From Gemmatimonadaceae bacterium (GTDB lineage: Bacteria; Gemmatimonadota; Gemmatimonadetes; Gemmatimonadales; Gemmatimonadaceae): a stretch of 64,000 nucleotides of DNA. The stretch spans positions 192,001-256,000 of the forward strand of contig JBJMOW010000004.1 in the NCBI GenBank assembly GCA_045803545.1, written 5' to 3'. The translations under genes were made by a program, and so were the position numbers. The notes under the pieces were generated by a model that saw only the letters and a list, made by a program, of their open reading frames with translations, was not told the DNA's origin and ran no database searches. Within the stretch, counting starts at the first letter, position 1, and each line of letters opens with the position of its first letter. This document shows positions 1 through 64,000 of this stretch, piece after piece.

Positions 1-179
1 ATCGCATTACGCTCGCGGGTTGATACCTGGAGCAGGTAGATGCGATCGAGAAAGCGGTGGAAGCTCGCGCCCTCGGTGTCGAGTGCAAGCTCTTTGACGT
101 CCGAGATTTCGTTTAGAAAACGCTCGACTTCCGCAGGCTTGTCGAGGTAGAGTGCGGTTTCGCTGTTCACAACGGGCAT
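1..179 (-). CDS. rnd: Ribonuclease D, N-terminal part (runs off the window start)
   Basis: Manual minus-strand translation from ATG at 179: MPVVNSETALYLDKPAEVERFLNEISDVKELALDTEGASFHRFLDRIYLLQVSTRE. Contains the DEDDy ExoI motif ALDTE followed by RIYLLQ. Not in the ORF track because it is truncated. Confidence 0.8.
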   Translation of the reverse strand, partial: MPVVNSETALYLDKPAEVERFLNEISDVKELALDTEGASFHRFLDRIYLLQVSTRERNA

Positions 180-292
180 TCGCGAAATCTAAGTGTGCGA
201 ATGGTGCGGGACGCCGGCTCATCCTCGACAAAGTCTCTGAAACGCGAAATCGGCGTTAGTTTTCGACCCGACACCCATCACACCGTAGCCAA

Positions 293-712
293 ATGCCACA
301 GGACTTTCAGGTCCACATCTATCCGAGCGACTGCGATTCGGTCGGCCACGTCAATCACGCTCACCTGCTCACCCTACTCGAGCGCGCTCGCTGGTCGGCT
401 CTCGAACGGCACATGTCGTACGAGGAATACATGCGGACTAGCCTGTGGGCAGTCGTCCGTAAAGTTGAAGCATCCTACTCGGCACAGGTTTTCCCCGGAG
501 ACGACCTGACCATCCGTACCGGACTTCTCTCCGTCGGCAACACCAGCTTCATCGTGCGGCAGGTAGTCCAGAATAAACGGGGCGTCGTTGTCTGCGACGC
601 ATCGATCGTCTACGTGACTGTTTCGACGGACGGGAAGCCTATTCCCGTGCCCGATCAGTGGCGCACGCTGTTCTCGCCATGGGAAGAGTCGGAGGCAGCT
701 AACACGCGATGA
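293..712 (+). CDS. Acyl-CoA thioesterase, 4HBT/YbgC hot-dog family
   Basis: DCDSVGHVNHAHLLTLLERAR matches the D-x-x-G-H-V-N motif; 139 aa. Confidence 0.85.
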   Translation: MPQDFQVHIYPSDCDSVGHVNHAHLLTLLERARWSALERHMSYEEYMRTSLWAVVRKVEASYSAQVFPGDDLTIRTGLLSVGNTSFIVRQVVQNKRGVVVCDASIVYVTVSTDGKPIPVPDQWRTLFSPWEESEAANTR

Positions 713-737
713 ACGGTCGCGACCCCGGATTGGCAAC

Positions 738-1394
738 GTGACCCAACCGACCGAAGTACGCCCGCCGGTGAGCGCGACCGAGGTCTCCGCGCCGGCTCGT
801 ATCGGTGCCGTTCTCTTCCGACACCGAGGGTGGCTACCGATCCTGTTCCTCGGCATCCCGCTGGTCGCTCCGGGAACGATGTCCCCGTTCAGATGGGAAG
901 TAGGTTTGGTGCTGATTGCACTTGGAGAACTGGTGCGACTCGCGGGAGTCGCAGCCGCCGGCACGGTTACGCGACGTCGTTCTCGCAACGTGCAGCGACT
1001 CGTTACGTATGGGATTTTCGCGTGGGTGAGGAACCCGCTCTACATCGGCAACTTCCTAGCTTGGATGGGATTCGTCACCATCTCCGGCGTGTTGTGGTTC
1101 CTGCCGTTCGCGATTCTACTGTTCGCGCTGGAGTATGAGCTGATCGTTCGCTACGAAGAGGGAGTGCTGGAATCGATCTTCGGGCGCGAGTATCTCGATT
1201 ACAAAACGTGCACCCCGCGCTGGATCCCTCGGCCACCGAAGGGAGAGCAAGAGAAGGGTGAATACCATTGGGGCGAAGCGGTGCGCAGTGAGATCAGCAC
1301 CTTTCTCCAGTACATCGTGCTGTTACTGGCACTTTGGATCAAATCGAAAGTCTATGTCCAGGCGGGGGTAACGGGTTTCATCAAAAGCTTCTGA
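738..1394 (+). CDS. Isoprenylcysteine carboxylmethyltransferase / PEMT family membrane protein
   Basis: LVTYGIFAWVRNPLYIG and EEGVLESIFGREYLDY...PRWIP motifs; several TM segments. Confidence 0.85.
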   Translation: MTQPTEVRPPVSATEVSAPARIGAVLFRHRGWLPILFLGIPLVAPGTMSPFRWEVGLVLIALGELVRLAGVAAAGTVTRRRSRNVQRLVTYGIFAWVRNPLYIGNFLAWMGFVTISGVLWFLPFAILLFALEYELIVRYEEGVLESIFGREYLDYKTCTPRWIPRPPKGEQEKGEYHWGEAVRSEISTFLQYIVLLLALWIKSKVYVQAGVTGFIKSF

Positions 1395-1431
1395 CCGAGG
1401 CCCGATGACTAAGGGCATCGTGCCTCAGTCT

Positions 1432-1641
1432 TCAGCTGCCAGCCTTCGAGCGACACTCGACGCACACAACTCTCTCGCCTGAAAACCGCGCTCGGATTCT
1501 GTCCCAGAACGATCCGTAGAGATCGTTACCGCACAGCGAGCGCTTGCAGTTGCCACAAACACCGCCCTGCCCAGCTCTGAAAAACACGCCGCATTTGTCG
1601 CACTGCCACGTGTAAGTGGATTTGCGGAAAACGGCTGGCAC
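1432..1641 (-). CDS. Small Cys-rich putative zinc-finger protein (69 aa)
   Basis: GTG at 1641 overlaps the TAG of the upstream gene. Contains CDKC, CGNC, a lone C and CVEC. Confidence 0.6.
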   Translation of the reverse strand: MPAVFRKSTYTWQCDKCGVFFRAGQGGVCGNCKRSLCGNDLYGSFWDRIRARFSGERVVCVECRSKAGS

Positions 1642-2498
1642 TACACGATGGCGAGCGTCTGCGCGCCACTCCACGACAAGCCGGGCTTGAGCTCCACTGG
1701 AGATCCGATCTGCGCCGCTTCGATGCAGACCATGCGCAGATAGTCCTCGGTGTCGAGCCCGATGAAGCCGGTGACTTTCTCCAACCACGGGTTCCAGACG
1801 ACCGCATCCTTGAATCCAGTCGCGCGAATCTCAACCCGTCGCTCGTTGCCGCGATCTTCTACTTCCACTTTCTTCGGCGCCTTCAGATAAACCCGGTCGG
1901 TCTCATCGGAAACGACGAGTTTTTTGGCCTCGTCTTTTGTCTCGTTGCCGCCTTGAGTCTTATCCAGGTACCACTTGCCGGTGAATCCGCGAATCGCAGT
2001 CTCTCGAATGTCCGCGACCGCGATATAGGTGTGCAGAGCGGCGGTAAAGGTAAAAATCTCGTCACCGGTATTGAATGCGGACAATTCGACGGTGAGCGAC
2101 TTTTCATCGATCGAGACTTTCAACTCCGTGCGAAAGTGATACGGCCACAGCTCCCGGGTGCGGTGATCATCCGTCAGCTGCAAAGTCACTGATGATTGGT
2201 TCTCGTTTTCTCCATCGGGCGTCTCGACGAGCTGCCACTCGCTCTTACGGGCAAATCCGTGCTGCGGCAAACCGCCGAGATTGGCGAATTGAGGCCATAT
2301 CACCGGAATGCCGCCGCGAATCGGATCGCCGGCGGCAAACGTCGCTCTCTTGCCCATGAACAGCACCTCCTGTCCGCCGCCAGGAATCCACGACGTTACG
2401 TGAGCGCCATTGAGATAGATGTCAGCCGAGCTGCCCGACGGATGCGAAAGCAAAACCGTCGGCAGTCCGTTCTTTCCGGGAACGATTGGTGGGGTCAT
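1641..2498 (-). CDS. D-hexose-6-phosphate mutarotase (glucose-6-phosphate 1-epimerase, YeaD-like)
   Basis: GAHVTSW, IRGGIPVIWPQF, QHGFAR, ALHTY, VVWNPW and MVCIE motifs. Confidence 0.9.
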   Translation of the reverse strand: MTPPIVPGKNGLPTVLLSHPSGSSADIYLNGAHVTSWIPGGGQEVLFMGKRATFAAGDPIRGGIPVIWPQFANLGGLPQHGFARKSEWQLVETPDGENENQSSVTLQLTDDHRTRELWPYHFRTELKVSIDEKSLTVELSAFNTGDEIFTFTAALHTYIAVADIRETAIRGFTGKWYLDKTQGGNETKDEAKKLVVSDETDRVYLKAPKKVEVEDRGNERRVEIRATGFKDAVVWNPWLEKVTGFIGLDTEDYLRMVCIEAAQIGSPVELKPGLSWSGAQTLAIV

Positions 2499-2548
2499 TA
2501 ATCAGATATTGATTGCCGAGCACCGGGTTCGCCAGCCGCTCGGAGCTA

Positions 2549-2812
2549 CTACCGGTTGGGCCGTCCCGGAGGATTCGGAGACTTGAAGACGTCCCGGTTG
2601 ATCTGGATATACTCCTTCATGTTCGCCGGCACATCCTCTTCCGGAAAAATCGCCGTAACCGGACACTCCGGCTCGCATGCCCCGCAATCGATGCATTCGT
2701 CGGGGTGGATGAAGAGCTGGTCCGCTCCCTCGTAAATGCAGTCGACGGGACACACGTCGACACAAGCGCGGTCCTTCGTGTTCTTGCACGCTTCGGTTAT
2801 GATGTAGGGCAT
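2549..2812 (-). CDS. 7Fe-type ([3Fe-4S]/[4Fe-4S]) ferredoxin
   Basis: MPYIITEAC-x7-CVDVCPVDC...CIDCGACEPECP; start trimmed to ATG at 2812. Confidence 0.92.
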   Translation of the reverse strand: MPYIITEACKNTKDRACVDVCPVDCIYEGADQLFIHPDECIDCGACEPECPVTAIFPEEDVPANMKEYIQINRDVFKSPNPPGRPNR

Positions 2813-2950
2813 CTCAGTCCGATTTTGCGGCGCCGAACGAGAGAACGACGAGCGCCGACGATTCCTTGGCGAAAAATAGAGTCGCTGCCTCCAATCGCAA
2901 CAGTGAGCGAGGCACATTCCGGCCCGCCGACGGCGTTCGATGCACGTAGT

Positions 2951-3259
2951 CTACCGTTTGATAATGCCGAGTAACACGCCAAGTGCGAAGAGCGCGATGA
3001 TCGAAAGCACGGTGATGACCAGCCGGCGTCGGGTTCTCACCACGGCTGACCAGACCTCTTCGTCGAGATAGTACGTGCCGGGAGCCGCCTCACGGATGAC
3101 TGCGCGATTGTGCAGTCGCTTGATCGCCAGGGATTGCCCGAATCCCATCGCCTGATAGGACTGTGCGCGATCAGGCGACGTCGCGCCCGCGGCGCGAAAG
3201 TCGTCGATCACTTCCTGCTCGCGCCTTCTGAGAATCGCAGCTACCGCCGGTGCGCCCAT
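2951..3259 (-). CDS. Hypothetical protein with C-terminal TM anchor
   Basis: Follows yhbY after a 4-nt gap; hydrophobic C-terminus. Confidence 0.65.
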   Translation of the reverse strand: MGAPAVAAILRRREQEVIDDFRAAGATSPDRAQSYQAMGFGQSLAIKRLHNRAVIREAAPGTYYLDEEVWSAVVRTRRRLVITVLSIIALFALGVLLGIIKR

Positions 3260-3263
3260 TTTA

Positions 3264-3568
3264 CTACCTCCGCCAGGGCGGCAATTCGCCGCGGTTTTTC
3301 GTGATCTCCGGATTCTCGCGAAACAGCGTCGCGGTACGCCCGATCACTTGCACTATGTCGGATTTCGTCGCCAGCGCCAGTGACTCCGCAACATCCTTCG
3401 GTTTGATCTGGTCGTCCTTGAAACCGAGCTTCACCTTCACCAGCTCGCGCGTGCGGAGAGCGTCGTCGAGCGAAGTAATCACCGCCGGCGTGAGCCCGTG
3501 CTGACCGACATGCACCGTCGGATCCAGGTGGTGCGCCTCCGCTCTCAGCTCTGCGCGCTCTTTGCCCT

Positions 3569-3572
<4 letters not shown>
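3264..3572 (-). CDS. yhbY: YhbY / CRM-domain RNA-binding protein
   Basis: ERAELRAEAHHLDPTVHVGQHG, ELVKVK, VQVIGRTATLFR; TTG start overlaps the upstream TGA. Confidence 0.9.
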
Positions 3573-5748
<2,176 letters not shown>

Positions 5749-5799
5749 CCAATATATACGCGCTGCGAGACATTCGACCTCACAATCACCGAGGTAGCT

Positions 5800-6234
5800 A
5801 TGGCCATGAATATCAAGAAGGTCGTAGTAGGAGGAATTGTTGCAGGGGTAATCCTCAACGTCGTCGATTTCATCGCGAACTACGCACTCGGCGCGCGAAT
5901 GAGGGCAGAAGCCGAAGCCTTCAAGCCAGGTGTCAGCGATCAGATGATGGCGGGTAATGCCGTCATCAGTTACGTGATCATGGATCTCGTGTTGGGAATC
6001 GCGCTCGTGTTTGCGTACGCGGGATTTCGTCCGCGATTCGGACCCGGTCCGCGCACCGCTGTTTACGTCGCGCTCCTCTTCTGGCTGCTGGGCCTCATTT
6101 TCAACGCCGGCTATCGCCAGATGGGAATGATGTCGGCGGGGCTGTGGTGGACGTTCGCGATAATCTGGCTTGTGAGCTTCTCCATCGCCTCGTGGGCAGG
6201 AGCCGCGGTCTATAGCGAGGAGAACGCCGCTTAG
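5800..6234 (+). CDS. Hypothetical 4-TM membrane protein
   Basis: GAGG SD; four hydrophobic segments; RPRFGPGPRTA loop. Confidence 0.75.
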   Translation: MAMNIKKVVVGGIVAGVILNVVDFIANYALGARMRAEAEAFKPGVSDQMMAGNAVISYVIMDLVLGIALVFAYAGFRPRFGPGPRTAVYVALLFWLLGLIFNAGYRQMGMMSAGLWWTFAIIWLVSFSIASWAGAAVYSEENAA

Positions 6235-6328
6235 CGGGAGGTGGTTGGCGAGAGGCGGGAGACCGAAGGCGAGGCGTAGGCTGGGTGTAAGGTTGGTGCC
6301 GACGGCTGTCCGCAGTCGTCAATTGGAT

Positions 6329-6490
6329 ATGGGGAAATTGTTTGGGTTCATCGGTGCGACGGTCGGCAGCTATGCGGGCTGGTTCCTCGGCGCGAGAGTC
6401 GGCATCACTACGGCAGTCATGCTGAGTTTTGTCGGTACTGGCGTCGGTATTTACTACGGCCGCAAGATCGCCAACAATTACGAGACATAG
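6329..6490 (+). CDS. Small Gly-rich membrane protein (53 aa)
   Basis: MGKLFGFIGATVGSYAGWFLG...; two TM-like helices; followed by a terminator. Confidence 0.65.
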   Translation: MGKLFGFIGATVGSYAGWFLGARVGITTAVMLSFVGTGVGIYYGRKIANNYET

Positions 6491-6506
6491 TCGCCACGAC
6501 AGGAAG

Positions 6507-6540
6507 AAAAAAAAGGCGCGCTCGTCTGAGCGCGCCTTTT
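6507..6540. terminator. Bidirectional intrinsic terminator
   Basis: A8-GGCGCGCTC-GTCT-GAGCGCGCC-T4 between convergent genes. Confidence 0.85.
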
Positions 6541-6559
6541 CCATTTGCGGTTATCTCGA

Positions 6560-7486
6560 TCAGACCGACTGCTGCACTACCATCGGTTGGTTCAGCTTGA
6601 TCGCGATGCGACCGCCGTTGGGAACGCAGCCATCGTACTTGCCAGTCGCGCCGGCGACGATTGCGCCCGCCGCCGCACCGCCAGCCGCGCCGATCACAGT
6701 CGACTTGGTGTGGTGCCCGAAGATCTGCCCCGCGATAGCGCCGATAACGGCGCCGGTTGCGACTTTCTTGGCGTCATTGCTGGCGTCGCCGTTGCGCACC
6801 TTGTCGACCTGCGCCGACGTGACAGTCGAATTCACGGCGTAGGTCTTACCGTTGAAGGCAATAGACTTCACCGCGAATTCCATCTCGATGTTGTCGTTTG
6901 CATTCTCGCTGCGCTTGACAGCGGTGACTTCGATCACCGCGGTTGCGCCTGCCGGAATTGCGACACCGTTCGATCCCTGGACCGACTCGGCGACGTTAGC
7001 GGTGAAGCGATCGCCAATCTGATAAGTGTTGGTGCAAACGCGCTGACCGGCGAAAAGCGAAATCTCGGATCCGGTGGCGATGGTGCCGACAGCACCTTCT
7101 TTAGAGGCGCCAGTCGTAGCGGTCTCAGTAACCGTGTTTCCGTTGGACGTAGTGACAGGTGTGTTGACGGGCGCTGTCGTTGGATTCGTCGCGACGCGGC
7201 GAGGATTTCTGCTCGGCGTGAGAATCTCGGCCGGAGTCTGCCGCTTGGCGACACGAGGAGCCTGAGTCGTCGGAGTCTCAGCGGGCGTGACAGTCACCGG
7301 AACGTCCTTGAGCTGAGGCTGCGCAGCGCTGTCGGCGTTCGCAAGCTGGAGATCGTGAGCGAGGGAGGTGTCCTGAGCGAGCGCGTCTTCTGGCTTGTCG
7401 CCCTGCTTGCAGGCACCGAGTGCCAGCGTAAATGCAAAGAGGACCGGAGTAGCGATCCTCGAGAAAGTGGTTTTGGTCATAGTCAT
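6560..7486 (-). CDS. Lipoprotein with Pro/Thr linker and C-terminal glycine-zipper domain
   Basis: Lipobox LGAC; C-terminal GAVIGAIAG...GAAGGAAAG; start trimmed to ATG 7486 (7480 also possible). Confidence 0.8.
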   Translation of the reverse strand: MTMTKTTFSRIATPVLFAFTLALGACKQGDKPEDALAQDTSLAHDLQLANADSAAQPQLKDVPVTVTPAETPTTQAPRVAKRQTPAEILTPSRNPRRVATNPTTAPVNTPVTTSNGNTVTETATTGASKEGAVGTIATGSEISLFAGQRVCTNTYQIGDRFTANVAESVQGSNGVAIPAGATAVIEVTAVKRSENANDNIEMEFAVKSIAFNGKTYAVNSTVTSAQVDKVRNGDASNDAKKVATGAVIGAIAGQIFGHHTKSTVIGAAGGAAAGAIVAGATGKYDGCVPNGGRIAIKLNQPMVVQQSV

Positions 7487-7496
7487 CTCGGGAACT

Positions 7497-7532
7497 AAAA
7501 AGGGATGCAGTCTCATCACAGACCGCATCCCT
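7497..7532 (-). terminator. Intrinsic terminator or attenuator between two lipoprotein genes
   Basis: Minus strand AGGGATGCGGTCT-GTGATG-AGACTGCATCCCT-TTTT. Confidence 0.6.
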
Positions 7533-7548
7533 CTTTACGCTCTAGGAG

Positions 7549-8208
7549 TTAGTAACGTGGGGCACGGCTGATTGGATTACCGCCAACGCTGATACCAGAT
7601 CTGCTAATTCCGCCGATTCTGCCGCCGCCCGGAATGGGAAACGGGATCCTCTGGTTGATCGAGCCGCGAGTGTGCCGGCCATCAGTGCGAGGATCGCAGT
7701 TGTCGACGTCGCCGCCGACTACACCACCACGAATCACCGCGCCGAGGATCGTGCCGAGGACAGCGCCAACACCGGAACCACCACTGCTCACGCGCCCATC
7801 GTCACCACCAGACGACGAACCGCTCGGATAGGATACCGCGACAGGTTGCGGACGCGGCGACACCGGAGTCGGATCGACTGGTGCGGGAGCGACTGACTGC
7901 TCCTCTGTAGTCTGCGCGACAGTCGCGGGCGCCTTGGTTCTGACAACCTGAGGCGGCGACTTCGGAGCAGGCTTATGAGTTCTCGCGCGAGTCGTTGGAG
8001 TCTGCTGACGAGCAGGCGGAGTCGTCCGCTCGATCGCGGAGACAACCTGTTGGCCCGCGTTCGGAGAGCTGTTTGCAAGGGTGATCCCATCGGACGAGGA
8101 GGCGAGCTCCAGGTCTTTCTTGAGATCATCATTCATCGCTGTCTTCTTGTCTGCACTGCAAGCAGCGAGAACCGCAGCTCCAGCAAGCAACAGATAAGTC
8201 TTTCTCAT
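7549..8208 (-). CDS. Lipoprotein, Pro/Gly-rich, unknown function
   Basis: MRKTYLLLAGAAVLAAC lipobox; AAGGAG SD. Confidence 0.8.
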   Translation of the reverse strand: MRKTYLLLAGAAVLAACSADKKTAMNDDLKKDLELASSSDGITLANSSPNAGQQVVSAIERTTPPARQQTPTTRARTHKPAPKSPPQVVRTKAPATVAQTTEEQSVAPAPVDPTPVSPRPQPVAVSYPSGSSSGGDDGRVSSGGSGVGAVLGTILGAVIRGGVVGGDVDNCDPRTDGRHTRGSINQRIPFPIPGGGRIGGISRSGISVGGNPISRAPRY

Positions 8209-8297
8209 AAAAACTCCTTTCCCACGACTGGGTATAACTCTCTCGAGTCGTATACACCGGCGAAAAACATATGGTTCGCGCCGGTGCCATCTATATA

Positions 8298-8314
8298 GGC
8301 AACCTGGACGCCGA
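8298..8314 (-). promoter_or_regulatory. Possible sigma54 (-24/-12) promoter
   Basis: Minus strand TCGGCGTCCAGGTTGCC gives GG-N10-GC with TTGC, about 90 nt upstream of the lipoprotein gene. Confidence 0.4.
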
Positions 8315-8486
8315 TGATTATCTCGTGTTTTGAGGACTTAACTCTCGATTTTCCTAGAGCGTGTCACCGGCGATGGACACGCCTTGTCTCGGTAGTGAGA
8401 CGACGGCTTTTCGTAAGACACTTCGGATCCGAGATCCACTATGCGGGAACTCGCGTCCAGCTACGATCTCGCCTAGGTTCGCCAGG

Positions 8487-9038
8487 ATGAAACACGCGCT
8501 CCTTTACGTGATCGCAATCGCAGCTCTGCTCGGCTGCCAGCAGCGAAGCGCGACGGACATGACCGCCAGCGAACAGAAAGCGGTCGCCGATTCTCTCAAG
8601 AAGCTCGTGGTCAGTGCGTATGACTTATCGAAACCAGATCCCGTTAAGAGTCTGATGAGTCTTTATCCCGACAGCGGGCGGGTGATCTCGGCCAGTGGCG
8701 GCGTCGTGACGACTACTCGCCCTCAGCTCGAGCAGGGGATCAAAGCGTTCTGGGGGTATGTCGGCCAGAACATGAAAAACCCGAAATGGGAATGGACGTC
8801 AATGAACGTCGATGTGCTCGCCCCCGACGCAGCGGTGATGACGAGCACATATCGCGTCCCGCACCAGACGCCGACCGGGATGAATCACGTTATCGGCGGT
8901 GCGTGGACAGCTGTATTTCAGAATCGCGGAGGTCGCTGGGTGGTCATCCAGGAGCACCTGTCTGACGTACAGAGCAATCTTAATTTGCAGATGCAGGACA
9001 CCATGCCAGGCATGGTCATGCCCCACAGCAACCCCTGA
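8487..9038 (+). CDS. NTF2/SnoaL-like (DUF4440-type) lipoprotein
   Basis: MKHALLYVIAIAALLGC lipobox; VLAPDAAV...WTAVFQNRGGRWVVIQEHLS. Confidence 0.8.
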   Translation: MKHALLYVIAIAALLGCQQRSATDMTASEQKAVADSLKKLVVSAYDLSKPDPVKSLMSLYPDSGRVISASGGVVTTTRPQLEQGIKAFWGYVGQNMKNPKWEWTSMNVDVLAPDAAVMTSTYRVPHQTPTGMNHVIGGAWTAVFQNRGGRWVVIQEHLSDVQSNLNLQMQDTMPGMVMPHSNP

Positions 9039-9041
9039 GCG

Positions 9042-9254
9042 TTACTCCCCCATCTCTCCGCCCGAAGAGACAGATGACTTGAGCTGCTGGCTCATCTCGG
9101 CTTCGCCGCTGATGATCGAGCGCCAAGTCAGCTCGGGTCCCCTTCGGAAGCCCTTCTGGGTGACCTTAACTCCCTCTGGCGAAATGGCGACCATGTAGGG
9201 TTTGCCGTCGATCTCGATTTCCCGCTTCAGCGTCTTTTCGAGTTTTGTAGCCAT
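9042..9254 (-). CDS. Small hypothetical protein
   Basis: GGAGG SD; MATKLEKTLKREIEIDGKPY... reads as a normal protein. Confidence 0.7.
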   Translation of the reverse strand: MATKLEKTLKREIEIDGKPYMVAISPEGVKVTQKGFRRGPELTWRSIISGEAEMSQQLKSSVSSGGEMGE

Positions 9255-9405
9255 GCCCCCTCCGGGGAGTTGGGTTAGTCGTTGAGGGTATAATACGCGC
9301 CCCGGGCTCCGCCAACGAGCCCCCCGGCCTAGGTTGGCACCCTGTTAGGCGCGGCTAATGTAGCCTCATCAGTAGTTCATTCGTCTTTAGGAACACGGAG
9401 ATCGA

Positions 9406-9918
9406 ATGGCTGCAATGCCTTTACAGGCCCCGGGCGACGACAGCGCCCACCTCATATACGAGTTCGAGCGCCGCGCCTACCCGGTCAGGAATTCTTTACT
9501 GACGATTGGCCGCGATGCCGCGAGTCATATCCTCATTCGTGAGCCGGCAGTATCGCGCAACCACGCCGAGCTGCGTCTCGAGGATGGCAAGTTCGTAATT
9601 CATCCGTGTGGAGTTAATCCGACGCTGGTCAACGGCAGTGTGCTCGCGGAGCCTCGGTCGCTGTCCGAAGGTGACAAGGTCGCTGTCGGCTCGGCCCTCT
9701 TCACGTTTACGACGCAGCGACTGCCGTTGGGTGTAGCTGTGATCGATCCGGCAACAGCGACGAAGCGCGAGAAAGACATCAGCACGCGTCGCAACACGAT
9801 CAAGCATCCGATCCTTGCCAGCGATCTCGATCCCGATTCGCCGCGCCGGGTTCCGACCAACATCATCATTGGCGCAATCGCGGTGATCGTCGTGATTCTC
9901 TACCTGCTCGGCCGATAG
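9406..9918 (+). CDS. FHA-domain protein with C-terminal TM anchor
   Basis: LTIGR, VSRNHA, NPTLVNG and LSEGDKV motifs. Confidence 0.88.
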   Translation: MAAMPLQAPGDDSAHLIYEFERRAYPVRNSLLTIGRDAASHILIREPAVSRNHAELRLEDGKFVIHPCGVNPTLVNGSVLAEPRSLSEGDKVAVGSALFTFTTQRLPLGVAVIDPATATKREKDISTRRNTIKHPILASDLDPDSPRRVPTNIIIGAIAVIVVILYLLGR

Positions 9919-9920
9919 CC

Positions 9921-10142
9921 GACTGCGGACTGCGGACTGAAAAGCGCACTACCGCGCTGGTAGCTGTTAGCAGCTACCTGATAGCTATCGCTGCAGGCGA
10001 CGGGACAGGCGTCCTTCGCATTCGCACCCACAACCGGCTTTTCCTCAGGATGGTCGCGACCTGTCCCGTTGCAGGCAGCAATCAGCTAACAGCCTGCTGC
10101 TATCAGCTATCAGCGAGGTAGTTCGCATTTAAGTCCGCAGTC
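9921..10142. repeat. Long imperfect inverted repeat (arms about 80 bp) filling a convergent intergenic gap
   Basis: Left arm 9928-10009 aligns with the reverse complement of 10060-10142; termini GACTGCGGACT / AGTCCGCAGTC. Confidence 0.85.
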
Positions 10143-11572
10143 TAAGTAGACGTGAAGCGCGCCAGCACCATTTTCTCAAGTTCCTTTTTTAGCGGCTCAA
10201 GCTCGATGGTTTCAAGTACGTCGGCAGCAAAGGCGTAGGTGAGCAGAGTGCGCGCGGTATCGCGCCCGATCCCGCGGCTGTTCAGATAAAACATCGCCAC
10301 CTCGTCGAGACGGCCAACGGTTGCGCCGTGGGTGCACTTAACGTCGTCGGCGAAAATCTCCAGCTGCGGTTTGGTGTCGACGCGCGCGCTCGGTGAAAGC
10401 AGAAGGTTGTTGTTGCTCTGCTTGCCGTCGGTCTTCTGCGCTTCCGGGTGGACGTAGACCTTCCCATTGAACACGCCGTGTGAGCGTCCGTCCAGCACTC
10501 CCTTGTACACCTCGTGACTCGGGCAATTCGGTGCGATGTGCTCGATGCTCGTCTGATTGTCGATGTGCTGAGTACCGTCGGTGAGATAAAGACCGTTCAG
10601 CGTGCACGTTGCCGCGTCCCCATCGAGCGAAGTGTAGATGTTCGTGCGCGCCAGCGATCCACCGGTCGCGAATGAGAACGAGTGCAGCCGGCTGTCGCGC
10701 GCTTCGCGCGCCTGCACTGTTCCTACGTGAAAGGCCGTTTCGCTCTCGCGCTGGATTTTATAGTGATCGATGTGCGCGCCGTCGCCGAGCACCATCTCGG
10801 TAACAGCGTTGGTGAAGTACTCGCCGTCGCGCAGCGACACGTAGCTCTCGACGAACACAGCCTGCGAATGCAGGCCCGCCACAATGAGATTGCGAGGATG
10901 CGAGACTCCGTCGCCATCGGAAACGAACAGGAGATGGATCGGCCTGTCGACGATCGCGCCCGGCTGTAGCTCGACGAAGGCTCCGTCGCTGATGAATCCG
11001 GTGTTGAGCGCAGTGAAAGCGTGCTGATCGAACCTGGCAATCTTGCCGAGGTAACGCTCGACGACCTCGGATCCTGACTTGATCGCTTGCGCGAGGCTGG
11101 ACGCGCGCACACCGTCGCCCAACGCAGCGAACGATGAGAGATCTTCGGCGAAGCCGCCGTTGATGAAGACCAGAGTGTGCCAATCACTCTCGCCGAAATT
11201 GAACCGGTCGAGTAGCGACGGCGCGATTCCCGCCGGATTCGTAACATCTCCTTTCCGACGCGCCGCGCCGCGCCGCTCGTTGTCGCCGTTCGCTTCTGAA
11301 ACTGTCGACAATCTGTACGAGCGCTCTGCAATCGGCGCGACGCTGGTAAAGTGCCAGTCTTCGTTTTTCGTCGTGGGGAATCCGAGCGCTTCGAAGCGGG
11401 CGATGCCCTGCTTCCGCAAAGACTGCAGCCACTCCGGGCCGAGGGGCAGACGCGCGAACTCTTCGCGATATGTCTCGATCGAGCCGGGCTTACGCGTGGT
11501 CACACCTTCGGCCTTGGATCCTTCCCTGGCCGAATTCTCACGCGTTGATTTTCTGATTGCTGTCTCAGTCAA
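10142..11572 (-). CDS. sufD: Fe-S cluster assembly protein SufD
   Basis: FPTTKNEDWHFT, VFNGKVYV, AQKTDG, KPQLEIFADDVKCTHGATVG. TTG start overlaps the sufC stop; GTG 11503 is an alternative. Confidence 0.93.
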   Translation of the reverse strand: MTETAIRKSTRENSAREGSKAEGVTTRKPGSIETYREEFARLPLGPEWLQSLRKQGIARFEALGFPTTKNEDWHFTSVAPIAERSYRLSTVSEANGDNERRGAARRKGDVTNPAGIAPSLLDRFNFGESDWHTLVFINGGFAEDLSSFAALGDGVRASSLAQAIKSGSEVVERYLGKIARFDQHAFTALNTGFISDGAFVELQPGAIVDRPIHLLFVSDGDGVSHPRNLIVAGLHSQAVFVESYVSLRDGEYFTNAVTEMVLGDGAHIDHYKIQRESETAFHVGTVQAREARDSRLHSFSFATGGSLARTNIYTSLDGDAATCTLNGLYLTDGTQHIDNQTSIEHIAPNCPSHEVYKGVLDGRSHGVFNGKVYVHPEAQKTDGKQSNNNLLLSPSARVDTKPQLEIFADDVKCTHGATVGRLDEVAMFYLNSRGIGRDTARTLLTYAFAADVLETIELEPLKKELEKMVLARFTST

Positions 11573-12339
11573 GCCACCGCTCCGGCAGCCGCAGGAGTGG
11601 AGCTCTGAATCCAATCGTAGCCCTTCTCCTCGAGCTCGAGCGCCAGCTCTTTCCCGCCTGACTTGACGATTCTGCCATTGGCGAGAACGTGCACGAAGTC
11701 AGGAACGATGTAGTTGAGCAAACGCTGATAGTGGGTGACCACGATCGTGGCGTTGTCGGGCGAGCGAAGCTTGTTCACGCCCTGCGCGACGATGCGAAGC
11801 GCATCGATGTCGAGGCCTGAATCGGTCTCATCGAGAATCGCGAGTCGCGGCTGGAGAACCGCCATCTGAAATATTTCGTTGCGCTTCTTCTCGCCGCCCG
11901 AGAATCCCTGGTTCACTGAGCGTGACAGCATCGACTCGTCCATGTCGACGAGCTTCAGTCTGTCCTGAACGAGATCGAGAAACTCCAGCGGATCAACTTC
12001 CTCCTGGCCGTTGGCTTTGCGAATCTCGTTGTACGCGCTGCGCAGGAAGTAGGCGTTGGAAACGCCGGGGATTTCAACCGGATACTGAAACGCGAGAAAG
12101 ATTCCGTTTTGCGCGCGGACTTCAGGGTCCAGCTCCAGCAGATTCTGGCCGTTATACGTCACGCTACCGCCAGTTACTTCGTACGAAGGATTCCCCGCGA
12201 GAACCTGTGCAAGCGTGGATTTGCCGGATCCGTTCGGCCCCATCACTGCATGCACCTCGCCCGCATTCACTCGTAGCGTAATGCCGCGAAGTATTTCACG
12301 ATCGCCGATGCCGGCGTGAAGATCATTTATTACGAGCAC
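11569..12339 (-). CDS. sufC: Fe-S cluster assembly ATPase SufC
   Basis: MGPNGSGKST, AFQYPVEIPGV, FSGGEKKRNE, LDETDSGLDID. Confidence 0.96.
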   Translation of the reverse strand: MLVINDLHAGIGDREILRGITLRVNAGEVHAVMGPNGSGKSTLAQVLAGNPSYEVTGGSVTYNGQNLLELDPEVRAQNGIFLAFQYPVEIPGVSNAYFLRSAYNEIRKANGQEEVDPLEFLDLVQDRLKLVDMDESMLSRSVNQGFSGGEKKRNEIFQMAVLQPRLAILDETDSGLDIDALRIVAQGVNKLRSPDNATIVVTHYQRLLNYIVPDFVHVLANGRIVKSGGKELALELEEKGYDWIQSSTPAAAGAVA

Positions 12340-12519
12340 GAAACCATTGATTGAAAGTTGTCTGAATCGCGTAAATCGCCTGGCTGAACAACGTCCAGTT
12401 TGCCGTGAAAGGATATCCCGGGGTGCGTGGGCCGGACCGCAGCCAGTTCCACCCAGCAGAGAGTTTGTCGCGGAGCTTTCTGAGCAGCATTAGCCGGGGT
12501 TGGCGGAATTGCGTTGATC

Positions 12520-13956
12520 TTAACCGACGCTTCCTTCGAGTGTGATACCAAGCAGCTGCTGCGCCTCCACCGCGAACTCCATCGGCAGCTCCTTGAACAC
12601 TTCGCGACAGAAACCGCTCACAATCATCGACACCGCATGCTCGGCGCTCAGTCCGCGCTGCTTCAGATAGAAGATCTGATCCTCACCGATCTTTGAAGTC
12701 GACGCCTCATGTTCGAGCGTCGCCGAATTGTTCTGCACTTCGATGTACGGAAACGTATGCGCACCGCACTTGTTGCCGATCAACATCGAGTCGCACTGTG
12801 TGTAGTTTCGCGCGCCGGCCGCCTTCGGCAAAACGCGAACGAGTCCGCGATAGCTGTTGTTTCCTTCTCCGGCGGAGATTCCCTTCGAAACGATCGTCGA
12901 CTTCGTGTTTCTGCCGATGTGGATCATCTTGGTGCCGGTGTCAGCCTGCTGCTTACGGTTCACGACGGCGACCGAGTAGAACTCCCCAGTTGAATTGTCG
13001 CCCTGAAGGATCACGCTCGGATATTTCCAGGTGATGGCTGATCCTGTCTCGACCTGCGTCCAGGAAATCTTCGAGTTGACACCAGCGGCTTTGCCACGCT
13101 TGGTAACGAAATTGTAGATGCCTCCTTTGCCCTCTGCATCACCGGCGTACCAGTTCTGCACCGTCGAGTACTTCACGGTCGCGTTGTCGAGTGCGATCAA
13201 CTCCACGACCGCGGCATGCAGCTGGTTTTCGTCACGCTTGGGTGCCGTGCATCCCTCGAGGTAGCTAACTGACGCGCCTTCGTCGGCGATGATCAGTGTC
13301 CGCTCGAACTGTCCGGTGTTCTTACTGTTGATACGGAAGTAAGTCGACAGCTCCATCGGGCACTTCACGCCCTTTGGCACATACCCGAACGAACCGTCGC
13401 TGAACACCGCCGCGTTGAGGGCCGCGAAGAAGTTGTCGCTGTGCGGCACGACCGTGCCGAGATATTTCTCGACCAGGTCCGGGTGATTCTGGACCGCTTC
13501 CCCGAATGAGCAGAAGATGATGCCGAGCTTCCCCAGCTCATGTTTCATCGTGGTGCCGACAGAGACGCTGTCGAAAATCGCATCGACCGCGACACCAGCG
13601 AGCATTTTCTGCTCGTTGAGCGAGATACCGAGCTTCTGATAGGTCTTCAGCAGCTCCGGATCTACTTCGTCGAGACTCTGTAGCGGCTTGACGCTCTTCG
13701 GCGCCGAGTAGTAGACGAGGGCATTGTAGTCGATCGCGGGATACTGGACGTTGCCCCAGTGCGGCTCCTTCATCGTCAGCCAGCGACGATACGCCTTTAG
13801 CCGCCACTCCAGCATGAACGCGGGCTCGTTCTTCTTCGAGGAGATGGTGCGGATGATGTCTTCGTTGAGGCCGGGCGGGACAGTGTCCGTCTCGACGTCG
13901 GTGACGAACCCGTACGCGTATTCCCGATTGACCAGCGCCTCAATTCCCGAACTCAT
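12520..13956 (-). CDS. sufB: Fe-S cluster assembly protein SufB
   Basis: [40 protein letters not shown]; start trimmed to ATG 13956. Confidence 0.97.
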
Positions 13957-13996
13957 TCCAACTCCTTGGCGTTTCTCAACTTCCCTTCTTAGATTC

Positions 13997-14026
13997 AATC
14001 TAAAGTAATCCTGTCGGGATAGTCAA
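13997..14026 (-). promoter_or_regulatory. Putative sigma70 promoter for sufBCD
   Basis: Minus strand TTGACT-N18-TAGATT. Confidence 0.4.
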
Positions 14027-14123
14027 GCGAACGGCTGTGTATCTATCCCCTTGTCTTGTCAATACTTACGCGACATGAGGCAAGCGGCCGCCCAGTTGGC
14101 CGGACACAATCTAGAGGCACCGA

Positions 14124-14531
14124 ATGACTGGCTCCGCGCGACCTCTTTGGGGGTCGATGGATGGCAATTCCGAGTTTGAGGCCGTGGCTTCGTTGAGTGA
14201 TCTGGCGGAGGGAACGGTTTTACAACGGGTGCGATCGAGTGGTGACGCAGTCTGCCTCGTTCGCTTTCAGAACGAAATTTCCGCTCTGAGCGACATCTGC
14301 ACTCATCAGCATTTTTCAATGTCGCTTGGCGACTTGCTCGCGAATGGCACGCTGCAATGCGCATGGCACGGCGCGAGTTACGACTGCCGGACCGGTGAAG
14401 TGAAGCAGGTTCCGGCCACCAGTCCGCTGCCGGTGTTCCAGGTGCGTGTCGAAGGCGATCAGATAATGGTCGGTCCGCGCTGCAAGCGCGTCGACGGGAA
14501 GTACGAGCCATCAACTGTACGCGTTCCGTGA
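14124..14531 (+). CDS. Rieske [2Fe-2S] ferredoxin (suf-associated)
   Basis: CTH...CAWH Rieske motifs. True start could be the later ATG (MDGNSEF). Confidence 0.88.
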   Translation: MTGSARPLWGSMDGNSEFEAVASLSDLAEGTVLQRVRSSGDAVCLVRFQNEISALSDICTHQHFSMSLGDLLANGTLQCAWHGASYDCRTGEVKQVPATSPLPVFQVRVEGDQIMVGPRCKRVDGKYEPSTVRVP

Positions 14532-15742
14532 ACCTCCGCTCAGACTTTCCCATCCTCGCGCGAAATCCCGATCTCCATTACCTGGATTCGGCGGCGACAT
14601 CGCAGAAGCCGCAGGTTGTGCTCGATGCGCTTCGGGAGTTTTACGAAACGTCGAACGCCAATCCGCATCGCGGCGCGTACTCACTCTCGGTGCGCGCGAC
14701 CGAGCTCTATCATCAGTCGCGAGCGCTGATCGCCGAGTTCCTTGGCGTTCGTGATTCGGATTGTCTGATCTTCACGCGCGGCACAACCGAGGGTCTGAAT
14801 CTCGTCGCCGGCTCATGGGGCTGGGCAAACGTCGGGTCCGGCGACGAGATCGTCGTCACCGCTCTCGATCACCACGCGAACTTTGTCCCGTGGCAGGTGC
14901 TCGCTGCGCGGAAAGGTGCAAAGTTCCGCATTTGCGAGCTCACGCCGGATGAGAGAATCGATCTCGATCACCTGGCAAAACTGGTGAGTGCGCGCACGAA
15001 GGTGGTCGCGTTCAACCATGTGTCCAACGCGGTCGGCACGATCAATCCGGTCACCGATATTGTGCGGATCGCTCGCGAAAACAGCGACGCGATTCTCGTC
15101 TGCGATGGAGCGCAAAGCGCTCCCCACTTTCCGGTTTCGTTCGATTCCCTGGGCGTCGACTTCTATGCGTTCAGCGGCCACAAAATGCTGGGGCCGATGG
15201 GAATCGGCGGCTTGATCGGGACGCGCGCAATGCTGGAGTCGATGCCGCCTTATCAGACTGGCGGAGACATGATCGAGTTCGTTCACGACGATCGCACGAC
15301 CTGGAACGTGTTGCCGCACAAATTCGAGGCGGGAACACCGAATGCCGCCAACGCGGTCGCTCTCGCCGCAGCAGTCGATTATCTCGCGGGGATTGGAATG
15401 GACCGGGTGATCGCACACGAGCGTTCACTAATATCGCGCGCTCAGGAGAGGCTTTCCGCTGTCGAAGGCATTCGTATTTACGGGCCGCCGCCCGCCGAGC
15501 GCAGTGGAGTCGTCAGCTTTACGATGAACGATGTCCATCCGCACGACCTTGCGACGGTTCTCGATGGCGAGGGCGTCTGCATTCGCGCGGGACATCACTG
15601 TGCACAGCCACTCATGCGTCGCCTCGACGTGCCGGCGACGGCGCGCGCGTCATTCTACGTATACAACGATGAGAGCGACATCGACGCACTCGTTGCTGGC
15701 ATGCTCAAGGCGCGCGAGATCTTTTCTTATGCCGCGTCCTGA
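14528..15742 (+). CDS. sufS: Cysteine desulfurase SufS
   Basis: YLDSAATSQKP, FSGHKMLGP (PLP Lys), RAGHHCAQP. Confidence 0.96.
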   Translation: MNLRSDFPILARNPDLHYLDSAATSQKPQVVLDALREFYETSNANPHRGAYSLSVRATELYHQSRALIAEFLGVRDSDCLIFTRGTTEGLNLVAGSWGWANVGSGDEIVVTALDHHANFVPWQVLAARKGAKFRICELTPDERIDLDHLAKLVSARTKVVAFNHVSNAVGTINPVTDIVRIARENSDAILVCDGAQSAPHFPVSFDSLGVDFYAFSGHKMLGPMGIGGLIGTRAMLESMPPYQTGGDMIEFVHDDRTTWNVLPHKFEAGTPNAANAVALAAAVDYLAGIGMDRVIAHERSLISRAQERLSAVEGIRIYGPPPAERSGVVSFTMNDVHPHDLATVLDGEGVCIRAGHHCAQPLMRRLDVPATARASFYVYNDESDIDALVAGMLKAREIFSYAAS

Positions 15743-16172
15743 TTCCGCCGAGCTTTCGGCGCTGTACCAGGAGATGATCCTGGATCATTACCGGCGGCCG
15801 CGCAACAAAGGCACAATGGAGAACGCTGACGCCAGCGTGGAGATGAAGAACCCGCTTTGCGGGGACGAGATCGGATTGCAGGTCGTGTTCGACGGCGATC
15901 AGATCAGCGATGTGAAGTTCTCAGGACGCGGCTGCTCGATCTCCCAGGCGTCCGCCTCGATGATGACGCAACTGCTCAAGGGCAAGACACGTGCGGAGAT
16001 TGAATCCATTCGCACGCAATTTCGCGAGCTGATGCTTGGAACTACGAAGGCGAGTGACGATCTCGGGCCTTTGCGTGCGCTCTCTGGAGTCGCGCGGTTT
16101 CCAGCGCGTGTGAAATGCGCCCTCCTGGCGTGGAACGCCCTGGAGAGAGCGCTGTCAGCGAATCAAAGCTGA
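15729..16172 (+). CDS. sufU: SUF-system sulfur-transfer protein SufU
   Basis: LYQEMILDHY, NPLCGD, GCSISQASAS, RVKCALLAW; start trimmed to ATG 15729. Confidence 0.93.
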   Translation: MPRPDSAELSALYQEMILDHYRRPRNKGTMENADASVEMKNPLCGDEIGLQVVFDGDQISDVKFSGRGCSISQASASMMTQLLKGKTRAEIESIRTQFRELMLGTTKASDDLGPLRALSGVARFPARVKCALLAWNALERALSANQS

Positions 16173-16241
16173 GGCTCTAGCGACCTTTTGACCGTCGGCG
16201 AAGTCAGCGGCATCCAATTGGACAACATCGGTGGAGTACGG

Positions 16242-16643
16242 ATGACAAACACAAGACTGCTGTTCGCACTGACCTGTCTGAATCTCGTTCTGCTAACCGC
16301 ATTGCTGATCGAGCGGGTCCAGCCTGCATTCGCGAAGCCGACCGTGTCGCCGGTACTTCGCGGCAGTGCACTAGAGATAGTAGACGCGCAGGGTCGCACG
16401 CGCGCTCAGCTCGGCGTCTTTCCGCCGTCGACCGTCGGGGGGAAGAACTATCCGGAGACTGTCCTATTCAGATTGATCGACCCGCAGAGTGGCCCGGTTG
16501 TGAAAATCGGCGCGGGGAGTAACGGTGGTGCGATCGGTTTAACTGACGGCGCGGATCGCGGCGTACAGATCTTCGCCCACGACACCGGAAGTCTGGTGCG
16601 AATTGTAGATCGAAGCGGTCGCGAGAAAATCATGAGACCCTAG
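16242..16643 (+). CDS. Hypothetical exported protein
   Basis: GGAG SD; N-terminal hydrophobic segment; LEIVDAQGRTRA motif. Confidence 0.7.
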   Translation: MTNTRLLFALTCLNLVLLTALLIERVQPAFAKPTVSPVLRGSALEIVDAQGRTRAQLGVFPPSTVGGKNYPETVLFRLIDPQSGPVVKIGAGSNGGAIGLTDGADRGVQIFAHDTGSLVRIVDRSGREKIMRP

Positions 16644-16794
16644 CAAGACCGCCCTTCGCGAGACGCGCGTTATTGTGGTGTCGGCCAAAGCCGGCCATCA
16701 TCTCATAGGTTACTCGAACGTCAGCGGATACGCTGTTGGACACGATTAGCTTGGACATCTTCATTTCTCTTTCGCAGTCTGACGAGGCCATAGC

Positions 16795-17238
16795 ATGAAG
16801 TTTCTGGTCATCATTTACAACGATCCGGCAATGCTCGACGCGATGCCGCAGCAGGAATTCGACGAAACCATGCGCGGATGCATCGAGCACGCCGACGAGC
16901 TGAAAACCAAGGGCAGTCTAATTGAGTCACAGCAGCTCGAGAATCCGAAGACGGCTAAGACGCTCCGTCGCCGCAACAGCCGTCTGACTATCACCGACGG
17001 TCCCTTTGCCGAAACCAAAGAGATTCTCGCCGGGTTCAATCTGATCGAAGCCGAGGACATGGACGAAGCTGTTCGCATCGCCTCCGAATTTCCGTGGGCT
17101 GAAACTGGCTCGATAGAAGTGCGACCGATTCGCGATTTCGAGGCCGTGCGTGACCGTGTTGGCGCATCGCGGGAAAAGGAGGGCGGGAAGCGGGAAGCGA
17201 AAACGTCACGATCAGCGCAAAGGGAGGCAGTGAAATGA
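16795..17238 (+). CDS. YciI-like DGPF-domain protein
   Basis: TDGPFAETKEILAGF, IEVRP. Confidence 0.9.
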   Translation: MKFLVIIYNDPAMLDAMPQQEFDETMRGCIEHADELKTKGSLIESQQLENPKTAKTLRRRNSRLTITDGPFAETKEILAGFNLIEAEDMDEAVRIASEFPWAETGSIEVRPIRDFEAVRDRVGASREKEGGKREAKTSRSAQREAVK

Positions 17239-17423
17239 AAGCGTACTTAATCACCACCGGTGTCGTTTTCGGGCTGCTGACAATCATTCACCTGTGGCAG
17301 ATGTTTTCGGAGACAGGCCTTCACGGCAACCGGGATCCATGGTTCGTCGTCATCACACTGCTCTCGGCAGGCTTCTGCATCTGGGCCTTCCAGCTACTAC
17401 GGAAGACGTCACGCACGACGTGA
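17235..17423 (+). CDS. Small 2-TM membrane protein
   Basis: ATGA overlap with the upstream gene; two hydrophobic helices. Confidence 0.65.
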   Translation: MKAYLITTGVVFGLLTIIHLWQMFSETGLHGNRDPWFVVITLLSAGFCIWAFQLLRKTSRTT

Positions 17424-18674
17424 GCGGTCGATAAGCTCGACGATCTCCTGCCGTCGAAAAAAGGTCGCCCAGCCATGCGCATCGCTGTCGTGCGCGCTGT
17501 CGCGAATGGTGGAGTCCGCGCCCGCCTCGAGCAGTGCGCGCGCGACATCGACGTGACCTGACAGCACGGCCAGATGTAGAGGAGTAAGCATCGAACCCCA
17601 GTGATTCCAGAGCCCGTCTGGATTCGCACCTCGGGTCAGGAGCCATCTGACAGCGGCGATGTTTCCACGTTTGGCCATCAGATGCAGTACGCCGTCCCTG
17701 TTGAGCGTTGACGGGTCGCTTTCCAGGATCTCCGCGGCAGCCTGTAGATCCCCGAGCCCGAGTGCCACGGTCAAGGTCGGTCCGACTCGCTCACGCATTG
17801 CCCTCAGTACCGGAGCGTCGACGTCGGGCTCGGTTGCATAGGCGACGGCTGTGAAACCGGATGCATCGGTCGCCAATGGATCTGCTCCAAGCTCCAGCAG
17901 TAACTCAATCATCCCTCGCAGCTGTGCGTGGACGGCAAAATGGAGCGGCAGCCGAAAATTTTCGTTGTGGCTCTGCGGCCGTCTGAGTTGCGCCGGGTCG
18001 TGCGCAACGATGCGACGAACTTCATCCGCATCGTTCAGCGCCATCGCCGAGTAGATATGGTGACGTGCGCCCCGACTGACGAGGAAGTCGGCGATCGCGC
18101 GACGCGCGGCATTGTCGACGACTTCCCAACCCGTTGCCCAGCCAATCACCTGGAGCGCGTGATCGTCGCCCTCACCGATGACGTCGCCGCCGGCGTCAGC
18201 GAGTCTCCGCACTATCTCGAAATGACCCGCCGCCGCCGCCCAATGCATCGCGTAGGTATTGTCGCCTTTTTCTCGGGTGTTCGGATCGAGCCCGCGATCG
18301 AGCAGTAGGTCAACGACATCGAGGTGACCGTTGTGTGCGCCGACGTGAAGCAGAGTGTGCTCGTAAGGCTGGTTGCGCGCGTAGAGCTTTTCGGGATGCG
18401 CCTCGAGCAGCGAGCGCAGCTTGTCCGCGTCGCCGCTGCGCGCGGCAGCGAACAGCTGGCCATCCAGAGTCAGGGAATCGACATGCGCTTTCAGAGCGCG
18501 CCAACTGGGAAAGCCATACCGGCGTGCTACGTCGAGTTGGGCTTCGGCCAGTTTTGCCCTGGAGCTCGTTTTACGAATCTCTTGCAGGCGTTGCTTCGCC
18601 TGCTTGCGAAGCCATTCGAGATTCGGCGTGGCCGGCAAGCTGAGCGCGCCGGACTCGGAGGTCTGCTCGGACAT
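17409..18674 (-). CDS. Ankyrin-repeat protein with N-terminal LP..PNLE.LRKQAK...A.L.VA..YGF.SW module
   Basis: Multiple TLLH/TPLH..A..G ankyrin repeats; start trimmed to ATG 18674 behind an AGGAAAGAAGG SD. Confidence 0.9.
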   Translation of the reverse strand: MSEQTSESGALSLPATPNLEWLRKQAKQRLQEIRKTSSRAKLAEAQLDVARRYGFPSWRALKAHVDSLTLDGQLFAAARSGDADKLRSLLEAHPEKLYARNQPYEHTLLHVGAHNGHLDVVDLLLDRGLDPNTREKGDNTYAMHWAAAAGHFEIVRRLADAGGDVIGEGDDHALQVIGWATGWEVVDNAARRAIADFLVSRGARHHIYSAMALNDADEVRRIVAHDPAQLRRPQSHNENFRLPLHFAVHAQLRGMIELLLELGADPLATDASGFTAVAYATEPDVDAPVLRAMRERVGPTLTVALGLGDLQAAAEILESDPSTLNRDGVLHLMAKRGNIAAVRWLLTRGANPDGLWNHWGSMLTPLHLAVLSGHVDVARALLEAGADSTIRDSAHDSDAHGWATFFRRQEIVELIDRSRRA

Positions 18675-18820
18675 AGGGCACCTTCTTTCCTTTGAAAGAG
18701 CGAGCTCTTTCGTCGCGCCCGATGTCCGCATTGCGGGCGAGGAATGAAGGTAATGGCGATAAACTGTAGAAGTGGGTTGAACCCTTTACGCGGACCGTCG
18801 GCCGCCCCTCGGCCCTGACC
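18675..18820 (-). promoter_or_regulatory. Candidate structured 5' leader RNA of the ankyrin gene
   Basis: Stems GTCCGCGT/ATGCGGAC, GGGT-TCA-ACCC, GAAAGAG/CTCTTTC and AGGGC/GCCCT; anti-SD CCTTCATTCCT is 10/11 complementary to the SD region. Confidence 0.55.
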
Positions 18821-18889
18821 GAATCTGAGTTCAGCTAGCGCCGATGGCAACCAGCCTTGACGGCGAAAACCAGACACTACATCGTGAAG

Positions 18890-19045
18890 GCGGCGTCGAA
18901 TCCGCGCCCAACCTCTTGAGACTCCGCCCGGCCGGAGTCCGTAGCGAGGCAAAGGGGGGCAAACTCCCGGATTGATCGTCAGTCCTTTGCGTCACCGCGG
19001 CGCGCTGCTGGGAGAGCACCGTGGTGTGTCCAAAGGAGATTGACG
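18890..19045 (+). promoter_or_regulatory. Candidate structured 5' leader RNA (three hairpins plus loop-loop pairing)
   Basis: GACTCCG/CGGAGTC, GCAAAGGG/TCCTTTGC, CACCGCGG/CCGTGGTG; loops CTCCCGG and CTGGGAG are complementary; TTGACG -35-like element at 18857. Confidence 0.55.
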
Positions 19046-19714
19046 ATGACTTCCAACAAGGATTTCAAGCGCCTCGTTCGCGCTCGCATGAAGAAGACCG
19101 GTGAAGCGTACACCACCGCCCGGTCGAACGTCCTCAAGAAACCCAAGAAAAACACGGCGATCGATTACGCCGGGCTTGCCGGCATGAGTGACTCCGTGAT
19201 CGAGGAGAAAACTGGCCGCAATTGGGAGCGCTGGGTTAAAGCGCTCGATCACGATGGCGCCGAGAAAATGCCGCATGGTGAGATCGCTGCGCTGGTGAAA
19301 AAAACTTACAAGGTCGGCGAGTGGTGGTCGCAGACCGTGACCGTTGGCTACGAGCGCATCAAAGGACTTCGTGCCAAAGGTCAGCGGCGCGACGGGAGCT
19401 ATGAGGCGAGTAAGTCTCGAACCTTCGACGTGCCGGTCAAAACTCTGTTCGCGGCGTGGGCAGACGGTGTTACCCGCCGGCGCTGGTTGAGTGGAGCGAC
19501 AGTGCGAATTCGCACTGCCACCGAACCAAAGTCAATGCGCCTCGACTGGAACGAATCCATTGTTGCCGTTGGATTCGCGCCGAAAGGAAGCTCCCGGAGC
19601 TCCGTTGCGGTCCAGCACACCAAGCTGCCCGATCGTGAAACAGCTAAGGAGCTGAAGGAATACTGGGCGGCACGTCTCGACGCACTCGGCAATGTGCTCG
19701 CCAGGCGATCATAG
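19046..19714 (+). CDS. Protein with basic N-terminal KRLVRARMKKTGEAYTTAR module, DUF4287-like middle and SRPBCC/AHSA1-like C-terminus
   Basis: AAGGAG SD 7 nt before ATG 19046; EEKTGRNWERW...HGEIA...WWSQTV; SKSRTFDVPVKTLFAAWAD...LKEYWAARLDAL. Confidence 0.8.
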   Translation: MTSNKDFKRLVRARMKKTGEAYTTARSNVLKKPKKNTAIDYAGLAGMSDSVIEEKTGRNWERWVKALDHDGAEKMPHGEIAALVKKTYKVGEWWSQTVTVGYERIKGLRAKGQRRDGSYEASKSRTFDVPVKTLFAAWADGVTRRRWLSGATVRIRTATEPKSMRLDWNESIVAVGFAPKGSSRSSVAVQHTKLPDRETAKELKEYWAARLDALGNVLARRS

Positions 19715-19822
19715 CTGAAGGCGGAGCCGTTGGCTGCATGAAGGTGGCCGGCAACAGAAACGATTCTCCCGAGCCTCATTCACTCATGCTAGAATGAGGC
19801 TCGGATCCCTCCGGCTATCAGT

Positions 19823-20938
19823 ATGAGCATAAGCCACAACCTGGCATGGACCGCGACACGCGAGGACTACGAGCGCGAAGCGGCAGCGTTGTACGATGCG
19901 CTGCAAGCTCGCCAGGACTCGGCGCTGTGGAATTTCAAATGGATGCATCCGCATTTTCGCGGCAAGACCGTCACCGACGTCGATCCAACCATTCTCGACC
20001 TCGACGATGCGCGACTCGTCGTCGCCCATGAGTATGGGTTCCCGGCGTGGTTCAATCTCATGAAATTCGCGGACGACGTTGGACAGGACGGGCAGCCAGC
20101 ACAGTTCGAGCGTGCGGTCGACGCTGTCGTGTCAGGTGACATCGCTACGCTCAGAGCGATGATTGGCGATGATCCGCAGCTGGTTCATCGGAGATCGGCA
20201 CGCTTTCACCGCGCAACGCTGCTGCACTATATCGCGGCAAACGGAGTAGAAGGCGTCCGCCAGAAAACTCCTCCCAATGCCATGGAAGTCGCGCGGACGT
20301 TACTGGACGCCGGGGCGGATCCAGACGCGCTTGCGATGATGTACGACAACCTGTGCACCACGATGAGCATGCTGGTCTCCAGTGCGCACCCCGCCGGTGC
20401 CGGACTACAGGCAGATCTCGCCGAGCTGCTGTTGGATTACGGCGCAAAGCACAACGGGCCGGGATCAGAGTGGCAATCCGACATCATGACCGCGCTGGTG
20501 TTCGGATACTGGAAAACGGCGGACCGCTTGGCGAAGCGTGGTGCCCCGGCCGACAATCTTCCCACGGCTGCGGGACTCGGCCGCGTCGACGAAGCGACCC
20601 AGCTACTTCCGGCAGCGGATGCACGAAGCCGACATATCGCACTCGCGCTCGCCGCGCAGCACGGCCATGCCAACGTCGTACGAGTTCTGCTCGACGCGGG
20701 TGAGGACCCCAATCGATTCTGCCCGGAGGGGTTTCACTCCCACGCGACTCCGTTGCACAACGCGATTTCCGCCGGCCGGGATGACGTCGTCAAGCTGCTG
20801 CTGGATCGCGGGGCGCGCACGGACATCAGGGATACGATTTTCGACGGGACGCCGCTCGATTGGGCGGTCTACTGCAAGAAGCCGGAAATCGTCGAAGAAC
20901 TACGCAACCGCGGAGCTCCTACCAGCAACGCAGGGTAA
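19823..20938 (+). CDS. Ankyrin-repeat protein with N-terminal A.LVVA.EYGF..W module
   Basis: ATLLHY, ALALAAQHGH, ATPLHNA and GTPLDWA ankyrin motifs. Confidence 0.88.
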   Translation: MSISHNLAWTATREDYEREAAALYDALQARQDSALWNFKWMHPHFRGKTVTDVDPTILDLDDARLVVAHEYGFPAWFNLMKFADDVGQDGQPAQFERAVDAVVSGDIATLRAMIGDDPQLVHRRSARFHRATLLHYIAANGVEGVRQKTPPNAMEVARTLLDAGADPDALAMMYDNLCTTMSMLVSSAHPAGAGLQADLAELLLDYGAKHNGPGSEWQSDIMTALVFGYWKTADRLAKRGAPADNLPTAAGLGRVDEATQLLPAADARSRHIALALAAQHGHANVVRVLLDAGEDPNRFCPEGFHSHATPLHNAISAGRDDVVKLLLDRGARTDIRDTIFDGTPLDWAVYCKKPEIVEELRNRGAPTSNAG

Positions 20939-20987
20939 AGAGCCGTCGGGTAGACAGAGATTGGTCTGCATGGTACTGTGTAGTCCA

Positions 20988-21707
20988 ATGCGTTTTCTGC
21001 TACTTCTGGTCGCGTTTTTTTTCACCGCGACCGGCTGTTACGTACAGACAACCGCTCCTCAGCGCGACGCTGTCGCGGTCCAGTCTGAGAGTCGGTTCGA
21101 ATCCGAAATTCGCGCGTTTGAGGATGCCGATCGGGCCGAGCACCCCAAATCGGGTGGGGTCGTGTTCGTAGGCAGCTCGTCGATTCGCTTGTGGCCCGAC
21201 CTGCACGCCGATTTCCCGGGCATCAACGTGATCCAGCGTGGATTCGGCGGCTCGCGACTCGACGAGGTTGTGCACTACACACCACGGATTGTGCTTGCGT
21301 ATAAGCCGACCCTCATCGTCCTCTACGCAGGTGACAATGATTTGGCCGAGGGCAGAACACCGGAGCAAGTCTTCAACGACTACAAAGCGTTCGTAGCCAC
21401 AGTGCGGAAGGCGCTACCGGAAACGAGAATCGCGTACATCTCGATAAAGCCTAGTGGTGATCGTTGGGCACTGGTCGATGAAATGAGGGTGACGAATTCA
21501 ATGATTCAAGCGTACGCGGCTAGAGATTCCAAGCTCACCTACGTCGATGTGTTCACGTCGATGTTGGGAACGGACGGCAAGCCGCGCGAAGAGCTGTTCA
21601 GAGAAGATCGTCTGCATATGAACGACCGCGGCTATGCTATCTGGCGTGAGCTGCTGACTCCGATCGTGACTGTCGTAGCCGCGCAGCTACCGCAGCCGTC
21701 GCACTAA
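20988..21707 (+). CDS. SGNH/GDSL hydrolase, lipoprotein-like
   Basis: VFVGSSS, RGFGGS, YAGDND, DRLH blocks; start trimmed to ATG 20988. Confidence 0.9.
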   Translation: MRFLLLLVAFFFTATGCYVQTTAPQRDAVAVQSESRFESEIRAFEDADRAEHPKSGGVVFVGSSSIRLWPDLHADFPGINVIQRGFGGSRLDEVVHYTPRIVLAYKPTLIVLYAGDNDLAEGRTPEQVFNDYKAFVATVRKALPETRIAYISIKPSGDRWALVDEMRVTNSMIQAYAARDSKLTYVDVFTSMLGTDGKPREELFREDRLHMNDRGYAIWRELLTPIVTVVAAQLPQPSH

Positions 21708-22219
21708 TGGCCGCGCGCAAACCGAAGAAAGCGGCGGTGTTGAAGGAAGGCGACAAGCTTCCTCGCTTCTCCCTTCCCGCTGACGACGGCAGCGTAGTCA
21801 GCAGCGAATCTCTCAAGGGCCGAAGCACAGTCATCTACTTCTATCCCAAGGACGACACTACCGGATGCACGAAGGAAGCGTGCGATTTTCGGGATGCGTT
21901 TCCCCGTTTCAGCCAGACCGACGCGCGCATTATTGGAGTGAGCCCGGATAGCGTCGCATCGCACGTCAAATTCAAGGCGAAGTACGCTCTCCCCTTTCAG
22001 CTGCTCGCCGACGAAAAGCACTCTCTGGCGGACTCCTTCGGCGTATGGCAGGAGAAATCGATGTACGGCCGCAAATTCATGGGCGTCGAGCGCACCACTG
22101 TTATCGTCGATGCGGAGGGACGAATCGCCCGGATTTTCCCGAAGGTGAGCGTCGCCGGCCACGTCGCTGAAGTCGAAGACACGCTTCGCGAACTGGCCCG
22201 ATCCAACGCGACGGGATAG
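21707..22219 (+). CDS. bcp: Thioredoxin-dependent thiol peroxidase (BCP/PrxQ)
   Basis: YFYPKDDTTGCTKEACDFRD, GVSPD, GVERTT. Confidence 0.93.
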   Translation: MAARKPKKAAVLKEGDKLPRFSLPADDGSVVSSESLKGRSTVIYFYPKDDTTGCTKEACDFRDAFPRFSQTDARIIGVSPDSVASHVKFKAKYALPFQLLADEKHSLADSFGVWQEKSMYGRKFMGVERTTVIVDAEGRIARIFPKVSVAGHVAEVEDTLRELARSNATG

Positions 22220-22222
22220 TCG

Positions 22223-22732
22223 CTACTTGCTCGGCGAGAGTCCCGGCATCGGCTCGTCGGCGGTCGGACCGTAGATCGACGGCACCGGTACATCGATCAG
22301 ACGCAAATAGACGGTCAGCTGCCCGCGGTGGTGAACGAGGTGATTGATCGTCTGGCGTACGATCACGCCGCGCGGTGCACTGAAGAAGACCTGGTCGCCG
22401 CGTTTTAGCGACCACTTCACCGCGTAATCGGAGTCATTTGACTGCGCGATCGCCTGCCGTGCCTCCTTAACGTTCTTGTCGAAGCCCTTGAGAAGATCTT
22501 CCGTCTTCTCGTAGCTGTATCCGGGATAACCGCCCAGGTCGAGTGAGGTTTGTGTGACGGCGTTGGTGATCCAGCCCGGCATTCCCGCGACGAGCTGCGT
22601 GAGGTGGCCGAGCGAAAACGACTTGTCGTGTGGTTTCCACTTTGCTTTATCGGTCGGAACGCGCTCGATCACCCTTCGCGTCGTTGCCATCTCCTGATCG
22701 AACTCTGGAAGCAGTGTGTCAGCGATGCTCAT
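22223..22732 (-). CDS. DinB/YfiT family protein
   Basis: WKPHDKSFSLGHL, NHLVHHRGQLTVYLR...PSIYGP. Confidence 0.9.
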   Translation of the reverse strand: MSIADTLLPEFDQEMATTRRVIERVPTDKAKWKPHDKSFSLGHLTQLVAGMPGWITNAVTQTSLDLGGYPGYSYEKTEDLLKGFDKNVKEARQAIAQSNDSDYAVKWSLKRGDQVFFSAPRGVIVRQTINHLVHHRGQLTVYLRLIDVPVPSIYGPTADEPMPGLSPSK

Positions 22733-22869
22733 ACGATTCCCTCGATAGTCACCGGTTCGCGGCAACTAGTATCGCGCTCTGATCGTCGCGCGGCCAGCCT
22801 CACCCATTCATCCGATACCGGCTGGCCTTTCCCGGAGTGATTCATTCGGCGTCACTCATTGGGCCAAAC

Positions 22870-23799
22870 ATGTCAGCATCAGCGTCGGGCGCGGTCAGCG
22901 CTCTCTCGGAACTGTCTTCCCAGCTCGCCTCGGCCGTGCAAACTGCCGGTAATTCGATTGTGGCCATTCACGCGCGACGCCGTATTCCGTCGAGCGGCAT
23001 CATGTGGCGCGACGGAGTCGTGGTCAGCGCCAGCCACACGGTGCGCAGCGAGGGTGACATCTCAATCACGCTACCCAATGGTGATTCAGCGAAAGCAACG
23101 ATTGCCGGACGAGACTCCGCAACGGATCTGATCGTGCTCCGCATCAAGGGCAACGCGACTGTGAAAGCAGCGCCGCGAGGAGATTACAGCTCGCTGAGAG
23201 TCGGTACGCTGGTGCTCGCCGTCGGGCGACCGGGCAAAAATGTGTCGGCGAGTTTCGGGATCGTGAGCGCTGTCGGCGAAGGATGGCGCACCTGGCAGGG
23301 CGCGCGCATCGATCGCGTGCTTCGTCTGGATCTCGCGGTTTATGATGGCTTCTCCGGCGGGCCGCTTGTCGACGCGGGTGGAGGGGTGGTCGCAATCAAC
23401 AATTCGGCTCTCGCACGTGGAACTCCACTGGCTTTGCCGGCGCAGGCAGTTGACCGGGTAGTCGAGGAATTGCTCGAGCGAGGGCACGTACGCAGGCCGT
23501 TCATTGGAGTGGCGGTACAGCCAGTCGCGCTTTCGGCTGCGCTCTCCAAACAGCACCAGATCTCCGGCGACAGTGGCTTGATGATTGTTTCGATTGCCGA
23601 CAACTCACCGGCGGAGAAAGGCGGCATCCTGCTCGGAGATTTGTTGCTGGAAGCGGGTGGCCATCGGCTGTCGCGTCCTGATGACCTGTTGGATGCCTTG
23701 GCGGCGAAACAGGATGCGCCGGTAAGTCTCAAGGTTCTGCGCGGTGGTGTTCTCAAGACGATCTCAATTACCCCTGCCGATCGAGGTGAGCGGGAATGA
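22870..23799 (+). CDS. S1C (HtrA-like) serine protease with PDZ domain
   Basis: SASH, TDL and GFSGGP triad; C-terminal PDZ (FIGV...SPAEKGG). Confidence 0.88.
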   Translation: MSASASGAVSALSELSSQLASAVQTAGNSIVAIHARRRIPSSGIMWRDGVVVSASHTVRSEGDISITLPNGDSAKATIAGRDSATDLIVLRIKGNATVKAAPRGDYSSLRVGTLVLAVGRPGKNVSASFGIVSAVGEGWRTWQGARIDRVLRLDLAVYDGFSGGPLVDAGGGVVAINNSALARGTPLALPAQAVDRVVEELLERGHVRRPFIGVAVQPVALSAALSKQHQISGDSGLMIVSIADNSPAEKGGILLGDLLLEAGGHRLSRPDDLLDALAAKQDAPVSLKVLRGGVLKTISITPADRGERE

Positions 23800-24392
23800 A
23801 CTCGGCAATTTTTGGCTCGGCGCGAGCAGCATCATCGAACCTCAACGGCCTCGCCGAGCTGTTGCGCGAAGCAGTCGTCGAAGTGCGGAGCGGTGAGCTG
23901 GGGAGCGGCACTGGAATCATCTGGGGCGGCGCGGGTCTCATCGTTACCAATGCGCATTGTGTCAGACGTGGATCCTCACTCGAAGTCGATGCCAACGGCA
24001 AGTGGCGCGAAGCGAGCGCACTCGCGTACCATCCTCAGCATGATCTGGCGCTCATCGCCGCTCCATCGGTCGCCGGCCCGATGCTGGAGCTGCGCGATCC
24101 AGAGTCGCTCCGCGCGGGCGAGCTCGTTTTCGCCCATGGACACCCACTTGGCGTTCGCGATGCGCTGGCAATGGGTGTCATTCATACAGTCGCCCGCGAC
24201 CGGTCGAAATCGCCACGCTGGATTGTCGCCGATGTCCGTCTTGCTCCCGGCAACTCGGGTGGCCCGCTCGTTGACGCCGAAGGCCGCCTGGTTGGGATCA
24301 ACAGCATGGTCGTCAATGGACTTGGCGTCGCGATTCCCTCGACGCTGGTTCAGCAATTCGTCGAGCGCGCGCTCGCCCAGCGAGCAGCCTGA
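23796..24392 (+). CDS. Trypsin-like S1C serine protease, no PDZ
   Basis: TNAHCV, DLAL, PGNSGGP; ATGA overlap. Confidence 0.88.
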   Translation: MNSAIFGSARAASSNLNGLAELLREAVVEVRSGELGSGTGIIWGGAGLIVTNAHCVRRGSSLEVDANGKWREASALAYHPQHDLALIAAPSVAGPMLELRDPESLRAGELVFAHGHPLGVRDALAMGVIHTVARDRSKSPRWIVADVRLAPGNSGGPLVDAEGRLVGINSMVVNGLGVAIPSTLVQQFVERALAQRAA

Positions 24393-24407
24393 CCGCAACG
24401 CGCGCCG

Positions 24408-24812
24408 ATGACGCGCGTTGCCATCGTCGCGCCGACTCAGAAACTGGGCGCATCGATCGCGGCGGCGCTGCGCTCGAGCGAGGAATTCGAGATCGTCGGC
24501 GTCGGCAATTCCAGCGCGGAGGTGCCGCCCGGCACCGAACTGGTGCTAATCGCGCGCGTGGCGCCGTCCGGAACGCCGCGCGTGAGCAATCGCATCGCGA
24601 ACGACACTGGCTCGACGACCCTCAGCCGCCGCGAGCAGGAAATTCTCGCGCTCCTTGCCGATGGCCTCGTCAACAAGCAGATCGCGGCGCGCCTGGGGAT
24701 CTCGACCAACACTGTAAAAACCCATCTCGAGCTGTTGTTCGAGAAGCTCGGGGTGGCGACGCGCGCTGAAGCTGTCGCCACGGGAGTCAGGCGCGGCTTA
24801 CTTCTGCTCTGA
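24408..24812 (+). CDS. LuxR-type HTH regulator with degenerate receiver-like N-terminus
   Basis: LSRREQEILALLADGLVNKQIAARLGISTNTVKTH. Confidence 0.88.
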   Translation: MTRVAIVAPTQKLGASIAAALRSSEEFEIVGVGNSSAEVPPGTELVLIARVAPSGTPRVSNRIANDTGSTTLSRREQEILALLADGLVNKQIAARLGISTNTVKTHLELLFEKLGVATRAEAVATGVRRGLLLL

Positions 24813-24903
24813 GCAGACGGGCCTGACAATCCCATTACACGCTTGATTGGACGGGTTTTCCGCCCCAATGTATGGCCAACGTTGATGCGACGAGGACGCT
24901 GGG

Positions 24904-25329
24904 ATGCCCGAAGGCCCAATCGAACAACAGCTGCTCGATCTGGAGAAGCAATACTGGACGGCGATCAAGGAACGGAATGTACAATCAGCGATGAGGCTGA
25001 CCGACGATCCCTGTATCATCGTTGGCGCGTCCGGTGTTGCTCGCATCAGCCAGGACACTTTCGGCAAGATGCTGCAGGCTGGCGGCTGGACGCTCCACGA
25101 ATTCACTTTGTCCGACGTTCAGATACGGCTCGTGTCAGACGATGCGGCCGTTATCGCGTACAAAGTGAAAGAGCTGCTCACTGTAGACGGCAAGCCGATC
25201 ACGGTCGAAGCTTCGGACTCGTCGACCTGGGTTCGTCGCGAGGGTCAGTGGGTGTGCTCGATGCACACCGAGGCGCTGGTCGGCGATCCATTCGGGCGCG
25301 ACAAGCAGCCGATGCCAAGGAAGCCATAA
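24904..25329 (+). CDS. NTF2-like / DUF4440 protein
   Basis: GAGG SD; DAAVIAYKV...SSTWVRREGQWVCSMHTE. Confidence 0.82.
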   Translation: MPEGPIEQQLLDLEKQYWTAIKERNVQSAMRLTDDPCIIVGASGVARISQDTFGKMLQAGGWTLHEFTLSDVQIRLVSDDAAVIAYKVKELLTVDGKPITVEASDSSTWVRREGQWVCSMHTEALVGDPFGRDKQPMPRKP

Positions 25330-25345
25330 CCGGGAGCGAAACCTG

Positions 25346-25855
25346 GTGACGATCATCCGACATTTCGTCGCGATCCTCTTGCTGCCGTTCGTGGTAACGG
25401 TACTCATACCGCGCTGGCTGATCGACGCGTTTGCGTCGTCTGATACTCGATGGATCGACGGCACATTCACCGCAACGTTTGGTCATCTCGCGGGGATGTT
25501 GATACTGCTGTTTGGAATCTCGCTCTTCATCTGGTGCGTCACGCTCTTCGCGAGCATTGGGCGCGGTACTTTGGCGCCCTGGGATCCAACCAGACACCTC
25601 GTGGTGGTCGGGCCGTATCGCTTCGTACGCAATCCGATGATCAGCGCGGTCCTCATCATTCTGATCGGTGAATCACTCTTCCTTGGCTCGCGCGTGATCG
25701 CGCTGTGGGCAGTCGTGTTCTTCTTCGTAAACGTGATTTACTTCAGGCTACTGGAGGAACCTGGACTCGACAGACGGTTTGGCGACGAATATCGCCGCTA
25801 TAAGGCCGCTGTTCCGCGGTGGATTCCGCGCCCAACGCCCTGGAAGAACGCCTGA
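25346..25855 (+). CDS. Isoprenylcysteine carboxylmethyltransferase / PEMT family membrane protein
   Basis: GRGTLAPWDP, LVVVGPYRFVRNPM, EEPGL..RFG.EY..Y...VPRWIP. Confidence 0.88.
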   Translation: MTIIRHFVAILLLPFVVTVLIPRWLIDAFASSDTRWIDGTFTATFGHLAGMLILLFGISLFIWCVTLFASIGRGTLAPWDPTRHLVVVGPYRFVRNPMISAVLIILIGESLFLGSRVIALWAVVFFFVNVIYFRLLEEPGLDRRFGDEYRRYKAAVPRWIPRPTPWKNA

Positions 25856-25923
25856 TTCTCCACCAACGCTAGCGGTGCGCGCACGGAACTTGATTGCAAT
25901 CCGGACAAATCAGCCCTGAAACC

Positions 25924-26358
25924 ATGACCGCATCGACCAGAACAGAGATTCGAACAGACCGGTTGCCGCCCGACATTCTCAGAACGATCATCGCCGCGCT
26001 GATTGCGTTGCTGACGATCGCCGGCTGGCTGAACGTGTTCGTGAAGCCGCCGTTGCGCGCCGCGCTGGTTTTCCAGACGAGAGCCTGGTGGTGGATCGAG
26101 CAGATCATCAGCGTTCTGCTGGCGATTCTTTGCATCGGGATCATCATGCGCAAGCGGTCGGTCCTGAACGCCGCGTTCTGGTTGACGATCTACTCGCTGG
26201 CCTTCGACATCGTGCGCTGGTTTTTCGCGTTCAAGGAGGGGCAACTGAATGTCCCGGTTGCGCTGATCCTTTACCTCCTCTTCGCCTGGCGACTTTGGGT
26301 TGCCCGCCGACAAGTTGTGCTCATCGACGACGCAGGAACGGTTCAGGCGACAGGTTAG
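25924..26358 (+). CDS. Hypothetical 4-TM membrane protein
   Basis: Hydrophobic helices; codon usage like the neighbouring genes. Confidence 0.65.
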   Translation: MTASTRTEIRTDRLPPDILRTIIAALIALLTIAGWLNVFVKPPLRAALVFQTRAWWWIEQIISVLLAILCIGIIMRKRSVLNAAFWLTIYSLAFDIVRWFFAFKEGQLNVPVALILYLLFAWRLWVARRQVVLIDDAGTVQATG

Positions 26359-26482
26359 CGGGTCTGGGGCTCCGCGGTGGCGTAGCGCGTGCACCGGAGG
26401 TAAATAATTACTGTGGCCCTCAAGTGGGTGCCCTACGTTCTGCGCCGCATCGTTTAAACAGTTTCGGGTGTCCAATCCGGGT

Positions 26483-28234
26483 ATGAGGCGGCTCCTCACC
26501 CGACTGATTGCAGTGTGCGCATCCCTTATGGTGATGCTCTCTCCCGCAGGCAGTCGCGCTCAGCAACAGTTGGTGAAAGCATCATCATCTGACGACGAGC
26601 AGCCGAGGGTCGACTCAGCGGACATTGTCGATCACGCCAAAGGTCTGCAAGTGAGCTTCGAGATCCGCAGGCGGCGCATGTTGCCGCGCTTCTACATTGG
26701 AGGCGTCGATCAGAATCACTGCCTGATTGTGGGGCGGTTCTGCGAATGGCATCCCAACCTCAAGGATTACACGATTCCCGAAGAGGGACGGGATATCGTA
26801 AAGGCTCGCAAAGAGCTGCTTCGCGATCTCGAGCGTGCATCAACGCTGATTCCCGGCGACGACTGGATCATGGGACAACGGATCCGCTACCTGCTCGAGA
26901 CCCGTGACACGAGCACCATCGCCCTCGCTCGCTCGTGTCGCGCGTCCAAATGGTGGTGTGATGCGCTACTCGGCTTCGCTCTTCACGTATCCGGCAATTA
27001 TGTGGAGGCAGACAGCGCCTACTCACACGCGCTCGACGAGATGCCGTCATCGCTGCGCTGTCACTGGATGAATCTGAGCCCGCTACTCGACGACGACATT
27101 CGTGGTACTTATCACAAGATGTCGTGCGCGCAGCGTGAGGCGACCGACGCGCGCATCTGGTGGGTATCCGATCCGCTGTACATGATGCCCGGCAACGAGC
27201 GCCGCACTGAGCACTACTCGCGGATTCTCTACACCATGTTGCAGCAGACGTCGGCCAATACCTACGGCTCGACGTGGGGTGGCGATCTCGCCGAGCTGAT
27301 TCTGCGATTCGGCTGGGCTGAGAAGTGGACGCAGGAGCCGAGTCAGAGTTTGTATGCTGACTCGAAACCAGCCATCACAGGGCACGAACGCGAGCCCGGC
27401 TATCATTTTTTCCTGACTCAGCGGCCGCCGGATAGCCTGGCACAGATCGTCGATTCGGTGTTCGACATTTTTCAGTTTCCGCCGCGCGAGCAGTACTCGC
27501 CCGCTTATACGAATGGGTTCGTGAGGCTCGATGCGCAGGTAGCGCGTTTCCGCCGCGGTGATTCCACGAAGATAGTCGCCGCGTTCGACGTCACAGCTGA
27601 CACGATCTTTGGCCAGCACAAATTCGCGGCCGCGGTAGTGGCGATGGGTGATGAAGCGACGACACCGTCGATGACGCGGTTGAACGAGTCTCCGATGAAG
27701 AACGTGTTGACAGTCATGACGCCGTGGCGCGAACAACTAATCGGCGTCGAGCTGCTGGCGAAGGACAGCACTGCGGCAGCGCGCTGGCGCTCGGGTTTCG
27801 CGGAGATACCTCTCGACTCAGGCAAGATCAGTGTGTCGGATCTTTTGTTGGTGGATGGAGCGCCGTCACTGCCGACGAACCTGGACGAAGCGATCGGACG
27901 CGCCCACGGTGGAACGAAATTCAGGCGCAACGTTCAGGTGGGACTGTTCTGGGAGCTATACGGCAGCACTCCTGCCGATAGCGCTCTACCGGTGACGCTG
28001 ACAATCACTCCGGTAGATGAAAGCCTGCTGCGGCGTGCTTTCCGCGTCCTGCGTATCGCGCCCAGGTCCCAGCCGCTCAACATTCGCTGGCAGGAGAATG
28101 GCGCCGCCGGCGTCATGTCTCCACGCTCAGTAGTCCTCGACCTCTCCGCGGTCCCAGCCGGCAAGTACGCCATCAAGCTGGAGGTCGGGACGGCCCACGG
28201 CAGCTCTACGACGCGCGTTATCGAGGTGAAGTAG
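26483..28234 (+). CDS. Secreted protein with TPR-like region and a degenerate GWxTD-like domain
   Basis: Signal peptide; WWVSDPLY..PGNERRTEHYSR...ELILRFGW resembles the GWxTD-domain pattern. Confidence 0.7.
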   Translation: MRRLLTRLIAVCASLMVMLSPAGSRAQQQLVKASSSDDEQPRVDSADIVDHAKGLQVSFEIRRRRMLPRFYIGGVDQNHCLIVGRFCEWHPNLKDYTIPEEGRDIVKARKELLRDLERASTLIPGDDWIMGQRIRYLLETRDTSTIALARSCRASKWWCDALLGFALHVSGNYVEADSAYSHALDEMPSSLRCHWMNLSPLLDDDIRGTYHKMSCAQREATDARIWWVSDPLYMMPGNERRTEHYSRILYTMLQQTSANTYGSTWGGDLAELILRFGWAEKWTQEPSQSLYADSKPAITGHEREPGYHFFLTQRPPDSLAQIVDSVFDIFQFPPREQYSPAYTNGFVRLDAQVARFRRGDSTKIVAAFDVTADTIFGQHKFAAAVVAMGDEATTPSMTRLNESPMKNVLTVMTPWREQLIGVELLAKDSTAAARWRSGFAEIPLDSGKISVSDLLLVDGAPSLPTNLDEAIGRAHGGTKFRRNVQVGLFWELYGSTPADSALPVTLTITPVDESLLRRAFRVLRIAPRSQPLNIRWQENGAAGVMSPRSVVLDLSAVPAGKYAIKLEVGTAHGSSTTRVIEVK

Positions 28235-29471
28235 CGCGGAGCTCCCTCAAGCGCTGCGCGATAAATCTCTTTTCGGGCTCCTGCTTCGCCAGCGCTAGTG
28301 CGCGCTCGTAGCTGACGATCGAATCGTCGGTTTGTCCGAGCCGCCGGCAGAGATCAGCGCGCGCGACGTGCGCAGGCAAGTAGTCGGTCAAGTCTCCCCT
28401 GACGAGAATTGCATTGATCAGAGCCAGACCGGCCGCGGGACCACTGTTCATTGCGACCGCGGCTGCACGATTCAGCTCGATGACCGGCGACGGGTCCGCG
28501 AGCATGAGCACGTCGTATAACGCCACGATCTGCGCCCAATCCGTGGAAGCTGCACTCGTCGCATCGGCGTGGACCGCCGCAATCGCCGCCTGCAAGGTGT
28601 AAGGGCCGAAGCGTCGCGACTGCAGCGCTCGCTCTACGAGCTGCGCCCCTTCGTCGATTTGCGCGCGATTCCATAGCGAGCGATTCTGGTGCTCGAGCAG
28701 AATCAGCTCCCCAGAGCTGGTTGTACGTGCCGCCCGGCGCGCGTCGAGCAGCAGCATCAACGCAAGCAAGCCGACTGCCTCAGGCTCCGGCAGGAGCTCG
28801 ACAAGTATCCGGCCGAGTCTGATGGCTTCGCTGGAGAGATCCGAGCGAGTCAGCGAGCCGCCACTCGATGCGTAGTAGCCTTCGTTGAAGACGAGGTAGA
28901 TGACGTGCAGCACGGTGTCCAGCCGCTCCGGCAGCTCGCTGCGCGCGGGAACCTCGTATGGGATTCGCGCATCGCGGATCTTGGCTTTGGCGCGAACGAT
29001 CCGTTGGGCCAGTGTCGGAGGAGGTGTGAGAAAAGCGTGCGCGACTTCTTCCGTTGTGAGACCGCACACCTCGCGGAGCGTGAGTCCAATCTGAGCATCG
29101 GGATTCAGCGCCGGGTGACAGCAAGTGAAGATCAGTCGCAGCCTGTCATCCTCGACGCCTGTCTCGTCGTATTCAGGCACGTTCATTTCGGGTACCTCCG
29201 GCGTCGACGCATCGATCGAGTCGAACCGCGCCGTCCGACGGGCTCGATCGATCGCCTTGAATCGCCCCGTCGAGATGAGCCACGACCGCGGGTTTGACGG
29301 GATTCCATCTTCCGTCCACTGCTCTACCGCCGCGGCGAATGCATCCTGCATTGCTTCCTCGGCGGTATCGAAATCGCCGAGCAGACGGATGAGCGTCGCC
29401 AACACGCGTCGCGACTCCGATCGGTAGATCGCATCGACCTCGTCGCGAACGCGCGCCGGCTCCGGTGTCAC
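28218..29471 (-). CDS. ECF sigma factor, ECF42 type, with C-terminal TPR extension
   Basis: AEEAMQDAF, DDRLRLIFTCCHPAL, IYLVFNEGY, GPYTLQAAIAAVH; directly downstream of a DGPF gene. Confidence 0.92.
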   Translation of the reverse strand: MTPEPARVRDEVDAIYRSESRRVLATLIRLLGDFDTAEEAMQDAFAAAVEQWTEDGIPSNPRSWLISTGRFKAIDRARRTARFDSIDASTPEVPEMNVPEYDETGVEDDRLRLIFTCCHPALNPDAQIGLTLREVCGLTTEEVAHAFLTPPPTLAQRIVRAKAKIRDARIPYEVPARSELPERLDTVLHVIYLVFNEGYYASSGGSLTRSDLSSEAIRLGRILVELLPEPEAVGLLALMLLLDARRAARTTSSGELILLEHQNRSLWNRAQIDEGAQLVERALQSRRFGPYTLQAAIAAVHADATSAASTDWAQIVALYDVLMLADPSPVIELNRAAAVAMNSGPAAGLALINAILVRGDLTDYLPAHVARADLCRRLGQTDDSIVSYERALALAKQEPEKRFIAQRLRELRATSPR

Positions 29472-29825
29472 TCAGGCCATCCTTTCTACGATCGGACGCA
29501 CTTCGATCGCACCCGAGCGTGCCGACGGTATGCGCGAGGCGACGCTGATGGCATCGTTCAGATCCCTGGCGTCGATCAGGTAGTAGCCGCCGAGCTGCTC
29601 CTTGGTCTCGACAAAGGGCCCATCGGTCGTCGAAACCTTGCCGTTGCGAATCCGAACAGTCGTCGCCGTGTGCGAGGGTTGAAGCTGATTCGAGCCGACG
29701 TGCTGCCCGCTTTGTTTAATGCTGCTGGTGAACTGGGTGTACTCGCCCATGTACTTGTCCTGCACGTCCTTGGGGAATTTCTGCCACGCTTGCTCGTCGT
29801 CATAGATCAGGCACAGATACTTCAT
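29472..29825 (-). CDS. YciI-like DGPF-domain protein
   Basis: TDGPFVETKEQLGGYY, IEVRP; GGAGG SD. Confidence 0.93.
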   Translation of the reverse strand: MKYLCLIYDDEQAWQKFPKDVQDKYMGEYTQFTSSIKQSGQHVGSNQLQPSHTATTVRIRNGKVSTTDGPFVETKEQLGGYYLIDARDLNDAISVASRIPSARSGAIEVRPIVERMA

Positions 29826-29859
29826 TTTTCCTCCGACTCTGAAAGGGTTGTGCTAATTG

Positions 29860-29886
29860 GTCGGATAGTGTCAGTCGAAATCGACA
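29860..29886 (-). promoter_or_regulatory. ECF42-type promoter
   Basis: Minus strand TGTCGA-N17-CGAC upstream of the DGPF-ECF42 operon; fits the ECF42 consensus as I recall it (TGTCGA / CG(A/T)C). Confidence 0.7.
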
Positions 29887-29893
29887 TCGACTT

Positions 29894-31681
29894 TCAGGAG
29901 GTTATCCCCCTCAGGATGCCGGCGCGGATCCGGATAGCCCTTGGCGCTGCATTCGGAACGGGCGAGACGACCGTAATTACCCGCGGAAAAAGTCGGATTG
30001 GCAGCTGCAGCGTCTGCGTTTGGGCACCGCGTTTTACGACCAGCGGCAACGTCGTCGCAGTAGTGCCATTATAGCGGTGCCGGAACACGTCGAACGAGCT
30101 GTCGTTAGTGATGGTGACTTCGCCGATCGACACCAGCCTGTCGCCGACAGTGAGCCCAGCAACCGCGCCTGCGCTGTTGGCGGCAATCCCGGTAATCGTT
30201 ATGCCGAGGCTATCAGTTGCTGTGGCAACGCCGAGTCGCGGCTCGCGTAGCGAATCGCTCTTAACTCGCAGGCCAACGAGTGCGAGGATCGAGTCGGTCG
30301 GTAGTGGCTCGCGTCCGTCGACGTATCGATGCGCGAAGTCGGCGAAGCTCTTTCCATTGGCTGCTTTGCTGACTTCACCCCACCAGTCGCTCGGCGTAAA
30401 GCCCCGGCCCCGTTTGTAGGCCTGGCCGTAGAGCGTCCGCATGACCTGATCGAGCGAATGTCGATTGTCACTCGCATCGCGAATCAGAACGTCGAGAACG
30501 AATCCGACAAAGCCGCCCTTCGGATAGTAAAGCCCGCCGCTGCCGTCGGTGGCGCCGATCCACGCATCGAAGGATGCGTCACTCAACGCAGTCGGAGGCG
30601 CCGATGCAATCGACGAAATCTCACCGGCAATGAAATCGAAGAACGCCGTACTATCGTGTACGCCGCCACGCGTCAGGCCCAGCTCACCGTAGTAGTCTGT
30701 AACGCCTTCGCTCACCCAAAGCCATGTCGTCTGCTGGGCGTCGTCGTAGCGGTAAGGTACGAGGTCAGCTGGTCTGAGTCGCTTGACGTTCCACGCGTGG
30801 AAGAACTCATGGGAATAGAGACCGGGTAGATAGCCCGCGTCGAGCTGAGTGACATGGACTTCGTCCACCTGCGACGCCTGGTGCTCGAGGCCACCGCCAT
30901 TCACCAATGTGTCCGACCGCTGGAAGATCGTGTAGTTACGGAAAGGTGCTTCGCCGAATACCGCGATGTGCTTCGGCACGAATTTCTGCAGCCAGCCGAA
31001 AGTACGATCGCGTCGTGCCGGAGTGAGCGAAGAGGCCGGATAGAACGCAAGACGGACCCACTTGCCCTCGATCTGGGTACTATCGATTGCAAAGCGACCG
31101 ACATAGAAGGGCATGTCGGTGAGATCGTGGTAATTGAGCGCACTGAAAGTGTTTGCACCCGCCGGGTCCATTCCGGTTGCGATGCGCCAGCTCGGTTCTG
31201 TACGCACGGTCACGCGAGCGGGCCAATCGAATCCGCGACCGGTCGGATAAAGAAAAACGTTGGTGCCGTTGAAGAAAGCGAAATTGGGTGCCGTCCACGC
31301 GACAGCGCGATCGACAGCGTTGGCGAGATACTGGAAGCTCACACGCACCTGACCCGCACGGCGCGGCTTTATCTCCCATGTCTGAAAGTCGAGCTTGCGC
31401 CACTCCAGCGACGCGCCGTTCTGCTGCGGCGCAAAATTCGAGACACGCCGCGCAAACCAGAGCAGCACGTAATGTCCAGGCGACCAGGCTGGCAACGCGA
31501 GAACGACTGGCGCCGTTCCGCTGACATCGAATGTCATCGAGACGCCCAGCTGATGGCGACCGACTGAAACGGAATCCGCGATGATCTCGTAGGCGACGTT
31601 GCTGATTGGCGCCGACTGATCGAGTTGTTGTGCGGCGGCGTTTGTGCCGAAGGTCAATGCAACTGCAAGAGCGCGAAGCAT
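29894..31681 (-). CDS. M61 family glycyl aminopeptidase with PDZ domain
   Basis: LPAWSPGHY, GGGLEH, SHEFFHAWNVKRLRP, WVSEGVTDYY, YYPKG; signal peptide. Confidence 0.92.
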   Translation of the reverse strand: MLRALAVALTFGTNAAAQQLDQSAPISNVAYEIIADSVSVGRHQLGVSMTFDVSGTAPVVLALPAWSPGHYVLLWFARRVSNFAPQQNGASLEWRKLDFQTWEIKPRRAGQVRVSFQYLANAVDRAVAWTAPNFAFFNGTNVFLYPTGRGFDWPARVTVRTEPSWRIATGMDPAGANTFSALNYHDLTDMPFYVGRFAIDSTQIEGKWVRLAFYPASSLTPARRDRTFGWLQKFVPKHIAVFGEAPFRNYTIFQRSDTLVNGGGLEHQASQVDEVHVTQLDAGYLPGLYSHEFFHAWNVKRLRPADLVPYRYDDAQQTTWLWVSEGVTDYYGELGLTRGGVHDSTAFFDFIAGEISSIASAPPTALSDASFDAWIGATDGSGGLYYPKGGFVGFVLDVLIRDASDNRHSLDQVMRTLYGQAYKRGRGFTPSDWWGEVSKAANGKSFADFAHRYVDGREPLPTDSILALVGLRVKSDSLREPRLGVATATDSLGITITGIAANSAGAVAGLTVGDRLVSIGEVTITNDSSFDVFRHRYNGTTATTLPLVVKRGAQTQTLQLPIRLFPRVITVVSPVPNAAPRAIRIRAGILRGITS

Positions 31682-31774
31682 CAGGTTCTCCGTAGGTTCC
31701 GACTCTTAGACAGAACTTCGAGGCGGTGGGGTTGTACCAATAGGTTAGCTTCTGTCTCAACCACCCGGAACATC

Positions 31775-32746
31775 ATGGAATTCAGAACACACATTGCGGC
31801 AATTGTTGCCGTTTCTTGTTTATGTGCCACTGTCTCGCGCGCGCAGGCTGCGAAAATCACTGCGCAGCCCACGCATCCCCAGCCCGGCGCGATAGTGCGC
31901 CTGACCGTCAGCGATGCAACGCGCGGAGACTCGATCGTTTCAATTCGCGGTGCGCTGGCCGAAGAACCACTCCACTTCCGACGGACTAGCGCCAACGCGT
32001 GGCACGCTATCGGTGGCATTCCGGTCGACAAGGAAGGTGTGCTGTTCGCGAACGCCGTCGTACAGCGCGCGTCCGGCAAAACAGAGATAACGCGCGTGCG
32101 CTTCGATCTGCCGAAGATTCCACCGCCGGCTTCGCAGCCTCTCGAGGTCGACAGCTCTTTCACCCGGCCGCTCGATGCGGCCACCCAGGCGCGAGTCGAT
32201 CGCGAGAACGCGCGAGCGAGGGAAGTCGGCCGAGCATCACATGAGCGAGCGCCAATGTGGACCGCATCCTTCGTCAGGCCGCGGAATTCGGTCATCACGA
32301 GCGAGTTTGGCTCGGGTCGGCTGTTCAATGGTCAGCTCACTGCGCGTCACCTGGGCGTGGATTTCCGCGGGGCGATGGGGGAACCGGTGAAGGCAGCCAA
32401 TCGTGGCGTTGTCGCGCTGATCGACAACTTCTTTCTCGCCGGCAATGTCGTCTACATCGATCACGGTGGTGGAGTCGTGACGTCGTATTTCCACTTGAGC
32501 AAAACGCTGGTACACGTCGGCGACGTGGTGAAGCGCGGACAGGTGATCGGCCTGGTTGGCAATACCGGGCGCGTAACTGGTCCGCATCTCCACTGGGCTG
32601 CTCGCTACGGCGCGAACACAGTCAATCCGCTCGATCTGATTGGCATCGGCTCCTGGTATAGCGCGATTATCCCGCGAACATCAGCGACTACCCCGCGAAC
32701 ATCCGCGACTATCCCGCGAACACCAGCTTCACCCCCGCGACGATAA
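31775..32746 (+). CDS. M23 family metallopeptidase, secreted
   Basis: HLGVD, IDHGGG, TGPHLHW; start trimmed to ATG 31775. Confidence 0.9.
   Translation: MEFRTHIAAIVAVSCLCATVSRAQAAKITAQPTHPQPGAIVRLTVSDATRGDSIVSIRGALAEEPLHFRRTSANAWHAIGGIPVDKEGVLFANAVVQRASGKTEITRVRFDLPKIPPPASQPLEVDSSFTRPLDAATQARVDRENARAREVGRASHERAPMWTASFVRPRNSVITSEFGSGRLFNGQLTARHLGVDFRGAMGEPVKAANRGVVALIDNFFLAGNVVYIDHGGGVVTSYFHLSKTLVHVGDVVKRGQVIGLVGNTGRVTGPHLHWAARYGANTVNPLDLIGIGSWYSAIIPRTSATTPRTSATIPRTPASPPRR
32663..32727. repeat. Three 21-bp tandem repeats at a convergent gene junction
   Basis: GCGATTATCCCGCGAACATCA / GCGACTACCCCGCGAACATCC / GCGACTATCCCGCGAACACCA. Confidence 0.9.
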
Positions 32747-33452
32747 GAACGAGGGAAAGGAGCTGCCGCAGCAAAGGCGCCGGCGCGCGCTTGCTGCCGT
32801 AAGTCGCGCCGATCCAGCCGCCGATCAACACTGCTGCTCCCCACACCGGAATATTCGGGGAGAGCTGTGCGACACTCGATAAGTGGCCGAGCAGTCCGGC
32901 GATCGAGTTCACGAGAATGAATGGCGCCGCGACGGCGGACGTAGCGCGCGTCTCTGACCATCCCATGTACAGCAGCAACGGGCTGAGGAAAATGCCGCCG
33001 CCAATGCCGGTGACGCCGGATAGAAATCCAATCACCAATCCGGAGATTATCGCAGCCCAGACTGGTGGCGCATGTGGTTCCATTGTTGACTTTCGGAGCG
33101 AAGAACGGAACAGCCAGATCGCAGCATAGAGCAGGACAACGCCGACGAGAATCTTGTACGCGCGCGCTGGTAGCATTGTCGCTCCTCCGACGAATGCCGC
33201 CGGGACAGATGCCACCGCAAAGGGCCAGAACAACTTCCACTTGAACAGCCCGCCGCGATAAAACTTTATCGTTGCCACCGCCGCCACGAGGATGTTGAGC
33301 GCCAGCGCAGTAGGCTTCATCGTATCAGGGGAAAGGCTGAACAGGCCCATTACTGCGAGATAGCTGGACGCGCCGCCGTGGCCTACCGACGAGTACAGCG
33401 CGGCCCCGATCAAAAACAACGAAGCGATTGCGATCGTTTCTGAAACAGGCAT
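32709..33452 (-). CDS. TauE/SafE (TSUP) family transporter
   Basis: YSSVGHGGAS and SGVTGIGGGIFLSP repeats; about 8 TM segments. Confidence 0.9.
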   Translation of the reverse strand: MPVSETIAIASLFLIGAALYSSVGHGGASSYLAVMGLFSLSPDTMKPTALALNILVAAVATIKFYRGGLFKWKLFWPFAVASVPAAFVGGATMLPARAYKILVGVVLLYAAIWLFRSSLRKSTMEPHAPPVWAAIISGLVIGFLSGVTGIGGGIFLSPLLLYMGWSETRATSAVAAPFILVNSIAGLLGHLSSVAQLSPNIPVWGAAVLIGGWIGATYGSKRAPAPLLRQLLSLVLIVAGVKLVFAG

Positions 33453-33523
33453 CTCTTTCGAACGTATATTGTTGATCCCAACCTCGCCCTACCTCCAGTC
33501 CGCCGGCAGGACAGCGAAGCTAC

Positions 33524-34489
33524 ATGACCGAGTACGCAATCGACATAGTCAACGTCACCAAGCGTTACGCCGACCACACTGCGGTGAACGACCTGACCCT
33601 GCGCGTTCCCAAAGGAAGCGTATACGGACTTCTCGGCCCTAACGGCGCCGGTAAGACCACCACCATCCGGATGATCCTCAACATCATCGCTCCGGATTCC
33701 GGCAACATCTTCATCTTCGGCCACCCATCAAGCGACACAGCCATTACCGAGCGCCTCGGCTATCTGCCGGAGGAGCGCGGACTTTACAGGAAGATGCAGG
33801 TGCGGCGCGTCCTGAAGTTTCTCGCCGAATTGAAAGGAGTGAAGGGTAGCGAGGCCGATCGTCGCGTTGACGAGTGGCTCGAGCGGCTCTCGCTAAAGAC
33901 ACCGGAGAAAGACTGGGGATTGGCCAAGATCGACGAGCTCTCGCGCGGCATGCAGCAGAAGGTGCAATTCATTGGCACTCTGCTCCACGATCCGGATCTG
34001 GTAATCCTCGACGAGCCATTCAGCGGGCTGGATCCGATTAACGCCCAGGCGCTCAAGGACACCGTCGTCGAGCTGAAGCGTCGGGGAAAGACGGTGATCT
34101 TCAGCACCCACCTGATGGACAACGCGGAACGGCTTTGCGACTCAGTCTGCATCATTGCGCGCGGCGAGAAAGTTCTCGACGGCAGCGTGACCGAGGTGAA
34201 AGAGGAGCACGGCCAGCGCAACGTCGCTCTTGCTCTCGATGGCAATGGAGTGGCTGATGTCGCTCAAATCCTGCGCGATCACTCGTTGGTCCGTCGCGCC
34301 GATGACTCCAACAGGTTCTTCGAGATCGAGCTCGCGCCGGGCGCAGACCCGCAGGCTCTGCTCAGACGCATCGTCGAATCGGGCGCGGCGGTACAGCGGT
34401 TCGAAATGATCCAGCCCTCGCTGCATCAGATCTTCCTGCAGAAGGTCGGTGCCACCGGTATTGAAGAGGGAATGAGCGGACATGGCTAA
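33524..34489 (+). CDS. ABC-2 transporter ATP-binding protein (NatA-like)
   Basis: GPNGAGKTT, GYLPEERGLY, LSRGMQQ, LDEPFSGLDP. Confidence 0.93.
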   Translation: MTEYAIDIVNVTKRYADHTAVNDLTLRVPKGSVYGLLGPNGAGKTTTIRMILNIIAPDSGNIFIFGHPSSDTAITERLGYLPEERGLYRKMQVRRVLKFLAELKGVKGSEADRRVDEWLERLSLKTPEKDWGLAKIDELSRGMQQKVQFIGTLLHDPDLVILDEPFSGLDPINAQALKDTVVELKRRGKTVIFSTHLMDNAERLCDSVCIIARGEKVLDGSVTEVKEEHGQRNVALALDGNGVADVAQILRDHSLVRRADDSNRFFEIELAPGADPQALLRRIVESGAAVQRFEMIQPSLHQIFLQKVGATGIEEGMSGHG

Positions 34490-35771
34490 GCTCTGGGCAG
34501 TTATCAAGCGCGAATACCTCGAGCGTGTGCGGTCGAAGTGGTTTCTGATCGCGACGTTCTTTGGCCCGATTTTCTTCAGCGCGATCATCATCGTGCCGGC
34601 CTGGCTGGCTTCGCGCAGCAAAGCGACCACCGACATTTACAACTCGATCATTCTCGACGCGACCGGTGAGAATTTCGGTCGTCGGCTCGCGATCAACATC
34701 GCCGGCGGCGATAGCACCAACACCGGTCAACTGCCGGTCGTGCGCACGGTGCCGCCCGCGGAGCTGACACAGGCCGAGAGCCTGGCGACGCGCGAGGTGA
34801 TGAAGAAGGAAAAGACTGGTTACGTAGTCGTCAATCAACAAACCTTGGCGGGCGAGTCCGCACGCTACGCGGGCACCAACGCGACTTCGATCGCCGACAT
34901 GGCGCGCATCAAGGAAGCGATTCGACAGACAATTCTTGCATCGCGGCTCGAGAAGGTCGGGCTCGACAATCAGAAGATGAAGGAGATCACCTTCATCCCC
35001 CTCGACTTCAGCACCGAGCGGATCACCGAGCGCGGTCGCGCTGGATCGGGCATGGCTAGCGTGCTGTTTGGCTTTGCGATCGGATTCCTGCTGTACATGT
35101 CGATCGTGATCTACGGCCAGACAATCATGAGTGGCGTGCTCGAGGAGAAGACGACGCGCGTCGCCGAGGTGGTGATGTCGAGCGTTCCGACTGACACGCT
35201 GCTGGCGGGGAAAGTCTTCGGCGTTGGCGCAGTCGGATTGACCCAGCAGATTATCTGGATCGGCACGACCTACATCTTACTCAAGGCCCGCGCACCGATC
35301 ATGGCAAAGCTTGGGGCACCGACAGTGTCATTCTCCCTGCCCGATATTTCGCTCGCCGCAGGAATTCTCTTTCTTCTGTTCTTCCTGCTCGGTTTCGTCT
35401 TTTACTCCTCGCTGTATGCGGCTGTTGGCTCTTCGGTGAATAGCGAGAGCGAAGCTCGGCAGGCAGCGAGTCCGTTGATGATCATGATCGTGAGTACTGG
35501 GGTATTTATACAGCCGGTGCTGTTGAATCCCACCGGCACGACCGCGAAGGTGTTGTCGCTCATCCCGATTTCGTCACCGATCATCATGCCGATCCGGATG
35601 GCGGTGACCGGCGTTCCGACGCTCGAACTAGCGGGGAGTCTGCTTTTCCTCGGGATCGGTTGTCTGGCCGCGCTGTGGCTCGCGTCCCGGATCTATCGTG
35701 TCGGGCTGCTGATGTACGGCAAGCGGCCGACGATGAGGGAAATGGCGCGTTGGGTTTCCTATGCCAGATAG
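34482..35771 (+). CDS. ABC-2 transporter permease (NatB-like)
   Basis: KREYLERVRSK, EEKTTRVAE, LLAGK; 1+5 TM layout. Confidence 0.92.
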   Translation: MAKLWAVIKREYLERVRSKWFLIATFFGPIFFSAIIIVPAWLASRSKATTDIYNSIILDATGENFGRRLAINIAGGDSTNTGQLPVVRTVPPAELTQAESLATREVMKKEKTGYVVVNQQTLAGESARYAGTNATSIADMARIKEAIRQTILASRLEKVGLDNQKMKEITFIPLDFSTERITERGRAGSGMASVLFGFAIGFLLYMSIVIYGQTIMSGVLEEKTTRVAEVVMSSVPTDTLLAGKVFGVGAVGLTQQIIWIGTTYILLKARAPIMAKLGAPTVSFSLPDISLAAGILFLLFFLLGFVFYSSLYAAVGSSVNSESEARQAASPLMIMIVSTGVFIQPVLLNPTGTTAKVLSLIPISSPIIMPIRMAVTGVPTLELAGSLLFLGIGCLAALWLASRIYRVGLLMYGKRPTMREMARWVSYAR

Positions 35772-35917
35772 GATTGATGGCTGAGGACTAAATGCATCGA
35801 TCATCGAGGATTGAGTGAGGATTGCAGACAACCGAGAAGTTAAAGTGCATTCCTCGGTGGTTCTCGATCAGCAATTAGTCAGCAATCATTGATGCCATTG
35901 GTCCTCGGGCCTCAGTC
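35772..35917. repeat. Imperfect long inverted repeat in intergenic region
   Basis: 35772-35806 pairs with 35883-35917 with several G-U pairs; inner ACCGAG/CTCGGT. Confidence 0.55.
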
Positions 35918-35991
35918 GTGAAGAGACATTCCTGATTGATCGCTCGGCTATTATTCTTTGAAACCACCCCCACGAAGCAGGAGAGGTTTAG

Positions 35992-36423
35992 ATGTACGAT
36001 GAGAGGTTTGTAAGCCCAATGCGACAGGAGCTGACCCAGCTCGGTGTCGAAGAATTACGCACACCAGAAGAAGTAGACTCGAGACTCAAGGATGCCCCCG
36101 GCACGACGCTCGTCGTCGTGAATTCCATCTGCGGCTGCGCCGCGCGTAATGCGCGACCCGCGGTGGCGAAGGCGATCCAGCATGACAACCGGCCGGATAA
36201 GCTCACCACCGTTTTCGCCGGACAGGACGTCTCCGCGACACAGCGCGCGAGAAGCTACTTCACCGGTTATGCGCCGAGCTCGCCCCAGATCGCGCTGATG
36301 AAGGATGGTCAGGTCGTTTATATGCTCGAGCGGCACCAGATCGAGGGCCGCACTTCCGACGACATCGCGAAGGATCTCACGCGGGCATTCGACAGGTACT
36401 GCGAGACGACCAGCGCAGCCTGA
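35992..36423 (+). CDS. BrxA/BrxB family bacilliredoxin
   Basis: PMRQEL, VNSICGCAA..ARP, TVFAGQD, PSSP, ERHQIEGR. Confidence 0.93.
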   Translation: MYDERFVSPMRQELTQLGVEELRTPEEVDSRLKDAPGTTLVVVNSICGCAARNARPAVAKAIQHDNRPDKLTTVFAGQDVSATQRARSYFTGYAPSSPQIALMKDGQVVYMLERHQIEGRTSDDIAKDLTRAFDRYCETTSAA

Positions 36424-36428
36424 TTTCC

Positions 36429-36461
36429 AATTGAGGCGTTCGGACCGAACGCCTCAATTTT
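36429..36461. terminator. Intrinsic terminator between convergent genes
   Basis: AATTGAGGCGTTCG-GAC-CGAACGCCTCAATT-TT. Confidence 0.75.
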
Positions 36462-37071
36462 ACAGCTCGTCCCGCTTGCGGCGTTCGATGAAGGGCTGAC
36501 CGTCGGGCAGTGTCGTTGGCTCGACCTCGCGGCCTGTGTCCTTGAGCACTCGGCCACGCACGAATTGGACGGTGGCGCCGAGCAGTATCGCCCATACGCA
36601 GACTGCGACAATTCGCCAGAACAGGACGCCCACCGCCATCGGCTGCCAGTCCATGAACTCGGCGCGCGCGGTTCCCCATGGCTCACGGTGAAGAGAGATC
36701 AGCACCAGGCTGACCGCCATCTCGCCCACGGTCTCGAATATCGCGAACAACGGAGCACGCCACGGCCACTCTCGAACCGGGAATCTTCCCAGGTGCAGCG
36801 TCGCCATGCCGACCAGGAAGATCGTGCCCAGCACCAGCGAGGCGGCGAGATATGAGCTGTTGATGTTGCCCCGAGTGAGGACTACCGCGCGGAAAAGTCG
36901 AATCACGACGCCGGTCATTACTGCCAGCTCGACCGGTGACCGCGCGATCCTCTGGAACGCAGCCGGCTCCTCGAGGTCCCACTCGCTCGTTTTGAAGAGC
37001 CGCCGCCTTTTCTCGACGGGGGATGGCTTCGTCACGCGATCAAAATTAGTTCGCGGATGCGTAGCGTCCAT
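36460..37071 (-). CDS. Hypothetical membrane protein
   Basis: About 4 TM segments; same strand as and downstream of lepB. Confidence 0.7.
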   Translation of the reverse strand: MDATHPRTNFDRVTKPSPVEKRRRLFKTSEWDLEEPAAFQRIARSPVELAVMTGVVIRLFRAVVLTRGNINSSYLAASLVLGTIFLVGMATLHLGRFPVREWPWRAPLFAIFETVGEMAVSLVLISLHREPWGTARAEFMDWQPMAVGVLFWRIVAVCVWAILLGATVQFVRGRVLKDTGREVEPTTLPDGQPFIERRKRDEL

Positions 37072-37191
37072 AGAATTTTGCCTGCCACATCAGAGAGAGA
37101 AATACACTCGCGTCGTCCTTCGTATCGACCCAACTCGAACGCTGGGGACGCCTCCACTCTGTTTTCGACGCTAGAACGTCGGGTGTGGTAA

Positions 37192-37977
37192 CTATTTGAT
37201 CCAGTGGCCGATGCGGCCCCAGCGGATGTCCGTGAGCATCGGCAGAGGTCGATCGCTGTCGTCGGCGTTGTACGAGTAGTACACGAACAGTGGCTTGCCG
37301 CGGACATTTTCACGCGGCACGAATCCCCAGTAGCGACTGTCCTTCGAGTTGTACCGACTGTCGCCCATCATGAAAAGCCGGTGCGCGGGGACTACCAGCG
37401 GACCCCAGTTGTCGTGATTGGGCTGCGAAGGCGCCGCGCCGAAGCGCGACGACCGGAGGCCGACTTTTTTCTGCCAATCGAAGAGCGGGTCGACGGAATT
37501 CGCGATCTCCGGACTAACCTGTGTCGCGGCGCCGTAACCCTGCCGCTGGGCAATCCCGTTCACGTACAGGATGGCATTGCGCATGTAGAGCGTGTCGCCG
37601 GCAGTACCTACGAGCCGCTTCACCAGCGTCGGCGTCGGATCTGCTCCCTTCTCCGCTTCATCGGCCTGATACGGCGAAACGAAAACAACGACGTCCCCGC
37701 GACGCGGCTCGCGAATCGCCGGGAGACTCGAGTTCGTGAACGGGATGTGCGCGCCGAAGATTGCCTTGTTGACGAATAGCCAGTCTCCGACGAGCAGCGT
37801 CGGAATCATGCTTCCCGAGGGAATGCGATAGGCTTCGATGAGAAACGCCCGCAGGATGAGGAAAATCGCCAGTGCCCCGACGATCGACTTGAAGTTTTCC
37901 CACAGGCGAGCGAGCGCTGAACTTTGCGAAACGGGGCGCGCCTTTTGGGCGCGCCCCGCGTTAGACGGAGTTGCCAA
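37192..37977 (-). CDS. lepB: Signal peptidase I
   Basis: IPSGSMIPTL (Ser), LVKRLVG (Lys), MGDSRYNSKDSRYWG. Confidence 0.95.
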   Translation of the reverse strand: MATPSNAGRAQKARPVSQSSALARLWENFKSIVGALAIFLILRAFLIEAYRIPSGSMIPTLLVGDWLFVNKAIFGAHIPFTNSSLPAIREPRRGDVVVFVSPYQADEAEKGADPTPTLVKRLVGTAGDTLYMRNAILYVNGIAQRQGYGAATQVSPEIANSVDPLFDWQKKVGLRSSRFGAAPSQPNHDNWGPLVVPAHRLFMMGDSRYNSKDSRYWGFVPRENVRGKPLFVYYSYNADDSDRPLPMLTDIRWGRIGHWIK

Positions 37978-37986
37978 AGAGCTTAT

Positions 37987-38367
37987 TTAACGAAGGTGTT
38001 TGTTGACGAGTCTGGTCATCTCGAACATCGAGACCTGGCTGCGTCCGAAGATAGGACGGAGGTTCTCGTCAGCGTTGATCATGCGGCGATTCTTCGAATC
38101 CTGCAGACCCTTACGCTTGATGTACTGCCACAGTTTCTTGGTGACTTCCGTGCGCGGCATCGCTCCACTGCCTACCACCGCAGCCAGATCACTGCTCGGC
38201 TGCATCGGCTTCATGAATGCCGGGTTTGGTGCGCGCTTTTTACCCGATGATTTCCGGCGCGTCTTGCGACCACTGCTCTTTCTCGCCGAGCTCTTTTTGC
38301 GACTTGATGACTTCCGCGAAGACTTCCGTGCCGATGACTTCCTGCCGCTCTTTCTTCTTGTTGCCAT
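37987..38367 (-). CDS. SWIB/MDM2-domain protein with K/R/S-rich N-terminal tail
   Basis: AFMKPMQPS..LAAVVG...MPRTEVTKKLWQYIK...LQD..NRRMINAD..L..IF...VSMFEM; AGGAG SD. Confidence 0.92.
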   Translation of the reverse strand: MATRRKSGRKSSARKSSRKSSSRKKSSARKSSGRKTRRKSSGKKRAPNPAFMKPMQPSSDLAAVVGSGAMPRTEVTKKLWQYIKRKGLQDSKNRRMINADENLRPIFGRSQVSMFEMTRLVNKHLR

Positions 38368-38538
38368 CTTGTCTCCTGGTTTGGTGATCCCAATGCACTC
38401 TGCTACAGAGTGAAACGCGGCCTGTCAGCGACGCAAACTATAGTCCTGCAGGGCGAAAGCAATAGGGAATGAGCAGAGTTTCCCTATGGGAAAAGCGATT
38501 CTTCATAGGGAAAAATCAAGAACGAACCGCCGAACGGC

Positions 38539-39432
38539 TCATTGCTCAGCCCAGCCATCCAGCATTTTGAACATTTTCACGTCGTAGGGATCGGGCGACG
38601 CATCGTCATCGGCGATGTCGTAATTCTCCTGCGGTGTCTCGAGAATCAGAGGTATGTTGCTGCTGCGGCGGTCCCTCATCAGCCACTCGAAAGGCTCCTT
38701 GCCGATGTGTCCGTCCCCGATGAGAACGTGCCGATCGCGGTTCGAGCCAAGCTCGTTCGCGCTGTCATTGAGATGAAAAAATGAGGGCGGTTCCCCTATG
38801 ATCTGCTCGAACTCGTCCAGGATGTCGGTGAATGCCTGTCGCGAGGCTGTGAGGTCGTATCCGGACGCGAACAGGTGACATGTGTCGAGGCCATATCCTG
38901 TTCGCGAGCGTAGCTGGCCGGGCACGGCGTCGAGAATGTCTTTGATCTCCTGTGCGGTCTTTCCCATCGTCTTGCCCGCGCCGGCAGTGTTCTCGACGAG
39001 CAGTCTCGTCTCCGAATTGATCGTTTTCAACGCCTGGGTGATCGCCTTGCCGATTCGCTTGGCGGAGTCGCTGCGGTCACTCGTGAGAGCAGAACCCGGG
39101 TGAAAGCAAACTGCGCCGACGCCGAGGGCGGTCGAGCGCTCCATCTCCTTGGTGAGTCCGGCACTGGCTCGCGCCCACTTCTCGTCATCGGGCGTCGCGA
39201 CGCTGAGCACGTACGCTGCGTGCACCACTACGTTTGCCGGCTTGATTTTGGTTTTTGCCAGCGCCTCCTTGAAGCGTGTCACCCGCTCCGGCTTAATGGT
39301 GGACTTGTCGCCGTAGAATTTGGGAATCGCGGTAAAGAGCTGCAGCGCGGTCATTCCCGCATTGGCCGCCCTCAATACCGTCATCTGGATGCCACCGTTA
39401 TCGATGGTGTGCGCACCTATGTATTTCGCCAT
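38539..39432 (-). CDS. nfo: Endonuclease IV (AP endonuclease)
   Basis: IGAH, VHAAY, FHPGS, ENTAG, LDTCH, HLNDS, DRH, ILETP. Confidence 0.93.
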   Translation of the reverse strand: MAKYIGAHTIDNGGIQMTVLRAANAGMTALQLFTAIPKFYGDKSTIKPERVTRFKEALAKTKIKPANVVVHAAYVLSVATPDDEKWARASAGLTKEMERSTALGVGAVCFHPGSALTSDRSDSAKRIGKAITQALKTINSETRLLVENTAGAGKTMGKTAQEIKDILDAVPGQLRSRTGYGLDTCHLFASGYDLTASRQAFTDILDEFEQIIGEPPSFFHLNDSANELGSNRDRHVLIGDGHIGKEPFEWLMRDRRSSNIPLILETPQENYDIADDDASPDPYDVKMFKMLDGWAEQ

Positions 39433-39566
39433 GCCGCTTCCCGCTGCAAGTACTCTACCGTACGCATGCCGTGGCTATTGCACGGTCGTGCACAGAGTTT
39501 GATTATAGAATCTTCAGAGTGCGCTCGTTCGTTTATGGAGAGCGGCGCCGTCCGTCCAGCTGGCTG

Positions 39567-40319
39567 ATGAAAAGAATTTTCATACCAATCCTCGCGTTAT
39601 GTCTGTTCGCCGCCTCCGCACAGTCACAGACCGAAGCGCGCACAGATGTCATTTCCGGGCGAGTCACCGATCTTAACGGCCGGCCCGTCGCCGACGCCTT
39701 AGTCGGTGCGACGGCACCGGGCTCGAGCGTTACCCGCACATTCAGCACGGATCAAGACGGTAGATACAAGATCTATTTCCCGGGCACCCCATCGCAGTAC
39801 TCGCTACAGGTCAAGCGAATGGGTTTCGCGCCGGTTCAACGGACCATTACACGGCACACGAGCGAGCCCGAGCACATGACCGTGGACGTCCAGCTCGGCG
39901 GAGCGCCGCTCGCTCTGTCGATGGTGGAGATCGAGGGCAACACCGAGACGCCGCTGCCGCGCGAGGCCGAAAAACACTCTCTCGACGCGACCGTTCCGAA
40001 TCCGATCGCAATAATTCTGGAGATGAAGGACACACTGCACCTGAGCGCCGTTCAGATCGTGCGACTGGGTAGCCTCTCGGATAGCCTGCAGACGAAGAAT
40101 TCGCACATTTACAAGAACATCCGCACCCTGCTTGCCAAATCGCAGGAACAGGGCGATGCGACGCTGATGGCAGGCAGCGTGGCGATGATGCTCGAGGAAG
40201 CATCGCGGAACACCACCACTGCGCTCGTATCAGCCGGCAAGGTGTTGCGACCCGAGCAGTGGGCGATTCTTCCGGCTGATATCCGCGACCGCGAGTCTGA
40301 GAAGTCGGCTAACCAGTAG
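39567..40319 (+). CDS. Secreted protein with carboxypeptidase-regulatory-like domain
   Basis: Signal peptide; ISGRVTD..GRPVADA...TDQDGRY...GF.P. Confidence 0.78.
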   Translation: MKRIFIPILALCLFAASAQSQTEARTDVISGRVTDLNGRPVADALVGATAPGSSVTRTFSTDQDGRYKIYFPGTPSQYSLQVKRMGFAPVQRTITRHTSEPEHMTVDVQLGGAPLALSMVEIEGNTETPLPREAEKHSLDATVPNPIAIILEMKDTLHLSAVQIVRLGSLSDSLQTKNSHIYKNIRTLLAKSQEQGDATLMAGSVAMMLEEASRNTTTALVSAGKVLRPEQWAILPADIRDRESEKSANQ

Positions 40320-40321
40320 GT

Positions 40322-41098
40322 CTACTTCCAGACTCCCTCGCGAAAGCCGACGCGGTCGATCGGCTCACCGTTCCGGGGCGGAGTCTTCCACCACACTGTA
40401 ATCCGGCCGTGATTTAGCGCAACCCACGGCGCGACAGCGGCGACATCATCGGGCGTGACCTGGCCCCGCTGATCGAAGAGATGACCCGTGGAGTGGGACA
40501 GCACGATGCCGATCCTCGGCGTCGTTGAGTTCGGATCCTCGAACACCACCACCACGCTGTCGCCTCGGCCCGCTACACTCGCCGCCGAAGGCGCGCTCCC
40601 GTAAACGACGGGCACTGGCGAGTGAAACATTCCGCCCTTGTCCATCGAGTGCGCGAAGAAAACGCCGGCGCCGTCACTCGCTTCGACGAAATAGACGAGG
40701 TACACGTAGCCGCTGGCCGGATCGTAAGTGATTCCCGGCGCTGGCCGCTGGCAACCACGGCGCCCGGCATCACGCGCATCCACATCTATTGCGGAGTCCC
40801 ATCTAGCGCCTCTATCGGGCGATCGCTGCAAGGACAGAATTACGCTGCTGTCGGAGCGAACCGACCACCAGCTTCTAAACAGCTCGCTCGTGTCACCAGC
40901 GGTTCGTATCGACATCACACATTGCGCGACCGTACCCGTGGTCGTGGGCAGTCCGGCGCTGGCGATCGCGCTGCGCGTGTCCGGATCTCCAAGCTGGGAG
41001 GAGCGGTAGCCGACGTTCCCCCACTCAACCGGCTCGGACACGCAGCCAACAAGAAAGGTCAGAGCGACCACTGGGTACCAGCTGACAGTCTTGCGCAC
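40322..41098 (-). CDS. Lipoprotein with BNR/Asp-box (sialidase-like) repeats
   Basis: LVGC lipobox; SPDRGARW and SMDKGGMF Asp boxes; start trimmed to GTG 41098. Confidence 0.7.
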   Translation of the reverse strand: MRKTVSWYPVVALTFLVGCVSEPVEWGNVGYRSSQLGDPDTRSAIASAGLPTTTGTVAQCVMSIRTAGDTSELFRSWWSVRSDSSVILSLQRSPDRGARWDSAIDVDARDAGRRGCQRPAPGITYDPASGYVYLVYFVEASDGAGVFFAHSMDKGGMFHSPVPVVYGSAPSAASVAGRGDSVVVVFEDPNSTTPRIGIVLSHSTGHLFDQRGQVTPDDVAAVAPWVALNHGRITVWWKTPPRNGEPIDRVGFREGVWK

Positions 41099-41183
41099 GA
41101 CGCAGGTTAGCCCGGAGACATACGCCAGAGAAGCCCGCGCTAAGTATCTTTCGAGCGTAGTCGCCACCTCGAGGAACTTGCAA

Positions 41184-42944
41184 ATGGCTGCCTCCACAGT
41201 CCGACCGAAACGCGGCCCGGCCACTAAAGCCGCCGCTGATAAATCCCAGAAATCGCAGGCGACGAACGATGGTGCGTCGCCGCCAGTTGCCACCGAGCAA
41301 CCGATTCGTACCGCCACCGGCTTCAACGGAAATCGGCGGGTCCCGGCGCCAGTCAACGAGCCGATAAAGAGCTACGCGCCGGGCAGCGCCGAGCGGACCG
41401 CACTAAAGGAGCGGCTCCGCACCATGGCCGGCGAGAGGATCGAGATACCGCTCGTCATCGGCGGCAAAGAGGTCAGCACCGGAGATGTCGTCGATTCGGT
41501 GATGCCGCACAATCATCGACACGTGCTTGGCCAATGGCATCGCGCGCGCCCAGCCGATGTCGATGCCGCAATCAAGGCGGCGTCAGAAGCGGCGAAAGAT
41601 TGGGCCAACTGGTCATGGGAAGATCGCGCCGCAGTTTTTCTCAAGGCCGCCGAGCTGCTGGCGACGACGTGGCGCGCGACGCTCAACGCCGCGACGATGT
41701 TGGGTCAATCGAAGACTGCGTTCCAGGCGGAGATCGACGCGGCATGTGAGCTGATCGACTTCTGGCGCTTCAATCCGTTTTACGCGCAGCAGCTGTACGA
41801 CGAGCAGCCACTGAGCGACCACACGATGTGGAATCAGCTCGATTACCGACCGCTCGAAGGATTCGTCTATGCGGTGACGCCATTCAACTTCACCTCGATC
41901 GCTGGCAACCTGCCGACGGCCCCGGCGTTGATGGGCAACACCGTGATTTGGAAACCGGCGTCGAGCGCGATGATGAGCGCGCACTACATCATGAAGTTGC
42001 TGGAAGAGGCGGGGCTGCCGCCGGGCGTGATCAACTTCGTGGCCGGCGATCCGGCGATGATCTCCGACAAGCTGCTCGCGCATCGCGATTTGGCGGGCGT
42101 CCATTTCACCGGCAGCACGGCTGTGTTCAACAACATGTGGAAGACGATTGGCGCCAGTATGTCGCGCTACAGGTCCTATCCGAGAATCGTCGGTGAAACG
42201 GGCGGCAAGGATTTCATCGTCGCGCACCCGTCAGCGGATCCTGTTGCGCTCTCAGTCGCAATCGCGCGCGGCGGATTCGAGTACCAGGGACAGAAGTGCT
42301 CCGCGGTGAGCAGAGTGTACGTCCCGGAATCGATCTGGCCCGAAGTGCGTGATCGTACCGTCGCGATCATGAAGGAGCTCCGTATGGGCGACGTGACGGA
42401 TTTCCGGAACTTCATGGGTGCGGTTATCGACAAGAAGGCGTTTTCAAAGATTGGCGAGTATCTGGAGCACGGGAGATCGAACGCGAGCGTCGTGTCGGGC
42501 GGAGTCGCACGCGGTGAGCAGGGCTATTTCATCGAGCCGACTTTGATCGAGACCAAGGACCCGGCATTCCGGCTCCTTTGCGAAGAGATCTTTGGTCCGG
42601 TCGTGACAGCGCACGTCTATCCTGACAAGCGCTGGTCGGAGACGCTCAACATCGTCGATCAGACTTCCCCGTATGCACTGACAGGCTCGGTGTTCAGCAC
42701 CGATCGTCGCGCAATTCGCGAGGCGAACCTGGCACTGCGCAACGCCGCCGGAAATTTCTACATCAATGACAAGCCGACGGGTGCGGTAGTCGGCCAGCAG
42801 CCGTTCGGTGGCGCACGCGCTTCGGGCACAAACGACAAGGCCGGGTCCAAGCTCAATCTCGTGCGCTGGATCAGCGCGCGTACGGTCAAGGAGACCTTCT
42901 CGCCTCCGACCGATTATCGATATCCGTTCATGAGCGCGGAGTAA
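41184..42944 (+). CDS. pruA: L-glutamate gamma-semialdehyde (P5C) dehydrogenase
   Basis: ELIDFWRFN, PFNFT, FTGST, GETGGK, QGQKCSA, EEIFGP, QQPFGG.R.SGTNDK; start trimmed to ATG 41184. Confidence 0.95.
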   Translation: MAASTVRPKRGPATKAAADKSQKSQATNDGASPPVATEQPIRTATGFNGNRRVPAPVNEPIKSYAPGSAERTALKERLRTMAGERIEIPLVIGGKEVSTGDVVDSVMPHNHRHVLGQWHRARPADVDAAIKAASEAAKDWANWSWEDRAAVFLKAAELLATTWRATLNAATMLGQSKTAFQAEIDAACELIDFWRFNPFYAQQLYDEQPLSDHTMWNQLDYRPLEGFVYAVTPFNFTSIAGNLPTAPALMGNTVIWKPASSAMMSAHYIMKLLEEAGLPPGVINFVAGDPAMISDKLLAHRDLAGVHFTGSTAVFNNMWKTIGASMSRYRSYPRIVGETGGKDFIVAHPSADPVALSVAIARGGFEYQGQKCSAVSRVYVPESIWPEVRDRTVAIMKELRMGDVTDFRNFMGAVIDKKAFSKIGEYLEHGRSNASVVSGGVARGEQGYFIEPTLIETKDPAFRLLCEEIFGPVVTAHVYPDKRWSETLNIVDQTSPYALTGSVFSTDRRAIREANLALRNAAGNFYINDKPTGAVVGQQPFGGARASGTNDKAGSKLNLVRWISARTVKETFSPPTDYRYPFMSAE

Positions 42945-42974
42945 TCTGTGCGACTGCGAACTGCGCTGATTTTC

Positions 42975-43310
42975 CAGATCTCGGTGCGGTCAGTCGGCGA
43001 GGTGCGGGGCTGTCGGAGCTTCTCGCCCCGCTAACTCGGCGAAATCCGTATGCGTGGCGGTCACAGCTGACGCGGGGCTGCGCGACCTCCGCCAACCCCG
43101 CACCTCGCCTCCTTCCCTCGCTCGCGCGTAAACCCTGCGGCAGCCCGCGCGCCCAAGATTTTGCCACGGCGCAGGTACAGATCTCGATTGGAGAGGCAAG
43201 GGACGTTCCCTGAACTAATTCGCAGACCCGCCCGTTCCAGACCGCCACCCATATGGCTGTCCGACCGTAGCGGGTCGAGTTTTTTTCAGGGAATGTCCCT
43301 TGCCACGACC
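42975..43310 (+). repeat. Structured repeat / ncRNA-like element, copy 1
   Basis: Two long hairpins (42996-43109 and 43195-43304); homologous to 48098-48475 with compensatory changes. Confidence 0.8.
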
Positions 43311-43421
43311 TACCGCTATGTCTAGGAAACGACGATTTCACTGGCACAATGCTTGGGCACGCGAGGACGGCAGTCTGGTCCGCGTGTTGCTCTCTAGGTA
43401 GTCCCGTTTTTTTGCGACGAG

Positions 43422-46076
43422 ATGAGTACCGCTACAGAGCCACTGATCGACGCGGAGCAGTTGGAGGTTTCGCGAATCCGCGCCCTGCGCGGGCCCAACT
43501 ACTGGCGCCTCGCACCGGTCATCGCCTGCGACGTTCAACTCGGCAGCCTGGAGCACGTCAGCTCCGCTGACATCTCCGGATTCTACGAGCGCCTCACGGA
43601 GGCGCTGCCTACGCTCGCCGAGCATCACTGCACGCGACAGGAGCCGGGCGGATTTCTGGAGAGGTTGCGTGAGGGTACGCACCTCCCGCACATCCTCGAG
43701 CACGTTGCGCTGGAGCTGCAGTCGCTCACCGGCAGCGACGTCACCTTCGGGCGAGTTGTTCCTTCCGGTGATCCCCACACATGGTGGGTGATCGTCGCCT
43801 ACGAAGAAGAAGAGGTCGGGCTGCAGAGTATGCGCGACGCGGTGAAAATCATTCGCGCCTGCATCGCCGACCAGCCGATCGACGTCAACTCCATCGTCGA
43901 GCAGCTTCTCTCTCTGTACGAATCGGTTCGGCTCGGCCCATCGACGGCTGCGGTAGTCGAGGAGGCGAAACGACGCGGGATCCCCGTACGCCGTCTCAAC
44001 AACTACTCGCTCGTCCAGCTGGGACTCGGCAAGAATCTCCGGCGCATTCAGGCGACGCTATCGGACTATACGAGTGCGATCGCAGTCGAGATTGCCCAGG
44101 ACAAGGATGATACCAAGCGCGTGCTGGGCAACATCGGATTGCCGGTGCCGAAGGGTGACGTCGCGCGCTCACTCGAGCGTGCGCTGGAAATCGTCGACGA
44201 GGTCGGCTACCCAGTCATCCTGAAGCCGCTCGACGCCAGTCACGGGCGCGGCATTTCCGGTCGCATCGACAACGACGGGGCGCTGACTGAGGCGTGGGAG
44301 GACGCTCGCGAATTCGGCAATCGCATCGTCGTCGAGCAGTACACCGAAGGGCGCGACCATCGCGTGCTGGTCGTTAACGGACGAGTTGTCGCGTGCGCAG
44401 AGAGAATTCCAGCGCGCGTCATCGGAGATGGAACGAGTGCGATCGCTCAATTGATCGAGCGCGAGAACCGTGATCCGCGTCGAGGCGTCGGACATACCAA
44501 GACACTGACCAAGCTGCCGTCCGACTCGCGCACGGTCGCCTTCCTCGCCAAGCAGCAGCTCACGCTGCAATCGGTGCCGGCAAAGGGACAGGAAGTGTGT
44601 TTGCGCGGCACTGCCAATCTCTCTACGGGTGGGACTTCAATCGATCGCACCGACGAGATGCATCCGGATAACATCACTGCGTGTGAGATGGCGGCGGGCA
44701 TCATCGGACTCGACATCGCCGGCATTGATGTTCTGACGCGGGATATCTCCGTTCCATTCCGCGAGAACGGCGCAGTCATCATCGAGGTCAATGCGGGACC
44801 GGGGATCAGGATGCATACGCATCCGACAGAGGGTACGGCGCGAAACGTCGCGGCGCCGATCGTAGACATGCTATATCCGCCCGGCACCAAGGCAACGATT
44901 CCGGTGATTGCGGTCACTGGCACCAACGGCAAGACGACGACCGTTCGTCTCATCGCTCACCTCTTCCGACTCGGCGAGAACGTCGTCGGCTTCACCACCA
45001 CCGACGGCACCTATCTGCAGAACAGGCTCGTGCTCGAGGGTGATATGACCGGCCCGTTCTCCGCCAACATCATTCTGTCGAATCCAACTGTGGACATCGC
45101 CGTGCTCGAGACGGCGCGCGGCGGCCTGCTGCGCGCAGGACTCGGCTTCGACGAAGTCGACGTCGGTGTCGTGCTCAACGTCAGTGCCGATCATCTCGGC
45201 CTCCGGGGCATCAACACCGTCGAGCAACTCGCCGATGTCAAAGCGGTGGTCGCGGCGGTTGTGAAGCGCGAAGGACATGCGGTGCTCAATGCGGACGATC
45301 CGCTCGTATATGCGATGCGCGACCGCACGCCGGGAGATCTTGTTCTTTTCTCCACCAGGCCGGAGGGGGAAAGCGAAGAATTCGAGGATCACCTCTCACG
45401 GAACGGTATCGGCGCCCGGATCGAGAACGACACCTTTGTCATCCGCCGCGGACGGCTTCGTATTCCTATCGCGCCGGTTCGCGAAGTCCCGCTGATGCTC
45501 GGCGGCGCCGCCAGGTTCCAGCAGCAGAACATTCTCGCCGCAATCGCGACGGCGTATGTGCAAGGCATGCGGTACGACGACATTCGAGCGGGCCTGTTGT
45601 CGTTTTTCCCATCGCCGTCGTTGACCCCGGGCCGCCTCAACCTGATGCGAGTGCAGAACGGTCGCGTGCTCGTCGACTACGCTCACAATACCGCAGCGAT
45701 TCGCGGGCTCATGGATTTTGTTCAGTCGATCGACGCGACCCGGCGAATCGCTCTCGTCACCGCTCCGGGTGACCGAAGGGATGAGGATCTACGAGAAGTC
45801 GGGCGCCTCGTAGCGCATCTGGATTACGTGATCGTCAAGGAAGACCAAGAGCGGCGCGGCCGAGCGAAAGGAGACATCGCAGATCTGATCGTGGACGGCC
45901 TGATGGATGGAGGGATGAGAGAGAATCAATACGAGGTCATCTACACTGAGCAGGAGGCAATCCACCACGCGCTCGGCCGCATGAAAGACAACGACCTCGT
46001 GGTCATTCTCGCTGATGACGTCAAAGCCAGCATTGAGTGCGTGCGCAAGTATGCCCCTGAAGGCGCACGTTCGTGA
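43422..46076 (+). CDS. cphA: Cyanophycin synthetase CphA1
   Basis: LRGPNYW; N-domain Cx19HxxEH; LGPST; ATP-grasp (KPLD..HGRG, ANLSTGG, IEVNAGPG); Mur domain (VTGTNGKTT, ETARGG, PGRLN, DYAHN). Confidence 0.97.
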   Translation: MSTATEPLIDAEQLEVSRIRALRGPNYWRLAPVIACDVQLGSLEHVSSADISGFYERLTEALPTLAEHHCTRQEPGGFLERLREGTHLPHILEHVALELQSLTGSDVTFGRVVPSGDPHTWWVIVAYEEEEVGLQSMRDAVKIIRACIADQPIDVNSIVEQLLSLYESVRLGPSTAAVVEEAKRRGIPVRRLNNYSLVQLGLGKNLRRIQATLSDYTSAIAVEIAQDKDDTKRVLGNIGLPVPKGDVARSLERALEIVDEVGYPVILKPLDASHGRGISGRIDNDGALTEAWEDAREFGNRIVVEQYTEGRDHRVLVVNGRVVACAERIPARVIGDGTSAIAQLIERENRDPRRGVGHTKTLTKLPSDSRTVAFLAKQQLTLQSVPAKGQEVCLRGTANLSTGGTSIDRTDEMHPDNITACEMAAGIIGLDIAGIDVLTRDISVPFRENGAVIIEVNAGPGIRMHTHPTEGTARNVAAPIVDMLYPPGTKATIPVIAVTGTNGKTTTVRLIAHLFRLGENVVGFTTTDGTYLQNRLVLEGDMTGPFSANIILSNPTVDIAVLETARGGLLRAGLGFDEVDVGVVLNVSADHLGLRGINTVEQLADVKAVVAAVVKREGHAVLNADDPLVYAMRDRTPGDLVLFSTRPEGESEEFEDHLSRNGIGARIENDTFVIRRGRLRIPIAPVREVPLMLGGAARFQQQNILAAIATAYVQGMRYDDIRAGLLSFFPSPSLTPGRLNLMRVQNGRVLVDYAHNTAAIRGLMDFVQSIDATRRIALVTAPGDRRDEDLREVGRLVAHLDYVIVKEDQERRGRAKGDIADLIVDGLMDGGMRENQYEVIYTEQEAIHHALGRMKDNDLVVILADDVKASIECVRKYAPEGARS

Positions 46077-47185
46077 GCGGCGGTCGTTTCCCCGATCCAA
46101 AATCCGAGATCAGGATGACGACACTCCACGCCACGCGCGGAGCGAATTACTGGTCGCGGTTGTCGGTCATCCGCATGGATCTCAGCATCGGTGCATACGA
46201 GGAGATTTCTTCGGCTGACGTACCGGGTTTCACCCAATCGCTGGTGGCAACGATGCCCGGTTTGCGCGATCACCGGTGCAGCATCGGCGAGCCGGGTGGA
46301 TTCCTGATTCGACTCAAGCGCGGCACCTATTGCGCACACATCGTCGAGCACGTCGCGCTCGAGCTACAGGGGATGATCGGTTACGACGTGGGTTACGGCC
46401 GCACACGTGGTGGGGACAAAGTTGGCGATTACACGCTTATCTTCGAGCACGAGCACGAGGCAGTGGGAATGCGCGCTGCCGCGCTGGCACTGGAGATCGT
46501 GCAAGCGGCGTTCGCCGGCACGCTCAAATCAGTAGATCATGCCGTCGCCGAACTGGAAGCATTGTCGAAGACGCCCAAGACCCCGGCGCTCATTCAACAC
46601 GTGTTATGTGGCATTACGGGCGGCAGTTATCGGGATGAAACGAGAAGTGAGCTGGTGCGCCTCGGCTTCGGCAACGGGGAGCTGATCGTTGACGTCTCGC
46701 CCGCGTATGTCTTGCAGCAGGGACTCCCCTATTCGCGCGCTGACATCGGAATCATACTCGACTCTCATCTCACCGATGTTCCCGAGCGATACCAGGTGCA
46801 ACGACGCGCCGACCGATTGGTGTCGGTTCTTGCGGACGCGGTGCCTGAAGATGGCATCGTGATCGTTCCAGCAAAGAACTGGGAAGTGCAGGATCTCGTC
46901 CGGGATGCTGGCTGCCGCGTCGCAATTTTTGCAATCGATGGCGATGTCACGGCCCGTGACAAGAAAGTCGCACGTGCTTGCGCCACAGTCGAAGGGCGCC
47001 GGATCATGATCGAGCAGCTGGATACGGTGGTTGAGGGAGGCTGGCTCCACGACCGGGCGCCCGTCGCAGCTCAAGTCGCGGCGGCTCTTGCTGCGTTTAC
47101 GCTGAACGAGTTCGAGCCGGTCGCCGCTCAGCGGACAGACGGATCGCGACGCTCGTCGTTAGATGAGCGCGTGGGAGGTCCCTGA
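46073..47185 (+). CDS. CphA N-domain protein fused to a degenerate Mur-like remnant (no ATP-grasp domain)
   Basis: RGANYWS, HRCSIGEPGGF...CAHIVEHVALELQ; then LCGITGGS in place of the VTGTNGKT P-loop; GTGA overlap with cphA. Confidence 0.85.
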   Translation: MSGGRFPDPKSEIRMTTLHATRGANYWSRLSVIRMDLSIGAYEEISSADVPGFTQSLVATMPGLRDHRCSIGEPGGFLIRLKRGTYCAHIVEHVALELQGMIGYDVGYGRTRGGDKVGDYTLIFEHEHEAVGMRAAALALEIVQAAFAGTLKSVDHAVAELEALSKTPKTPALIQHVLCGITGGSYRDETRSELVRLGFGNGELIVDVSPAYVLQQGLPYSRADIGIILDSHLTDVPERYQVQRRADRLVSVLADAVPEDGIVIVPAKNWEVQDLVRDAGCRVAIFAIDGDVTARDKKVARACATVEGRRIMIEQLDTVVEGGWLHDRAPVAAQVAAALAAFTLNEFEPVAAQRTDGSRRSSLDERVGGP

Positions 47186-48084
47186 TTACAGAAGCGACTA
47201 ACTCGAACGGACGCGCGCGTCGTCGGCTTCGCGACGCCAGAGGAAGTCTCATACTCATTGGCGGCGGCACTACCGCCACCGGCGCAGCACTCGGCGCCTT
47301 CATCGAGATGACCGGCGCCAGAGAAGGCGCTTCAATCGTCGGATTTACGACGGCATCGAGTCAAGTGAGCGTTGCTCGCGAAATGTGGCTGGCAGATCTG
47401 TCACAGGCTGGCGCCACCAACGCTTCGATTCCCATCGTCGGCGCGCGGGAGCACGCGTCGGATCCCCGGATCATCGACGAGGTTCGCAAGGCGAAGGGAG
47501 TTTTTCTTGGTGGGGGCGATCAGGTGAAGCTGGTGTCATGCCTGAGCGGAACTCCGCTCGAGGAGGCCATTCGTGATGCGTATCTCGATGGCGCCATCAT
47601 TTGCGGCAGCAGCGCCGGCGCCGCGGCGCTGACCAAGACGACACTCGCCGGCAACGAAGTCGATGAAGAGGGAAAGCTCGTCGAACAGTACATCGGCCCT
47701 GGGCTCGGCCTCCTCGGCTATCATACTCTGGTCGACACGCACTTCACTCAGCGTCGCCGGCTTTATCGTCTCTTTGTGGCGATTGCGGAATTTCCGGCAT
47801 TGATGGGACTTGGCATCGACGAAGACACCGCACTAATCGTGAAGCGCGAGATCGGCACTGTCGTCGGAAAGGGCGGAGTGACGTTCGTCGACGGCAGCAG
47901 TGTTCGCTTCAACAACGCCAGCGACGTGACGAAAGGGCCCGAACTGACCATCAGCGCTTTGCGCGTCGGCATCGTCGGAACGGGGCAGCAGTTCAACCTG
48001 CGCAAGCGCGAAGTCGTCGCGCTCCTCTCCCCGCCCGCCGCGCACGAAGTCCAATCGCGCGTCACCTCCGGCCGAGAGACTTAG
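47185..48084 (+). CDS. cphB: Cyanophycinase (S51 peptidase); probable non-AUG start
   Basis: In-frame GSLILIGGG lies upstream of the first ATG (47308); GGDQ, GSSAGA (Ser), DTHF (His), GIDEDT (Glu). Confidence 0.88.
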   Translation: MTEATNSNGRARRRLRDARGSLILIGGGTTATGAALGAFIEMTGAREGASIVGFTTASSQVSVAREMWLADLSQAGATNASIPIVGAREHASDPRIIDEVRKAKGVFLGGGDQVKLVSCLSGTPLEEAIRDAYLDGAIICGSSAGAAALTKTTLAGNEVDEEGKLVEQYIGPGLGLLGYHTLVDTHFTQRRRLYRLFVAIAEFPALMGLGIDEDTALIVKREIGTVVGKGGVTFVDGSSVRFNNASDVTKGPELTISALRVGIVGTGQQFNLRKREVVALLSPPAAHEVQSRVTSGRET

Positions 48085-48097
48085 CTTCGGTTCCGTC

Positions 48098-48475
48098 TAG
48101 ATTTCCGCGCGGTCAGTCGGCGAGGTGCCGGGTCGCCGGAAATGCTCGCCGCGCCTGTCTAGCGCATCGTTGTTCCTGGCGTTCCAGGTGAGAGGGCGCG
48201 GCTGTGCGATGTTCCTTCGACCCGGCACCTCGCCTCCTTCCCACTCGCGTTAGTGCGACCAAGTGAGCGTCGCTCGCGCCGTGGTACTCAATGGGATCGT
48301 GCGCGCGGGCGCTAAGGAGGCGCGCCATGGCGGGGCACAGATCTCGACAGGGAGAGGCGAGGGGTGTTCTCTGAAAAACATCGCGCAGACCCGCCTCCGC
48401 TCAGAACGCCAACGACAATGATGTCGCAAGACAGCGGGTCGAGCAGTTTTTCAGAGAATGCCCCTCGCCTCGACC
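48098..48475 (+). repeat. Structured repeat / ncRNA-like element, copy 2
   Basis: Hairpins 48119-48234 and 48354-48471; same conserved blocks and same orientation as copy 1. Confidence 0.8.
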
Positions 48476-48502
48476 CGCGCGAAAATGCAAATGTCGTCGG
48501 TC

Positions 48503-50854
48503 CTAAAACCTCGCCTCGACGTAGAGATTCGCGCGGACCGCATGCTCAGGGTAGATACCTCTGGCGAGATCGACACGAATGAGACCGTCCATGAACGACG
48601 CGCCGACACCGACGCCGCTGAGCGGCCTTCCCGGGTGCGAGACACTGTCACGCGAACCGGCCCAGCCCAAATCGGCGAAGGCGATTTTGCGGAATGCGAC
48701 ATTGCGCGTGCCGATTTCCAGGCTGCTCGTCCAGAACGTATCTCCAACGCCCGCACCAGCACGCTGTCCGCGCACGGTCCCCACACCACCGATGTAGAAG
48801 TTCTTCTGGATCGGCAAATGTCCGCCCGACGTGCCTCCGCCGAGCGTAACCGCGGCGTCGAGGCCGCCCAGTCCGTGTGAAAGCGTTGTCTGCAACAGCC
48901 CGCGGGAATAATCGAACGTACCTGCTGCCGCTTCGAGCTTGAGGTCGGTCAGCGCGCGGAATCCGTGCGGGTCGAGCCCGAACGACGAGTGATGCAGAGC
49001 GGACACGCCGACGATTTTCCCGTTCTCGGCGTTGATGTTGGTCAGGCCCCCTTTCACGCCTCCTGGATGCGCCACCGAGAACTCCGTATTAACGGTCGCG
49101 TCGAAGTGCTGCTCCGCGAACAGGCGCCACGTAGTGAACAGCGGTCCACCGTCGCCAGTTATCTCGCCGCCCCAGGTGCGATAGTAAAAGCCTTCATCGC
49201 GGCCGAAGAACAGAGCCGAAAGTGAGCTGCTGAAGCCGAGTGGGTCACCCCAATCGTTGGCTGCCATCAGTCGCCGATAGACGCCAACACCGATACTGCG
49301 TCGCCCATCAGTACGCTCGATCGATGCTTCGGCATTCGGCGACAAGTCTGCAACACCGATTCTGAACGACGAGTGCGCCGAGTATCCCTCACCGAGAACC
49401 TTGTCGACTGCGAATCCGCTGGAGAGTCCCTCGATCCGGTTGAAGCGCGTCCATGGAAACCCATATGAGATGCTCGCGGGCAACGGCGAGAAGCCTGGCT
49501 GCGCGGTAAGAGTCAACGCTTCGGCGACTAGCGCATCACGCTCAGCCGAACCGAACACCGTTTCGCCCTCATCGTAGATCGACTTCGGTAACGAGCTCGA
49601 GTGAGCGAGCGCGACTGTATCGCACGGAACTCTGACCATGATCTGCAGATTCTCTTCGGTGCGATCGTGTACGCGTACGCGCTCAGTTCCGGTCTTACAC
49701 TCGTCGTGACGGCGATCGCGCCTGGCAGCTCGCGAGAGCGAGTCCGTCGCGGTATCAGCGACCGCGATCGTCACGGGCGTCATTGGCTCGTCGCCATTGA
49801 CGCTCGAATAGGTGTAGCGCTGCTCCAGCTTGAACGGGATGCGCATGAAGCTCACCTGCGCTTCGCCTTCGATCGTCTGCGCGCGCGGCAGCCAGAATTC
49901 TCCCTCGTGCAACCCGTACTCGACGGTGACGGCACTGATATTCGCCTTCATCGGTGTCATAATCGGCTTGAGCCAGCCAGGAATGTCATCGTCGGGGTCC
50001 TTCTCGTCCTGCGATTCTTCCTTGGCGACGGCCATGATGTCCATCTCCTGCGCCATGCGATAAACCGCGCGCACGAGATGAGCAGTCGACATGTCGAACC
50101 AGAGAGATCCGACGCCGACGTTCCATTTTGGCTGGCGCGGACGAATTCTCAGCTCGCGCAGCTCGATTCGCTTGCCGCCGGGAAGCTGGAAGGTCACCGA
50201 GTCGCCCGACTCGTAGGTGTAATACGCTTCCGCTCCTTCAGCGAGCGGATGGATCATCTCGCCTTCGTCAATTTTCGCCTTGGCGAGTCCGGAGCCGATC
50301 CAAAGTGTCTCGCGCCCGGGTGCATACGGGATGTCTGCCATCTCGCCGCTCATATTCAGATCGGGATCGCCATCGTTGATGCCCTCGATCATTGGGAAGA
50401 CCGCGCGCTGTCCGGTGACATCGACAATCGCGCCTTTGCCGCGCTGCCACACTACGTGTGATGCGCGCTCGCCGCGGAGCAGCAACCTGCTGCGACCGAT
50501 TTTCTTGAATCCCATCCCGACAGAAAGGCGCTCGTAACCGCTCGACTCATAGCCGCTGAGCGTCGAGTCCTGAATCAGCCGCGCCATTCTTGCGCGCTGC
50601 AGGAGATCACGGGCGGCGGGATCCTTGAACGCGTTTGCCAGGGTTTTCGGCGTCAGAGGCAATTGACGGGCGATGCGCGCCGTGCGCTGCAGTGAATCTC
50701 GATGCTGTCTTACAACCCGCATCGAATCGCGTCTGACATCCCGTTGATACGCGATGGAGTCTCGTTTTGCCTTGTCGACGCTGTCTTTCGGCTTGTTGCC
50801 GATTGTTACGGAAATCTGAGTCTGCGCGAAGACAGCGAGGGCGAGGACGAGCAT
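48503..50854 (-). CDS. Large outer-membrane protein with C-terminal Omp85-like beta-barrel
   Basis: RFNRIEG, IGGVGTVRGQ (VRGF-like), alternating beta strands, terminal EARF. Confidence 0.7.
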   Translation of the reverse strand: MLVLALAVFAQTQISVTIGNKPKDSVDKAKRDSIAYQRDVRRDSMRVVRQHRDSLQRTARIARQLPLTPKTLANAFKDPAARDLLQRARMARLIQDSTLSGYESSGYERLSVGMGFKKIGRSRLLLRGERASHVVWQRGKGAIVDVTGQRAVFPMIEGINDGDPDLNMSGEMADIPYAPGRETLWIGSGLAKAKIDEGEMIHPLAEGAEAYYTYESGDSVTFQLPGGKRIELRELRIRPRQPKWNVGVGSLWFDMSTAHLVRAVYRMAQEMDIMAVAKEESQDEKDPDDDIPGWLKPIMTPMKANISAVTVEYGLHEGEFWLPRAQTIEGEAQVSFMRIPFKLEQRYTYSSVNGDEPMTPVTIAVADTATDSLSRAARRDRRHDECKTGTERVRVHDRTEENLQIMVRVPCDTVALAHSSSLPKSIYDEGETVFGSAERDALVAEALTLTAQPGFSPLPASISYGFPWTRFNRIEGLSSGFAVDKVLGEGYSAHSSFRIGVADLSPNAEASIERTDGRRSIGVGVYRRLMAANDWGDPLGFSSSLSALFFGRDEGFYYRTWGGEITGDGGPLFTTWRLFAEQHFDATVNTEFSVAHPGGVKGGLTNINAENGKIVGVSALHHSSFGLDPHGFRALTDLKLEAAAGTFDYSRGLLQTTLSHGLGGLDAAVTLGGGTSGGHLPIQKNFYIGGVGTVRGQRAGAGVGDTFWTSSLEIGTRNVAFRKIAFADLGWAGSRDSVSHPGRPLSGVGVGASFMDGLIRVDLARGIYPEHAVRANLYVEARF

Positions 50855-50855
50855 G

Positions 50856-51572
50856 CTACCTGCCTGTGGACTTGGGAATCGAGAAATTGACGCCGACTTG
50901 CCACAACACGAGATCGGTTTTGCTGTTGCGCACGTTCAGCGTAACGCTGCCATCGGGGTTATCCGTGATATCGCCCTTCTTGAGATAGCTCGCTCTTGCG
51001 CCGTAGTGATACCGAGCGCCGAGGTTAAGCGAGAACGACGCGCCAATGGGAATCAGGAAGCCGCCCCCAAAAACTCCCGCTTTCGCCCAGTCACCATGAT
51101 TGGTATTGCACTGATCCTGGACCGAGTTGTCTTCGGCAGACACGCACGACTGCGTGTAAAAGCGCACCAGGGCATAAGACGCACTCGCATAAGGGCGGAG
51201 CACACCGTCCGGAAACTGGAGCTGCAAGCCAAGCGAGCCGAATCCGATGCGATTGTTCGTGCTCAGATCGAGCGGAATGCCGCCGTAATAGCCGATAAAG
51301 CCGCCTTCATGGCCGTACTGGACGCCGCCGCCATCGGCGCGAAGCGCAAACCATCCCTTCGGATCGATCTTCATCAAGGCGTTCATATCGAAGCCGTAAC
51401 CGGTCGGAATGCCAGCGGTGGCAAACTCGCCTTTGGGCTGCGAGATCGCGAAATCGCCCCCAATTGAAAAACGCGAAGGAATCTCGGGAGCGTTGTATAC
51501 CTGTGCGCCAACGGCCGATGCCGACGCAAAAAAGAAAGCAGTGTTCAGTAGAACCACGGCCTTAAACAGCAT
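50856..51572 (-). CDS. Outer-membrane beta-barrel protein (OmpA/OmpW-like)
   Basis: Signal peptide; amphipathic strands (LRPYASA, LNLGARYH, WQVGVNF); start trimmed to ATG 51572. Confidence 0.75.
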   Translation of the reverse strand: MLFKAVVLLNTAFFFASASAVGAQVYNAPEIPSRFSIGGDFAISQPKGEFATAGIPTGYGFDMNALMKIDPKGWFALRADGGGVQYGHEGGFIGYYGGIPLDLSTNNRIGFGSLGLQLQFPDGVLRPYASASYALVRFYTQSCVSAEDNSVQDQCNTNHGDWAKAGVFGGGFLIPIGASFSLNLGARYHYGARASYLKKGDITDNPDGSVTLNVRNSKTDLVLWQVGVNFSIPKSTGR

Positions 51573-51724
51573 AGTTTCTCCCCTCTGGTTTCCCGCTAGC
51601 GTTCGCACGGACAGTGCCTCTGTCGAAGCCAACGCTAGACCATTGTACGCGTTGAGGTTAGGTCTGGTTTCACGGCAGTAACGAAGCGACGCTGACCTCC
51701 TTCCGTGACATCGATCATCGAATC

Positions 51725-52507
51725 ATGGCTACAACTCTCGAGAGCTCAGGTTCCGCACTCCGCGTCACCGGGCTGAGAAAGGCATACGCTGACGTTGTCG
51801 CCGTCGATGGCCTCGACCTGGAGGTCCAGGTGGGCGAGTGCTTCGGCCTGCTCGGACCAAATGGCGCCGGCAAGACCACCACTATCGAAATCTGTGAAGG
51901 CCTTCTCACGCCCGACGCCGGCTCAGTGGAGGTTCTGGGGAAGCGTTGGGAGAACAATGCCGACGAACTCCGGGAGCTTCTTGGAATTCAGCTGCAGGAC
52001 ACCCAGCTGGCAGAAAAGCTCACGGTCGATGAGACACTCACGCTCTTTCAGAGCTTCTATCGCAACGCCCGCGCGATCGACGAAGTAATCGACGAAGTCG
52101 AGCTCGGTGAAAAGAGAAGTTCGCGCGTCGGCACCTTGTCCGGAGGACAAAAACAGCGCCTCGCCGTTGCGTGCGCCCTCGTCGGCAACCCGCAGCTGAT
52201 TTTTCTCGACGAGCCGACGACTGGCCTCGATCCCCAATCGCGCCGCCAGCTATGGAATCTGATTTCTCGCTTTCAATCAGAAGGCCGTACGATCGTGCTG
52301 ACCACGCACTACATGGAAGAAGCGGAGCGCCTCTGCGATCGCGTTGCAATCGTCGATCACGGTCACGTCATCGCGCTCGGCACGCCGCGCGAGCTGATGG
52401 AGTCGATCGACGTCTCGAATCTCCCGCCACCGGAGCCGCGCAAAACGACCGCGACCCTCGAAGACGTCTTCGTCGTGCTGACGGGAAGGCACCTGCGCGA
52501 TGAATAG
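51725..52507 (+). CDS. ABC-2 transporter ATP-binding protein
   Basis: GPNGAGKTT, LSGGQKQR, LDEPTTGLDP, TTHYMEEAE. Confidence 0.94.
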   Translation: MATTLESSGSALRVTGLRKAYADVVAVDGLDLEVQVGECFGLLGPNGAGKTTTIEICEGLLTPDAGSVEVLGKRWENNADELRELLGIQLQDTQLAEKLTVDETLTLFQSFYRNARAIDEVIDEVELGEKRSSRVGTLSGGQKQRLAVACALVGNPQLIFLDEPTTGLDPQSRRQLWNLISRFQSEGRTIVLTTHYMEEAERLCDRVAIVDHGHVIALGTPRELMESIDVSNLPPPEPRKTTATLEDVFVVLTGRHLRDE

Positions 52508-53585
52508 CGCGGCGACGAAAACACTCTCGAGACAGGAGCGAGGATTCAAGCGCAGCTCGCTGGTCCAGCTGACGCTCGTCCGCTTTCGCGAATTCATCCG
52601 CGAGCCAGAGGCGGTGTTCTGGACTTTCATTTTCCCGATTCTCCTCGCGGCGGGATTGGGTATCGCGTTCAGACAACGCGGCCCTGACAAGGTATCAGTC
52701 GGTGTCATCAATTCTGGTGGCAGCGCGACACTGACCCAGTCGCTGACAAACGATTCGACGCTCGTGGTCGAGACCTTCACCGATAGCGCGGGCGAGAAAG
52801 CACTTCGCACGGGCAAGATCGCGTTGCTCGTCATCCCTGGCTCACGCCCCGACAGCGTCCACTACATCTACGACAAAAGCCGCGGCGATGCAGCGAACGC
52901 GCGGGTGCTGGTCGATCGCGCCGTTCAAGTCGGAGCCGGCCAGGTCAGCCCGGTGCATTCAACAAGTGAATTTGTCACCGAGCCTGGCTCGCGTTACATC
53001 GATTTCCTCATTCCGGGCCTTCTCGGCATGAACCTGATGGGCTCGAGCATCTGGGCACTTGGCTTCGCAATCGTGAGTGCGCGTAGCAAGAAGCTGCTCA
53101 AACGATTGATGGCGACTCCGATGTCGCGCGCCCAATACCTTGCCTCATTCCTGCTGTCCCGGCTGGTGTTTCTGCTACTCGAGATTGTCACTCTGCTCGG
53201 CTTCGGTCACTTTGCGTTCGGAGTCCCACTGCGCGGCTCGCTCGCTACGCTGCTGTTGATTTGTCTAATGGCGGCACTCTCGTTCGGGGGGCTGGGACTC
53301 TTGAGCGCTTCCCGCGCACGCACGACCGAGGCGGTTTCCGGCATCATGAACTTCATCATGTTGCCGATGTGGATTTTCTCGGGCGTGTTCTTCTCGTCGG
53401 CGAATTTCCCCAAAGCGGTCCAGCCATTCATTAAAATGCTGCCGCTGACGGCGGTGAACGATGCATTACGCCTCAACATGCTGGAGGGAGCGTCGCTCCC
53501 GGCCGTGACGCCGCAGCTGGCAGTAATCATCGCCTGGGGTATCGTCACGTTCTTCGCGGCGCTCAAGCTCTTTCGCTGGCGCTGA
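52500..53585 (+). CDS. ABC-2 transporter permease
   Basis: VFWTFIFP, YIDFLIPG, LKRLMATP, FSGVFF, terminal FRWR. Confidence 0.92.
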   Translation: MNSAATKTLSRQERGFKRSSLVQLTLVRFREFIREPEAVFWTFIFPILLAAGLGIAFRQRGPDKVSVGVINSGGSATLTQSLTNDSTLVVETFTDSAGEKALRTGKIALLVIPGSRPDSVHYIYDKSRGDAANARVLVDRAVQVGAGQVSPVHSTSEFVTEPGSRYIDFLIPGLLGMNLMGSSIWALGFAIVSARSKKLLKRLMATPMSRAQYLASFLLSRLVFLLLEIVTLLGFGHFAFGVPLRGSLATLLLICLMAALSFGGLGLLSASRARTTEAVSGIMNFIMLPMWIFSGVFFSSANFPKAVQPFIKMLPLTAVNDALRLNMLEGASLPAVTPQLAVIIAWGIVTFFAALKLFRWR

Positions 53586-53595
53586 GATTTCGATA

Positions 53596-54027
53596 GTGGC
53601 GGACAACTCGCTCTACGTCGACGAAACGCTCTCGATACCGCGGCATGAGCTCGATATACGCGTGTCGCGCTCGTCGGGCGCGGGGGGCCAGCACGTGAAC
53701 AAGACGTCCTCGCGTGTGGAGATCTTCTGGAACATCGCGTCGTCGCCAACCCTGACCGACGATCAGCGGGCGCGGCTGCAGGGAAAGCTCGCATCACGCC
53801 TGACTACCGACGGCAGCATCCGCGTCGTTGCCAGTGACATGCGCAGCCAAACGCGGAACCGTGAGATCGCCGAGGAGCGCCTGGCTGATCTGATCGCCAG
53901 GTCTTTGGTTGTGCCGAGAAAGCGGCGGGCGACCAAACCAACCAAAGCATCGAAAGAAGCGAGACTCGACACAAAGCGTCGGCATTCGAACAAGAAGCGC
54001 GAGCGGAGCGATCGATCGTTTGACTGA
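53596..54027 (+). CDS. arfB: Alternative ribosome-rescue peptidyl-tRNA hydrolase ArfB
   Basis: RSSGAGGQHVNKTSS, RSQ..NR, basic C-terminal tail. Confidence 0.95.
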   Translation: MADNSLYVDETLSIPRHELDIRVSRSSGAGGQHVNKTSSRVEIFWNIASSPTLTDDQRARLQGKLASRLTTDGSIRVVASDMRSQTRNREIAEERLADLIARSLVVPRKRRATKPTKASKEARLDTKRRHSNKKRERSDRSFD

Positions 54028-54946
54028 CGGCCACGCCCGCGCTTCGCGCGGCCAGATTCTCGCCGCCTTCGCCTCGATCTACCTGATCTGGGGCTCGACA
54101 TATCTGGCGATCAGATATGCGGTGGAGACGATTCCGCCCTTCGTGATGGGCGGAATTCGGTTCGTGATTTCAGGCGCGCTGCTTTACGCATGGGCACGTT
54201 ATCGCGGCGCGCCCCGGCCGACGCGACGCCACTGGCGGAACGCGGTCATTGCCGGCGGTTTGCTCTTGCTCGGCGGCAATGGCGCAGTCGTGTGGGCCGA
54301 ACAGTTCGTTTCGTCGGGGATGACGGCGTTACTGGTTTCCATTCTCCCGTTTTGGCTGGTGATAATCGAGTGGGTGAGGCCACCTCGACGTCGACCGGCT
54401 GGTGCAGTGCTGATCGGGTTGGTCATCGGGTTTATCGGCATCGTCGTGCTCGTCGGCCCCGGCAATTTCGGAGGGCGCGGTGATGTGCGTCCCATCGGAG
54501 CGCTGGTGCTGATACTTGGATCGCTATCGTGGGCGATAGGGTCCTTCTTTTCGCGTGATGCCGATCTTCCTCAATCGGGATTGCTCACCACCGGCATGGA
54601 GATGCTCGGTGGCGGCACGTTGATGCTCATCGTGGGTGCGCTGAGTGGTAAGCTATCGAGCTTCGACGTGCATCACGTTTCGCGCGCGTCAGCGATCGGC
54701 TTGATGTATCTCATCACCTTTGGCTCCCTGCTCGGCTTCACCTCGTATATCTGGCTGCTCGACAAGGTTTCACCTGCGCGTCTTGGCACCTACGCTTACG
54801 TGAACCCGGTTGTGGCAGTGGTTCTCGGCTGGGCGATCGCCAGCGAGCGATTATCGCTGCGCACCGCCGTCGCTGCTGCCATCGTTATTTGCGCGGTTGC
54901 TCTGATCACGACAGCGCGATCCTCGGCACGGACACAGAATGCCTAA
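54020..54946 (+). CDS. EamA/DMT family transporter (YedA-like)
   Basis: YLIWGSTYLAI, FGSLLGFTSY, YAYVNPVVAV; start trimmed to TTG 54020. Confidence 0.92.
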   Translation: MTDGHARASRGQILAAFASIYLIWGSTYLAIRYAVETIPPFVMGGIRFVISGALLYAWARYRGAPRPTRRHWRNAVIAGGLLLLGGNGAVVWAEQFVSSGMTALLVSILPFWLVIIEWVRPPRRRPAGAVLIGLVIGFIGIVVLVGPGNFGGRGDVRPIGALVLILGSLSWAIGSFFSRDADLPQSGLLTTGMEMLGGGTLMLIVGALSGKLSSFDVHHVSRASAIGLMYLITFGSLLGFTSYIWLLDKVSPARLGTYAYVNPVVAVVLGWAIASERLSLRTAVAAAIVICAVALITTARSSARTQNA

Positions 54947-56060
54947 GCGGTCGGCGCCTGGCGGCAACGATATCTGCACGCCACGACTCGCCAATCAGCA
55001 TCTCGCCAAACAGACCCTCGGCACCCCTGCGGAGGTCGTCAGCATCCTCGGCGCGGTTCAGGCGCAGGATTACGCGAGCGCGAAATGGGGTATCGCACAA
55101 CGCACTATCGGAGCGACCGACGCCGACGTCGAGCGGGAAATCAGCGACGCCAGAATTCTGAGAACGCATATCCTGCGTCCGACCTGGCATTTCATCGCGG
55201 CTGTGGATATTCGCTGGATGCTCGAGCTCACCGCACCGCGCATCAGAGCTGCAGTAGGATCTTACGATCGGAAACTCGGCATCGATGCAGACGTGCGTCG
55301 AAAGACCCGCGCGGTCTTGAGCCAGGCGCTGCGCGGCGGCAACCATCTGACCCGCGTTGAGCTGGCGAAGGAACTGGCGAACGGAGGCGTACGTGCCGAG
55401 GGCACGCAATTGCTCGCGCACTTGATGATGCACGCCGAGCTCGACGGTCTCGTGTGCAGCGGGGTACGGCGCGGGAAGCAGTTCACCTATGCGCTCGTCG
55501 ATGAATGCGTGCCGGCAACAAGGTATTTGATGCGCGACGTTGCCCTCCAAAGACTCGCGACGACCTACTTCAGAACGCGCGGCCCGGCCACCGAAGAAGA
55601 CTTCGCGTGGTGGTCCGGCCTCACCAAAGCAGACGCGCGAGGTGCGGTACACACCGTAGAAGGCCTTGAGAGCGAGGTCATCGCCGGAAGGACTTACTGG
55701 TACTCAACCCTCGGTGCTCCAACAGAACAACCTGTGGTGCGACTGCTGCCGAGCTACGACGAGTATCTGGTGAGCTATAGGGATCGCAGTGCAATGCAGC
55801 GCAGAGTCGACCCGGCGAAAGTTGGTGAGAGCTTCGACTTCCTCGGCAGCTACGTAATCACTCTCAACGGCCAGATCGTCGGTCGCTGGGCGCGCAGCAT
55901 TGGCAGCGACGCCGTCGAAGTCACTGTACAGCCATTCGTTCGCCTCAGCCGCGTCGAACTGGACGCCGTAGAGGAGCAGACAAATCGCTATGCGCACTTT
56001 CTCCGACTTCCATTGAAGATCGAAAAGGCGAAACGCAAAGCGACATCGAAGAGGTTGTAG
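54939..56060 (+). CDS. AlkZ/YcaQ-like (HTH_42) winged-helix DNA glycosylase family protein
   Basis: GAVQAQD (QxQ motif), RTHILRPTWH, GPAT..DFAWWSGL, LLPSYDEY. Confidence 0.85.
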   Translation: MPKRSAPGGNDICTPRLANQHLAKQTLGTPAEVVSILGAVQAQDYASAKWGIAQRTIGATDADVEREISDARILRTHILRPTWHFIAAVDIRWMLELTAPRIRAAVGSYDRKLGIDADVRRKTRAVLSQALRGGNHLTRVELAKELANGGVRAEGTQLLAHLMMHAELDGLVCSGVRRGKQFTYALVDECVPATRYLMRDVALQRLATTYFRTRGPATEEDFAWWSGLTKADARGAVHTVEGLESEVIAGRTYWYSTLGAPTEQPVVRLLPSYDEYLVSYRDRSAMQRRVDPAKVGESFDFLGSYVITLNGQIVGRWARSIGSDAVEVTVQPFVRLSRVELDAVEEQTNRYAHFLRLPLKIEKAKRKATSKRL

Positions 56061-56096
56061 TATGATGGTGAGTAAGTCACCTGAACGAGAGCACTG

Positions 56097-56717
56097 ATGC
56101 CACCGATTTCTCGCGGATTTCGCGGCCGACGGCCGAGCAGTGATGCGGCGTCGCGGTTGCCACCGGGCCAATATGAAACCCGCGATTTCCCCGTTCTCTC
56201 CGCCGGTCCGACGCCCCGCAGTCCTGTCGAGAAGTGGGATTTCACACTTAGGGGCGCTACAGGGAAATCCGCGCGATGGACGTGGGAGGAGTTCCAGAAG
56301 CTTCCTCGCGAAAAAATCACCACCGACATTCACTGCGTGACCAAGTGGTCCAAGTTCGACACCCACTGGGAAGGAGTTTCGATCGACACACTTCTTTCCG
56401 CGGCGTCAGCACAGGGAGTTGCGCCGTCTCTCTACGCGATGGCTAGATGTGATGGCGGTTACACTACCAACGTTCCGCTCGCAGATCTGATGGGCGGCAA
56501 AGGGTGGATCGCCTTTATCTACGATGGCAGTCCGCTGCATCCAGAACACGGTGGACCAGCCAGACTACTCGTCCCACATCTCTATTTCTGGAAGAGCGCA
56601 AAGTGGGTGCGGGAACTGCGCATGATGGACGAGAACGTTCCCGGATTCTGGGAGGACGCCGGTTATCACATGTACGGAGATCCCTGGCGCGAGCAGCGCT
56701 ACACGGGCGACGAGTGA
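56097..56717 (+). CDS. Sulfite-oxidase-like molybdopterin oxidoreductase
   Basis: RLPPGQ, DIHCVTKWS, HGGPARL, YFWKSAKW, GFWE..GYH. Confidence 0.9.
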   Translation: MPPISRGFRGRRPSSDAASRLPPGQYETRDFPVLSAGPTPRSPVEKWDFTLRGATGKSARWTWEEFQKLPREKITTDIHCVTKWSKFDTHWEGVSIDTLLSAASAQGVAPSLYAMARCDGGYTTNVPLADLMGGKGWIAFIYDGSPLHPEHGGPARLLVPHLYFWKSAKWVRELRMMDENVPGFWEDAGYHMYGDPWREQRYTGDE

Positions 56718-57493
56718 CCTCAGCGGCGCCAACACGAATCGAATGGCGACTGGGTAACGTTGTCGAGGTGATTCCCGAAACCTCGCGCACTCGCACGGTA
56801 GTGCTCGACGTTCCGAACTGGCCCGGTCACCGCGCTGGTCAACACGTCGATGTCCGGCTCACCGCCGAGGATGGCTACCAAACCGAGCGCAGCTATTCGA
56901 TCGCATCGGCGCCGGAGGACCGGCGCCTGTCGCTCACCGTCGAGCGTCTCGAAGAGGGCGAGGTATCTCCGTACCTCACCGAGGAGCTTCGTCCCGGCGA
57001 TCAGCTCGAGATTCGAGGGCCCATTGGCGGCTACTTCGTGTGGGACGTTTCCGTTGGCGGACCGCTAGTACTTGTCGGCGGCGGTTCGGGAATCGTACCA
57101 CTGATGGCAATGCTGCGGCATCGTGAGATTGCGCTTCGAGGGCGCGATAGGGCCACTCGGCGACAGGTACCGGCGCGCCTCATTTACTCTTCGCGCCGCT
57201 GGGACGACATCATCTATCGCGAGGAGCTCATGCGGCTGGGGGAGAATGACAACACGCTCGAAGTCATACACACACTCACTCGCGAGCAACCCGACGGGTG
57301 GAACGGGTTCCGGCGTCGAATCGACCGGAAGATGCTCGCCGAAGTTATATGGCCGGCCGCGGAGAATCCGCGGATTTTCATCTGCGGACCAACCCCGCTA
57401 GTCGAATCAGCCGCCACAACACTTGTAGAGCTCGGTCATCAGCCAACCCTGGTTAAGACGGAGCGGTTTGGGCCGACTGGCGGCACGACATAA
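56714..57493 (+). CDS. FAD/NAD(P)-binding ferredoxin reductase (FNR-like)
   Basis: GQHVDVRL, RSYSIAS, GGGSGIVP, FICGP, ERF; GTGA overlap. Confidence 0.92.
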   Translation: MTSAAPTRIEWRLGNVVEVIPETSRTRTVVLDVPNWPGHRAGQHVDVRLTAEDGYQTERSYSIASAPEDRRLSLTVERLEEGEVSPYLTEELRPGDQLEIRGPIGGYFVWDVSVGGPLVLVGGGSGIVPLMAMLRHREIALRGRDRATRRQVPARLIYSSRRWDDIIYREELMRLGENDNTLEVIHTLTREQPDGWNGFRRRIDRKMLAEVIWPAAENPRIFICGPTPLVESAATTLVELGHQPTLVKTERFGPTGGTT

Positions 57494-57606
57494 GCAGCGG
57501 ACTAAGGAGACCGCCTGAAGATCGGTATAACGAGGTCCTTTTATTTCCTTGACAGGTTGACCGCCTGGTCGGAAATCATGGTCATACACTTTAGCAGGAG
57601 TGTCTT

Positions 57607-58518
57607 ATGAGGGCTGACGACATCACACACCCGAAGCCAACGATCGTGTTGATTCACGGTCTTTGGCTGACCCCAAAAAGCTGGAAGGGTTGGATCGACC
57701 GCTACCAACGAGCAGGCTACAACGTCATCGCACCGCCGTGGCCAGGTCTATCCAGTGATGTCGAAGCAGTGCGCCACCATCCCGAAGTACTCAAAGGTCT
57801 GACGATAAAGAAGATCGTCGACCACTACGAGCGAATCATTCGCGTGATGGAAAGAGCGCCAATCCTGATGGGCCATTCCTTCGGGGGTCTGATCGTACAA
57901 CTCCTGCTCGATCGCGGGCTCGGCGCAGCTGGAATTGCGATCGATTCTGCGCAAAGCGCCGGGGTCCCCGTCCTCCCGCTCTCGACAATTCGCTCGACGA
58001 TCCAGATACTCGGCAACCCGTTCACCTTCAACTCAGTCGTCGAGCTGAGCCCGGAAAAATTCCACTACGCTTTCACGAACTCTCTCAGCGACGAAGAAGC
58101 GAAACGGGTCTATGAGAATCTTGCGGTGCCCGGGCCGGCTCACGTGCTATGGGAAGGAGCGTTGTCATTGCTCAATCCGAACGCATCGTCGAAGGTCAAT
58201 TACCGCAACGACAAGCGCGCGCCTTTGCTCTTCATCGCCGGCGGCGCCGACCATCTCGTTCCGCCGTCGATCAACAGAGCCAACGTCAAGAAATACCAGG
58301 CGTCTGCGGCAGTCACCGACTACAGAGAGTTCCCGAACCGCACGCATTTCATCGTCGGTGAGCCAGGTTGGGAGGAGGTAGCCGACTTCGCGTTACAGTG
58401 GTCGGAAAAGAACGCGCAAGCGCAGGTTCCATTCACCGACGTCGAGGCTGCGTTCGATCCGGACATGACATTCACGGGCACCGCCAGACAAATTCCTCCC
58501 CCTGACCTCACAGCCTGA
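57607..58518 (+). CDS. Alpha/beta hydrolase
   Basis: LIHGLW, GHSFGG nucleophile elbow, D and H triad candidates; AGGAG SD. Confidence 0.9.
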   Translation: MRADDITHPKPTIVLIHGLWLTPKSWKGWIDRYQRAGYNVIAPPWPGLSSDVEAVRHHPEVLKGLTIKKIVDHYERIIRVMERAPILMGHSFGGLIVQLLLDRGLGAAGIAIDSAQSAGVPVLPLSTIRSTIQILGNPFTFNSVVELSPEKFHYAFTNSLSDEEAKRVYENLAVPGPAHVLWEGALSLLNPNASSKVNYRNDKRAPLLFIAGGADHLVPPSINRANVKKYQASAAVTDYREFPNRTHFIVGEPGWEEVADFALQWSEKNAQAQVPFTDVEAAFDPDMTFTGTARQIPPPDLTA

Positions 58519-58539
58519 TCACGGGCACCGGGAAACCTC

Positions 58540-58812
58540 ATGTCGCCAACTGGCGCGTGCGAGCACATCGAGAGCATCGACGGTGTCAAGCATCCGAAGC
58601 GGAAGGAGTGCGAAGACTGCGTCAAAATTGGAGCGCGGTGGGTTCATCTGCGTACCTGCCAGCAATGCGGTGGCACGCGTTGCTGTGATAGCTCTCCTAA
58701 CAAGCACGCCAGCAAGCACGCGCGTGCGAGTGGGCATCCAGTGATCGCGTCCGGCGAAGACGGTGAGCGATGGATGTACTGCTATCCCGACGACGCTTTT
58801 GCCGAGTACTGA
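58540..58812 (+). CDS. UBP-type zinc-finger protein
   Basis: CEH, CEDC, HLRTCQQCG..RCCDSSPNKHASKH, WMYCY.D. Confidence 0.9.
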   Translation: MSPTGACEHIESIDGVKHPKRKECEDCVKIGARWVHLRTCQQCGGTRCCDSSPNKHASKHARASGHPVIASGEDGERWMYCYPDDAFAEY

Positions 58813-58826
58813 TTGAGCCTGGATGC

Positions 58827-58863
58827 AAAAAACCTCCGCGATGCACTCGCGGAGGTTTTTTTT
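58827..58863. terminator. Bidirectional intrinsic terminator
   Basis: A6-CCTCCGCGA-TGCAC-TCGCGGAGG-T8 between convergent genes. Confidence 0.88.
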
Positions 58864-58865
58864 CG

Positions 58866-61800
58866 TTACGCCAGCTTCTCGATTCTCTCGCCTGCCGGCG
58901 CCGGATGCACACCGCGGGGAATCGGGTGCTCGGCCGTCCGCGGTTTGTAAACGCCGAACCGCCGGAATACCCACTCTCTCCACTCATCGAGAATCTCGTA
59001 GAACGTCGGGATCACGACGAGTGTCAGCAACGTCGATGTAATGACACCACCGATAACCGCTCGTCCGAGCGGCGCACGGAACTCGGCGCCTTCGCCGACA
59101 CCGAGAGCAACCGGGATCATACCCGCGATCAGCGCCAGCGTCGTCATCAGAATCGGACGCAAGCGAATCGCACCCGCCTGAATAAGCGCTTCGCGTCTAG
59201 GCACGCCTTCCTTCTCGCGCGCCCACTTGGCGAAGTCGATGAGCAGAATGGCGTTCTTCGCCACGATTCCCATCAACAGAATCACTCCGATCAAGCTCAT
59301 GATGTTGATCGTGGTGTTGGTGAACATCAGTGCCAGCATCACGCCGATCAGCGACAACGGGAGTGACGCCATGATCGCCAGCGGCTCGAGGAACGAGCCG
59401 AACTGCATCACCAGGATCAGATACATCAGCATCACCGCGATGCCGAGCGCCGAGAAAATGCGTCCGAACACTTCTGCCTGATCCTTCGCCTCACCGCCCT
59501 GGGTGATACGCACGCCTGGCGGCAACGTGATCTTCGCAATCTTCGCGTTGATGTCACGCATGACTTCGGTCAGCGGACGACCGGAAGTATTCGCCTGCAC
59601 CGTTACGACGGGGTCCGAGTCGAGATGGCTGACCTGCGCCGGACCAAGCGACTGCGAAATCGTCGCGATCTGGCCGAGTGGCAACGTTTCAGGTCTGCCG
59701 TTGGGTCCCATTACGATGATCGGCAGTTGTTCGAGATCCGACGCGCGCTGTCTCGCTTCGGGCGCGAGTCTCACGTTCACTTCACGGGTCTCGTCGCTCG
59801 GATCGACCCAGTCGCCCGCCTTGATACCTGCGAACGCGGGGCGCAGCGACTGAGCCACTTGCGCGACTGTCACTCCGAGTGAGCCGGCAAGACCGCGATT
59901 GATGTCGACGCTCAGCTCCGGCTTCTGTCCCTTGGTCGAGAGACCGACATCGACCGCGCCTTTCACGTTTCGCAGTTGGTCGGCGATCAGCTCCGCCGCC
60001 GGAGTCATCGACTTGATCGTTCCGCCGCGCAGCTGGATCTGGATCTGCTTCTGGTCGCCGCCGAAAGAGTTGGTGAACACTGACATTTGAGCACCACCAA
60101 TCTGGCCGACTTCCTTACGAAGCTGACGGCCAAAATCTTCCGCGCCAATCTTGCGATCGGCTTTGGGGACAAGCCGAACGTAGACCTGGCCGACGTTCAC
60201 ATCGCCCGTCTGACCGCCAGTCGTCGTATAAGTGAATCTCACGATGTCCTTGTGCGAGCGGGCGATACGCGCCGCCTCTTCAGCCTTGATCTGTGTGTAG
60301 TTGAGATTCGACCCGGGCGGAGTCTCGAGGGCGATTATGACTTCGGATTGATCCTCGGTGCCGAAGAAGCTCGCGCCGACGAGTCCCAGGGCCGGGAGCG
60401 CAAGGGCGCCGACAAAAGAGCCGATCGCGATAAGCACCATCGCGACTCGGTGATCGAGGGCCCACGCAACTAACCCCTTGTACTTTTCCGCCATCCGGTT
60501 GAACCATGAGTTGAACCGGTCCAACGTGCGGGCAATCGGGTTTCGACGCTCGTGTGCTTCGACCTGCGGATCCGGCCAGTAGGCGGATAACATCGGGTCG
60601 AGTGAGAATGACACGAATAGGGAGACGAGCACCGACGACGCGATCGTAAGCGCAAACGGCTTGAACCACTGGCCCGCGACACCGTACATGAACGCGATCG
60701 GTACGAACACCGCGACGATCGAGAATGTCGTCGCCGCAACGGCAAGACCGATCTCGTCCGTACCCTCATGTGACGCTGTCACATGGTCCTTACCCATCTC
60801 GATGTGTCGTACGATGTTCTCGCGCACAACAATGGCATCGTCGATCAGAATTCCAATCGCCAGCGACAGGCCGAGCAGCGACATCGTGTTGAGCGTGAAT
60901 CCGAACGCCCACACTGCGATGAACGACGCCATCACCGAGACTGGTAGTGCCAGACCGGTGATAACCGTCGATCTCCACGAGTTGAGGAAGACGAACACTA
61001 CCAGCACCGTAAGGAACGCGCCTTCGAGCAGCGCTTCCTCGACGTTGCGTACCGAATCAGCAACACGCTTTCCCGCATCGCGGACGATGTCCATCTTCAC
61101 GCCCGTCGGCAGCGTCTTCTGAAGCTCCTCGACCTGCTTGCGAATCTTGTTGCTGACGTCGGTCGTGCTGTAACCCTTCGATTTGACGATGTCGATGCCG
61201 ATGCCTTCGACGCCGTTGAATAACGCGATCGATCGCTGCTCCTGGGTACCGTCGATTGCGTTCGCCACCTGTCCGAGCCGAATGATCTGACCATTCCGCT
61301 GGGTGATGACGAGGTTCTCGAAGTCTTGTGGACCTTCCAACCGGCCTTGCAGTCGAATCGTGCGTTCCTGCAGATCACCATTCACCCGTCCGACCGGCGC
61401 TGCCAGATTTTGCGCCTGCAACGCTCCAACGACCTCACCGACACTGAGCCCTGCAGCCTGCAACGCTTCGGGCTTCAGCTGAATCGTCATCTCCCGCTTC
61501 ACGCCGCCCACCACCTGCACCTGCGCCACACCGGGAATGCCTTTGAGCTTGGCGGTGATACCCGGATCAGCCAGTCGAGTCAACTGCGCCGGCGTCATCG
61601 TCTGCGAGTTCATCGTGATCGACACGATCGGGATGTCCGCCGGATCGAAGCGCTGGAGTACCGGCTCTTTCATCTCGACCGGCAGATCCTGTCTGATGCC
61701 GGAGATCGCATCGCGAATGTCCTGCGTTCCGATCTGCGGATCCTTCTCAAACAGGAACAGCGTGATGATCTGCGCGTAGCCGTCGCCCGCCGTGCCGAAG

Positions 61801-62039
61801 ATCTGATCGACACCGGAGATGCCCTTGATTGCATCCTCGACCGGCTTGAGCACCTCTCGCTCGACACCCTCAGGTGACGCGCCGGGGTACGGAATGAAAG
61901 TGAGAACGACCGGCTGTTGAATGTCGGGGAACTCGTCCGTCTGCAATCGATAACACGAGAACAAGCCAAAAACCACCAGCGCCACCATGGTGACGACGGT
62001 GATCATCGGCCGCTTGATTGCAAAATCAGATATGACCAT
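58866..62039 (-). CDS. RND efflux permease (AcrB/HAE1 family)
   Basis: YPGASP, GILIDDAIVVREN, GIVAKNAILL, RLRPILMT. Confidence 0.96.
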   Translation of the reverse strand: MVISDFAIKRPMITVVTMVALVVFGLFSCYRLQTDEFPDIQQPVVLTFIPYPGASPEGVEREVLKPVEDAIKGISGVDQIFGTAGDGYAQIITLFLFEKDPQIGTQDIRDAISGIRQDLPVEMKEPVLQRFDPADIPIVSITMNSQTMTPAQLTRLADPGITAKLKGIPGVAQVQVVGGVKREMTIQLKPEALQAAGLSVGEVVGALQAQNLAAPVGRVNGDLQERTIRLQGRLEGPQDFENLVITQRNGQIIRLGQVANAIDGTQEQRSIALFNGVEGIGIDIVKSKGYSTTDVSNKIRKQVEELQKTLPTGVKMDIVRDAGKRVADSVRNVEEALLEGAFLTVLVVFVFLNSWRSTVITGLALPVSVMASFIAVWAFGFTLNTMSLLGLSLAIGILIDDAIVVRENIVRHIEMGKDHVTASHEGTDEIGLAVAATTFSIVAVFVPIAFMYGVAGQWFKPFALTIASSVLVSLFVSFSLDPMLSAYWPDPQVEAHERRNPIARTLDRFNSWFNRMAEKYKGLVAWALDHRVAMVLIAIGSFVGALALPALGLVGASFFGTEDQSEVIIALETPPGSNLNYTQIKAEEAARIARSHKDIVRFTYTTTGGQTGDVNVGQVYVRLVPKADRKIGAEDFGRQLRKEVGQIGGAQMSVFTNSFGGDQKQIQIQLRGGTIKSMTPAAELIADQLRNVKGAVDVGLSTKGQKPELSVDINRGLAGSLGVTVAQVAQSLRPAFAGIKAGDWVDPSDETREVNVRLAPEARQRASDLEQLPIIVMGPNGRPETLPLGQIATISQSLGPAQVSHLDSDPVVTVQANTSGRPLTEVMRDINAKIAKITLPPGVRITQGGEAKDQAEVFGRIFSALGIAVMLMYLILVMQFGSFLEPLAIMASLPLSLIGVMLALMFTNTTINIMSLIGVILLMGIVAKNAILLIDFAKWAREKEGVPRREALIQAGAIRLRPILMTTLALIAGMIPVALGVGEGAEFRAPLGRAVIGGVITSTLLTLVVIPTFYEILDEWREWVFRRFGVYKPRTAEHPIPRGVHPAPAGERIEKLA

Positions 62040-62042
62040 GGG

Positions 62043-63209
62043 TTACTGTCCTCCTGCTGCCGTAGTGCTCGCCGCTGCCGGCGTGTTTGCGGGCGCCGTC
62101 ACCTTTACCGGCGTGCCTGGCGTGATACCCTGCGCCGCACCAAGCAGCAGCGTGTCGCCGGCCATGAGTCCGGCGAGGATCTCCGTCGTCTCCGTGCTCC
62201 TGTCGGTGAGGCCGATCGACACGTTGACGTGCTCGGCCTTGCCACCCTTCACTCGCGTAACCACCGGCTGAGTGCCGCGAACATCGACCGCTGCCGCCGG
62301 GACGACGAGACCGTTCTTAGTCGCTGTCGACACCCGACCCGACGCGAACAGTCCACCGACGAGTGTGCGACCAGCGTTGGGGATCGAGACGTAGATGCGA
62401 ACCTGCCGTGTCGTCGGATCAGCGGTTGGATTCACACGCGTGATATGTCCGACGAACTGACGCCCCGGATAACCGCTGACTGTAAATACCACCGGCACCC
62501 CTACCCGGATCAGCGACAGCTGCTCCGCCGGCACCGATGCTTCGAGTCTCATGCTCGAGGGATCTACCACCGTGTAAAGCGCGGTGCCCGGTTGCACGAC
62601 GTCGCCTGCCGAAACGGGTCGATCGCTGACGATACCGCCGAGCGGTGACGTCACCGTCGTGCTGCGATATTGTCTCTCCGCGCTCGCCAGCCGCGAGTTC
62701 GCGTCCTCGAGCGCTGCCTGTGCAGCGATCGACGAACGACGCGATTGCTCGATGTCACGCTCGGCGATTGCGCCCGCGGCCAGCAGCTTCTCGTTGCGCG
62801 CCAGATCCTTGGTTGCGATGTCGGCGGTGTTGCGCGCAGCTACTACCTGAGCACGCGCCGAGGTGTACGCGTCCTGAATGCCGGTGGCGTCGATGCGCGC
62901 CAGCACCGTACCCGCGTTCACAGCCTGTCCCTGATCCGCATAAGTCTGCAGCACACTGCCTGACACCTGAGCCCGCAGCACTGCCTCACGCTCGGGCTCG
63001 AGTGTTCCGGAAATGGACGGACCGCTCATGATGGTGGTGTTGGTGACGACAGCAATGTTCTCGGGACCGACGGTAATCGCGTCTGTCTTTGTCGTCTCCG
63101 CTGCCGACGCATTGTCGCCTTTGCTGCGCGAGAATATCGCGAACAGAATGAGAAGGACCGCCAAAATACCGCCACCGATTTTCCAGGTCCTGCCGCTGAT
63201 TGTCTTCAT
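62043..63209 (-). CDS. RND membrane-fusion (periplasmic adaptor) protein
   Basis: N-terminal TM; lipoyl halves and alpha hairpin; SPLGGIV, DPTTR. Confidence 0.94.
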   Translation of the reverse strand: MKTISGRTWKIGGGILAVLLILFAIFSRSKGDNASAAETTKTDAITVGPENIAVVTNTTIMSGPSISGTLEPEREAVLRAQVSGSVLQTYADQGQAVNAGTVLARIDATGIQDAYTSARAQVVAARNTADIATKDLARNEKLLAAGAIAERDIEQSRRSSIAAQAALEDANSRLASAERQYRSTTVTSPLGGIVSDRPVSAGDVVQPGTALYTVVDPSSMRLEASVPAEQLSLIRVGVPVVFTVSGYPGRQFVGHITRVNPTADPTTRQVRIYVSIPNAGRTLVGGLFASGRVSTATKNGLVVPAAAVDVRGTQPVVTRVKGGKAEHVNVSIGLTDRSTETTEILAGLMAGDTLLLGAAQGITPGTPVKVTAPANTPAAASTTAAGGQ

Positions 63210-63232
63210 ATAAAGTCTCGTCTTATCTGATT

Positions 63233-64000
63233 TTACTGTGGTGGTATTCCGGTGCCCTGCTGTCCCGCCGCCTGCGACTGCTGCGTTGCCGCCTGGGTCT
63301 GACTGCTCTGTTGCTGCGTCGACTGCTGCTGCGATGACTGCTGTGCCTGCGCTTGCGCAGCCGTGTTCGTCGATTGCAGCGGCAGATCGCTCAGTAACGC
63401 GAGCTTGACACGCGCTACCTGGAGATTGCGTGCGGCAAGCGCTCTGTTAGCCACCGCCTGCTCCAACAGAATTCGCGCATCGTTCAGCTCGATCTGCGTC
63501 GAAATCCCTTCCTTGTAACGGACCGTCGCGATCGAATATGCTCTCTGCGCCTGCTCGGCGGTGCCAAGACTCGCCTGCCACGCCGCTCTCGCCTGCTGGA
63601 GATTATTGATCGTTACACGCGCATCGAGCGCGGCGAACTCCCGCACCTGATCGAAGCGCGCCTGCGCCTCGCGCAGATTAGCCTGCGCAACCATCCGGTC
63701 GCCTCTCAATCGTCCACCGGTGAAAAGCGGCATTTGTGCGGCTACCCCGATCGTCCAGTTCGTACGGAACTCTCCTGATTGCGGCAATCCATTGAGCGGG
63801 AATGCAACCTTGCCGTAGCTGGAAGTCAGCGCGAGAGATGGTAGATATTCGGCCTTCGCCACGCTCAGCAGGCCGCGCTGTGCGTTTATCGCTTCGGCGG
63901 CCTGTCTTACCGTCGCCCGGTTGATAGCTGATGTATCACCCCCGACGCCCATGCGCGCGAGTGCGGCATTGGCGGCGGCCGAATCATCCACCGCTGTCGT
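63233..64000 (-). CDS. TolC-family outer-membrane factor, C-terminal part (runs off the window end)
   Basis: EYLPSL, PLFTGG, RYKEGISTQIEL; upstream of the MFP and RND genes. Confidence 0.9.
   Translation of the reverse strand, partial: TTAVDDSAAANAALARMGVGGDTSAINRATVRQAAEAINAQRGLLSVAKAEYLPSLALTSSYGKVAFPLNGLPQSGEFRTNWTIGVAAQMPLFTGGRLRGDRMVAQANLREAQARFDQVREFAALDARVTINNLQQARAAWQASLGTAEQAQRAYSIATVRYKEGISTQIELNDARILLEQAVANRALAARNLQVARVKLALLSDLPLQSTNTAAQAQAQQSSQQQSTQQQSSQTQAATQQSQAAGQQGTGIPPQ

Follow-up and report, generated by a model that had tools for sequence, protein, structure and literature searches.

The stretch of Gemmatimonadaceae DNA analyzed here (64,000 nucleotides, hereafter the window) holds three adjacent genes, and the genes, motifs and three peptides quoted in the original prediction were all found as stated. 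The coding features and the elements around them are as follows.

17409..18674, minus strand: gene A, an ankyrin-repeat protein of 421 amino acids with an N-terminal A module (ORF and domain search)
18465..18641, minus strand: A module, approximately residues 12 to 70, three predicted helices, the first one basic
18822..18850, minus strand: likely sigma-70-type promoter of gene A, -35 at 18850-18845 and -10 at 18827-18822, spacer of 17 nt
18857..18885, plus strand: likely sigma-70-type promoter of gene B, -35 at 18857-18862 and -10 at 18880-18885, spacer of 17 nt
19046..19714, plus strand: gene B, 222 amino acids, a B module followed by DUF4287-like and SRPBCC/AHSA1-like domains (domain search)
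19046..19141, plus strand: B module, residues 1 to 32, a predicted two-helix hairpin
19768..19803, plus strand: inverted repeat of 13 bp in the B-C intergenic region, outside the leader family
19823..20938, plus strand: gene C, a leaderless ankyrin protein of 371 amino acids whose A-type module is degenerate and acidic

The start of gene A is the ATG at 18674, which is linked to a Shine-Dalgarno (SD) sequence; the alternative, longer ATG at 18731 falls within the leader. In gene B, the matches to DUF4287 (E = 8e-6) and AHSA1/SRPBCC (E = 2e-4) each lie slightly below the Pfam cut-off. The start codons of genes A and B are separated by 371 nt (18675-19045), a region originally described as unusually long and almost filled by two leaders. 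A rough ORF count puts it among the window's longer gaps without making it the longest: seven exceed 400 nt, some of them due to missed ORFs. The two leaders are present (about 140 and 155 nt), and about 75 nt with the two likely promoters lie besides. The promoter of gene A was inferred by eye and from homologue alignments and scores under the promoter-scan threshold, and that of gene B was read from conserved A and T columns 5' of P1 and is absent from the scan list. A conserved divergent pair was rejected because the back-to-back arrangement was found in 0 of 23 related loci. A single system made up of all three genes was not supported; A and B are separate cassettes, adjacent by chance. 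Genes B and C are also neighbors at loci L002 and L010. A search of the same genome found no further copies beyond the window pair.

The elements of the two leaders are listed below, type A preceding type B.

18675..18814, minus strand: type A leader RNA, about 140 nt (CM R1 match at 18696-18823, 81.5 bits, a self-inclusive score because this copy is part of the training set)
18800..18814, minus strand: P1 hairpin, its purine loop (18809-18805) the 5' strand of PK1 (comparative)
18787..18799, minus strand: P2, a short stem with a 7-nt loop (18796-18790), the 5' strand of the kiss (comparative)
18768..18786, minus strand: A-rich joint, P3 hairpin (18784-18774) and 3' strand of PK1 (18772-18770)
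18680..18751, minus strand: P4, with the anti-SD at 18751-18740 and the SD region at 18693-18680 (folding and comparative)
18738-18717, minus strand: inner stem of P4, the kissing hexamer 18729-18724 in its loop
18711-18694, minus strand: hairpin inserted in P4
18892..19045, plus strand: type B leader RNA, about 155 nt (blastn to relatives; CM R2 match at 18885-19048, 91.6 bits, likewise self-inclusive because this is a training copy)
18892..18908, plus strand: P1, loop bases 18900-18903 pairing with 18969-18972 (PK1)
18912..18949, plus strand: P2, lower stem 18912-18915/18946-18949 and upper stem 18920-18926/18933-18939
18927-18932, plus strand: P2 loop, the 5' strand of the kiss
18950..18972, plus strand: A-rich joint, P3 hairpin (18954-18968) and 3' strand of PK1 (18969-18972)
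18983..19038, plus strand: P4, with the SD (19035-19038) buried in it

The A and B leaders are two different RNAs with one predicted layout, which covariation supports. Three hairpins form the 5' part, in which loop 1 pairs with the flank of hairpin 3 (PK1), and the loop of hairpin 2 kisses the loop of a 3' hairpin that buries the SD. In the window, PK1 of the type A leader consists partly of G-U pairs, and the P4 loop hexamer of the type B leader (19007-19012) kisses the P2 loop through six pairs, one of them G-U. The leaders had been called heavily base-paired, yet single-sequence folding is only modestly better than that of shuffles (z = -2.64 for A and -1.70 for B), and the real support for the predicted structure is comparative: it is conserved and covaries upstream of N-module homologues, so that the original prediction withstood this refuting test.

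In 62 A leaders, 82.5% of the cells were paired versus 73.9% in shuffles (0/500), and slid helices gave 40 to 49%. Three variable pairs of the A kiss were formed in 62/62, 62/62 and 61/62 leaders, and the PK1 columns were paired in 70, 74 and 68 of 75. All eight outer pairs of P4 (8/8) exhibited double changes, indicating that the structure overlapping the SD covaries. On the B side, PK1 surfaced without having been modeled, at columns 16-85 and 15-86 (null E of about 0.08 and 0.17; paired in 80/88 and 68/88), and at least 6 Watson-Crick pairs of the kiss were found in 73 of 91 parsed leaders; the control with partner classes swapped gave 8% (100/1232) at 7 pairs. Predicted SD occlusion was 0.84 versus 0.67 in the shuffled control for A, and 0.73 versus 0.64, only a modest excess, for B. 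A tree-aware covariation test gave the kissing columns a null E of only about 2 to 4 and the A-type PK1 about 3, and RNAalifold on a MAFFT alignment of B leaders, in which two subtypes are out of register, found P2 and P3 only.

The two protein modules were also compared. Residues R12, R14, M15, T18, G19, E20, Y22 and A25 of the B module are invariant, and within 26 residues it exhibits four conserved K/R positions and one conserved Tyr. It starts at residue 1 in 126 of the best 150 B matches, and it matches 4729 protein clusters at 50% identity. A common superfamily of A and B modules, attractive in a register drawn by eye and implied by the original prediction, was rejected by hhalign (0.5%), and at the sequence level the two have no detectable homology. 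The B module has no Pfam or PHROG family, PHROGs and NCBIfam hold no family for either module, and nothing significant emerged from PDB sequence and fold searches and the ESM Atlas; no RNA-binding domain was a significant fold match (best Z = 4.4 and 4.6). Likewise, Rfam 15 at its gathering cut-off placed no family on A, B or Glyoxalase_8-type leaders in the window and 50 related loci, a second refuting test that the original prediction withstood. Outside the supplementary motif catalogues of PMC5737381 and PMC11109978, the literature searched gave no description of the leaders or modules.

Each leader follows its N-module and not the protein body, as the distribution of sequences indicates, and the original prediction withstood this test as well. 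Starting from the module, a leader was found at 72/80 A-module and 106/120 B-module loci. Starting from the RNA in 150 genomes, the matching module stood behind 63 of 69 A and 21 of 22 B leader hits, and only 4 of the 91 hits lacked any trace of a module. Cross-type pairing was absent among 341 leader hits, which come from partly redundant loci. The pairing extends across phyla, the RNA families occurring in at least seven, and the bodies behind the modules include ankyrin, SRPBCC, WD40, BtrH, VOC, DUF2087 and methyltransferase domains, among others. A small-molecule ligand is disfavored because these bodies have no pathway in common. Nevertheless, leader and module are adjacent DNA, which domain shuffling would keep together even without binding, so physical linkage alone could account for their co-occurrence.

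Basic residues of the module also track the presence of a leader in the sequences compared. The net charge of the first A-module helix is +1.65 in 170 leader-linked copies versus -0.8 in 5 internal second copies. Although all three genes had been predicted to carry an N-module with its own leader, this holds for genes A and B only: gene C matches the A module in its second half only (residues 57 to 86, hhalign 93.8%), its first helix is acidic, and an A-type leader upstream of it is absent (best score, 0.2 bits), so that a gene C module reading its own leader is unsupported. Among proteins with the ankyrin body of gene C, the helix is basic where an own leader is present and acidic where it is absent. 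There are counterexamples: of six A modules for which no leader was scored, four retain the full set of three basic residues, and twelve short phage proteins, consisting mostly of the B module, kept the basic residues with no leader match. Annotated phages gave no B-module match, and plasmid records gave 4 A-module matches.

A third related leader lies before Glyoxalase_8 genes, at 16 of 18 such Pseudomonadota loci. It forms a perfect 6-bp kiss in 11/16 cases versus 25/192 swapped, and CM R1 scores it weakly at best (E = 0.016). Pfam Glyoxalase_8 (PF20066), positions 5 to 55, matches 34 of 43 A modules weakly (best E = 1e-5), and its cut-off of 23.7 bits was not reached by protein A (13.6 bits) or the A module alone (18.4 bits). 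The family takes its name from a glyoxalase, and its description mentions no RNA role. In the Glyoxalase-type A variants L183, L213 and L231, the 5' core is retained, as seen by eye, but both the kiss and the greater part of the 3' hairpin are gone. Locus L456 alone among the 50 related loci matches an Rfam family, the COG3860 RNA motif (RF02940, 60.9 bits), a cis-regulatory motif of 54 nt whose model, unlike these leaders, is without kiss or SD hairpin. Behind it lies a gene whose N-terminus has weak similarity to Glyoxalase_8 in its N-terminal part (E = 2.7e-4) and to the A module in its last helices (hhalign 4%), and loop 1 of the RNA motif is able, by eye, to pair with the 3' end in a PK1-like manner. 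With E allowed up to 10, the COG3860 model still gave no match to the window leaders, and it did not match 49 other loci. DUF2087, linked by name to COG3860, also occurs as a body behind B modules. The motif may be a distant cousin of these leaders, and this kinship is a lead only.

Several known systems resemble parts of this arrangement. In the ribosomal-protein operators of S15 (rpsO) and S4 (alpha operon), a pseudoknotted leader overlapping the initiation region is bound by the product of its own gene, and these autoregulators mimic their rRNA site. The leaders described here share the pseudoknot at the initiation region, and binding is predicted; the differences are a dedicated small module on unrelated bodies and no Rfam match. 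The ZTP (pfl) riboswitch (RF01750) has a 5' domain, a variable spacer and a 3' hairpin whose loop pairs back, a likeness to the spacer-joined parts seen here. Nevertheless, RF01750 gave no match at gathering or E-value level in the window and related loci, and the genes downstream of A and B leaders are not purine or folate genes. Rop of ColE1 is a free protein that acts on two separate RNAs (RNA I and RNA II) and controls replication. It is a helical-hairpin protein on loop-loop complexes, and in many B leaders both kissing loops are 7 nt long; PDB searches found no sequence or fold match of Rop to the modules. Binding of Rop to a kissing complex is described in PMC2602780. The ANTAR domain (AmiR, NasR, EutV; PF03861) is likewise a small helical RNA-binding output domain with varied sensor fusions and mRNA-leader targets, but acts in trans on other genes. 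For the B model, four ANTAR proteins ranked within the best 21 of 48161 chains (Z = 3.8 to 4.1), tied with UBA domains and unrelated folds. Homology was rejected by hhalign (0.7% and 1.9%), and PF03861 was listed for 0/43 A and 0/60 B modules. As described in PMC3369931, the RNA target of ANTAR is a pair of small hairpins whose six-base loops have A as the first base and G as the fourth, and such twin hairpins were absent from the A and B consensus structures.

On balance, the sequence comparisons point to autogenous translational control by new RNA-binding modules as the best reading, one we hold with somewhat more belief than doubt. Conserved structure overlaps the SD, and the RNA is found beside the gene of the putative binding protein. 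The module would attach to the knotted leader of the mRNA that encodes it, keeping the SD closed. The operator would be the 5' domain (P1, P2, P3 and PK1), the kiss would signal to the SD hairpin how that domain is folded, and the bound module would stabilize the closed form, giving negative feedback. Titration of the fused body (ankyrin, SRPBCC, BtrH, VOC or others) by its own partner or ligand may then relieve the repression. Promoter, leader and module form an unbroken stretch of about 350 bp that recombination puts before new genes, and leader and adjoining helical module are likely a portable autoregulatory unit.

The leaders might instead be riboswitch-like, sensing a small molecule or ion, or be read by a common host factor, with the modules as passengers for oligomerization, localization or degradation. 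We regard this as unlikely, though it is the foremost of the rivals. The complex conserved fold with its expression platform, the double pseudoknot, the conserved A-rich joints and the spacer-linked 3' hairpin are all riboswitch-like, conserved unpaired positions of the B leader covary (columns 26 and 65, A/A to G/G), and one layout serves unrelated modules, which a common third factor fits equally well. Against it, the downstream bodies share no metabolite or pathway, a free riboswitch should also precede genes without modules, which are rare among the RNA-first hits, and in gene C and the second copies, basic residues are lost together with the leader. The sign of control could also be positive: a module on the 5' domain would capture the P2 loop or break the kiss, freeing the SD hairpin in a positive feedback or switch. 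Known pseudoknotted protein-binding leaders are mostly repressive, self-activation requires a seed, and the three Glyoxalase-type A variants keep the 5' core with no kiss and little of the 3' hairpin, all of which makes activation improbable, even if the default predicted fold already occludes the SD and would need an opener. ANTAR proteins are positive in some systems, as described in PMC3369931. Slightly more remote still is a stable RNP, in which the nascent module captures its own leader, RNA and body act elsewhere and SD occlusion is a side effect. The almost always extreme N-terminal position would suit it, but cassette shuffling yields the same position; the RNA is more complex than an operator would need to be, but the SD within the 3' hairpin builds it into translation initiation, and no terminator or processing site for release of a free RNA was seen. 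Short contigs in two soil RNA libraries (X1 and X2; 5 to 6% word share) cover the leaders, a weak point in its favor that is silent on strand, ends and level.

A bolder extension of autogenous control, which we consider doubtful, is that plug-in one-component regulators acting at the RNA level form a superfamily. A single double-pseudoknot architecture would come in at least three sequence classes (perhaps including COG3860), each with its own N-terminal domain, the 350-bp cassette would sit on thousands of unrelated proteins, and leaderless B modules of phages would act in trans on host leaders.

If autogenous control is true, two uncatalogued families of RNA-binding domains and two or three complex RNA families would be gained, and the orphan COG3860 motif may gain a partner. 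Orthogonal protein-RNA pairs of 30 to 60 residues would be usable to control dosage. Should the RNA prove to bind a small molecule, the leaders would instead represent a widespread new riboswitch class. Overall, autogenous control by these modules would explain why ankyrin, BtrH-like and glyoxalase proteins of soil bacteria commonly carry an unannotated extension at the N-terminus.

The features considered here are as follows.

18674 to 17409, minus strand: gene A, ankyrin protein
19046 to 19714, plus strand: gene B, with DUF4287 and AHSA1/SRPBCC matches, both weak
19768 to 19803: perfect 13-bp inverted repeat without a U tail, immediately upstream of gene C
19823 to 20938, plus strand: gene C, ankyrin protein
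5632 to 5750, minus strand: TPP riboswitch (Rfam, 61.5 bits)
10142 to 16172: Suf-type iron-sulfur cluster genes, by eye SufB/C/D-, SufS- and SufU-like (gene names presumed)

Genes A and B each begin with an N-terminal helical domain (A and B modules), and the gap between them holds a leader RNA for each (types A and B). By blastn, the gap DNA had matches in 19 of 61 genomes, counting its own; its B and A halves found matches at separate loci, and in none of 23 other loci were both halves together. Since the halves are conserved at different loci, the window contains two units that are independent of each other and adjacent in a back-to-back arrangement, and the original prediction of a single three-gene system was not borne out. 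Close relatives of the window's proteins carry the source label Gemmatimonadaceae. Candidate roles for the inverted repeat upstream of gene C are a protein operator and a stabilising hairpin.

Homologues were gathered by degenerate protein-module patterns, leaving the RNA unused, which yielded at least 120 genome loci for B, at least 120 metagenome loci for A, and 23 + 1 viral loci. The DNA upstream of the modules was strongly conserved in both the B and A sets. As seen with R1, the covariance model of type A leaders, 72 of the 80 A loci searched among those collected were matched, as were 18/26 outside training. R2, the type B model, matched 86/99 and 20/21 B genome loci, and 30/43 held-out loci of the first set; among the loci missed by either model are some that fitted the pattern by chance, some at contig ends and some of divergent subtypes. 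The B loci with a leader come from groups that, from record titles, we take to be Gemmatimonadota, Actinomycetota, Chloroflexota, Acidobacteriota, Myxococcota, Krumholzibacteriota and Pseudomonadota. When 150 genomes of the phylum were searched with the RNA models (own copies counted), the matching module lay directly 3' of 63/69 R1 and 21/22 R2 matches. Of the six R1 exceptions, two sit at contig ends where the module has only just begun, one retains half a module after a deletion, two are RNAs limited to the 5' half, and one is a weak match. No leader of one type was found upstream of the other module. Body domains, scanned in 38 and 11 representatives, were diverse: many ankyrin subfamilies, WD40, DUF5655 + DUF5990, TIGR03067 and VOC follow A modules, and DUF4287/SRPBCC (84 of 288 clustered entries), BtrH_N + DUF4872 (16), LCM methyltransferase, HEAT and DUF2087, proposed as a nucleic-acid binder in PMC7113386, follow B modules. 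The RNA tracks the N-module rather than the body, a check that the original prediction had set. KH and TPR bodies behind B modules gave no covariance-model match; a divergent B-leader subtype unseen by R2 occurs at six loci (L123, L135, L150, L173, L105 and L073) with KH, TPR or unknown bodies.

The sole Rfam match in the window was the TPP riboswitch, far from the leaders, and an E-value scan of 18500 to 19900 returned three rows, all at chance level; none of the window's leaders matched an Rfam family, in line with the original prediction. The conserved, covarying upstream structure that it called for was found for both types, comprising hairpins P1 to P4, a pseudoknot between loop 1 and the flank of P3 (PK1), and a kiss between the P2 loop and that of the 3' hairpin, P4. 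Alignment A1 holds 62 type A leaders picked by core motif among 74 loci with sufficient upstream DNA and is therefore biased to typical leaders. In it, 82.5% of the cells of P1 to P4 plus kiss were paired, versus 73.9% in shuffles (0 of 500) and 40 to 49% in slid controls, with P1 at only 57%; the three variable kiss pairs were formed in 62/62, 62/62 and 61/62 leaders, with 5, 3 and 3 double changes. Covariation was evaluated on CM-fitted alignments with our own tree-aware G-test, which approximates R-scape, using 12 null sets. The best type A pairs fell in P3, P4, P2 and P1 (null E ≤0.08), followed by the kiss (null E ~3) and a new pair in PK1 (null E ~3), each below significance alone; the PK1 pairs were formed in 70/75, 74/75 and 68/75 sequences. 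For type B, P2, P3 and the loop-4 stem were recovered, and PK1 emerged unprompted (columns 16-85, E ~0.08; 15-86, E ~0.17). The type B kiss was assessed without alignment, comparing the P2 apex with a fixed window upstream of the start in 91 leaders parsed of 117 candidates, the other 26 being divergent and unparsable. At least six Watson-Crick pairs were present in 73/91 parsed leaders (at least seven in 42), with more than ten partner sequences, versus 100/1232 at seven pairs when swapped across partner classes; a separate count gave 58/88 versus 22%. The window's own B leader has six pairs including one G-U, scoring 4 in the strict test.

Several variants were also observed. The window's A leader carries an additional 8-bp hairpin within the P4 3' strand (18694 to 18711, minus strand), as does L220, and L205, L209 and L230 have other inserts there. 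At L110 (444 to 577), a near-exact duplicate of a B leader 5' half lies 870 nt upstream of the intact copy and precedes, by eye, a small AbrB-like gene and a PIN-like one; it looks like an insertion into a leader. An A leader 5' half joined to a pilC-like reading frame (L383, 114 to 185) is probably a rearrangement or assembly join. VOC-fused A modules (L183, L213, L231) have shortened leaders keeping P1, P3 and a longer PK1, with the kiss absent. One actinobacterial genome (G296; L063, L410, L412 to L414) has four A cassettes and one B cassette with differing kissing sequences, and these are a natural test of orthogonality.

The A module is predicted to form three helices (pLDDT 85) and the B module a two-helix hairpin (pLDDT 81), with no detectable homology between them. 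Glyoxalase_8 positions 1 to 55 were weakly matched by 34/43 A modules; the B module, which matches 4729 clusters at 50% identity, matched no family in profile comparisons. Fold searches returned only generic helical matches; ANTAR proteins recurred for the B module (Z ~4), but ANTAR homology found no support in the profiles, which do not match. A third leader type, in which P1 is present and a hexamer is matched by its complement inside a 3' hairpin, lies upstream of 16/18 Glyoxalase_8 loci in 201 Pseudomonadota genomes, and its kiss is perfect in 11/16 versus 25/192 swapped; one of the two loci without it carries Rfam COG3860, a possible distant relative of these leaders. Among viral B loci, 9/23 had a leader match, every one on a protein of at least 128 aa, none was matched upstream of twelve short proteins (37 to 135 aa), and the remaining two are weak pattern matches. 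Those short proteins, on phage contigs (L296 to L300, L303, L306 to L308, L311, L314, L317), are mostly B module and leaderless.

The leaders form RNA families with covarying stems, coupled to module type. The main weakness of the case for contact is that leader and module adjoin on DNA, so that their co-occurrence is no proof of it. A ligand or host factor might act on the leader with the modules as passengers, which we consider unlikely. Two or three of three basic helix-1 positions are kept in 146/168 leader-linked A modules and lost in internal second copies and in gene C, an acidic, leaderless control whose ankyrin body is found elsewhere with its own leader and basic helix. As counter-evidence, all three are kept in 4/6 A modules scored leaderless, and two of these belong to glyoxalase-type genes whose 5' core is divergent. 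We somewhat favor a reading in which the module would bind the 5' knot of its own leader, the kiss would link this knot to the Shine-Dalgarno (SD) hairpin, and the feedback would be negative. Predicted SD pairing was 0.84 in type A (144 leaders) and 0.73 in type B (122 leaders), versus 0.67 and 0.64 with the upstream sequence shuffled. Self-activation, reversing the sign of this feedback, seems improbable, and a stable RNP slightly more so.

No description of these leaders or modules was found in the literature covered; the main text of PMC5737381 mentions neither ankyrin nor COG3860, one supplement of PMC8632094 gave no matches, and the motif lists in the supplements of PMC5737381 and PMC11109978, outside this coverage, may bear on novelty. 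The proposed units would work like autogenous translational operators and ANTAR-type RNA regulators, although the tests run did not place them in either class. Overall, the leader-module units are real, widespread and uncatalogued in Rfam.

Follow-up and report, generated by a model that had tools for sequence, protein, structure and literature searches.

What stands in front of the ankyrin-repeat gene at 17409–18674 on the minus strand (421 amino acids from an ATG at 18674), and to what does it respond? The question arose from a first-pass annotation of a 64,000-nucleotide stretch of a Gemmatimonadaceae contig, here called the window, in which the leader of this gene was described as a translational switch, either riboswitch-like or protein-responsive. 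Inspection of the sequence confirmed that all the elements it named are there, on the minus strand and at every position assigned to them: AGGGC (18816–18812) and GCCCT (18679–18675), proposed as an outer pair closing at the ATG; the stem strands GTCCGCGT (18795–18788) and ATGCGGAC (18731–18724); a small hairpin, GGGTTCAACCC (18784–18774); an anti-Shine–Dalgarno (anti-SD) strand, CCTTCATTCCT (18750–18740), complementary at 10 of 11 positions to the SD region AGGAAAGAAGG (18691–18681); and a further hairpin at 18711–18694. Comparative analysis indicates that the leader, which occupies 18809–18675 (minus strand) directly 5' of the gene, belongs to a family of double-pseudoknot RNAs found in about ten bacterial phyla. 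Judged in this way it is a cis-regulatory RNA that is real, widespread and not catalogued so far, and most likely the RNA half of a portable RNA–protein feedback cassette.

Folding of the window leader by itself gave a z-score of −1.05, with 26 of 200 shuffled sequences equally stable; a single-sequence fold of this kind is uninformative, and the support for the structure is therefore comparative. Pairing statistics were taken from a MAFFT alignment of 76 leaders. Many of its rows had been retrieved by a pattern in which P1 is fixed and the variant rows were hand-picked, and it is in this sample that P1 (GTCCGC/GCGGAC) was paired in 99.8% of cells, with two-sided changes at all six pairs. L288, L311, L312, L313 and L319 were omitted from the alignment; P1 is mismatched in L311–L313 and L319. 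The helix P0 was paired in 85.9% of cells (two-sided changes at 4/4 pairs), the 3-bp stem of the small hairpin in 96.9%, and P2b in 73.2%, a figure depressed by register shifts (two-sided changes at four of five pairs). None of 500 shuffles matched the observed values, and slid controls reached 35–49%. When a structure descriptor was run on 169 unselected upstream regions, collected by searching for the protein domain discussed below, the core was found in 154 and the standard P1 in 115; most of the other real leaders, with a non-standard P1, carry compensated P1 variants.

An alignment-free comparison of cognate and non-cognate duplex stability in 92 non-redundant GTDB leaders gave the same picture, with z-scores of −17.7 for P2, −8.5 for P0 (mutual information 0.67), −8.9 for P2b and −18.3 for the anti-SD/SD duplex, while controls lay between −1.9 and +0.7. 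P0, P1, the small hairpin, P2b and the anti-SD/SD pairing thus covary and are conserved among homologous leaders. A reading of the motif as a DNA operator was dropped, because compensatory changes in pseudoknotted helices require a single strand.

The architecture predicted from these data begins with a junction core at the 5' end, made up in order of P0, linker, P1 strand, G-NNA, hairpin and A. A second, variable linker of some 20 nt connects the core to a long P2 hairpin, whose loop would donate the second P1 strand and whose distal part would mask the SD up to the start codon. In the window copy, all on the minus strand, the core is closed by P0, formed by AGGGG (18809–18805) and CTTCT (18772–18768), both assigned by covariation. 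A 9-nt linker (18804–18796) with conserved GC and CC positions leads to P1; relative to P1, C occurs in 95% and 83% of the 92 leaders at −3 and −2, and G in 78% and C in 85% at −7 and −6, positions for which we infer a tertiary role. The covarying 5' strand of the pseudoknot helix P1, GTCCGC, lies at 18795–18790, and variants of it are seen. It is followed at 18789–18773 by the purine-rich junction GTAAA and the 3-bp hairpin GGG/CCC, with a variable loop and a conserved A, which follows the CCC in 90% of the 92 leaders. The variable linker to P2, weakly structured by family comparison, has 17 nt here (18767–18751); across 85 leaders its median length is 20 nt and its median self-fold −1.0 kcal/mol. 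The covarying anti-SD strand forms the 5' side of P2a at 18750–18740 and pairs with the SD in both the minimum free energy and the centroid fold of the window leader. P2b follows (CGCCCG, 18739–18734, with CGGGCG, 18721–18716, supported by its two-sided changes and duplex score), and within the P2 hairpin loop lies the covarying 3' strand of P1, GCGGAC (18729–18724), flanked in the family by loop segments of median length 4 and 2 nt. Hairpin P3 (18711–18694) sits in the 3' bulge of P2, and the 3' side of P2a (18691–18681) is the SD region itself.

Two of these helices, P0 and P2b, had been missed in the first-pass annotation, and several of its proposals were altered by the comparison. The pairing of anti-SD with SD held, in the family as given above and also among 67 members of the closer subfamily (z −4.1). 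The stem drawn as CCGA../..TCGG survives as the 6-bp core of P1, whereas its CCGA/TCGG extension is possible in only 4 of the 67 (z −0.8), and the outer AGGGC/GCCCT pair, which just 5 of the 67 could form (z +0.6), was abandoned. The small hairpin is real as a 3-bp stem; its likening to a T-loop did not stand. A T-loop has a conserved 5-nt consensus of fixed length, and the loop TTCAA, shared by 53 of 67 close relatives, varies in both sequence and length across the 92 leaders. P3, noted earlier as GAAAGAG-CTCG-CTCTTTC, was found, with variants of its stem, in 65 of the 67 subfamily leaders, yet the hairpin is missing from most of the wider family and is a subfamily insert.

The proposal of a leader switch also depended on transcription starting upstream of the anti-SD. 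A candidate −35-like hexamer, TTGCCA (18850–18845, minus strand), matches TTGTCG/TTGCCG of orthologues in position (54 of 86 loci), and 17 nt past it lies a candidate −10-like hexamer, CAGATT (18827–18822), where orthologues have TAnnnT. The latter ends 26 nt 5' of P1 in the window copy, and the promoter-like hexamers end 26–29 nt 5' of P1 in 54 of 86 orthologous loci, which puts the predicted start near 18815, upstream of the whole motif. A simple promoter scan of this leader copy found no site, and no terminator-like site was found in the leader on the minus strand. In a soil metatranscriptome run that shared a small fraction of sequence words (one study, available as contigs, to which DNA may have contributed, and therefore given no weight here), a 151-nt contig identical over 18664–18805 was seen; it ends in an adapter-like tail. 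Mapping contigs from that run were confined to this leader and that of the divergent neighbouring gene with their first codons (18664–18805 and 18905–19123), and none of them lay on the ankyrin coding region past its first 11 bases.

Opening the SD and start codon of the window leader is predicted to cost about 14 kcal/mol (−55.7 versus −41.9). Among 85 leaders, the predicted median cost of opening the SD was 11.0 kcal/mol when P1 was undocked and 15.1 kcal/mol when it was docked; docking made opening costlier in 65, left it equal in 7 and made it cheaper in 13. We found no conserved mutually exclusive helix, as two candidate alternatives showed no cognate preference (z +1.2 and −0.7), and the leader is therefore probably not a classic two-helix switch. 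Some riboswitches, too, work without mutually exclusive alternative pairing. What covariation does support is a conserved cis-acting structure over the SD. Like a riboswitch, the leader couples a conserved tertiary core to an expression platform (the covarying double pseudoknot and the SD hairpin); like an autogenously regulated leader, it is a structured 5' leader that includes or adjoins the ribosome-binding site.

The source genome holds this single copy, as determined by covariance model (CM) search of its contigs; a second match (E 0.04) was discarded as it sits within a coding region. A DNA search found the leader in three of 40 relatives, and a protein search of 109 genomes of the genus added further orthologues. 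A pattern scan of GTDB gave at least 121 matches, 80 of them named, belonging to what we take to be Acidobacteriota, Actinomycetota, Gemmatimonadota, Verrucomicrobiota, Planctomycetota, Alpha-, Beta- and Gammaproteobacteria, Myxococcota, Eisenbacteria, Armatimonadota and Eremiobacterota. Among 12 pattern matches in viral contigs, one was a real leader. No Rfam 15 family matched the leader at its gathering threshold, the best local matches (E 0.94–7.5) falling far below it, and a full-text literature search, with subscription papers outside its scope, returned no description of the family. A term search of the main texts of PMC11109978, PMC8632094 and PMC5737381, whose supplements could list a matching motif, and of eight supplements of PMC2864571 found no mention of "ankyrin"; in PMC11109978, a motif counts as a protein-binding candidate when it lies upstream of a nucleic-acid-binding gene. 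Identity with the Solibacter-1 motif was dropped, the sequence being different.

The presence of the leader goes with the N-terminus of the encoded protein and not with its ankyrin repeats. Residues 13–67 (18638–18474, minus strand) are predicted to form a basic three-helix domain of 55 residues (AlphaFold pLDDT 91.5) with conserved R23, K24, K27 and Q46, and this domain is the likely partner of the leader. Its profile matches 10,786 clusters (50% identity) at E ≤ 0.001, and in nearly all of the best 150 of these it lies near the N-terminus. What it is joined to varies: ankyrin repeats were found in 50 of 58 proteins scanned; nine of 19 selected non-ankyrin payloads matched DUF1835 (two), PhyH, methyltransferase, DUF6624, APH, beta-lactamase, glyoxalase or TPR and the other ten matched nothing, and VOC is also among the payload folds. 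The payloads have no common pathway or metabolite.

Several searches show how closely the two go together. Of the at least 121 GTDB matches, 97 of those listed have the domain just downstream. Among the 24 others listed, 18 score below 8 bits as leaders, by an HMM trained on domain-bearing matches, and resemble chance matches in coding DNA. Six are real: two lie at contig edges (one already beginning the domain), three belong to broken genes, and the last, L195, has its leader at the head of an operon whose first gene, an ankyrin gene, lacks the domain and whose second, overlapping it at stop and start, bears it; this position of the domain fits action in trans. Out of sample, a CM search of five whole genomes yielded six more leaders, all of which precede the domain. 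Leader and candidate binding-protein gene thus co-occur in one transcription unit. Starting from metagenome loci of the domain, the strict leader motif was present in 68 of 80, and a profile trained on other data gave 15 bits or more at 72 of 73 evaluable loci.

Domain-first searches, with the centre genome counted, found the domain in 21 of 301 genomes in the class of G127, 15 of 350 in the class of G125 and 9 of 201 in the phylum of G126. The strict profile, whose best reverse-strand control score was 11.3 bits, recognised leaders at 15 of 29, 12 of 16 and 6 of 8 domain ORFs, respectively, and at 3 of 6 on plasmids. Many of its misses are divergent leaders, recovered by the structure descriptor, by CM or by eye. 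Truly leaderless domain genes were limited to L363, the second gene of L195, L304 (a fragment) and a clade of degenerate paralogues to which the window gene at 19823 belongs, with L298 and L332 as possible further cases. Leaders that can be recognised, though their hairpin and P1 pairs are changed, also seem to accompany very divergent domain subfamilies (L277, L320, L321, L293, L296 and L133), some in AT-rich genomes, and the family would therefore be wider than the CM detects.

Further evidence comes from homologues of the gene in which modules have been lost. From 51 loci found by the ankyrin body or gene start, one (L037) was dropped as too short, and in the remaining 50 the domain was called by HMM and the leader by CM R1. 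Both were present in 33, neither was intact in 15, two had the domain only and none had the leader only; without three rows from unpublished genomes (L027/G051, L035/G050 and L359/G1050) the counts are 32, 13, 2 and 0. Kin are not independent in these counts, and on a quick IQ-TREE tree they reduce to 10 changes, at least 8 of them forced by branches with SH-aLRT ≥ 95. In L031, L032, L033, L034, L036 and L345 the start codon and the first 8–17 codons survive although the modules on either side of them are missing, as if there had been two deletions, one on each side; L031, where synteny is kept, is sister to this ankyrin gene. Because leader and domain adjoin, the joint losses in L340 and L219 may be single deletions. 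Among the 15 loci with neither intact, L033 and L340 retain the 3' half of the leader. Four of the five genomes with a domain-less copy hold intact leader and domain genes elsewhere, so the loss is locus-specific. Such joint retention and loss would be expected of a cognate RNA–protein pair and would be hard to explain for a metabolite sensor. Of the two kinds of ligand first suggested, a protein therefore fits better. Two exceptions argue against strict pairing, namely L339, which has the domain and a deleted core, and L363, with the domain and no leader within 8 kb.

The domain itself points in the same direction. In leader-linked copies, K or R occupies three surface positions of helix 1 in 98, 90 and 100% of cases (257 rows, 253–254 filled), compared with 50, 17 and 33% in internal repeats (13 rows, just 6–9 filled), which nevertheless retain A, G and W of the core; these basic residues are also much less conserved in the leaderless paralogue clade, a small sample. 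Against binding of the leader by the domain speaks its predicted structure, which has no clear match to a known RNA-binding fold: the best Z in a fold search was 4.5–4.6, no Foldseek match reached E ≤ 0.001, and there was no meaningful sequence match in the PDB. Unnamed clusters of 76–97 amino acids in the ESM Atlas (0.83–0.84) are leads only. Weak matches to Pfam PF20066 (Glyoxalase_8 N-terminus; 22 of 64 domain sequences, best E 9e-4; window domain 18 bits, below the curated cut-off of 23.7) and to NCBIfam PRK05973 (18 of 64, best E 2e-6) suggest a wider superfamily with these N-terminal tags. The literature search found no RNA-binding role for either, and a suspected link between ankyrin genes and bleomycin resistance was dropped, as it was not confirmed there.

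Seven alphaproteobacterial loci (L130, L131, L294, L303, L306, L392 and L393), located 5' of glyoxalase/VOC-type genes (payload confirmed by Pfam for L130 and L131), carry a short variant in which a local hairpin takes the place of the long-range P1 and the junction is unchanged. The anti-SD hairpin is absent from them and the SD mostly missing. Because the junction is kept without a long-range P1, we infer that it is the recognised element. In five of the seven, bases 5' of the ATG are complementary to the 5' strand and could disrupt the core; this pairing shows no covariation and is missing in the other two. A search of the order for further short variants returned the centre genome alone.

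Taken together, these data make recognition between the protein and the RNA, in one direction or the other, probable. The mechanism that we favour, tentatively and at a little under an even chance, is that the domain binds its own leader and represses its own translation. The double-pseudoknot leader would bury the ribosome-binding site of the gene; the basic first helix of the domain (R23, K24, K27) would recognise the junction of P0, P1 and the hairpin; and binding would lock P1 to the P2 loop, so that the median energy predicted to be needed to open the SD would rise from 11 to 15 kcal/mol; 30S standby on the single-stranded linker could be hindered as well. Relief, more speculatively, might come from engagement of the C-terminal part with its own target, which would draw the protein off the mRNA. 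Repression is favoured because the helices are all mutually compatible and the ribosome-binding site lies deeper in the docked state. The E. coli rpsO operator and S15, as described in PMC3985624, offer a parallel in a 5' leader pseudoknot by the ribosome-binding site and in a gene product that acts on its own translation, as proposed here. In contrast to that system, the window gene is not ribosomal, the putative partner is a small detachable N-terminal domain found on many unrelated payloads, and the leader consists of a junction core with a docked SD hairpin.

Two points weigh against repression: the SD is predicted to be buried even when undocked, so that a repressor could be superfluous, and the pairing before the ATG in the short variants hints that core formation frees the start. 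A ribosome-binding site buried without docking, together with the lack of a conserved ON helix, leaves room for activation or for standby of the tisB kind. Activation would mean that the leader is off by default and that positive feedback arises when the domain binds the core, perhaps only after the C-terminal part has found its target, so that the SD helix is opened or bypassed. It would account for an SD buried by 11–15 kcal/mol whether docked or not and for the competing pairing in five of the seven short variants. None of the 15 domain-less genes keeps an intact leader, and loss of an activator would silence the gene unless the anti-SD were also lost; L033, which retains the 3' half of the leader, has no anti-SD. 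We consider activation unlikely, however, as P1 and P2b both covary, the loop segments beside P1 suit their simultaneous formation, the linker, with a median of 20 nt, leaves room for docking without strain on the SD helix, and the short-variant pairing is neither covarying nor universal.

A riboswitch, with a small molecule or ion in a pocket at the docked P1 and junction and the domain linked only through a common pathway, is an improbable explanation. It draws on the conserved unpaired junction bases, the broad phyletic range and a resemblance to the ZTP (pfl) aptamer, which has a 5' helix-junction subdomain, a variable linker, a downstream hairpin and a pseudoknot between junction and hairpin (bioRxiv 10.1101/521930). 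The window leader differs from it in sequence, in an extra junction hairpin and in a docking hairpin that itself covers the SD. Membership of the ZTP class was rejected, since there is no match to the Rfam model and the genes have nothing to do with purine or folate metabolism. Three observations count against a small-molecule ligand: we found no real leader at genes or operons that have no connection with the domain; wherever the domain has gone the leader has gone too, even if other copies remain in the genome; and the payloads have no metabolite in common.

To our knowledge, no antisense RNA or processing is known for the leader family, in contrast to tisB. The tisB standby element (PMC7708055) has a similar combination of 5' pseudoknot, single-stranded stretch and stably sequestered ribosome-binding site, whereas the pseudoknot in the window docks on the ribosome-binding-site hairpin itself and is tied to a protein domain. 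That no trans partner exists, the pseudoknot and linker acting as a standby site with low, constant output through the buried SD (as in tisB, where the first two features are needed for translation through a sequestered site) or the nascent, nearly always N-terminal domain acting in cis, is very unlikely, because standby alone leaves co-loss with the domain unexplained and L195 keeps its leader with the domain on the second gene.

Besides the ankyrin gene, a divergent gene in the window (19046–19714, plus strand; DUF4287/AHSA1-like) has a conserved leader of its own at 18890–19045 (plus strand). Its sequence is unrelated to that of the ankyrin-gene leader, with a candidate anti-SD at 18984–18990 facing an SD near 19031, and it has no Rfam match. 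It was present in 13 of 40 relatives. The basic N-terminal motif of this gene occurs in 20 of 151 sampled actinobacterial genomes, with the leader at 15 of 17 parsed loci (three from unpublished genomes), before at least three payload types as judged by eye. This looks like a second cassette of leader and N-terminal tag, and a different leader tied to a different basic motif would mean that the design recurs. A second ankyrin gene (19823–20938, plus strand) bears a degenerate copy of the domain without basic residues and without a leader; its paralogue clade also occurs in L019, L031, L046, L047 and L048. Elsewhere in the window, the only Rfam family matched was the TPP riboswitch (RF00059, 61.5 bits, 5632–5750, minus strand), and Suf-like iron–sulphur cluster genes, judged from translations, lie at 12330–16172 (SufB- and SufC-like on the minus strand; Rieske ferredoxin, SufS- and SufU-like on the plus strand).

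The wider proposal, which we regard as possible and put forward with some reserve, is that of a portable two-part cassette: the double-pseudoknot leader and a new RNA-binding domain of 55 residues, attached to ankyrin, glyoxalase/bleomycin-resistance, methyltransferase, phosphotransferase and beta-lactamase folds in over 10,000 clusters, would make of each payload a one-component sensor governing its own translation, with a second, unrelated cassette back-to-back in the window. If true, this would be an RNA-level counterpart of one-component transcription factors, and it would give a testable identity both to an orphan RNA class and to an unannotated domain of 10,786 clusters. Should the pair hold, it would provide modular translational feedback for almost any sequestering, modifying or detoxifying protein, and a small orthogonal RNA–protein part for synthetic biology.

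Follow-up and report, generated by a model that had tools for sequence, protein, structure and literature searches.

In this study we identify a structured 5' leader RNA that contains two pseudoknots and a predicted Shine-Dalgarno (SD) stem, and that goes together with a basic N-terminal peptide of about 30 residues, encoded directly after it, regardless of the cargo domain behind the peptide. The stems and pseudoknots are shown by comparison of homologous leaders, and the link between RNA and peptide is strongly supported by the joint distribution of the two sequences. Coordinates refer to the window, the whole 64,000-nucleotide stretch of a Gemmatimonadaceae contig that was analysed, in which the leader and its gene lie on the plus strand. 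No Rfam 15 family reached its gathering threshold on the leader (best E value near it 0.54), and among 20 diverse related loci Rfam returned only tRNAs, in locus L049; a TPP riboswitch (RF00059, 61.5 bits) is located at 5632-5750 on the minus strand, distant from the leader. Full-text searches of the open-access literature yielded no description of this RNA.

Architecture of the leader

From 5' to 3' the fold consists of a stem P0, a CAA linker, P1 (enclosing P2 and loop 1), a CAAA junction, P3, the strand GGATT and, beyond a variable linker, a long 3' hairpin. P0 (GGCG/CGCC, 18892-18895/18905-18908) holds in its loop the 5' strand of the first pseudoknot, PK1 (AATCC/GGATT, 18899-18903/18969-18973), and is followed by the conserved CAA (18909-18911), which takes the form NAA or YGA across the family. 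P1 (CCTC/GAGG, 18912-18915/18946-18949) carries P2 (GACTCCG/CGGAGTC, 18920-18939), a hairpin already recognised, within the same CCTC/GAGG frame, by a first-pass annotation of this sequence, together with kissing loop 1 (CCCGGC, 18927-18932). The near-invariant CAAA (18950-18953), a candidate protein or ligand contact, leads into P3 (GGGGG/CTCCC, 18954-18958/18964-18968, with a 5-nt loop). The 3' hairpin is based on the stem TCCTTTG/CAAAGGA (18983-18989/19031-19037), seen in both the minimum free energy (MFE) fold and the alignment, continues through P5 (CACCGCGG/CCGTGGTG, 18993-19026) with the inner closing pairs CT/AG (19005-19006/19013-19014), and is tipped by kissing loop 3 (GCTGGG, 19007-19012), which pairs with loop 1 to form the second pseudoknot, PK2. 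The family norms of the two loops are CCCCAGC and GCTGGGG; in the window each lacks one base relative to the nearest homologue (L001), giving a PK2 of 6 bp versus 7 bp in the family.

Since the CCTTTG strand pairs with the SD (AAGGAG, 19033-19038), the SD falls inside the structure, and the earlier statement that the structure ends just before it was incorrect, as both the MFE fold and covariation place the SD in the last stem. This sequestration, along with P0 and PK1, goes beyond the fold first proposed, and the nested part of the comparative fold is calculated at -52.4 kcal/mol compared with -38.6 kcal/mol for that earlier fold. The region 18885-19060 folds better than 197 of 200 shuffled sequences (z -2.39).

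Comparative evidence for two pseudoknots

The leader region is conserved in homologues, and leaders were gathered from 9 genome loci, 30 loci, the window among them, of a 401-genome phylum search in which 54 genomes matched, 80 of 591 metagenome matches, 2 viral contigs, 22 plasmid loci chosen from 37 and 39 records, and 20 further regions. Alignment A4 was built from the 120 of 143 leaders that possessed the 5' anchor and enough flank (23 were dropped), of which 86 were left at 90% identity and 85 after the exclusion of L040. In A4, where one cargo family dominates and kin rows are therefore not independent, 95.6% of cells are paired compared with 38-58% in slid controls, and 27 of 38 pairs show changes on both sides. 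A more divergent, model-made alignment of 45 rows (A5), fitted to the nested structure and containing a single spurious row from the minus strand as well as four divergent rows that align poorly, gave 93.4% of cells paired and two-sided changes in 36 of 47 pairs. One-sided changes in the leader are G-U rather than A-C, in agreement with the plus-strand direction of transcription that the first-pass annotation had read from the wobble pairs.

Support extends to each element of the fold. In A5, P0 is 92.8% paired with a two-sided change in one of its four pairs, P1 is 100% paired with two-sided changes in two of four, P3 is 99.5% paired with the variants GGAGG/CCTCC, GGGAC/GTCTC and GGGGA/TCCTC, and PK2 is 99.3% paired. 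In A4, two-sided changes occur in all five pairs of PK1 (96.7% paired), in all six counted pairs of P2 and in all five counted pairs of P5, which had likewise been annotated beforehand as a hairpin and whose closing pairs vary on both sides; loop 3 is 99.8% paired with loop 1. The SD stem is 89% paired with two-sided changes in 6/6 pairs, some of which come from misaligned rhizobial rows, eight rows of rhizobial type being one column out at P3 and at the SD stem. RNAalifold placed P3 one base further to the right, a register that we did not adopt, since G-to-A variants can pair in the chosen one alone.

An anchor-based parse succeeded for 105 of 119 leaders and recovered a PK2 of 7 bp in 103 of them, of 6 bp in the window and none in one. 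The pairing is maintained through variants such as CCCCGAC/GTCGGGG, CCTACGC/GCGTAGG, CTCACGC/GCGTGAG, CCTTGGC/GCCAAGG and CCTGCGC/GCGCAGG, and loop 3 departs from the norm in 12 types altogether, among them CCCACAT/ATGTGGG on a mycobacterial plasmid. PK1 varies in the same parse as GTCC/GGAC, AACC/GGTT, GCCTC/GAGGT and TCCTT/AAGGA. The junction reads CAAA in 102 of the 105 parsed leaders, with CAAG in distant Actinomycetota copies, and the linker reads CAA in 75, TAA in 17, GAA and AAA in 4 each, TGA in 3 and CGA in 2, counts from a parser that itself demands NAA/YGA. On a leader tree calculated with the loops masked, changed loop pairs appear in several separate parts, with rough support values. 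A descriptor of the 7-bp kiss and core motif, composed after the sequences had been seen, recovered 134 of 156 peptide-gene leaders versus none of 1560 shuffles and none of 464 other genes of the genome. A looser kissing-loop descriptor was discarded; it matched 141/156 leaders but also 178/468 shuffles and 101/300 control genes. A permissive parser assigned wrong kissing pairs to the window, L040 and L041, and its calls are therefore only a hint for distant copies.

The first-pass annotation had described a compact, tertiary-folded cis-regulatory RNA. Compactness, tertiary folding and placement in cis hold, given the covariation, the promoter pattern and the fixed distance to the start codon, whereas the tertiary contact that it named does not. 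That contact joined a loop 2 (CTCCCGG, 18964-18970) to loop 3 (CTGGGAG, 19008-19014) across a hairpin 2 formed by GCAAAGGG (18949-18956) and TCCTTTGC (18983-18990). The two loop strands are complementary in the window (7 bp, one G-U), but this is not a conserved contact: the pairing is present in 83% of cells, one pair of the window's register fails in 84 of 85 rows of A4, and a shifted register with G-U allowed yields a 7-bp run in only 43 of 85, mostly close homologues. In the 14 further leaders whose loop 3 is altered, the loop 2-loop 3 pairing falls to 4-5 bp in nine, whereas loop 1-loop 3 keeps 7 bp in all 14. The strands of hairpin 2 are present as well, but as a conserved fold it is 81% paired with a two-sided change in one of eight pairs, and its place is taken in homologues by the small hairpin P3 and by PK1. 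Hairpin 2 and the loop 2-loop 3 kiss were consequently rejected as the conserved fold on pairing and on the changed-loop leaders; the strands of this kiss are also required by P3, PK1 and the pairs closing loop 3. Both window loops being one base short explains why CTGGGAG seemed a perfect partner of CTCCCGG.

Promoter and ribosome site

The TTGACG hexamer noted earlier as a -35-like element is present at 18857-18862, and is followed after a 17-nt spacer by a -10-like CATCGT (18880-18885), on which a consensus promoter scanner made no call. The spacer is 17 nt in 82 of 100 leaders, and a TTG-N19-21-xAxxxT pattern precedes 91 of 100 leaders versus 79 of 2000 shuffles, a conserved arrangement of sigma-70-like type. 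It ends mostly 19-22 nt before the 3' strand of P0, about 6 nt before the first stem, and from this we infer that transcription would start at P0, in the window at about 18891-18893. Two soil RNA runs contain 6% of the words; in one soil RNA run, contigs of relatives cover 18905-19057 and 18982-19122, revealing neither strand nor start and possibly deriving from DNA, and the extra C of loop 1 and the extra G of loop 3 are on different contigs.

Folding calculations predict that the last stem occludes the SD, which is paired in 93 of 103 MFE folds of leaders and has a median unpaired probability of 0.19 compared with 0.39 in 150 control genes (below 0.3 in 84/103 leaders versus 62/150 controls). 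In calculations on nested folds, forcing the ribosome site open costs a median of 12 kcal/mol without protein, and the constrained folds contained no conserved open form: the anti-SD strand re-pairs with the P1/CAAA/P3 strand in just 25 of the 97. An alternative anti-SD pairing appears in one subfamily only. The permissive parse did not recover the SD helix in 7 of 102 leaders, four of them rhizobial.

Because the calculations predict a closed ribosome site in the protein-free leader, some weight goes to three rivals of the feedback model that we favour below, namely a switch that is activated by the protein or released by a signal, a riboswitch and a trans-acting RNA. For the first of these, the leader would be off by default and the peptide-bearing protein would open it, or would release it on a signal read by the cargo, in a switch-on or positive loop. 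We consider this unlikely, despite the strength of the predicted closed state and despite a possible open form in leaders with CCTTTG, whose anti-SD pairs about equally well with the GCAAAGG of hairpin 2 (-10.4 versus -8.6 kcal/mol in the window). Only within the CCTTTG subfamily could hairpin 2, and with it the loop 2-loop 3 kiss, serve as an alternative fold. Once the anti-SD changes the alternative is lost, and in 20 of 26 leaders of this kind the anti-SD pairs better with the SD; the unrelated cargoes also speak against a common signal.

Coupling of the RNA to the peptide

A connection between the RNA and peptides of the K..RARM..TGE.Y..AR type, at which the first-pass annotation hinted, has strong support. 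An RNA model (R1) detects one copy in this genome and 20 in 151 genomes of the phylum, and all 20 matches lie directly before peptide codons, one of them in a decayed gene. Conversely, among 58 places in 401 genomes with a strong peptide match, 57 carry the RNA, in two cases truncated; 50 of the 58 overlap DNA matches with leader sequence, seven more match R1 (E <= 6e-4), and the remaining one keeps a 5' remnant only. The RNA is absent in all 14 cargo homologues without the peptide. As in autogenous translational operators of the r-leader type, a conserved structured 5' leader here overlaps the ribosome-binding site and co-occurs with the gene of its putative regulator (20/20 and 57/58, versus 0/14 without the peptide).

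Copies of the RNA come from Gemmatimonadota, one Planctomycetota MAG, Alphaproteobacteria and Actinomycetota. None of six same-genus genomes carries the cassette. Matches were obtained in 37 plasmid records, with hosts including Rhizobium, Sinorhizobium, Microvirga, Phyllobacterium, Streptomyces, Nonomuraea, Nocardiopsis, Curtobacterium, Frondihabitans, Euzebya and mycobacteria; IMG/VR provided two loci, and a phage collection gave no peptide match. This patchy and plasmid-borne occurrence fits a self-contained cassette. Among the 22 plasmid loci, the architecture was recognised by model, descriptor or permissive parser in 18, the most distant with only moderate support, and the kiss alone in one; nothing was recognised in three plasmid genes with weak peptide scores (L137, L138 and L141). 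Two of these, L137 and L138 from Streptomyces plasmids, share another sequence, AGGTGCTCCGCGCCGCGC...TTGAGTCC, about 50 nt before the start codon, which is perhaps a reduced or different leader. In a Frondihabitans plasmid (L049, NZ_AP027733.1) the cassette sits within an array of at least 12 tRNA genes. Decayed cassettes were observed at four loci, L020 (genome G250), L166 (G234), L167 (G301) and L178 (G004), with the 5' half of the RNA lost in three or a 5' remnant alone, and the gene broken in three; at L020 an intact 236-aa ORF and a promoter accompany a leader lacking its 5' half.

The cobalamin, lysine and ZTP riboswitches are translational riboswitches with kissing loops or pseudoknots, and the present leader resembles them in its loop-loop contact, conserved purine junctions, anti-SD/SD stem and occurrence in several phyla. 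It differs in having no Rfam match and in that a peptide rather than a pathway is shared downstream; among nested folds no conserved alternative appeared. A small-molecule or ion riboswitch, with the peptide serving as a nascent-chain or co-regulatory element and not as ligand, is in our estimation quite improbable: its presence in several phyla, its pair of pseudoknots, its conserved purines outside the stems and its SD stem are riboswitch-like by criteria set out in PMC5737381, but the RNA tracks the peptide and not a metabolic function, and it matches no Rfam riboswitch.

We assign a slightly smaller chance still to an RNA that acts in trans as a tag-binding subunit, silencing, localising or licensing the cargo enzyme in a manner loosely like an RNA antitoxin. 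In its favour are the strict one-to-one coupling with the tag and a weak resemblance between the tag and the helices of VapB antitoxins (hhalign 74.7%). Type III toxin-antitoxin systems place tandem RNA repeats before an RNase toxin, whereas here the RNA is present as a single copy in the genome, with no repeat array and no terminator after it; moreover, the SD is built into the fold and the cargo families are neither RNase toxins nor other recognised toxins.

The peptide and its cargoes

The peptide (MTSNKDFKRLVRARMKKTGEAYTTAR..., 19046-19141) begins a 222-aa ORF (19046-19714) whose remaining parts resemble DUF4287 (residues 52-98) and AHSA1/SRPBCC (153-218), at Pfam scores of 26.2 and 22.0 bits, both slightly below the curated cut-offs; its nearest relatives are from Gemmatimonadota MAGs and one Planctomycetota MAG. 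Residues M1, K8, R12, R14, G19, E20, Y22 and A25 are invariant in 40 rows, and a two-helix hairpin is predicted, with helices at 4-18 and 22-30 (pLDDT 56-74) in a single-sequence AlphaFold2 model of which, at a mean pLDDT of 38, only these N-terminal helices are usable. The peptide profile matches 4027 clusters at 50% identity; ESM Atlas gave no usable match, and neither Pfam nor NCBIfam contains a family that matches the peptide, as a ribosomal or other known RNA-binding protein or otherwise. In several of the proteins P0121-P0266, 20-70 extra residues stand ahead of the peptide, probably through start codons miscalled by reading across the leader. The cargo domains are unrelated to one another: behind the peptide are DUF4287/AHSA1-SRPBCC-like regions and, on plasmids, nitrilase, BtrH_N with DUF4872, FtsK-like and unknown domains, genes among which no shared metabolic theme was found.

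Profile comparison suggests that the peptide descends from a ribbon-helix-helix domain, since the profiles align over two helices. The family concerned, PF07704 (PSK_trans_fac, VapB/Rv0623-like antitoxins), has the ribbon-helix-helix fold, and its helix-TGES-helix segment aligns with the peptide over 28 columns (hhalign probability 74.7%; PDB 4xgq, E 0.054). PF07704 itself matches none of 17 peptides, whereas a VapB control scores 98 bits, and the peptide differs from VapB in its predicted lack of the beta-ribbon and in having neither a Pfam hit nor a cognate toxin. A further alternative is that the peptide is a degenerate ribbon-helix-helix repressor acting on promoter DNA while the RNA acts alone. 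The match to PSK_trans_fac/VapB helices points that way, but the ribbon segment, AISIKD in the VapBs compared, is replaced by MTxxKDFK and modelled as helical from residue 4, no conserved operator was found between or around the hexamers, and VapB-type antitoxins, which form the weakest genome matches of the peptide profile and include three true VapB genes, lack such a leader. We regard this alternative as highly improbable.

A proposed model of negative feedback

We propose, at about even odds and by analogy with S15 and the rpsO pseudoknot, that the peptide binds the leader of its own transcript and keeps translation off, forming a portable negative-feedback cassette. According to PMC3985624, S15 recognises the rpsO operator solely as a pseudoknot and acts as a repressor of its own production. 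The E. coli rpsO/S15 system, also the subject of PMC4137082, likewise has a pseudoknotted 5' leader by the ribosome site that is strictly tied to the downstream protein, and the same logic may apply here. The putative partner in our case is a 30-residue tag on unrelated cargoes and not a housekeeping RNA-binding protein, and no Rfam leader of ribosomal-protein operators matches this RNA.

Transcription would start at P0, and translation of some transcripts would precede, or coincide with, closure of the fold. Once protein has accumulated, it would bind the conserved core (the CAA and CAAA junctions, P1, P3 and the kissing helix) through K8, R12, R14, Y22 and R26, and would lock the closed fold with its SD stem, thereby limiting translation. 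Promoter, RNA and peptide would in this way constitute a unit that works for any cargo domain fused behind it. In favour of this feedback model are the covarying structure, the coupling of RNA and peptide across unrelated cargoes, and the small, basic nature of the peptide with its invariant K, R and Y residues. Several observations count against it: the site is predicted to be already shut, where a repressor adds little; L020 retains its intact 236-aa gene behind a leader without the 5' half; no conserved open fold was found; the SD helix was unrecovered in 7/102 leaders; and L137, L138 and L141 have no recognisable leader.

A neighbouring leader before an ankyrin gene

A second conserved leader RNA lies on the minus strand at 18675-18816, before a divergent ankyrin gene, with matches in 11 of 201 genomes. 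Its -35-like TTGCCA (18850-18845) is back to back with TTGACG, and its parts are GGCC-loop-GGCC, GGTCCGCG, TAAA, GGGT-TCA-ACCC and a CCTTC/GAAGG hairpin with the loop GCGGAC; four of its loci gave no Rfam match. By inspection it resembles the peptide leader in a 5' stem loop that pairs after a small hairpin, a YAAA junction, an SD hairpin whose loop pairs upstream, and a tie to an N-terminal helical module (LPxxPxLEWLRKxAK...YGFxSW). It is, however, not matched by R1, and the two protein modules show no homology (hhalign 0.15%). A second ankyrin gene (19823-20938) has an N-terminal ARLVVAHEYGFPAW segment like the LPxxPxLEWLRKxAK module, and between it and the peptide gene lies a perfect 13-bp inverted repeat, CCGAGCCTCATTC/GAATGAGGCTCGG (19769-19804).

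Possible implications for accessory gene regulation

To our knowledge, known autogenous leaders each serve one housekeeping protein. The wider interpretation that we put forward, tentatively and as somewhat less than an even bet, is one of portable RNA-peptide cassettes, in which three parts have been grafted together onto thousands of accessory genes that are otherwise unrelated: a promoter, a leader with a double pseudoknot, and an RNA-binding tag of 30 residues that stems from a DNA binder of the ribbon-helix-helix type and has lost its ribbon. Such a cassette would set the dosage of its gene without regard to the host. The second RNA in the window, which shares this topology but has an unrelated tag and lies back to back with the first, would turn these cassettes into a class. 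Together these analyses describe an uncatalogued, multi-phylum RNA with two covarying pseudoknots, and its link to an unnamed tag of 30 residues that recurs in roughly 4000 protein clusters. If the tag binds the RNA, the two would rank with the smallest regulatory pairs of RNA and protein in nature. Variants whose loop codes have changed naturally would offer parts for synthetic feedback circuits, and the pairing would explain how accessory genes that move between hosts could limit their own expression on arrival.

Follow-up and report, generated by a model that had tools for sequence, protein, structure and literature searches.

A candidate stand-alone endo-cyanophycinase derived from CphA1 in a three-gene operon of Gemmatimonadota

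Introduction

Many soil Gemmatimonadota carry the polymer-cutting site of CphA, the synthetase of the nitrogen-storage polymer cyanophycin, also as a separate small protein, which probably supplies starters to the neighbouring synthetase. These short proteins form a real, conserved and apparently undescribed family, in which a known catalytic site has been freed from the synthetase. In the portion of the literature reached by our searches, neither a natural N-domain hydrolase lacking the ATP-grasp (G) domain nor cyanophycin genes of Gemmatimonadota were described, and earlier work on CphA1 or Ralstonia could mention such proteins. The example described here lies in a window of 64,000 nucleotides (the whole stretch of Gemmatimonadaceae DNA that was analysed), with the following features:

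41091-42944: aldehyde dehydrogenase (Pfam Aldedh)
43422..46076, + strand: partner cphA, a complete synthetase of 884 aa; metal motif kept, groove altered
46073..47185, + strand: short cphA derivative of 370 aa with an N domain and a dead M-core; candidate stand-alone zinc endo-cyanophycinase
46109..46573, + strand: CphA1-type N domain, about residues 13-167 (PF18921; TIGR02068 positions 3-154; SuCphA1 8-134)
46277..46351, + strand: Cx19HxxEH metallopeptidase motif C69/H89/E92/H93, corresponding to C59/H79/E82/H83 of SuCphA1
46592..47113, + strand: M-core remnant, residues 174-347, without P-loop lysine, D585/H586 or M-lid
46610..46633, + strand: degenerate P-loop GITGGSYR (VTGTNGKT in CphA)
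46823..46837, + strand: S251 and D255, aligned with S603/E607 in the M domain of SuCphA1
47182..48084, + strand: cphB cyanophycinase, probable CTG start (TIGR02069, 169 versus 126.6 bits)

A close known counterpart is the N domain of SuCphA1 (Synechocystis UTEX2470; PDB 7TXV/7LG5; Sharon et al. 2022, PMC9262961). That paper describes the N site as a slow zinc endopeptidase whose product is mostly (beta-Asp-Arg)4. An N domain on its own can prime in trans a synthetase that depends on primers; priming raised the amount of polymer about twofold, and placement in cis aids priming in SuCphA1 itself. Residues S603 and E607 of the M domain contact cyanophycin bound at the N site. With the N site locked in the synthetase, the authors note, expression level offers no means of balancing priming against polymerisation.

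A CphA1 hydrolase site without the synthetase

The short gene starts at GTG 46073 and overlaps the stop of the upstream cphA by 4 bases; the initial annotation had noted an overlap. Database entries often begin it at ATG 46118 (356 aa), but GTG is preferred because the conserved PDP motif precedes the ATG and the GTG overlaps the cphA stop. Pfam finds PF18921 alone in the product (residues 35-145, E 5e-37), with no match to ATP-grasp or Mur families. The CphA1 equivalog model TIGR02068 gives 173.7 bits, below its cut-off of 850; some family members are nonetheless labelled 'cyanophycin synthetase family protein' at NCBI. The source genome (93% complete) holds two PF18921 matches, both inside this operon.

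The proposal of a full N domain with an intact Cx19HxxEH motif, spaced as in CphA, is upheld. The adjacent CphA has the motif at C70/H90/E93/H94 with identical spacing, the two N domains being 36% identical. All supporting or substrate residues of SuCphA1 considered (H57, S60, F67, R70, E87, G97, T101, Y110, S603 and E607) are matched in the short protein, with Asp at the E607 position; the E90 position, variable in every group, is Gly. The ATP-grasp domain is indeed missing, and the N helix runs directly into a strand of the M-core. In SuCphA1 the same hydrolase shares a tetrameric synthetase with two other sites, whereas here it is a separate product without G domain, ATP site or M-lid.

The absence of G and presence of the N motif also agree with the earlier statement that the protein is not CphA2, the cyanobacterial dipeptide polymerase (PDB 7TA5, 8FXH). 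PMC9427784 and PMC10273328 describe CphA2 as another reduced form of CphA1, its M domain dead and lacking both P-loop and lid. The two are mirror images: G survives in CphA2 beside a dead N domain, whereas in the short protein the N site survives and G is absent.

The M-core remnant

The short protein had been presented as a stand-alone N domain followed by a Mur-like remnant with a lost P-loop. The second half of this description stands: GITGGSYR replaces VTGTNGKT, without the active P-loop pair K499/T500, and by alignment and model the M-lid and the catalytic pair D585/H586 are gone as well. None of 167 family rows has a P-loop GK[TS] at the aligned column, and the single row with the pattern has it elsewhere in the protein. 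A Mur ligase has a P-loop ATP site and a C-terminal ligand domain, and neither was found in the short protein. The C-terminal half is an M-core: its profile matches the M-cores of CphA proteins, with E 1e-10 on the L042 CphA as an example, and its structure model matches Mur ligase central domains.

The first half of the description needs correction. In the model the N domain packs on the M-core as in 7TXV (2.4 A over 328 residues), and the chain ends at about position 710, ahead of the lid (724-876). The modelled M-core remnant is a conserved working part, predicted to provide the groove residues equivalent to S603/E607 and to cover the hydrophobic Y14 loop. D255 is kept in 120 of the 120 best homologues. 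A natural protein of N domain plus M-core would be a ready-made soluble endo-cyanophycinase; the excised CphA1 N domain was insoluble until mutated, according to PMC9262961. Possible uses include measuring the rate and specificity of the N site, supplying primers in trans for cyanophycin production, and cutting the polymer to defined lengths.

Family spread, synteny and selection

The initial annotation had allowed that the gene might be confined to one genome under relaxed selection. The C-half profile instead places it in at least 80 of 401 Gemmatimonadaceae genomes and 31 of 75 genera. Those family members that carry a taxon label are all Gemmatimonadota, though most records carry none. The best 120 homologues are 72-100% identical over 86-100% of the length and have the motif in every case, as do 17 of 18 full-length representatives reaching down to 29% identity; one distant member, P0265, has lost it. 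Members spanning 29 to 95% identity share one fixed architecture. The short gene has a dN/dS of 0.046-0.10 in comparison with its three nearest loci, similar to cphA and cphB, with dS near saturation, and an unsaturated pair gives 0.07. In a quick, unrooted N-domain tree, the 44 rows of short proteins group together (SH-aLRT 93), separate from the partner synthetases and their long stem (SH-aLRT 99).

Synteny was surveyed in two sets of 30 and 40 loci that share at least two loci. The cphA gene lies directly upstream at 26 of the first 30 (two others are contig ends, two truly apart) and at 40 of the further 40. The matching cphB follows at 26 of 30 and 38 of 40, being absent at 6 of 70. The suggestion of a non-synthetic third component of the operon is supported, and spread and selection show it to be conserved and not a decaying duplicate.

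A reciprocal change in the partner's groove

The partner CphA has all four Pfam domains (N, ATP-grasp, Mur_M and Mur_C), scores 1124 bits on TIGR02068 against the cut-off of 850, and has canonical catalytic residues in its G and M domains. Its N-site groove is altered, with T101V, R102V, Y110W, S603A and E607A in SuCphA1 numbering. R102 is counted as a groove residue by this analysis; the accessible text of PMC9262961 does not give it as a contact, and reports no mutation of R102, Y110 or E607.

The pattern was first seen in 24 partners, and the second locus set agreed. Among 62 short proteins from the loci, the C/H/E/H motif, S60, R102 and Y110 are each kept in all 62, and D/E607 in 61. Among 63 partner-type synthetases the metal motif is kept in 62; S60 remains in 34, R102 in 1, and Y110 (mostly Trp) and E/D607 (mostly Ala) in none, while T101 has become Val in 61. 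One partner, next to a short gene that is intact, has lost H79, H83 and R70. Of 24 other cphA genes from the phylum, 23 have R102, 24 have Y110 and 23 have E607; among 38 diverse representatives the respective counts are 35, 36 and 32. That V101, V102 and W110 are fixed and not scattered suggests a new constraint rather than decay. The short genes and their partners are one clade each, so the pattern amounts to roughly one evolutionary event and not 60.

Altered-groove synthetases, defined by at least 61% identity to the window's CphA with only three candidates scored per genome, occur in 16 of the 84 Gemmatimonadota genomes with cphA (301 searched). The C-half profile finds the short gene in 13 of the 301, a weak fourteenth match being an M-only gene. 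All 13 are altered-type genomes; the other three altered-type genomes have a canonical cphA within about 5 kb. The short gene is absent from all the remaining 68 cphA genomes, which have only canonical cphA. As the groove and co-occurrence counts come from relatives, they are not a statistical result. Genome G271 has a third cphA (L069 7544-10513), 50% identical to the window's and without the N motif, which its short gene could serve as well.

The adjoining cphB

The short gene had been said to abut cphB. The two are adjacent, but they more than abut, since the likely CTG start of cphB (47182) overlaps the short-gene stop by 4 bases. This start is favoured over the first ATG (47308) because the conserved LIGG strand lies upstream of that ATG and relatives often overlap likewise: CTGA, GTGA or ATGA forms the junction in many of them, CTGA most commonly. 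With a CTG start, gene callers shorten the window's CphB by 42 residues. The short protein (by prediction) and CphB, a member of peptidase family S51, both act on cyanophycin. CphB is a serine exopeptidase of unrelated fold that releases dipeptides, whereas zinc endopeptidase activity is predicted for the short protein.

The window's cphB is of a divergent subtype, with GGAED in 0 of 26 and DTHF instead of DQHF in 26 of 26. It retains the Ser-His-Glu motifs, and its identity to the other cphB of the phylum is only about 30%. A further two S51 peptidases are encoded elsewhere in the source genome.

Priming or granule opening?

In our proposal the short protein, pared down from CphA1, is a minimal zinc endo-cyanophycinase of the cytoplasm. 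C69, H89 and H93 would hold the metal and E92 would act as general base. The dead M-core, packed on the N domain, would cover its hydrophobic loop and offer the polymer the S603/E607-equivalent contacts. The protein cannot polymerise. It would be co-translated with a synthetase of the clade in which the canonical polymer contacts of the N-site groove are gone, and its internal cuts would release short (beta-Asp-Arg)n pieces that prime this partner in trans. Identical cuts would also offer more chain ends to exo-acting CphB. We infer three things: that the short protein is active, that it acts in priming, and that the site of its partner is weak. Enzymatic activity, for priming and degradation taken jointly, is likely; that the cuts prime a partner with weaker polymer binding in its groove has about an even chance. 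The evidence favours priming over granule opening because the short gene tracks one synthetase clade with an altered substrate groove. The main point against a 'dedicated' primer-maker, a role that we infer, is the partner's intact metal motif, as the partner may still prime itself. The benefit of cis placement to priming in SuCphA1, the motif loss in P0265 and a broken frame at 5 of 70 loci also count against the proposal.

The main rival, since new chain ends also serve CphB, is that the protein nicks stored polymer for this exopeptidase while the partner primes itself, which we hold to be rather unlikely but well ahead of the readings below. The partner's kept metal motif is consistent with it, and the short gene is tied to cphB as tightly as to cphA, which counts against priming: the 4-base overlap is conserved, the CphB subtype follows at most loci, and two Longimicrobium-type loci (L043, L053) have the short gene beside cphB and away from cphA. 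The helix that follows the groove carries an Arg patch (R127/R131/R134) that tethers the nascent chain; the partner retains it, whereas the short protein has A/E/Q. Legionella adelaidensis (NZ_LR134428.1, L067 6001-7869) has a different G-less N+M gene of 622 aa, with motif, P-loop and DH intact, ahead of cyanophycinase and isoaspartyl peptidase genes. However, the short gene follows its synthetase clade (13 of 13 genomes, and the upstream synteny) at least as strictly as it follows cphB, which is missing at the six loci noted above, and it does not occur with canonical cphA only. The CphA1 N site is also slow and granules resist cutting, as PMC9262961 reports.

A metal-holding adaptor that binds cyanophycin without cutting, coating granules, limiting chain length or joining CphA and CphB, is improbable. 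It would account for strongly conserved surface patches of the M-remnant that catalysis does not need (PAKxW, DxTxxDKKVAR, GWLH). Yet E92 and the metal ligands are invariant (62 of 62), and the non-catalytic N domains of TmCphA1 and CphA2 lose the motif (PMC9262961). Slightly less probable again is a variant polymer: the groove of the synthetase and CphB would have diverged together to suit a different side chain or register, with the short protein editing or clearing canonical Asp-Arg chains. The partner's hydrophobic groove without acidic E607 and the altered GGAED and DQHF motifs of CphB would fit; the partner's canonical G and M catalytic residues, its score far above the CphA1 equivalog cut-off and the frequent neighbouring gene for P5C dehydrogenase (Arg/Pro catabolism) argue against it. 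A functionless, decaying tandem duplicate of the adjacent cphA, as two missing active sites of three and frame breaks at 5 of 70 loci (cphA also broken in 3) might suggest, is ruled out by the separate clade, a dN/dS of ~0.05-0.1, fixed architecture and spread over 31 genera.

On the priming reading, cyanophycin priming would have moved out of the synthetase into a separate dedicated endo-cyanophycinase, giving three genes for synthetase, endo-cutter and exo-cutter; we offer this tentatively, as somewhat short of an even chance. With its neighbours the short gene marks out a three-gene cyanophycin operon, apparently undescribed, in a phylum common in soil.

Other G-less and tandem CphA forms

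The division between synthetase and cutter may also lie behind the tandem cphA pairs and further G-less CphA forms of unrelated bacteria, Betaproteobacteria among them, and the short family gives a testable reading of such pairs. In the one pair checked, from Ralstonia wenshanensis (CP076412.1, L066 6995-9655 and 9709-12276), the adjacent paralogues resemble the present arrangement: the first has the N hydrolase motif and a canonical groove, the second lacks the motif. There both copies are full length (886 and 855 aa), whereas in the present operon the hydrolase copy has 370 aa, and the metal ligands of the synthetase are retained. The Ralstonia pair bears on the missing cyanophycinase of Betaproteobacteria, where a recognisable enzyme occurs in only 2.8% of 903 cphA1 genomes, according to PMC10206079.

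Several representatives of 390-510 aa outside the short-clade alignment also consist of N domain and M-core, with G eroded or missing. Together with the Ralstonia pair and the Legionella gene, these forms suggest that removal of G with N and M-core kept recurs. In Deinococcus deserti (NC_012528.1, L068 5845-8019) a cphA-like gene without G has an intact M and a dead N motif. The commoner cluster of the phylum comprises cphB, a cphA with Cx21HxxEH spacing and then another G-less gene (L057 1274-3331, L063 10436-12199, L064, L065 7065-8765). That gene has a degenerate N part with intact P-loop and DH, and encodes a different accessory protein.

Operon surroundings

The aldehyde dehydrogenase upstream, which we take to be P5C dehydrogenase, has a close homologue in 15 of 93 scanned loci, all with the short gene, many loci being too short to show one. 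It may link the operon to arginine breakdown. An asparaginase-2 family (IaaA-like) gene and an IadA-like gene below the TIGR01975 cut-off (G000:C2:952070-952819 and G000:C4:1296225-1297295) could finish dipeptide breakdown.

Related elements of 350-375 bases flank the operon in direct orientation (42966-43315 and 48096-48470 of the window), about 73% alike in their best stretch. Each contains two long hairpin modules that recur at about half a dozen other sites in the genome. They gave no Rfam match at E 0.1 and look like REP- or MITE-type repeats. The upstream element ends in a terminator-like stem (43259-43285).
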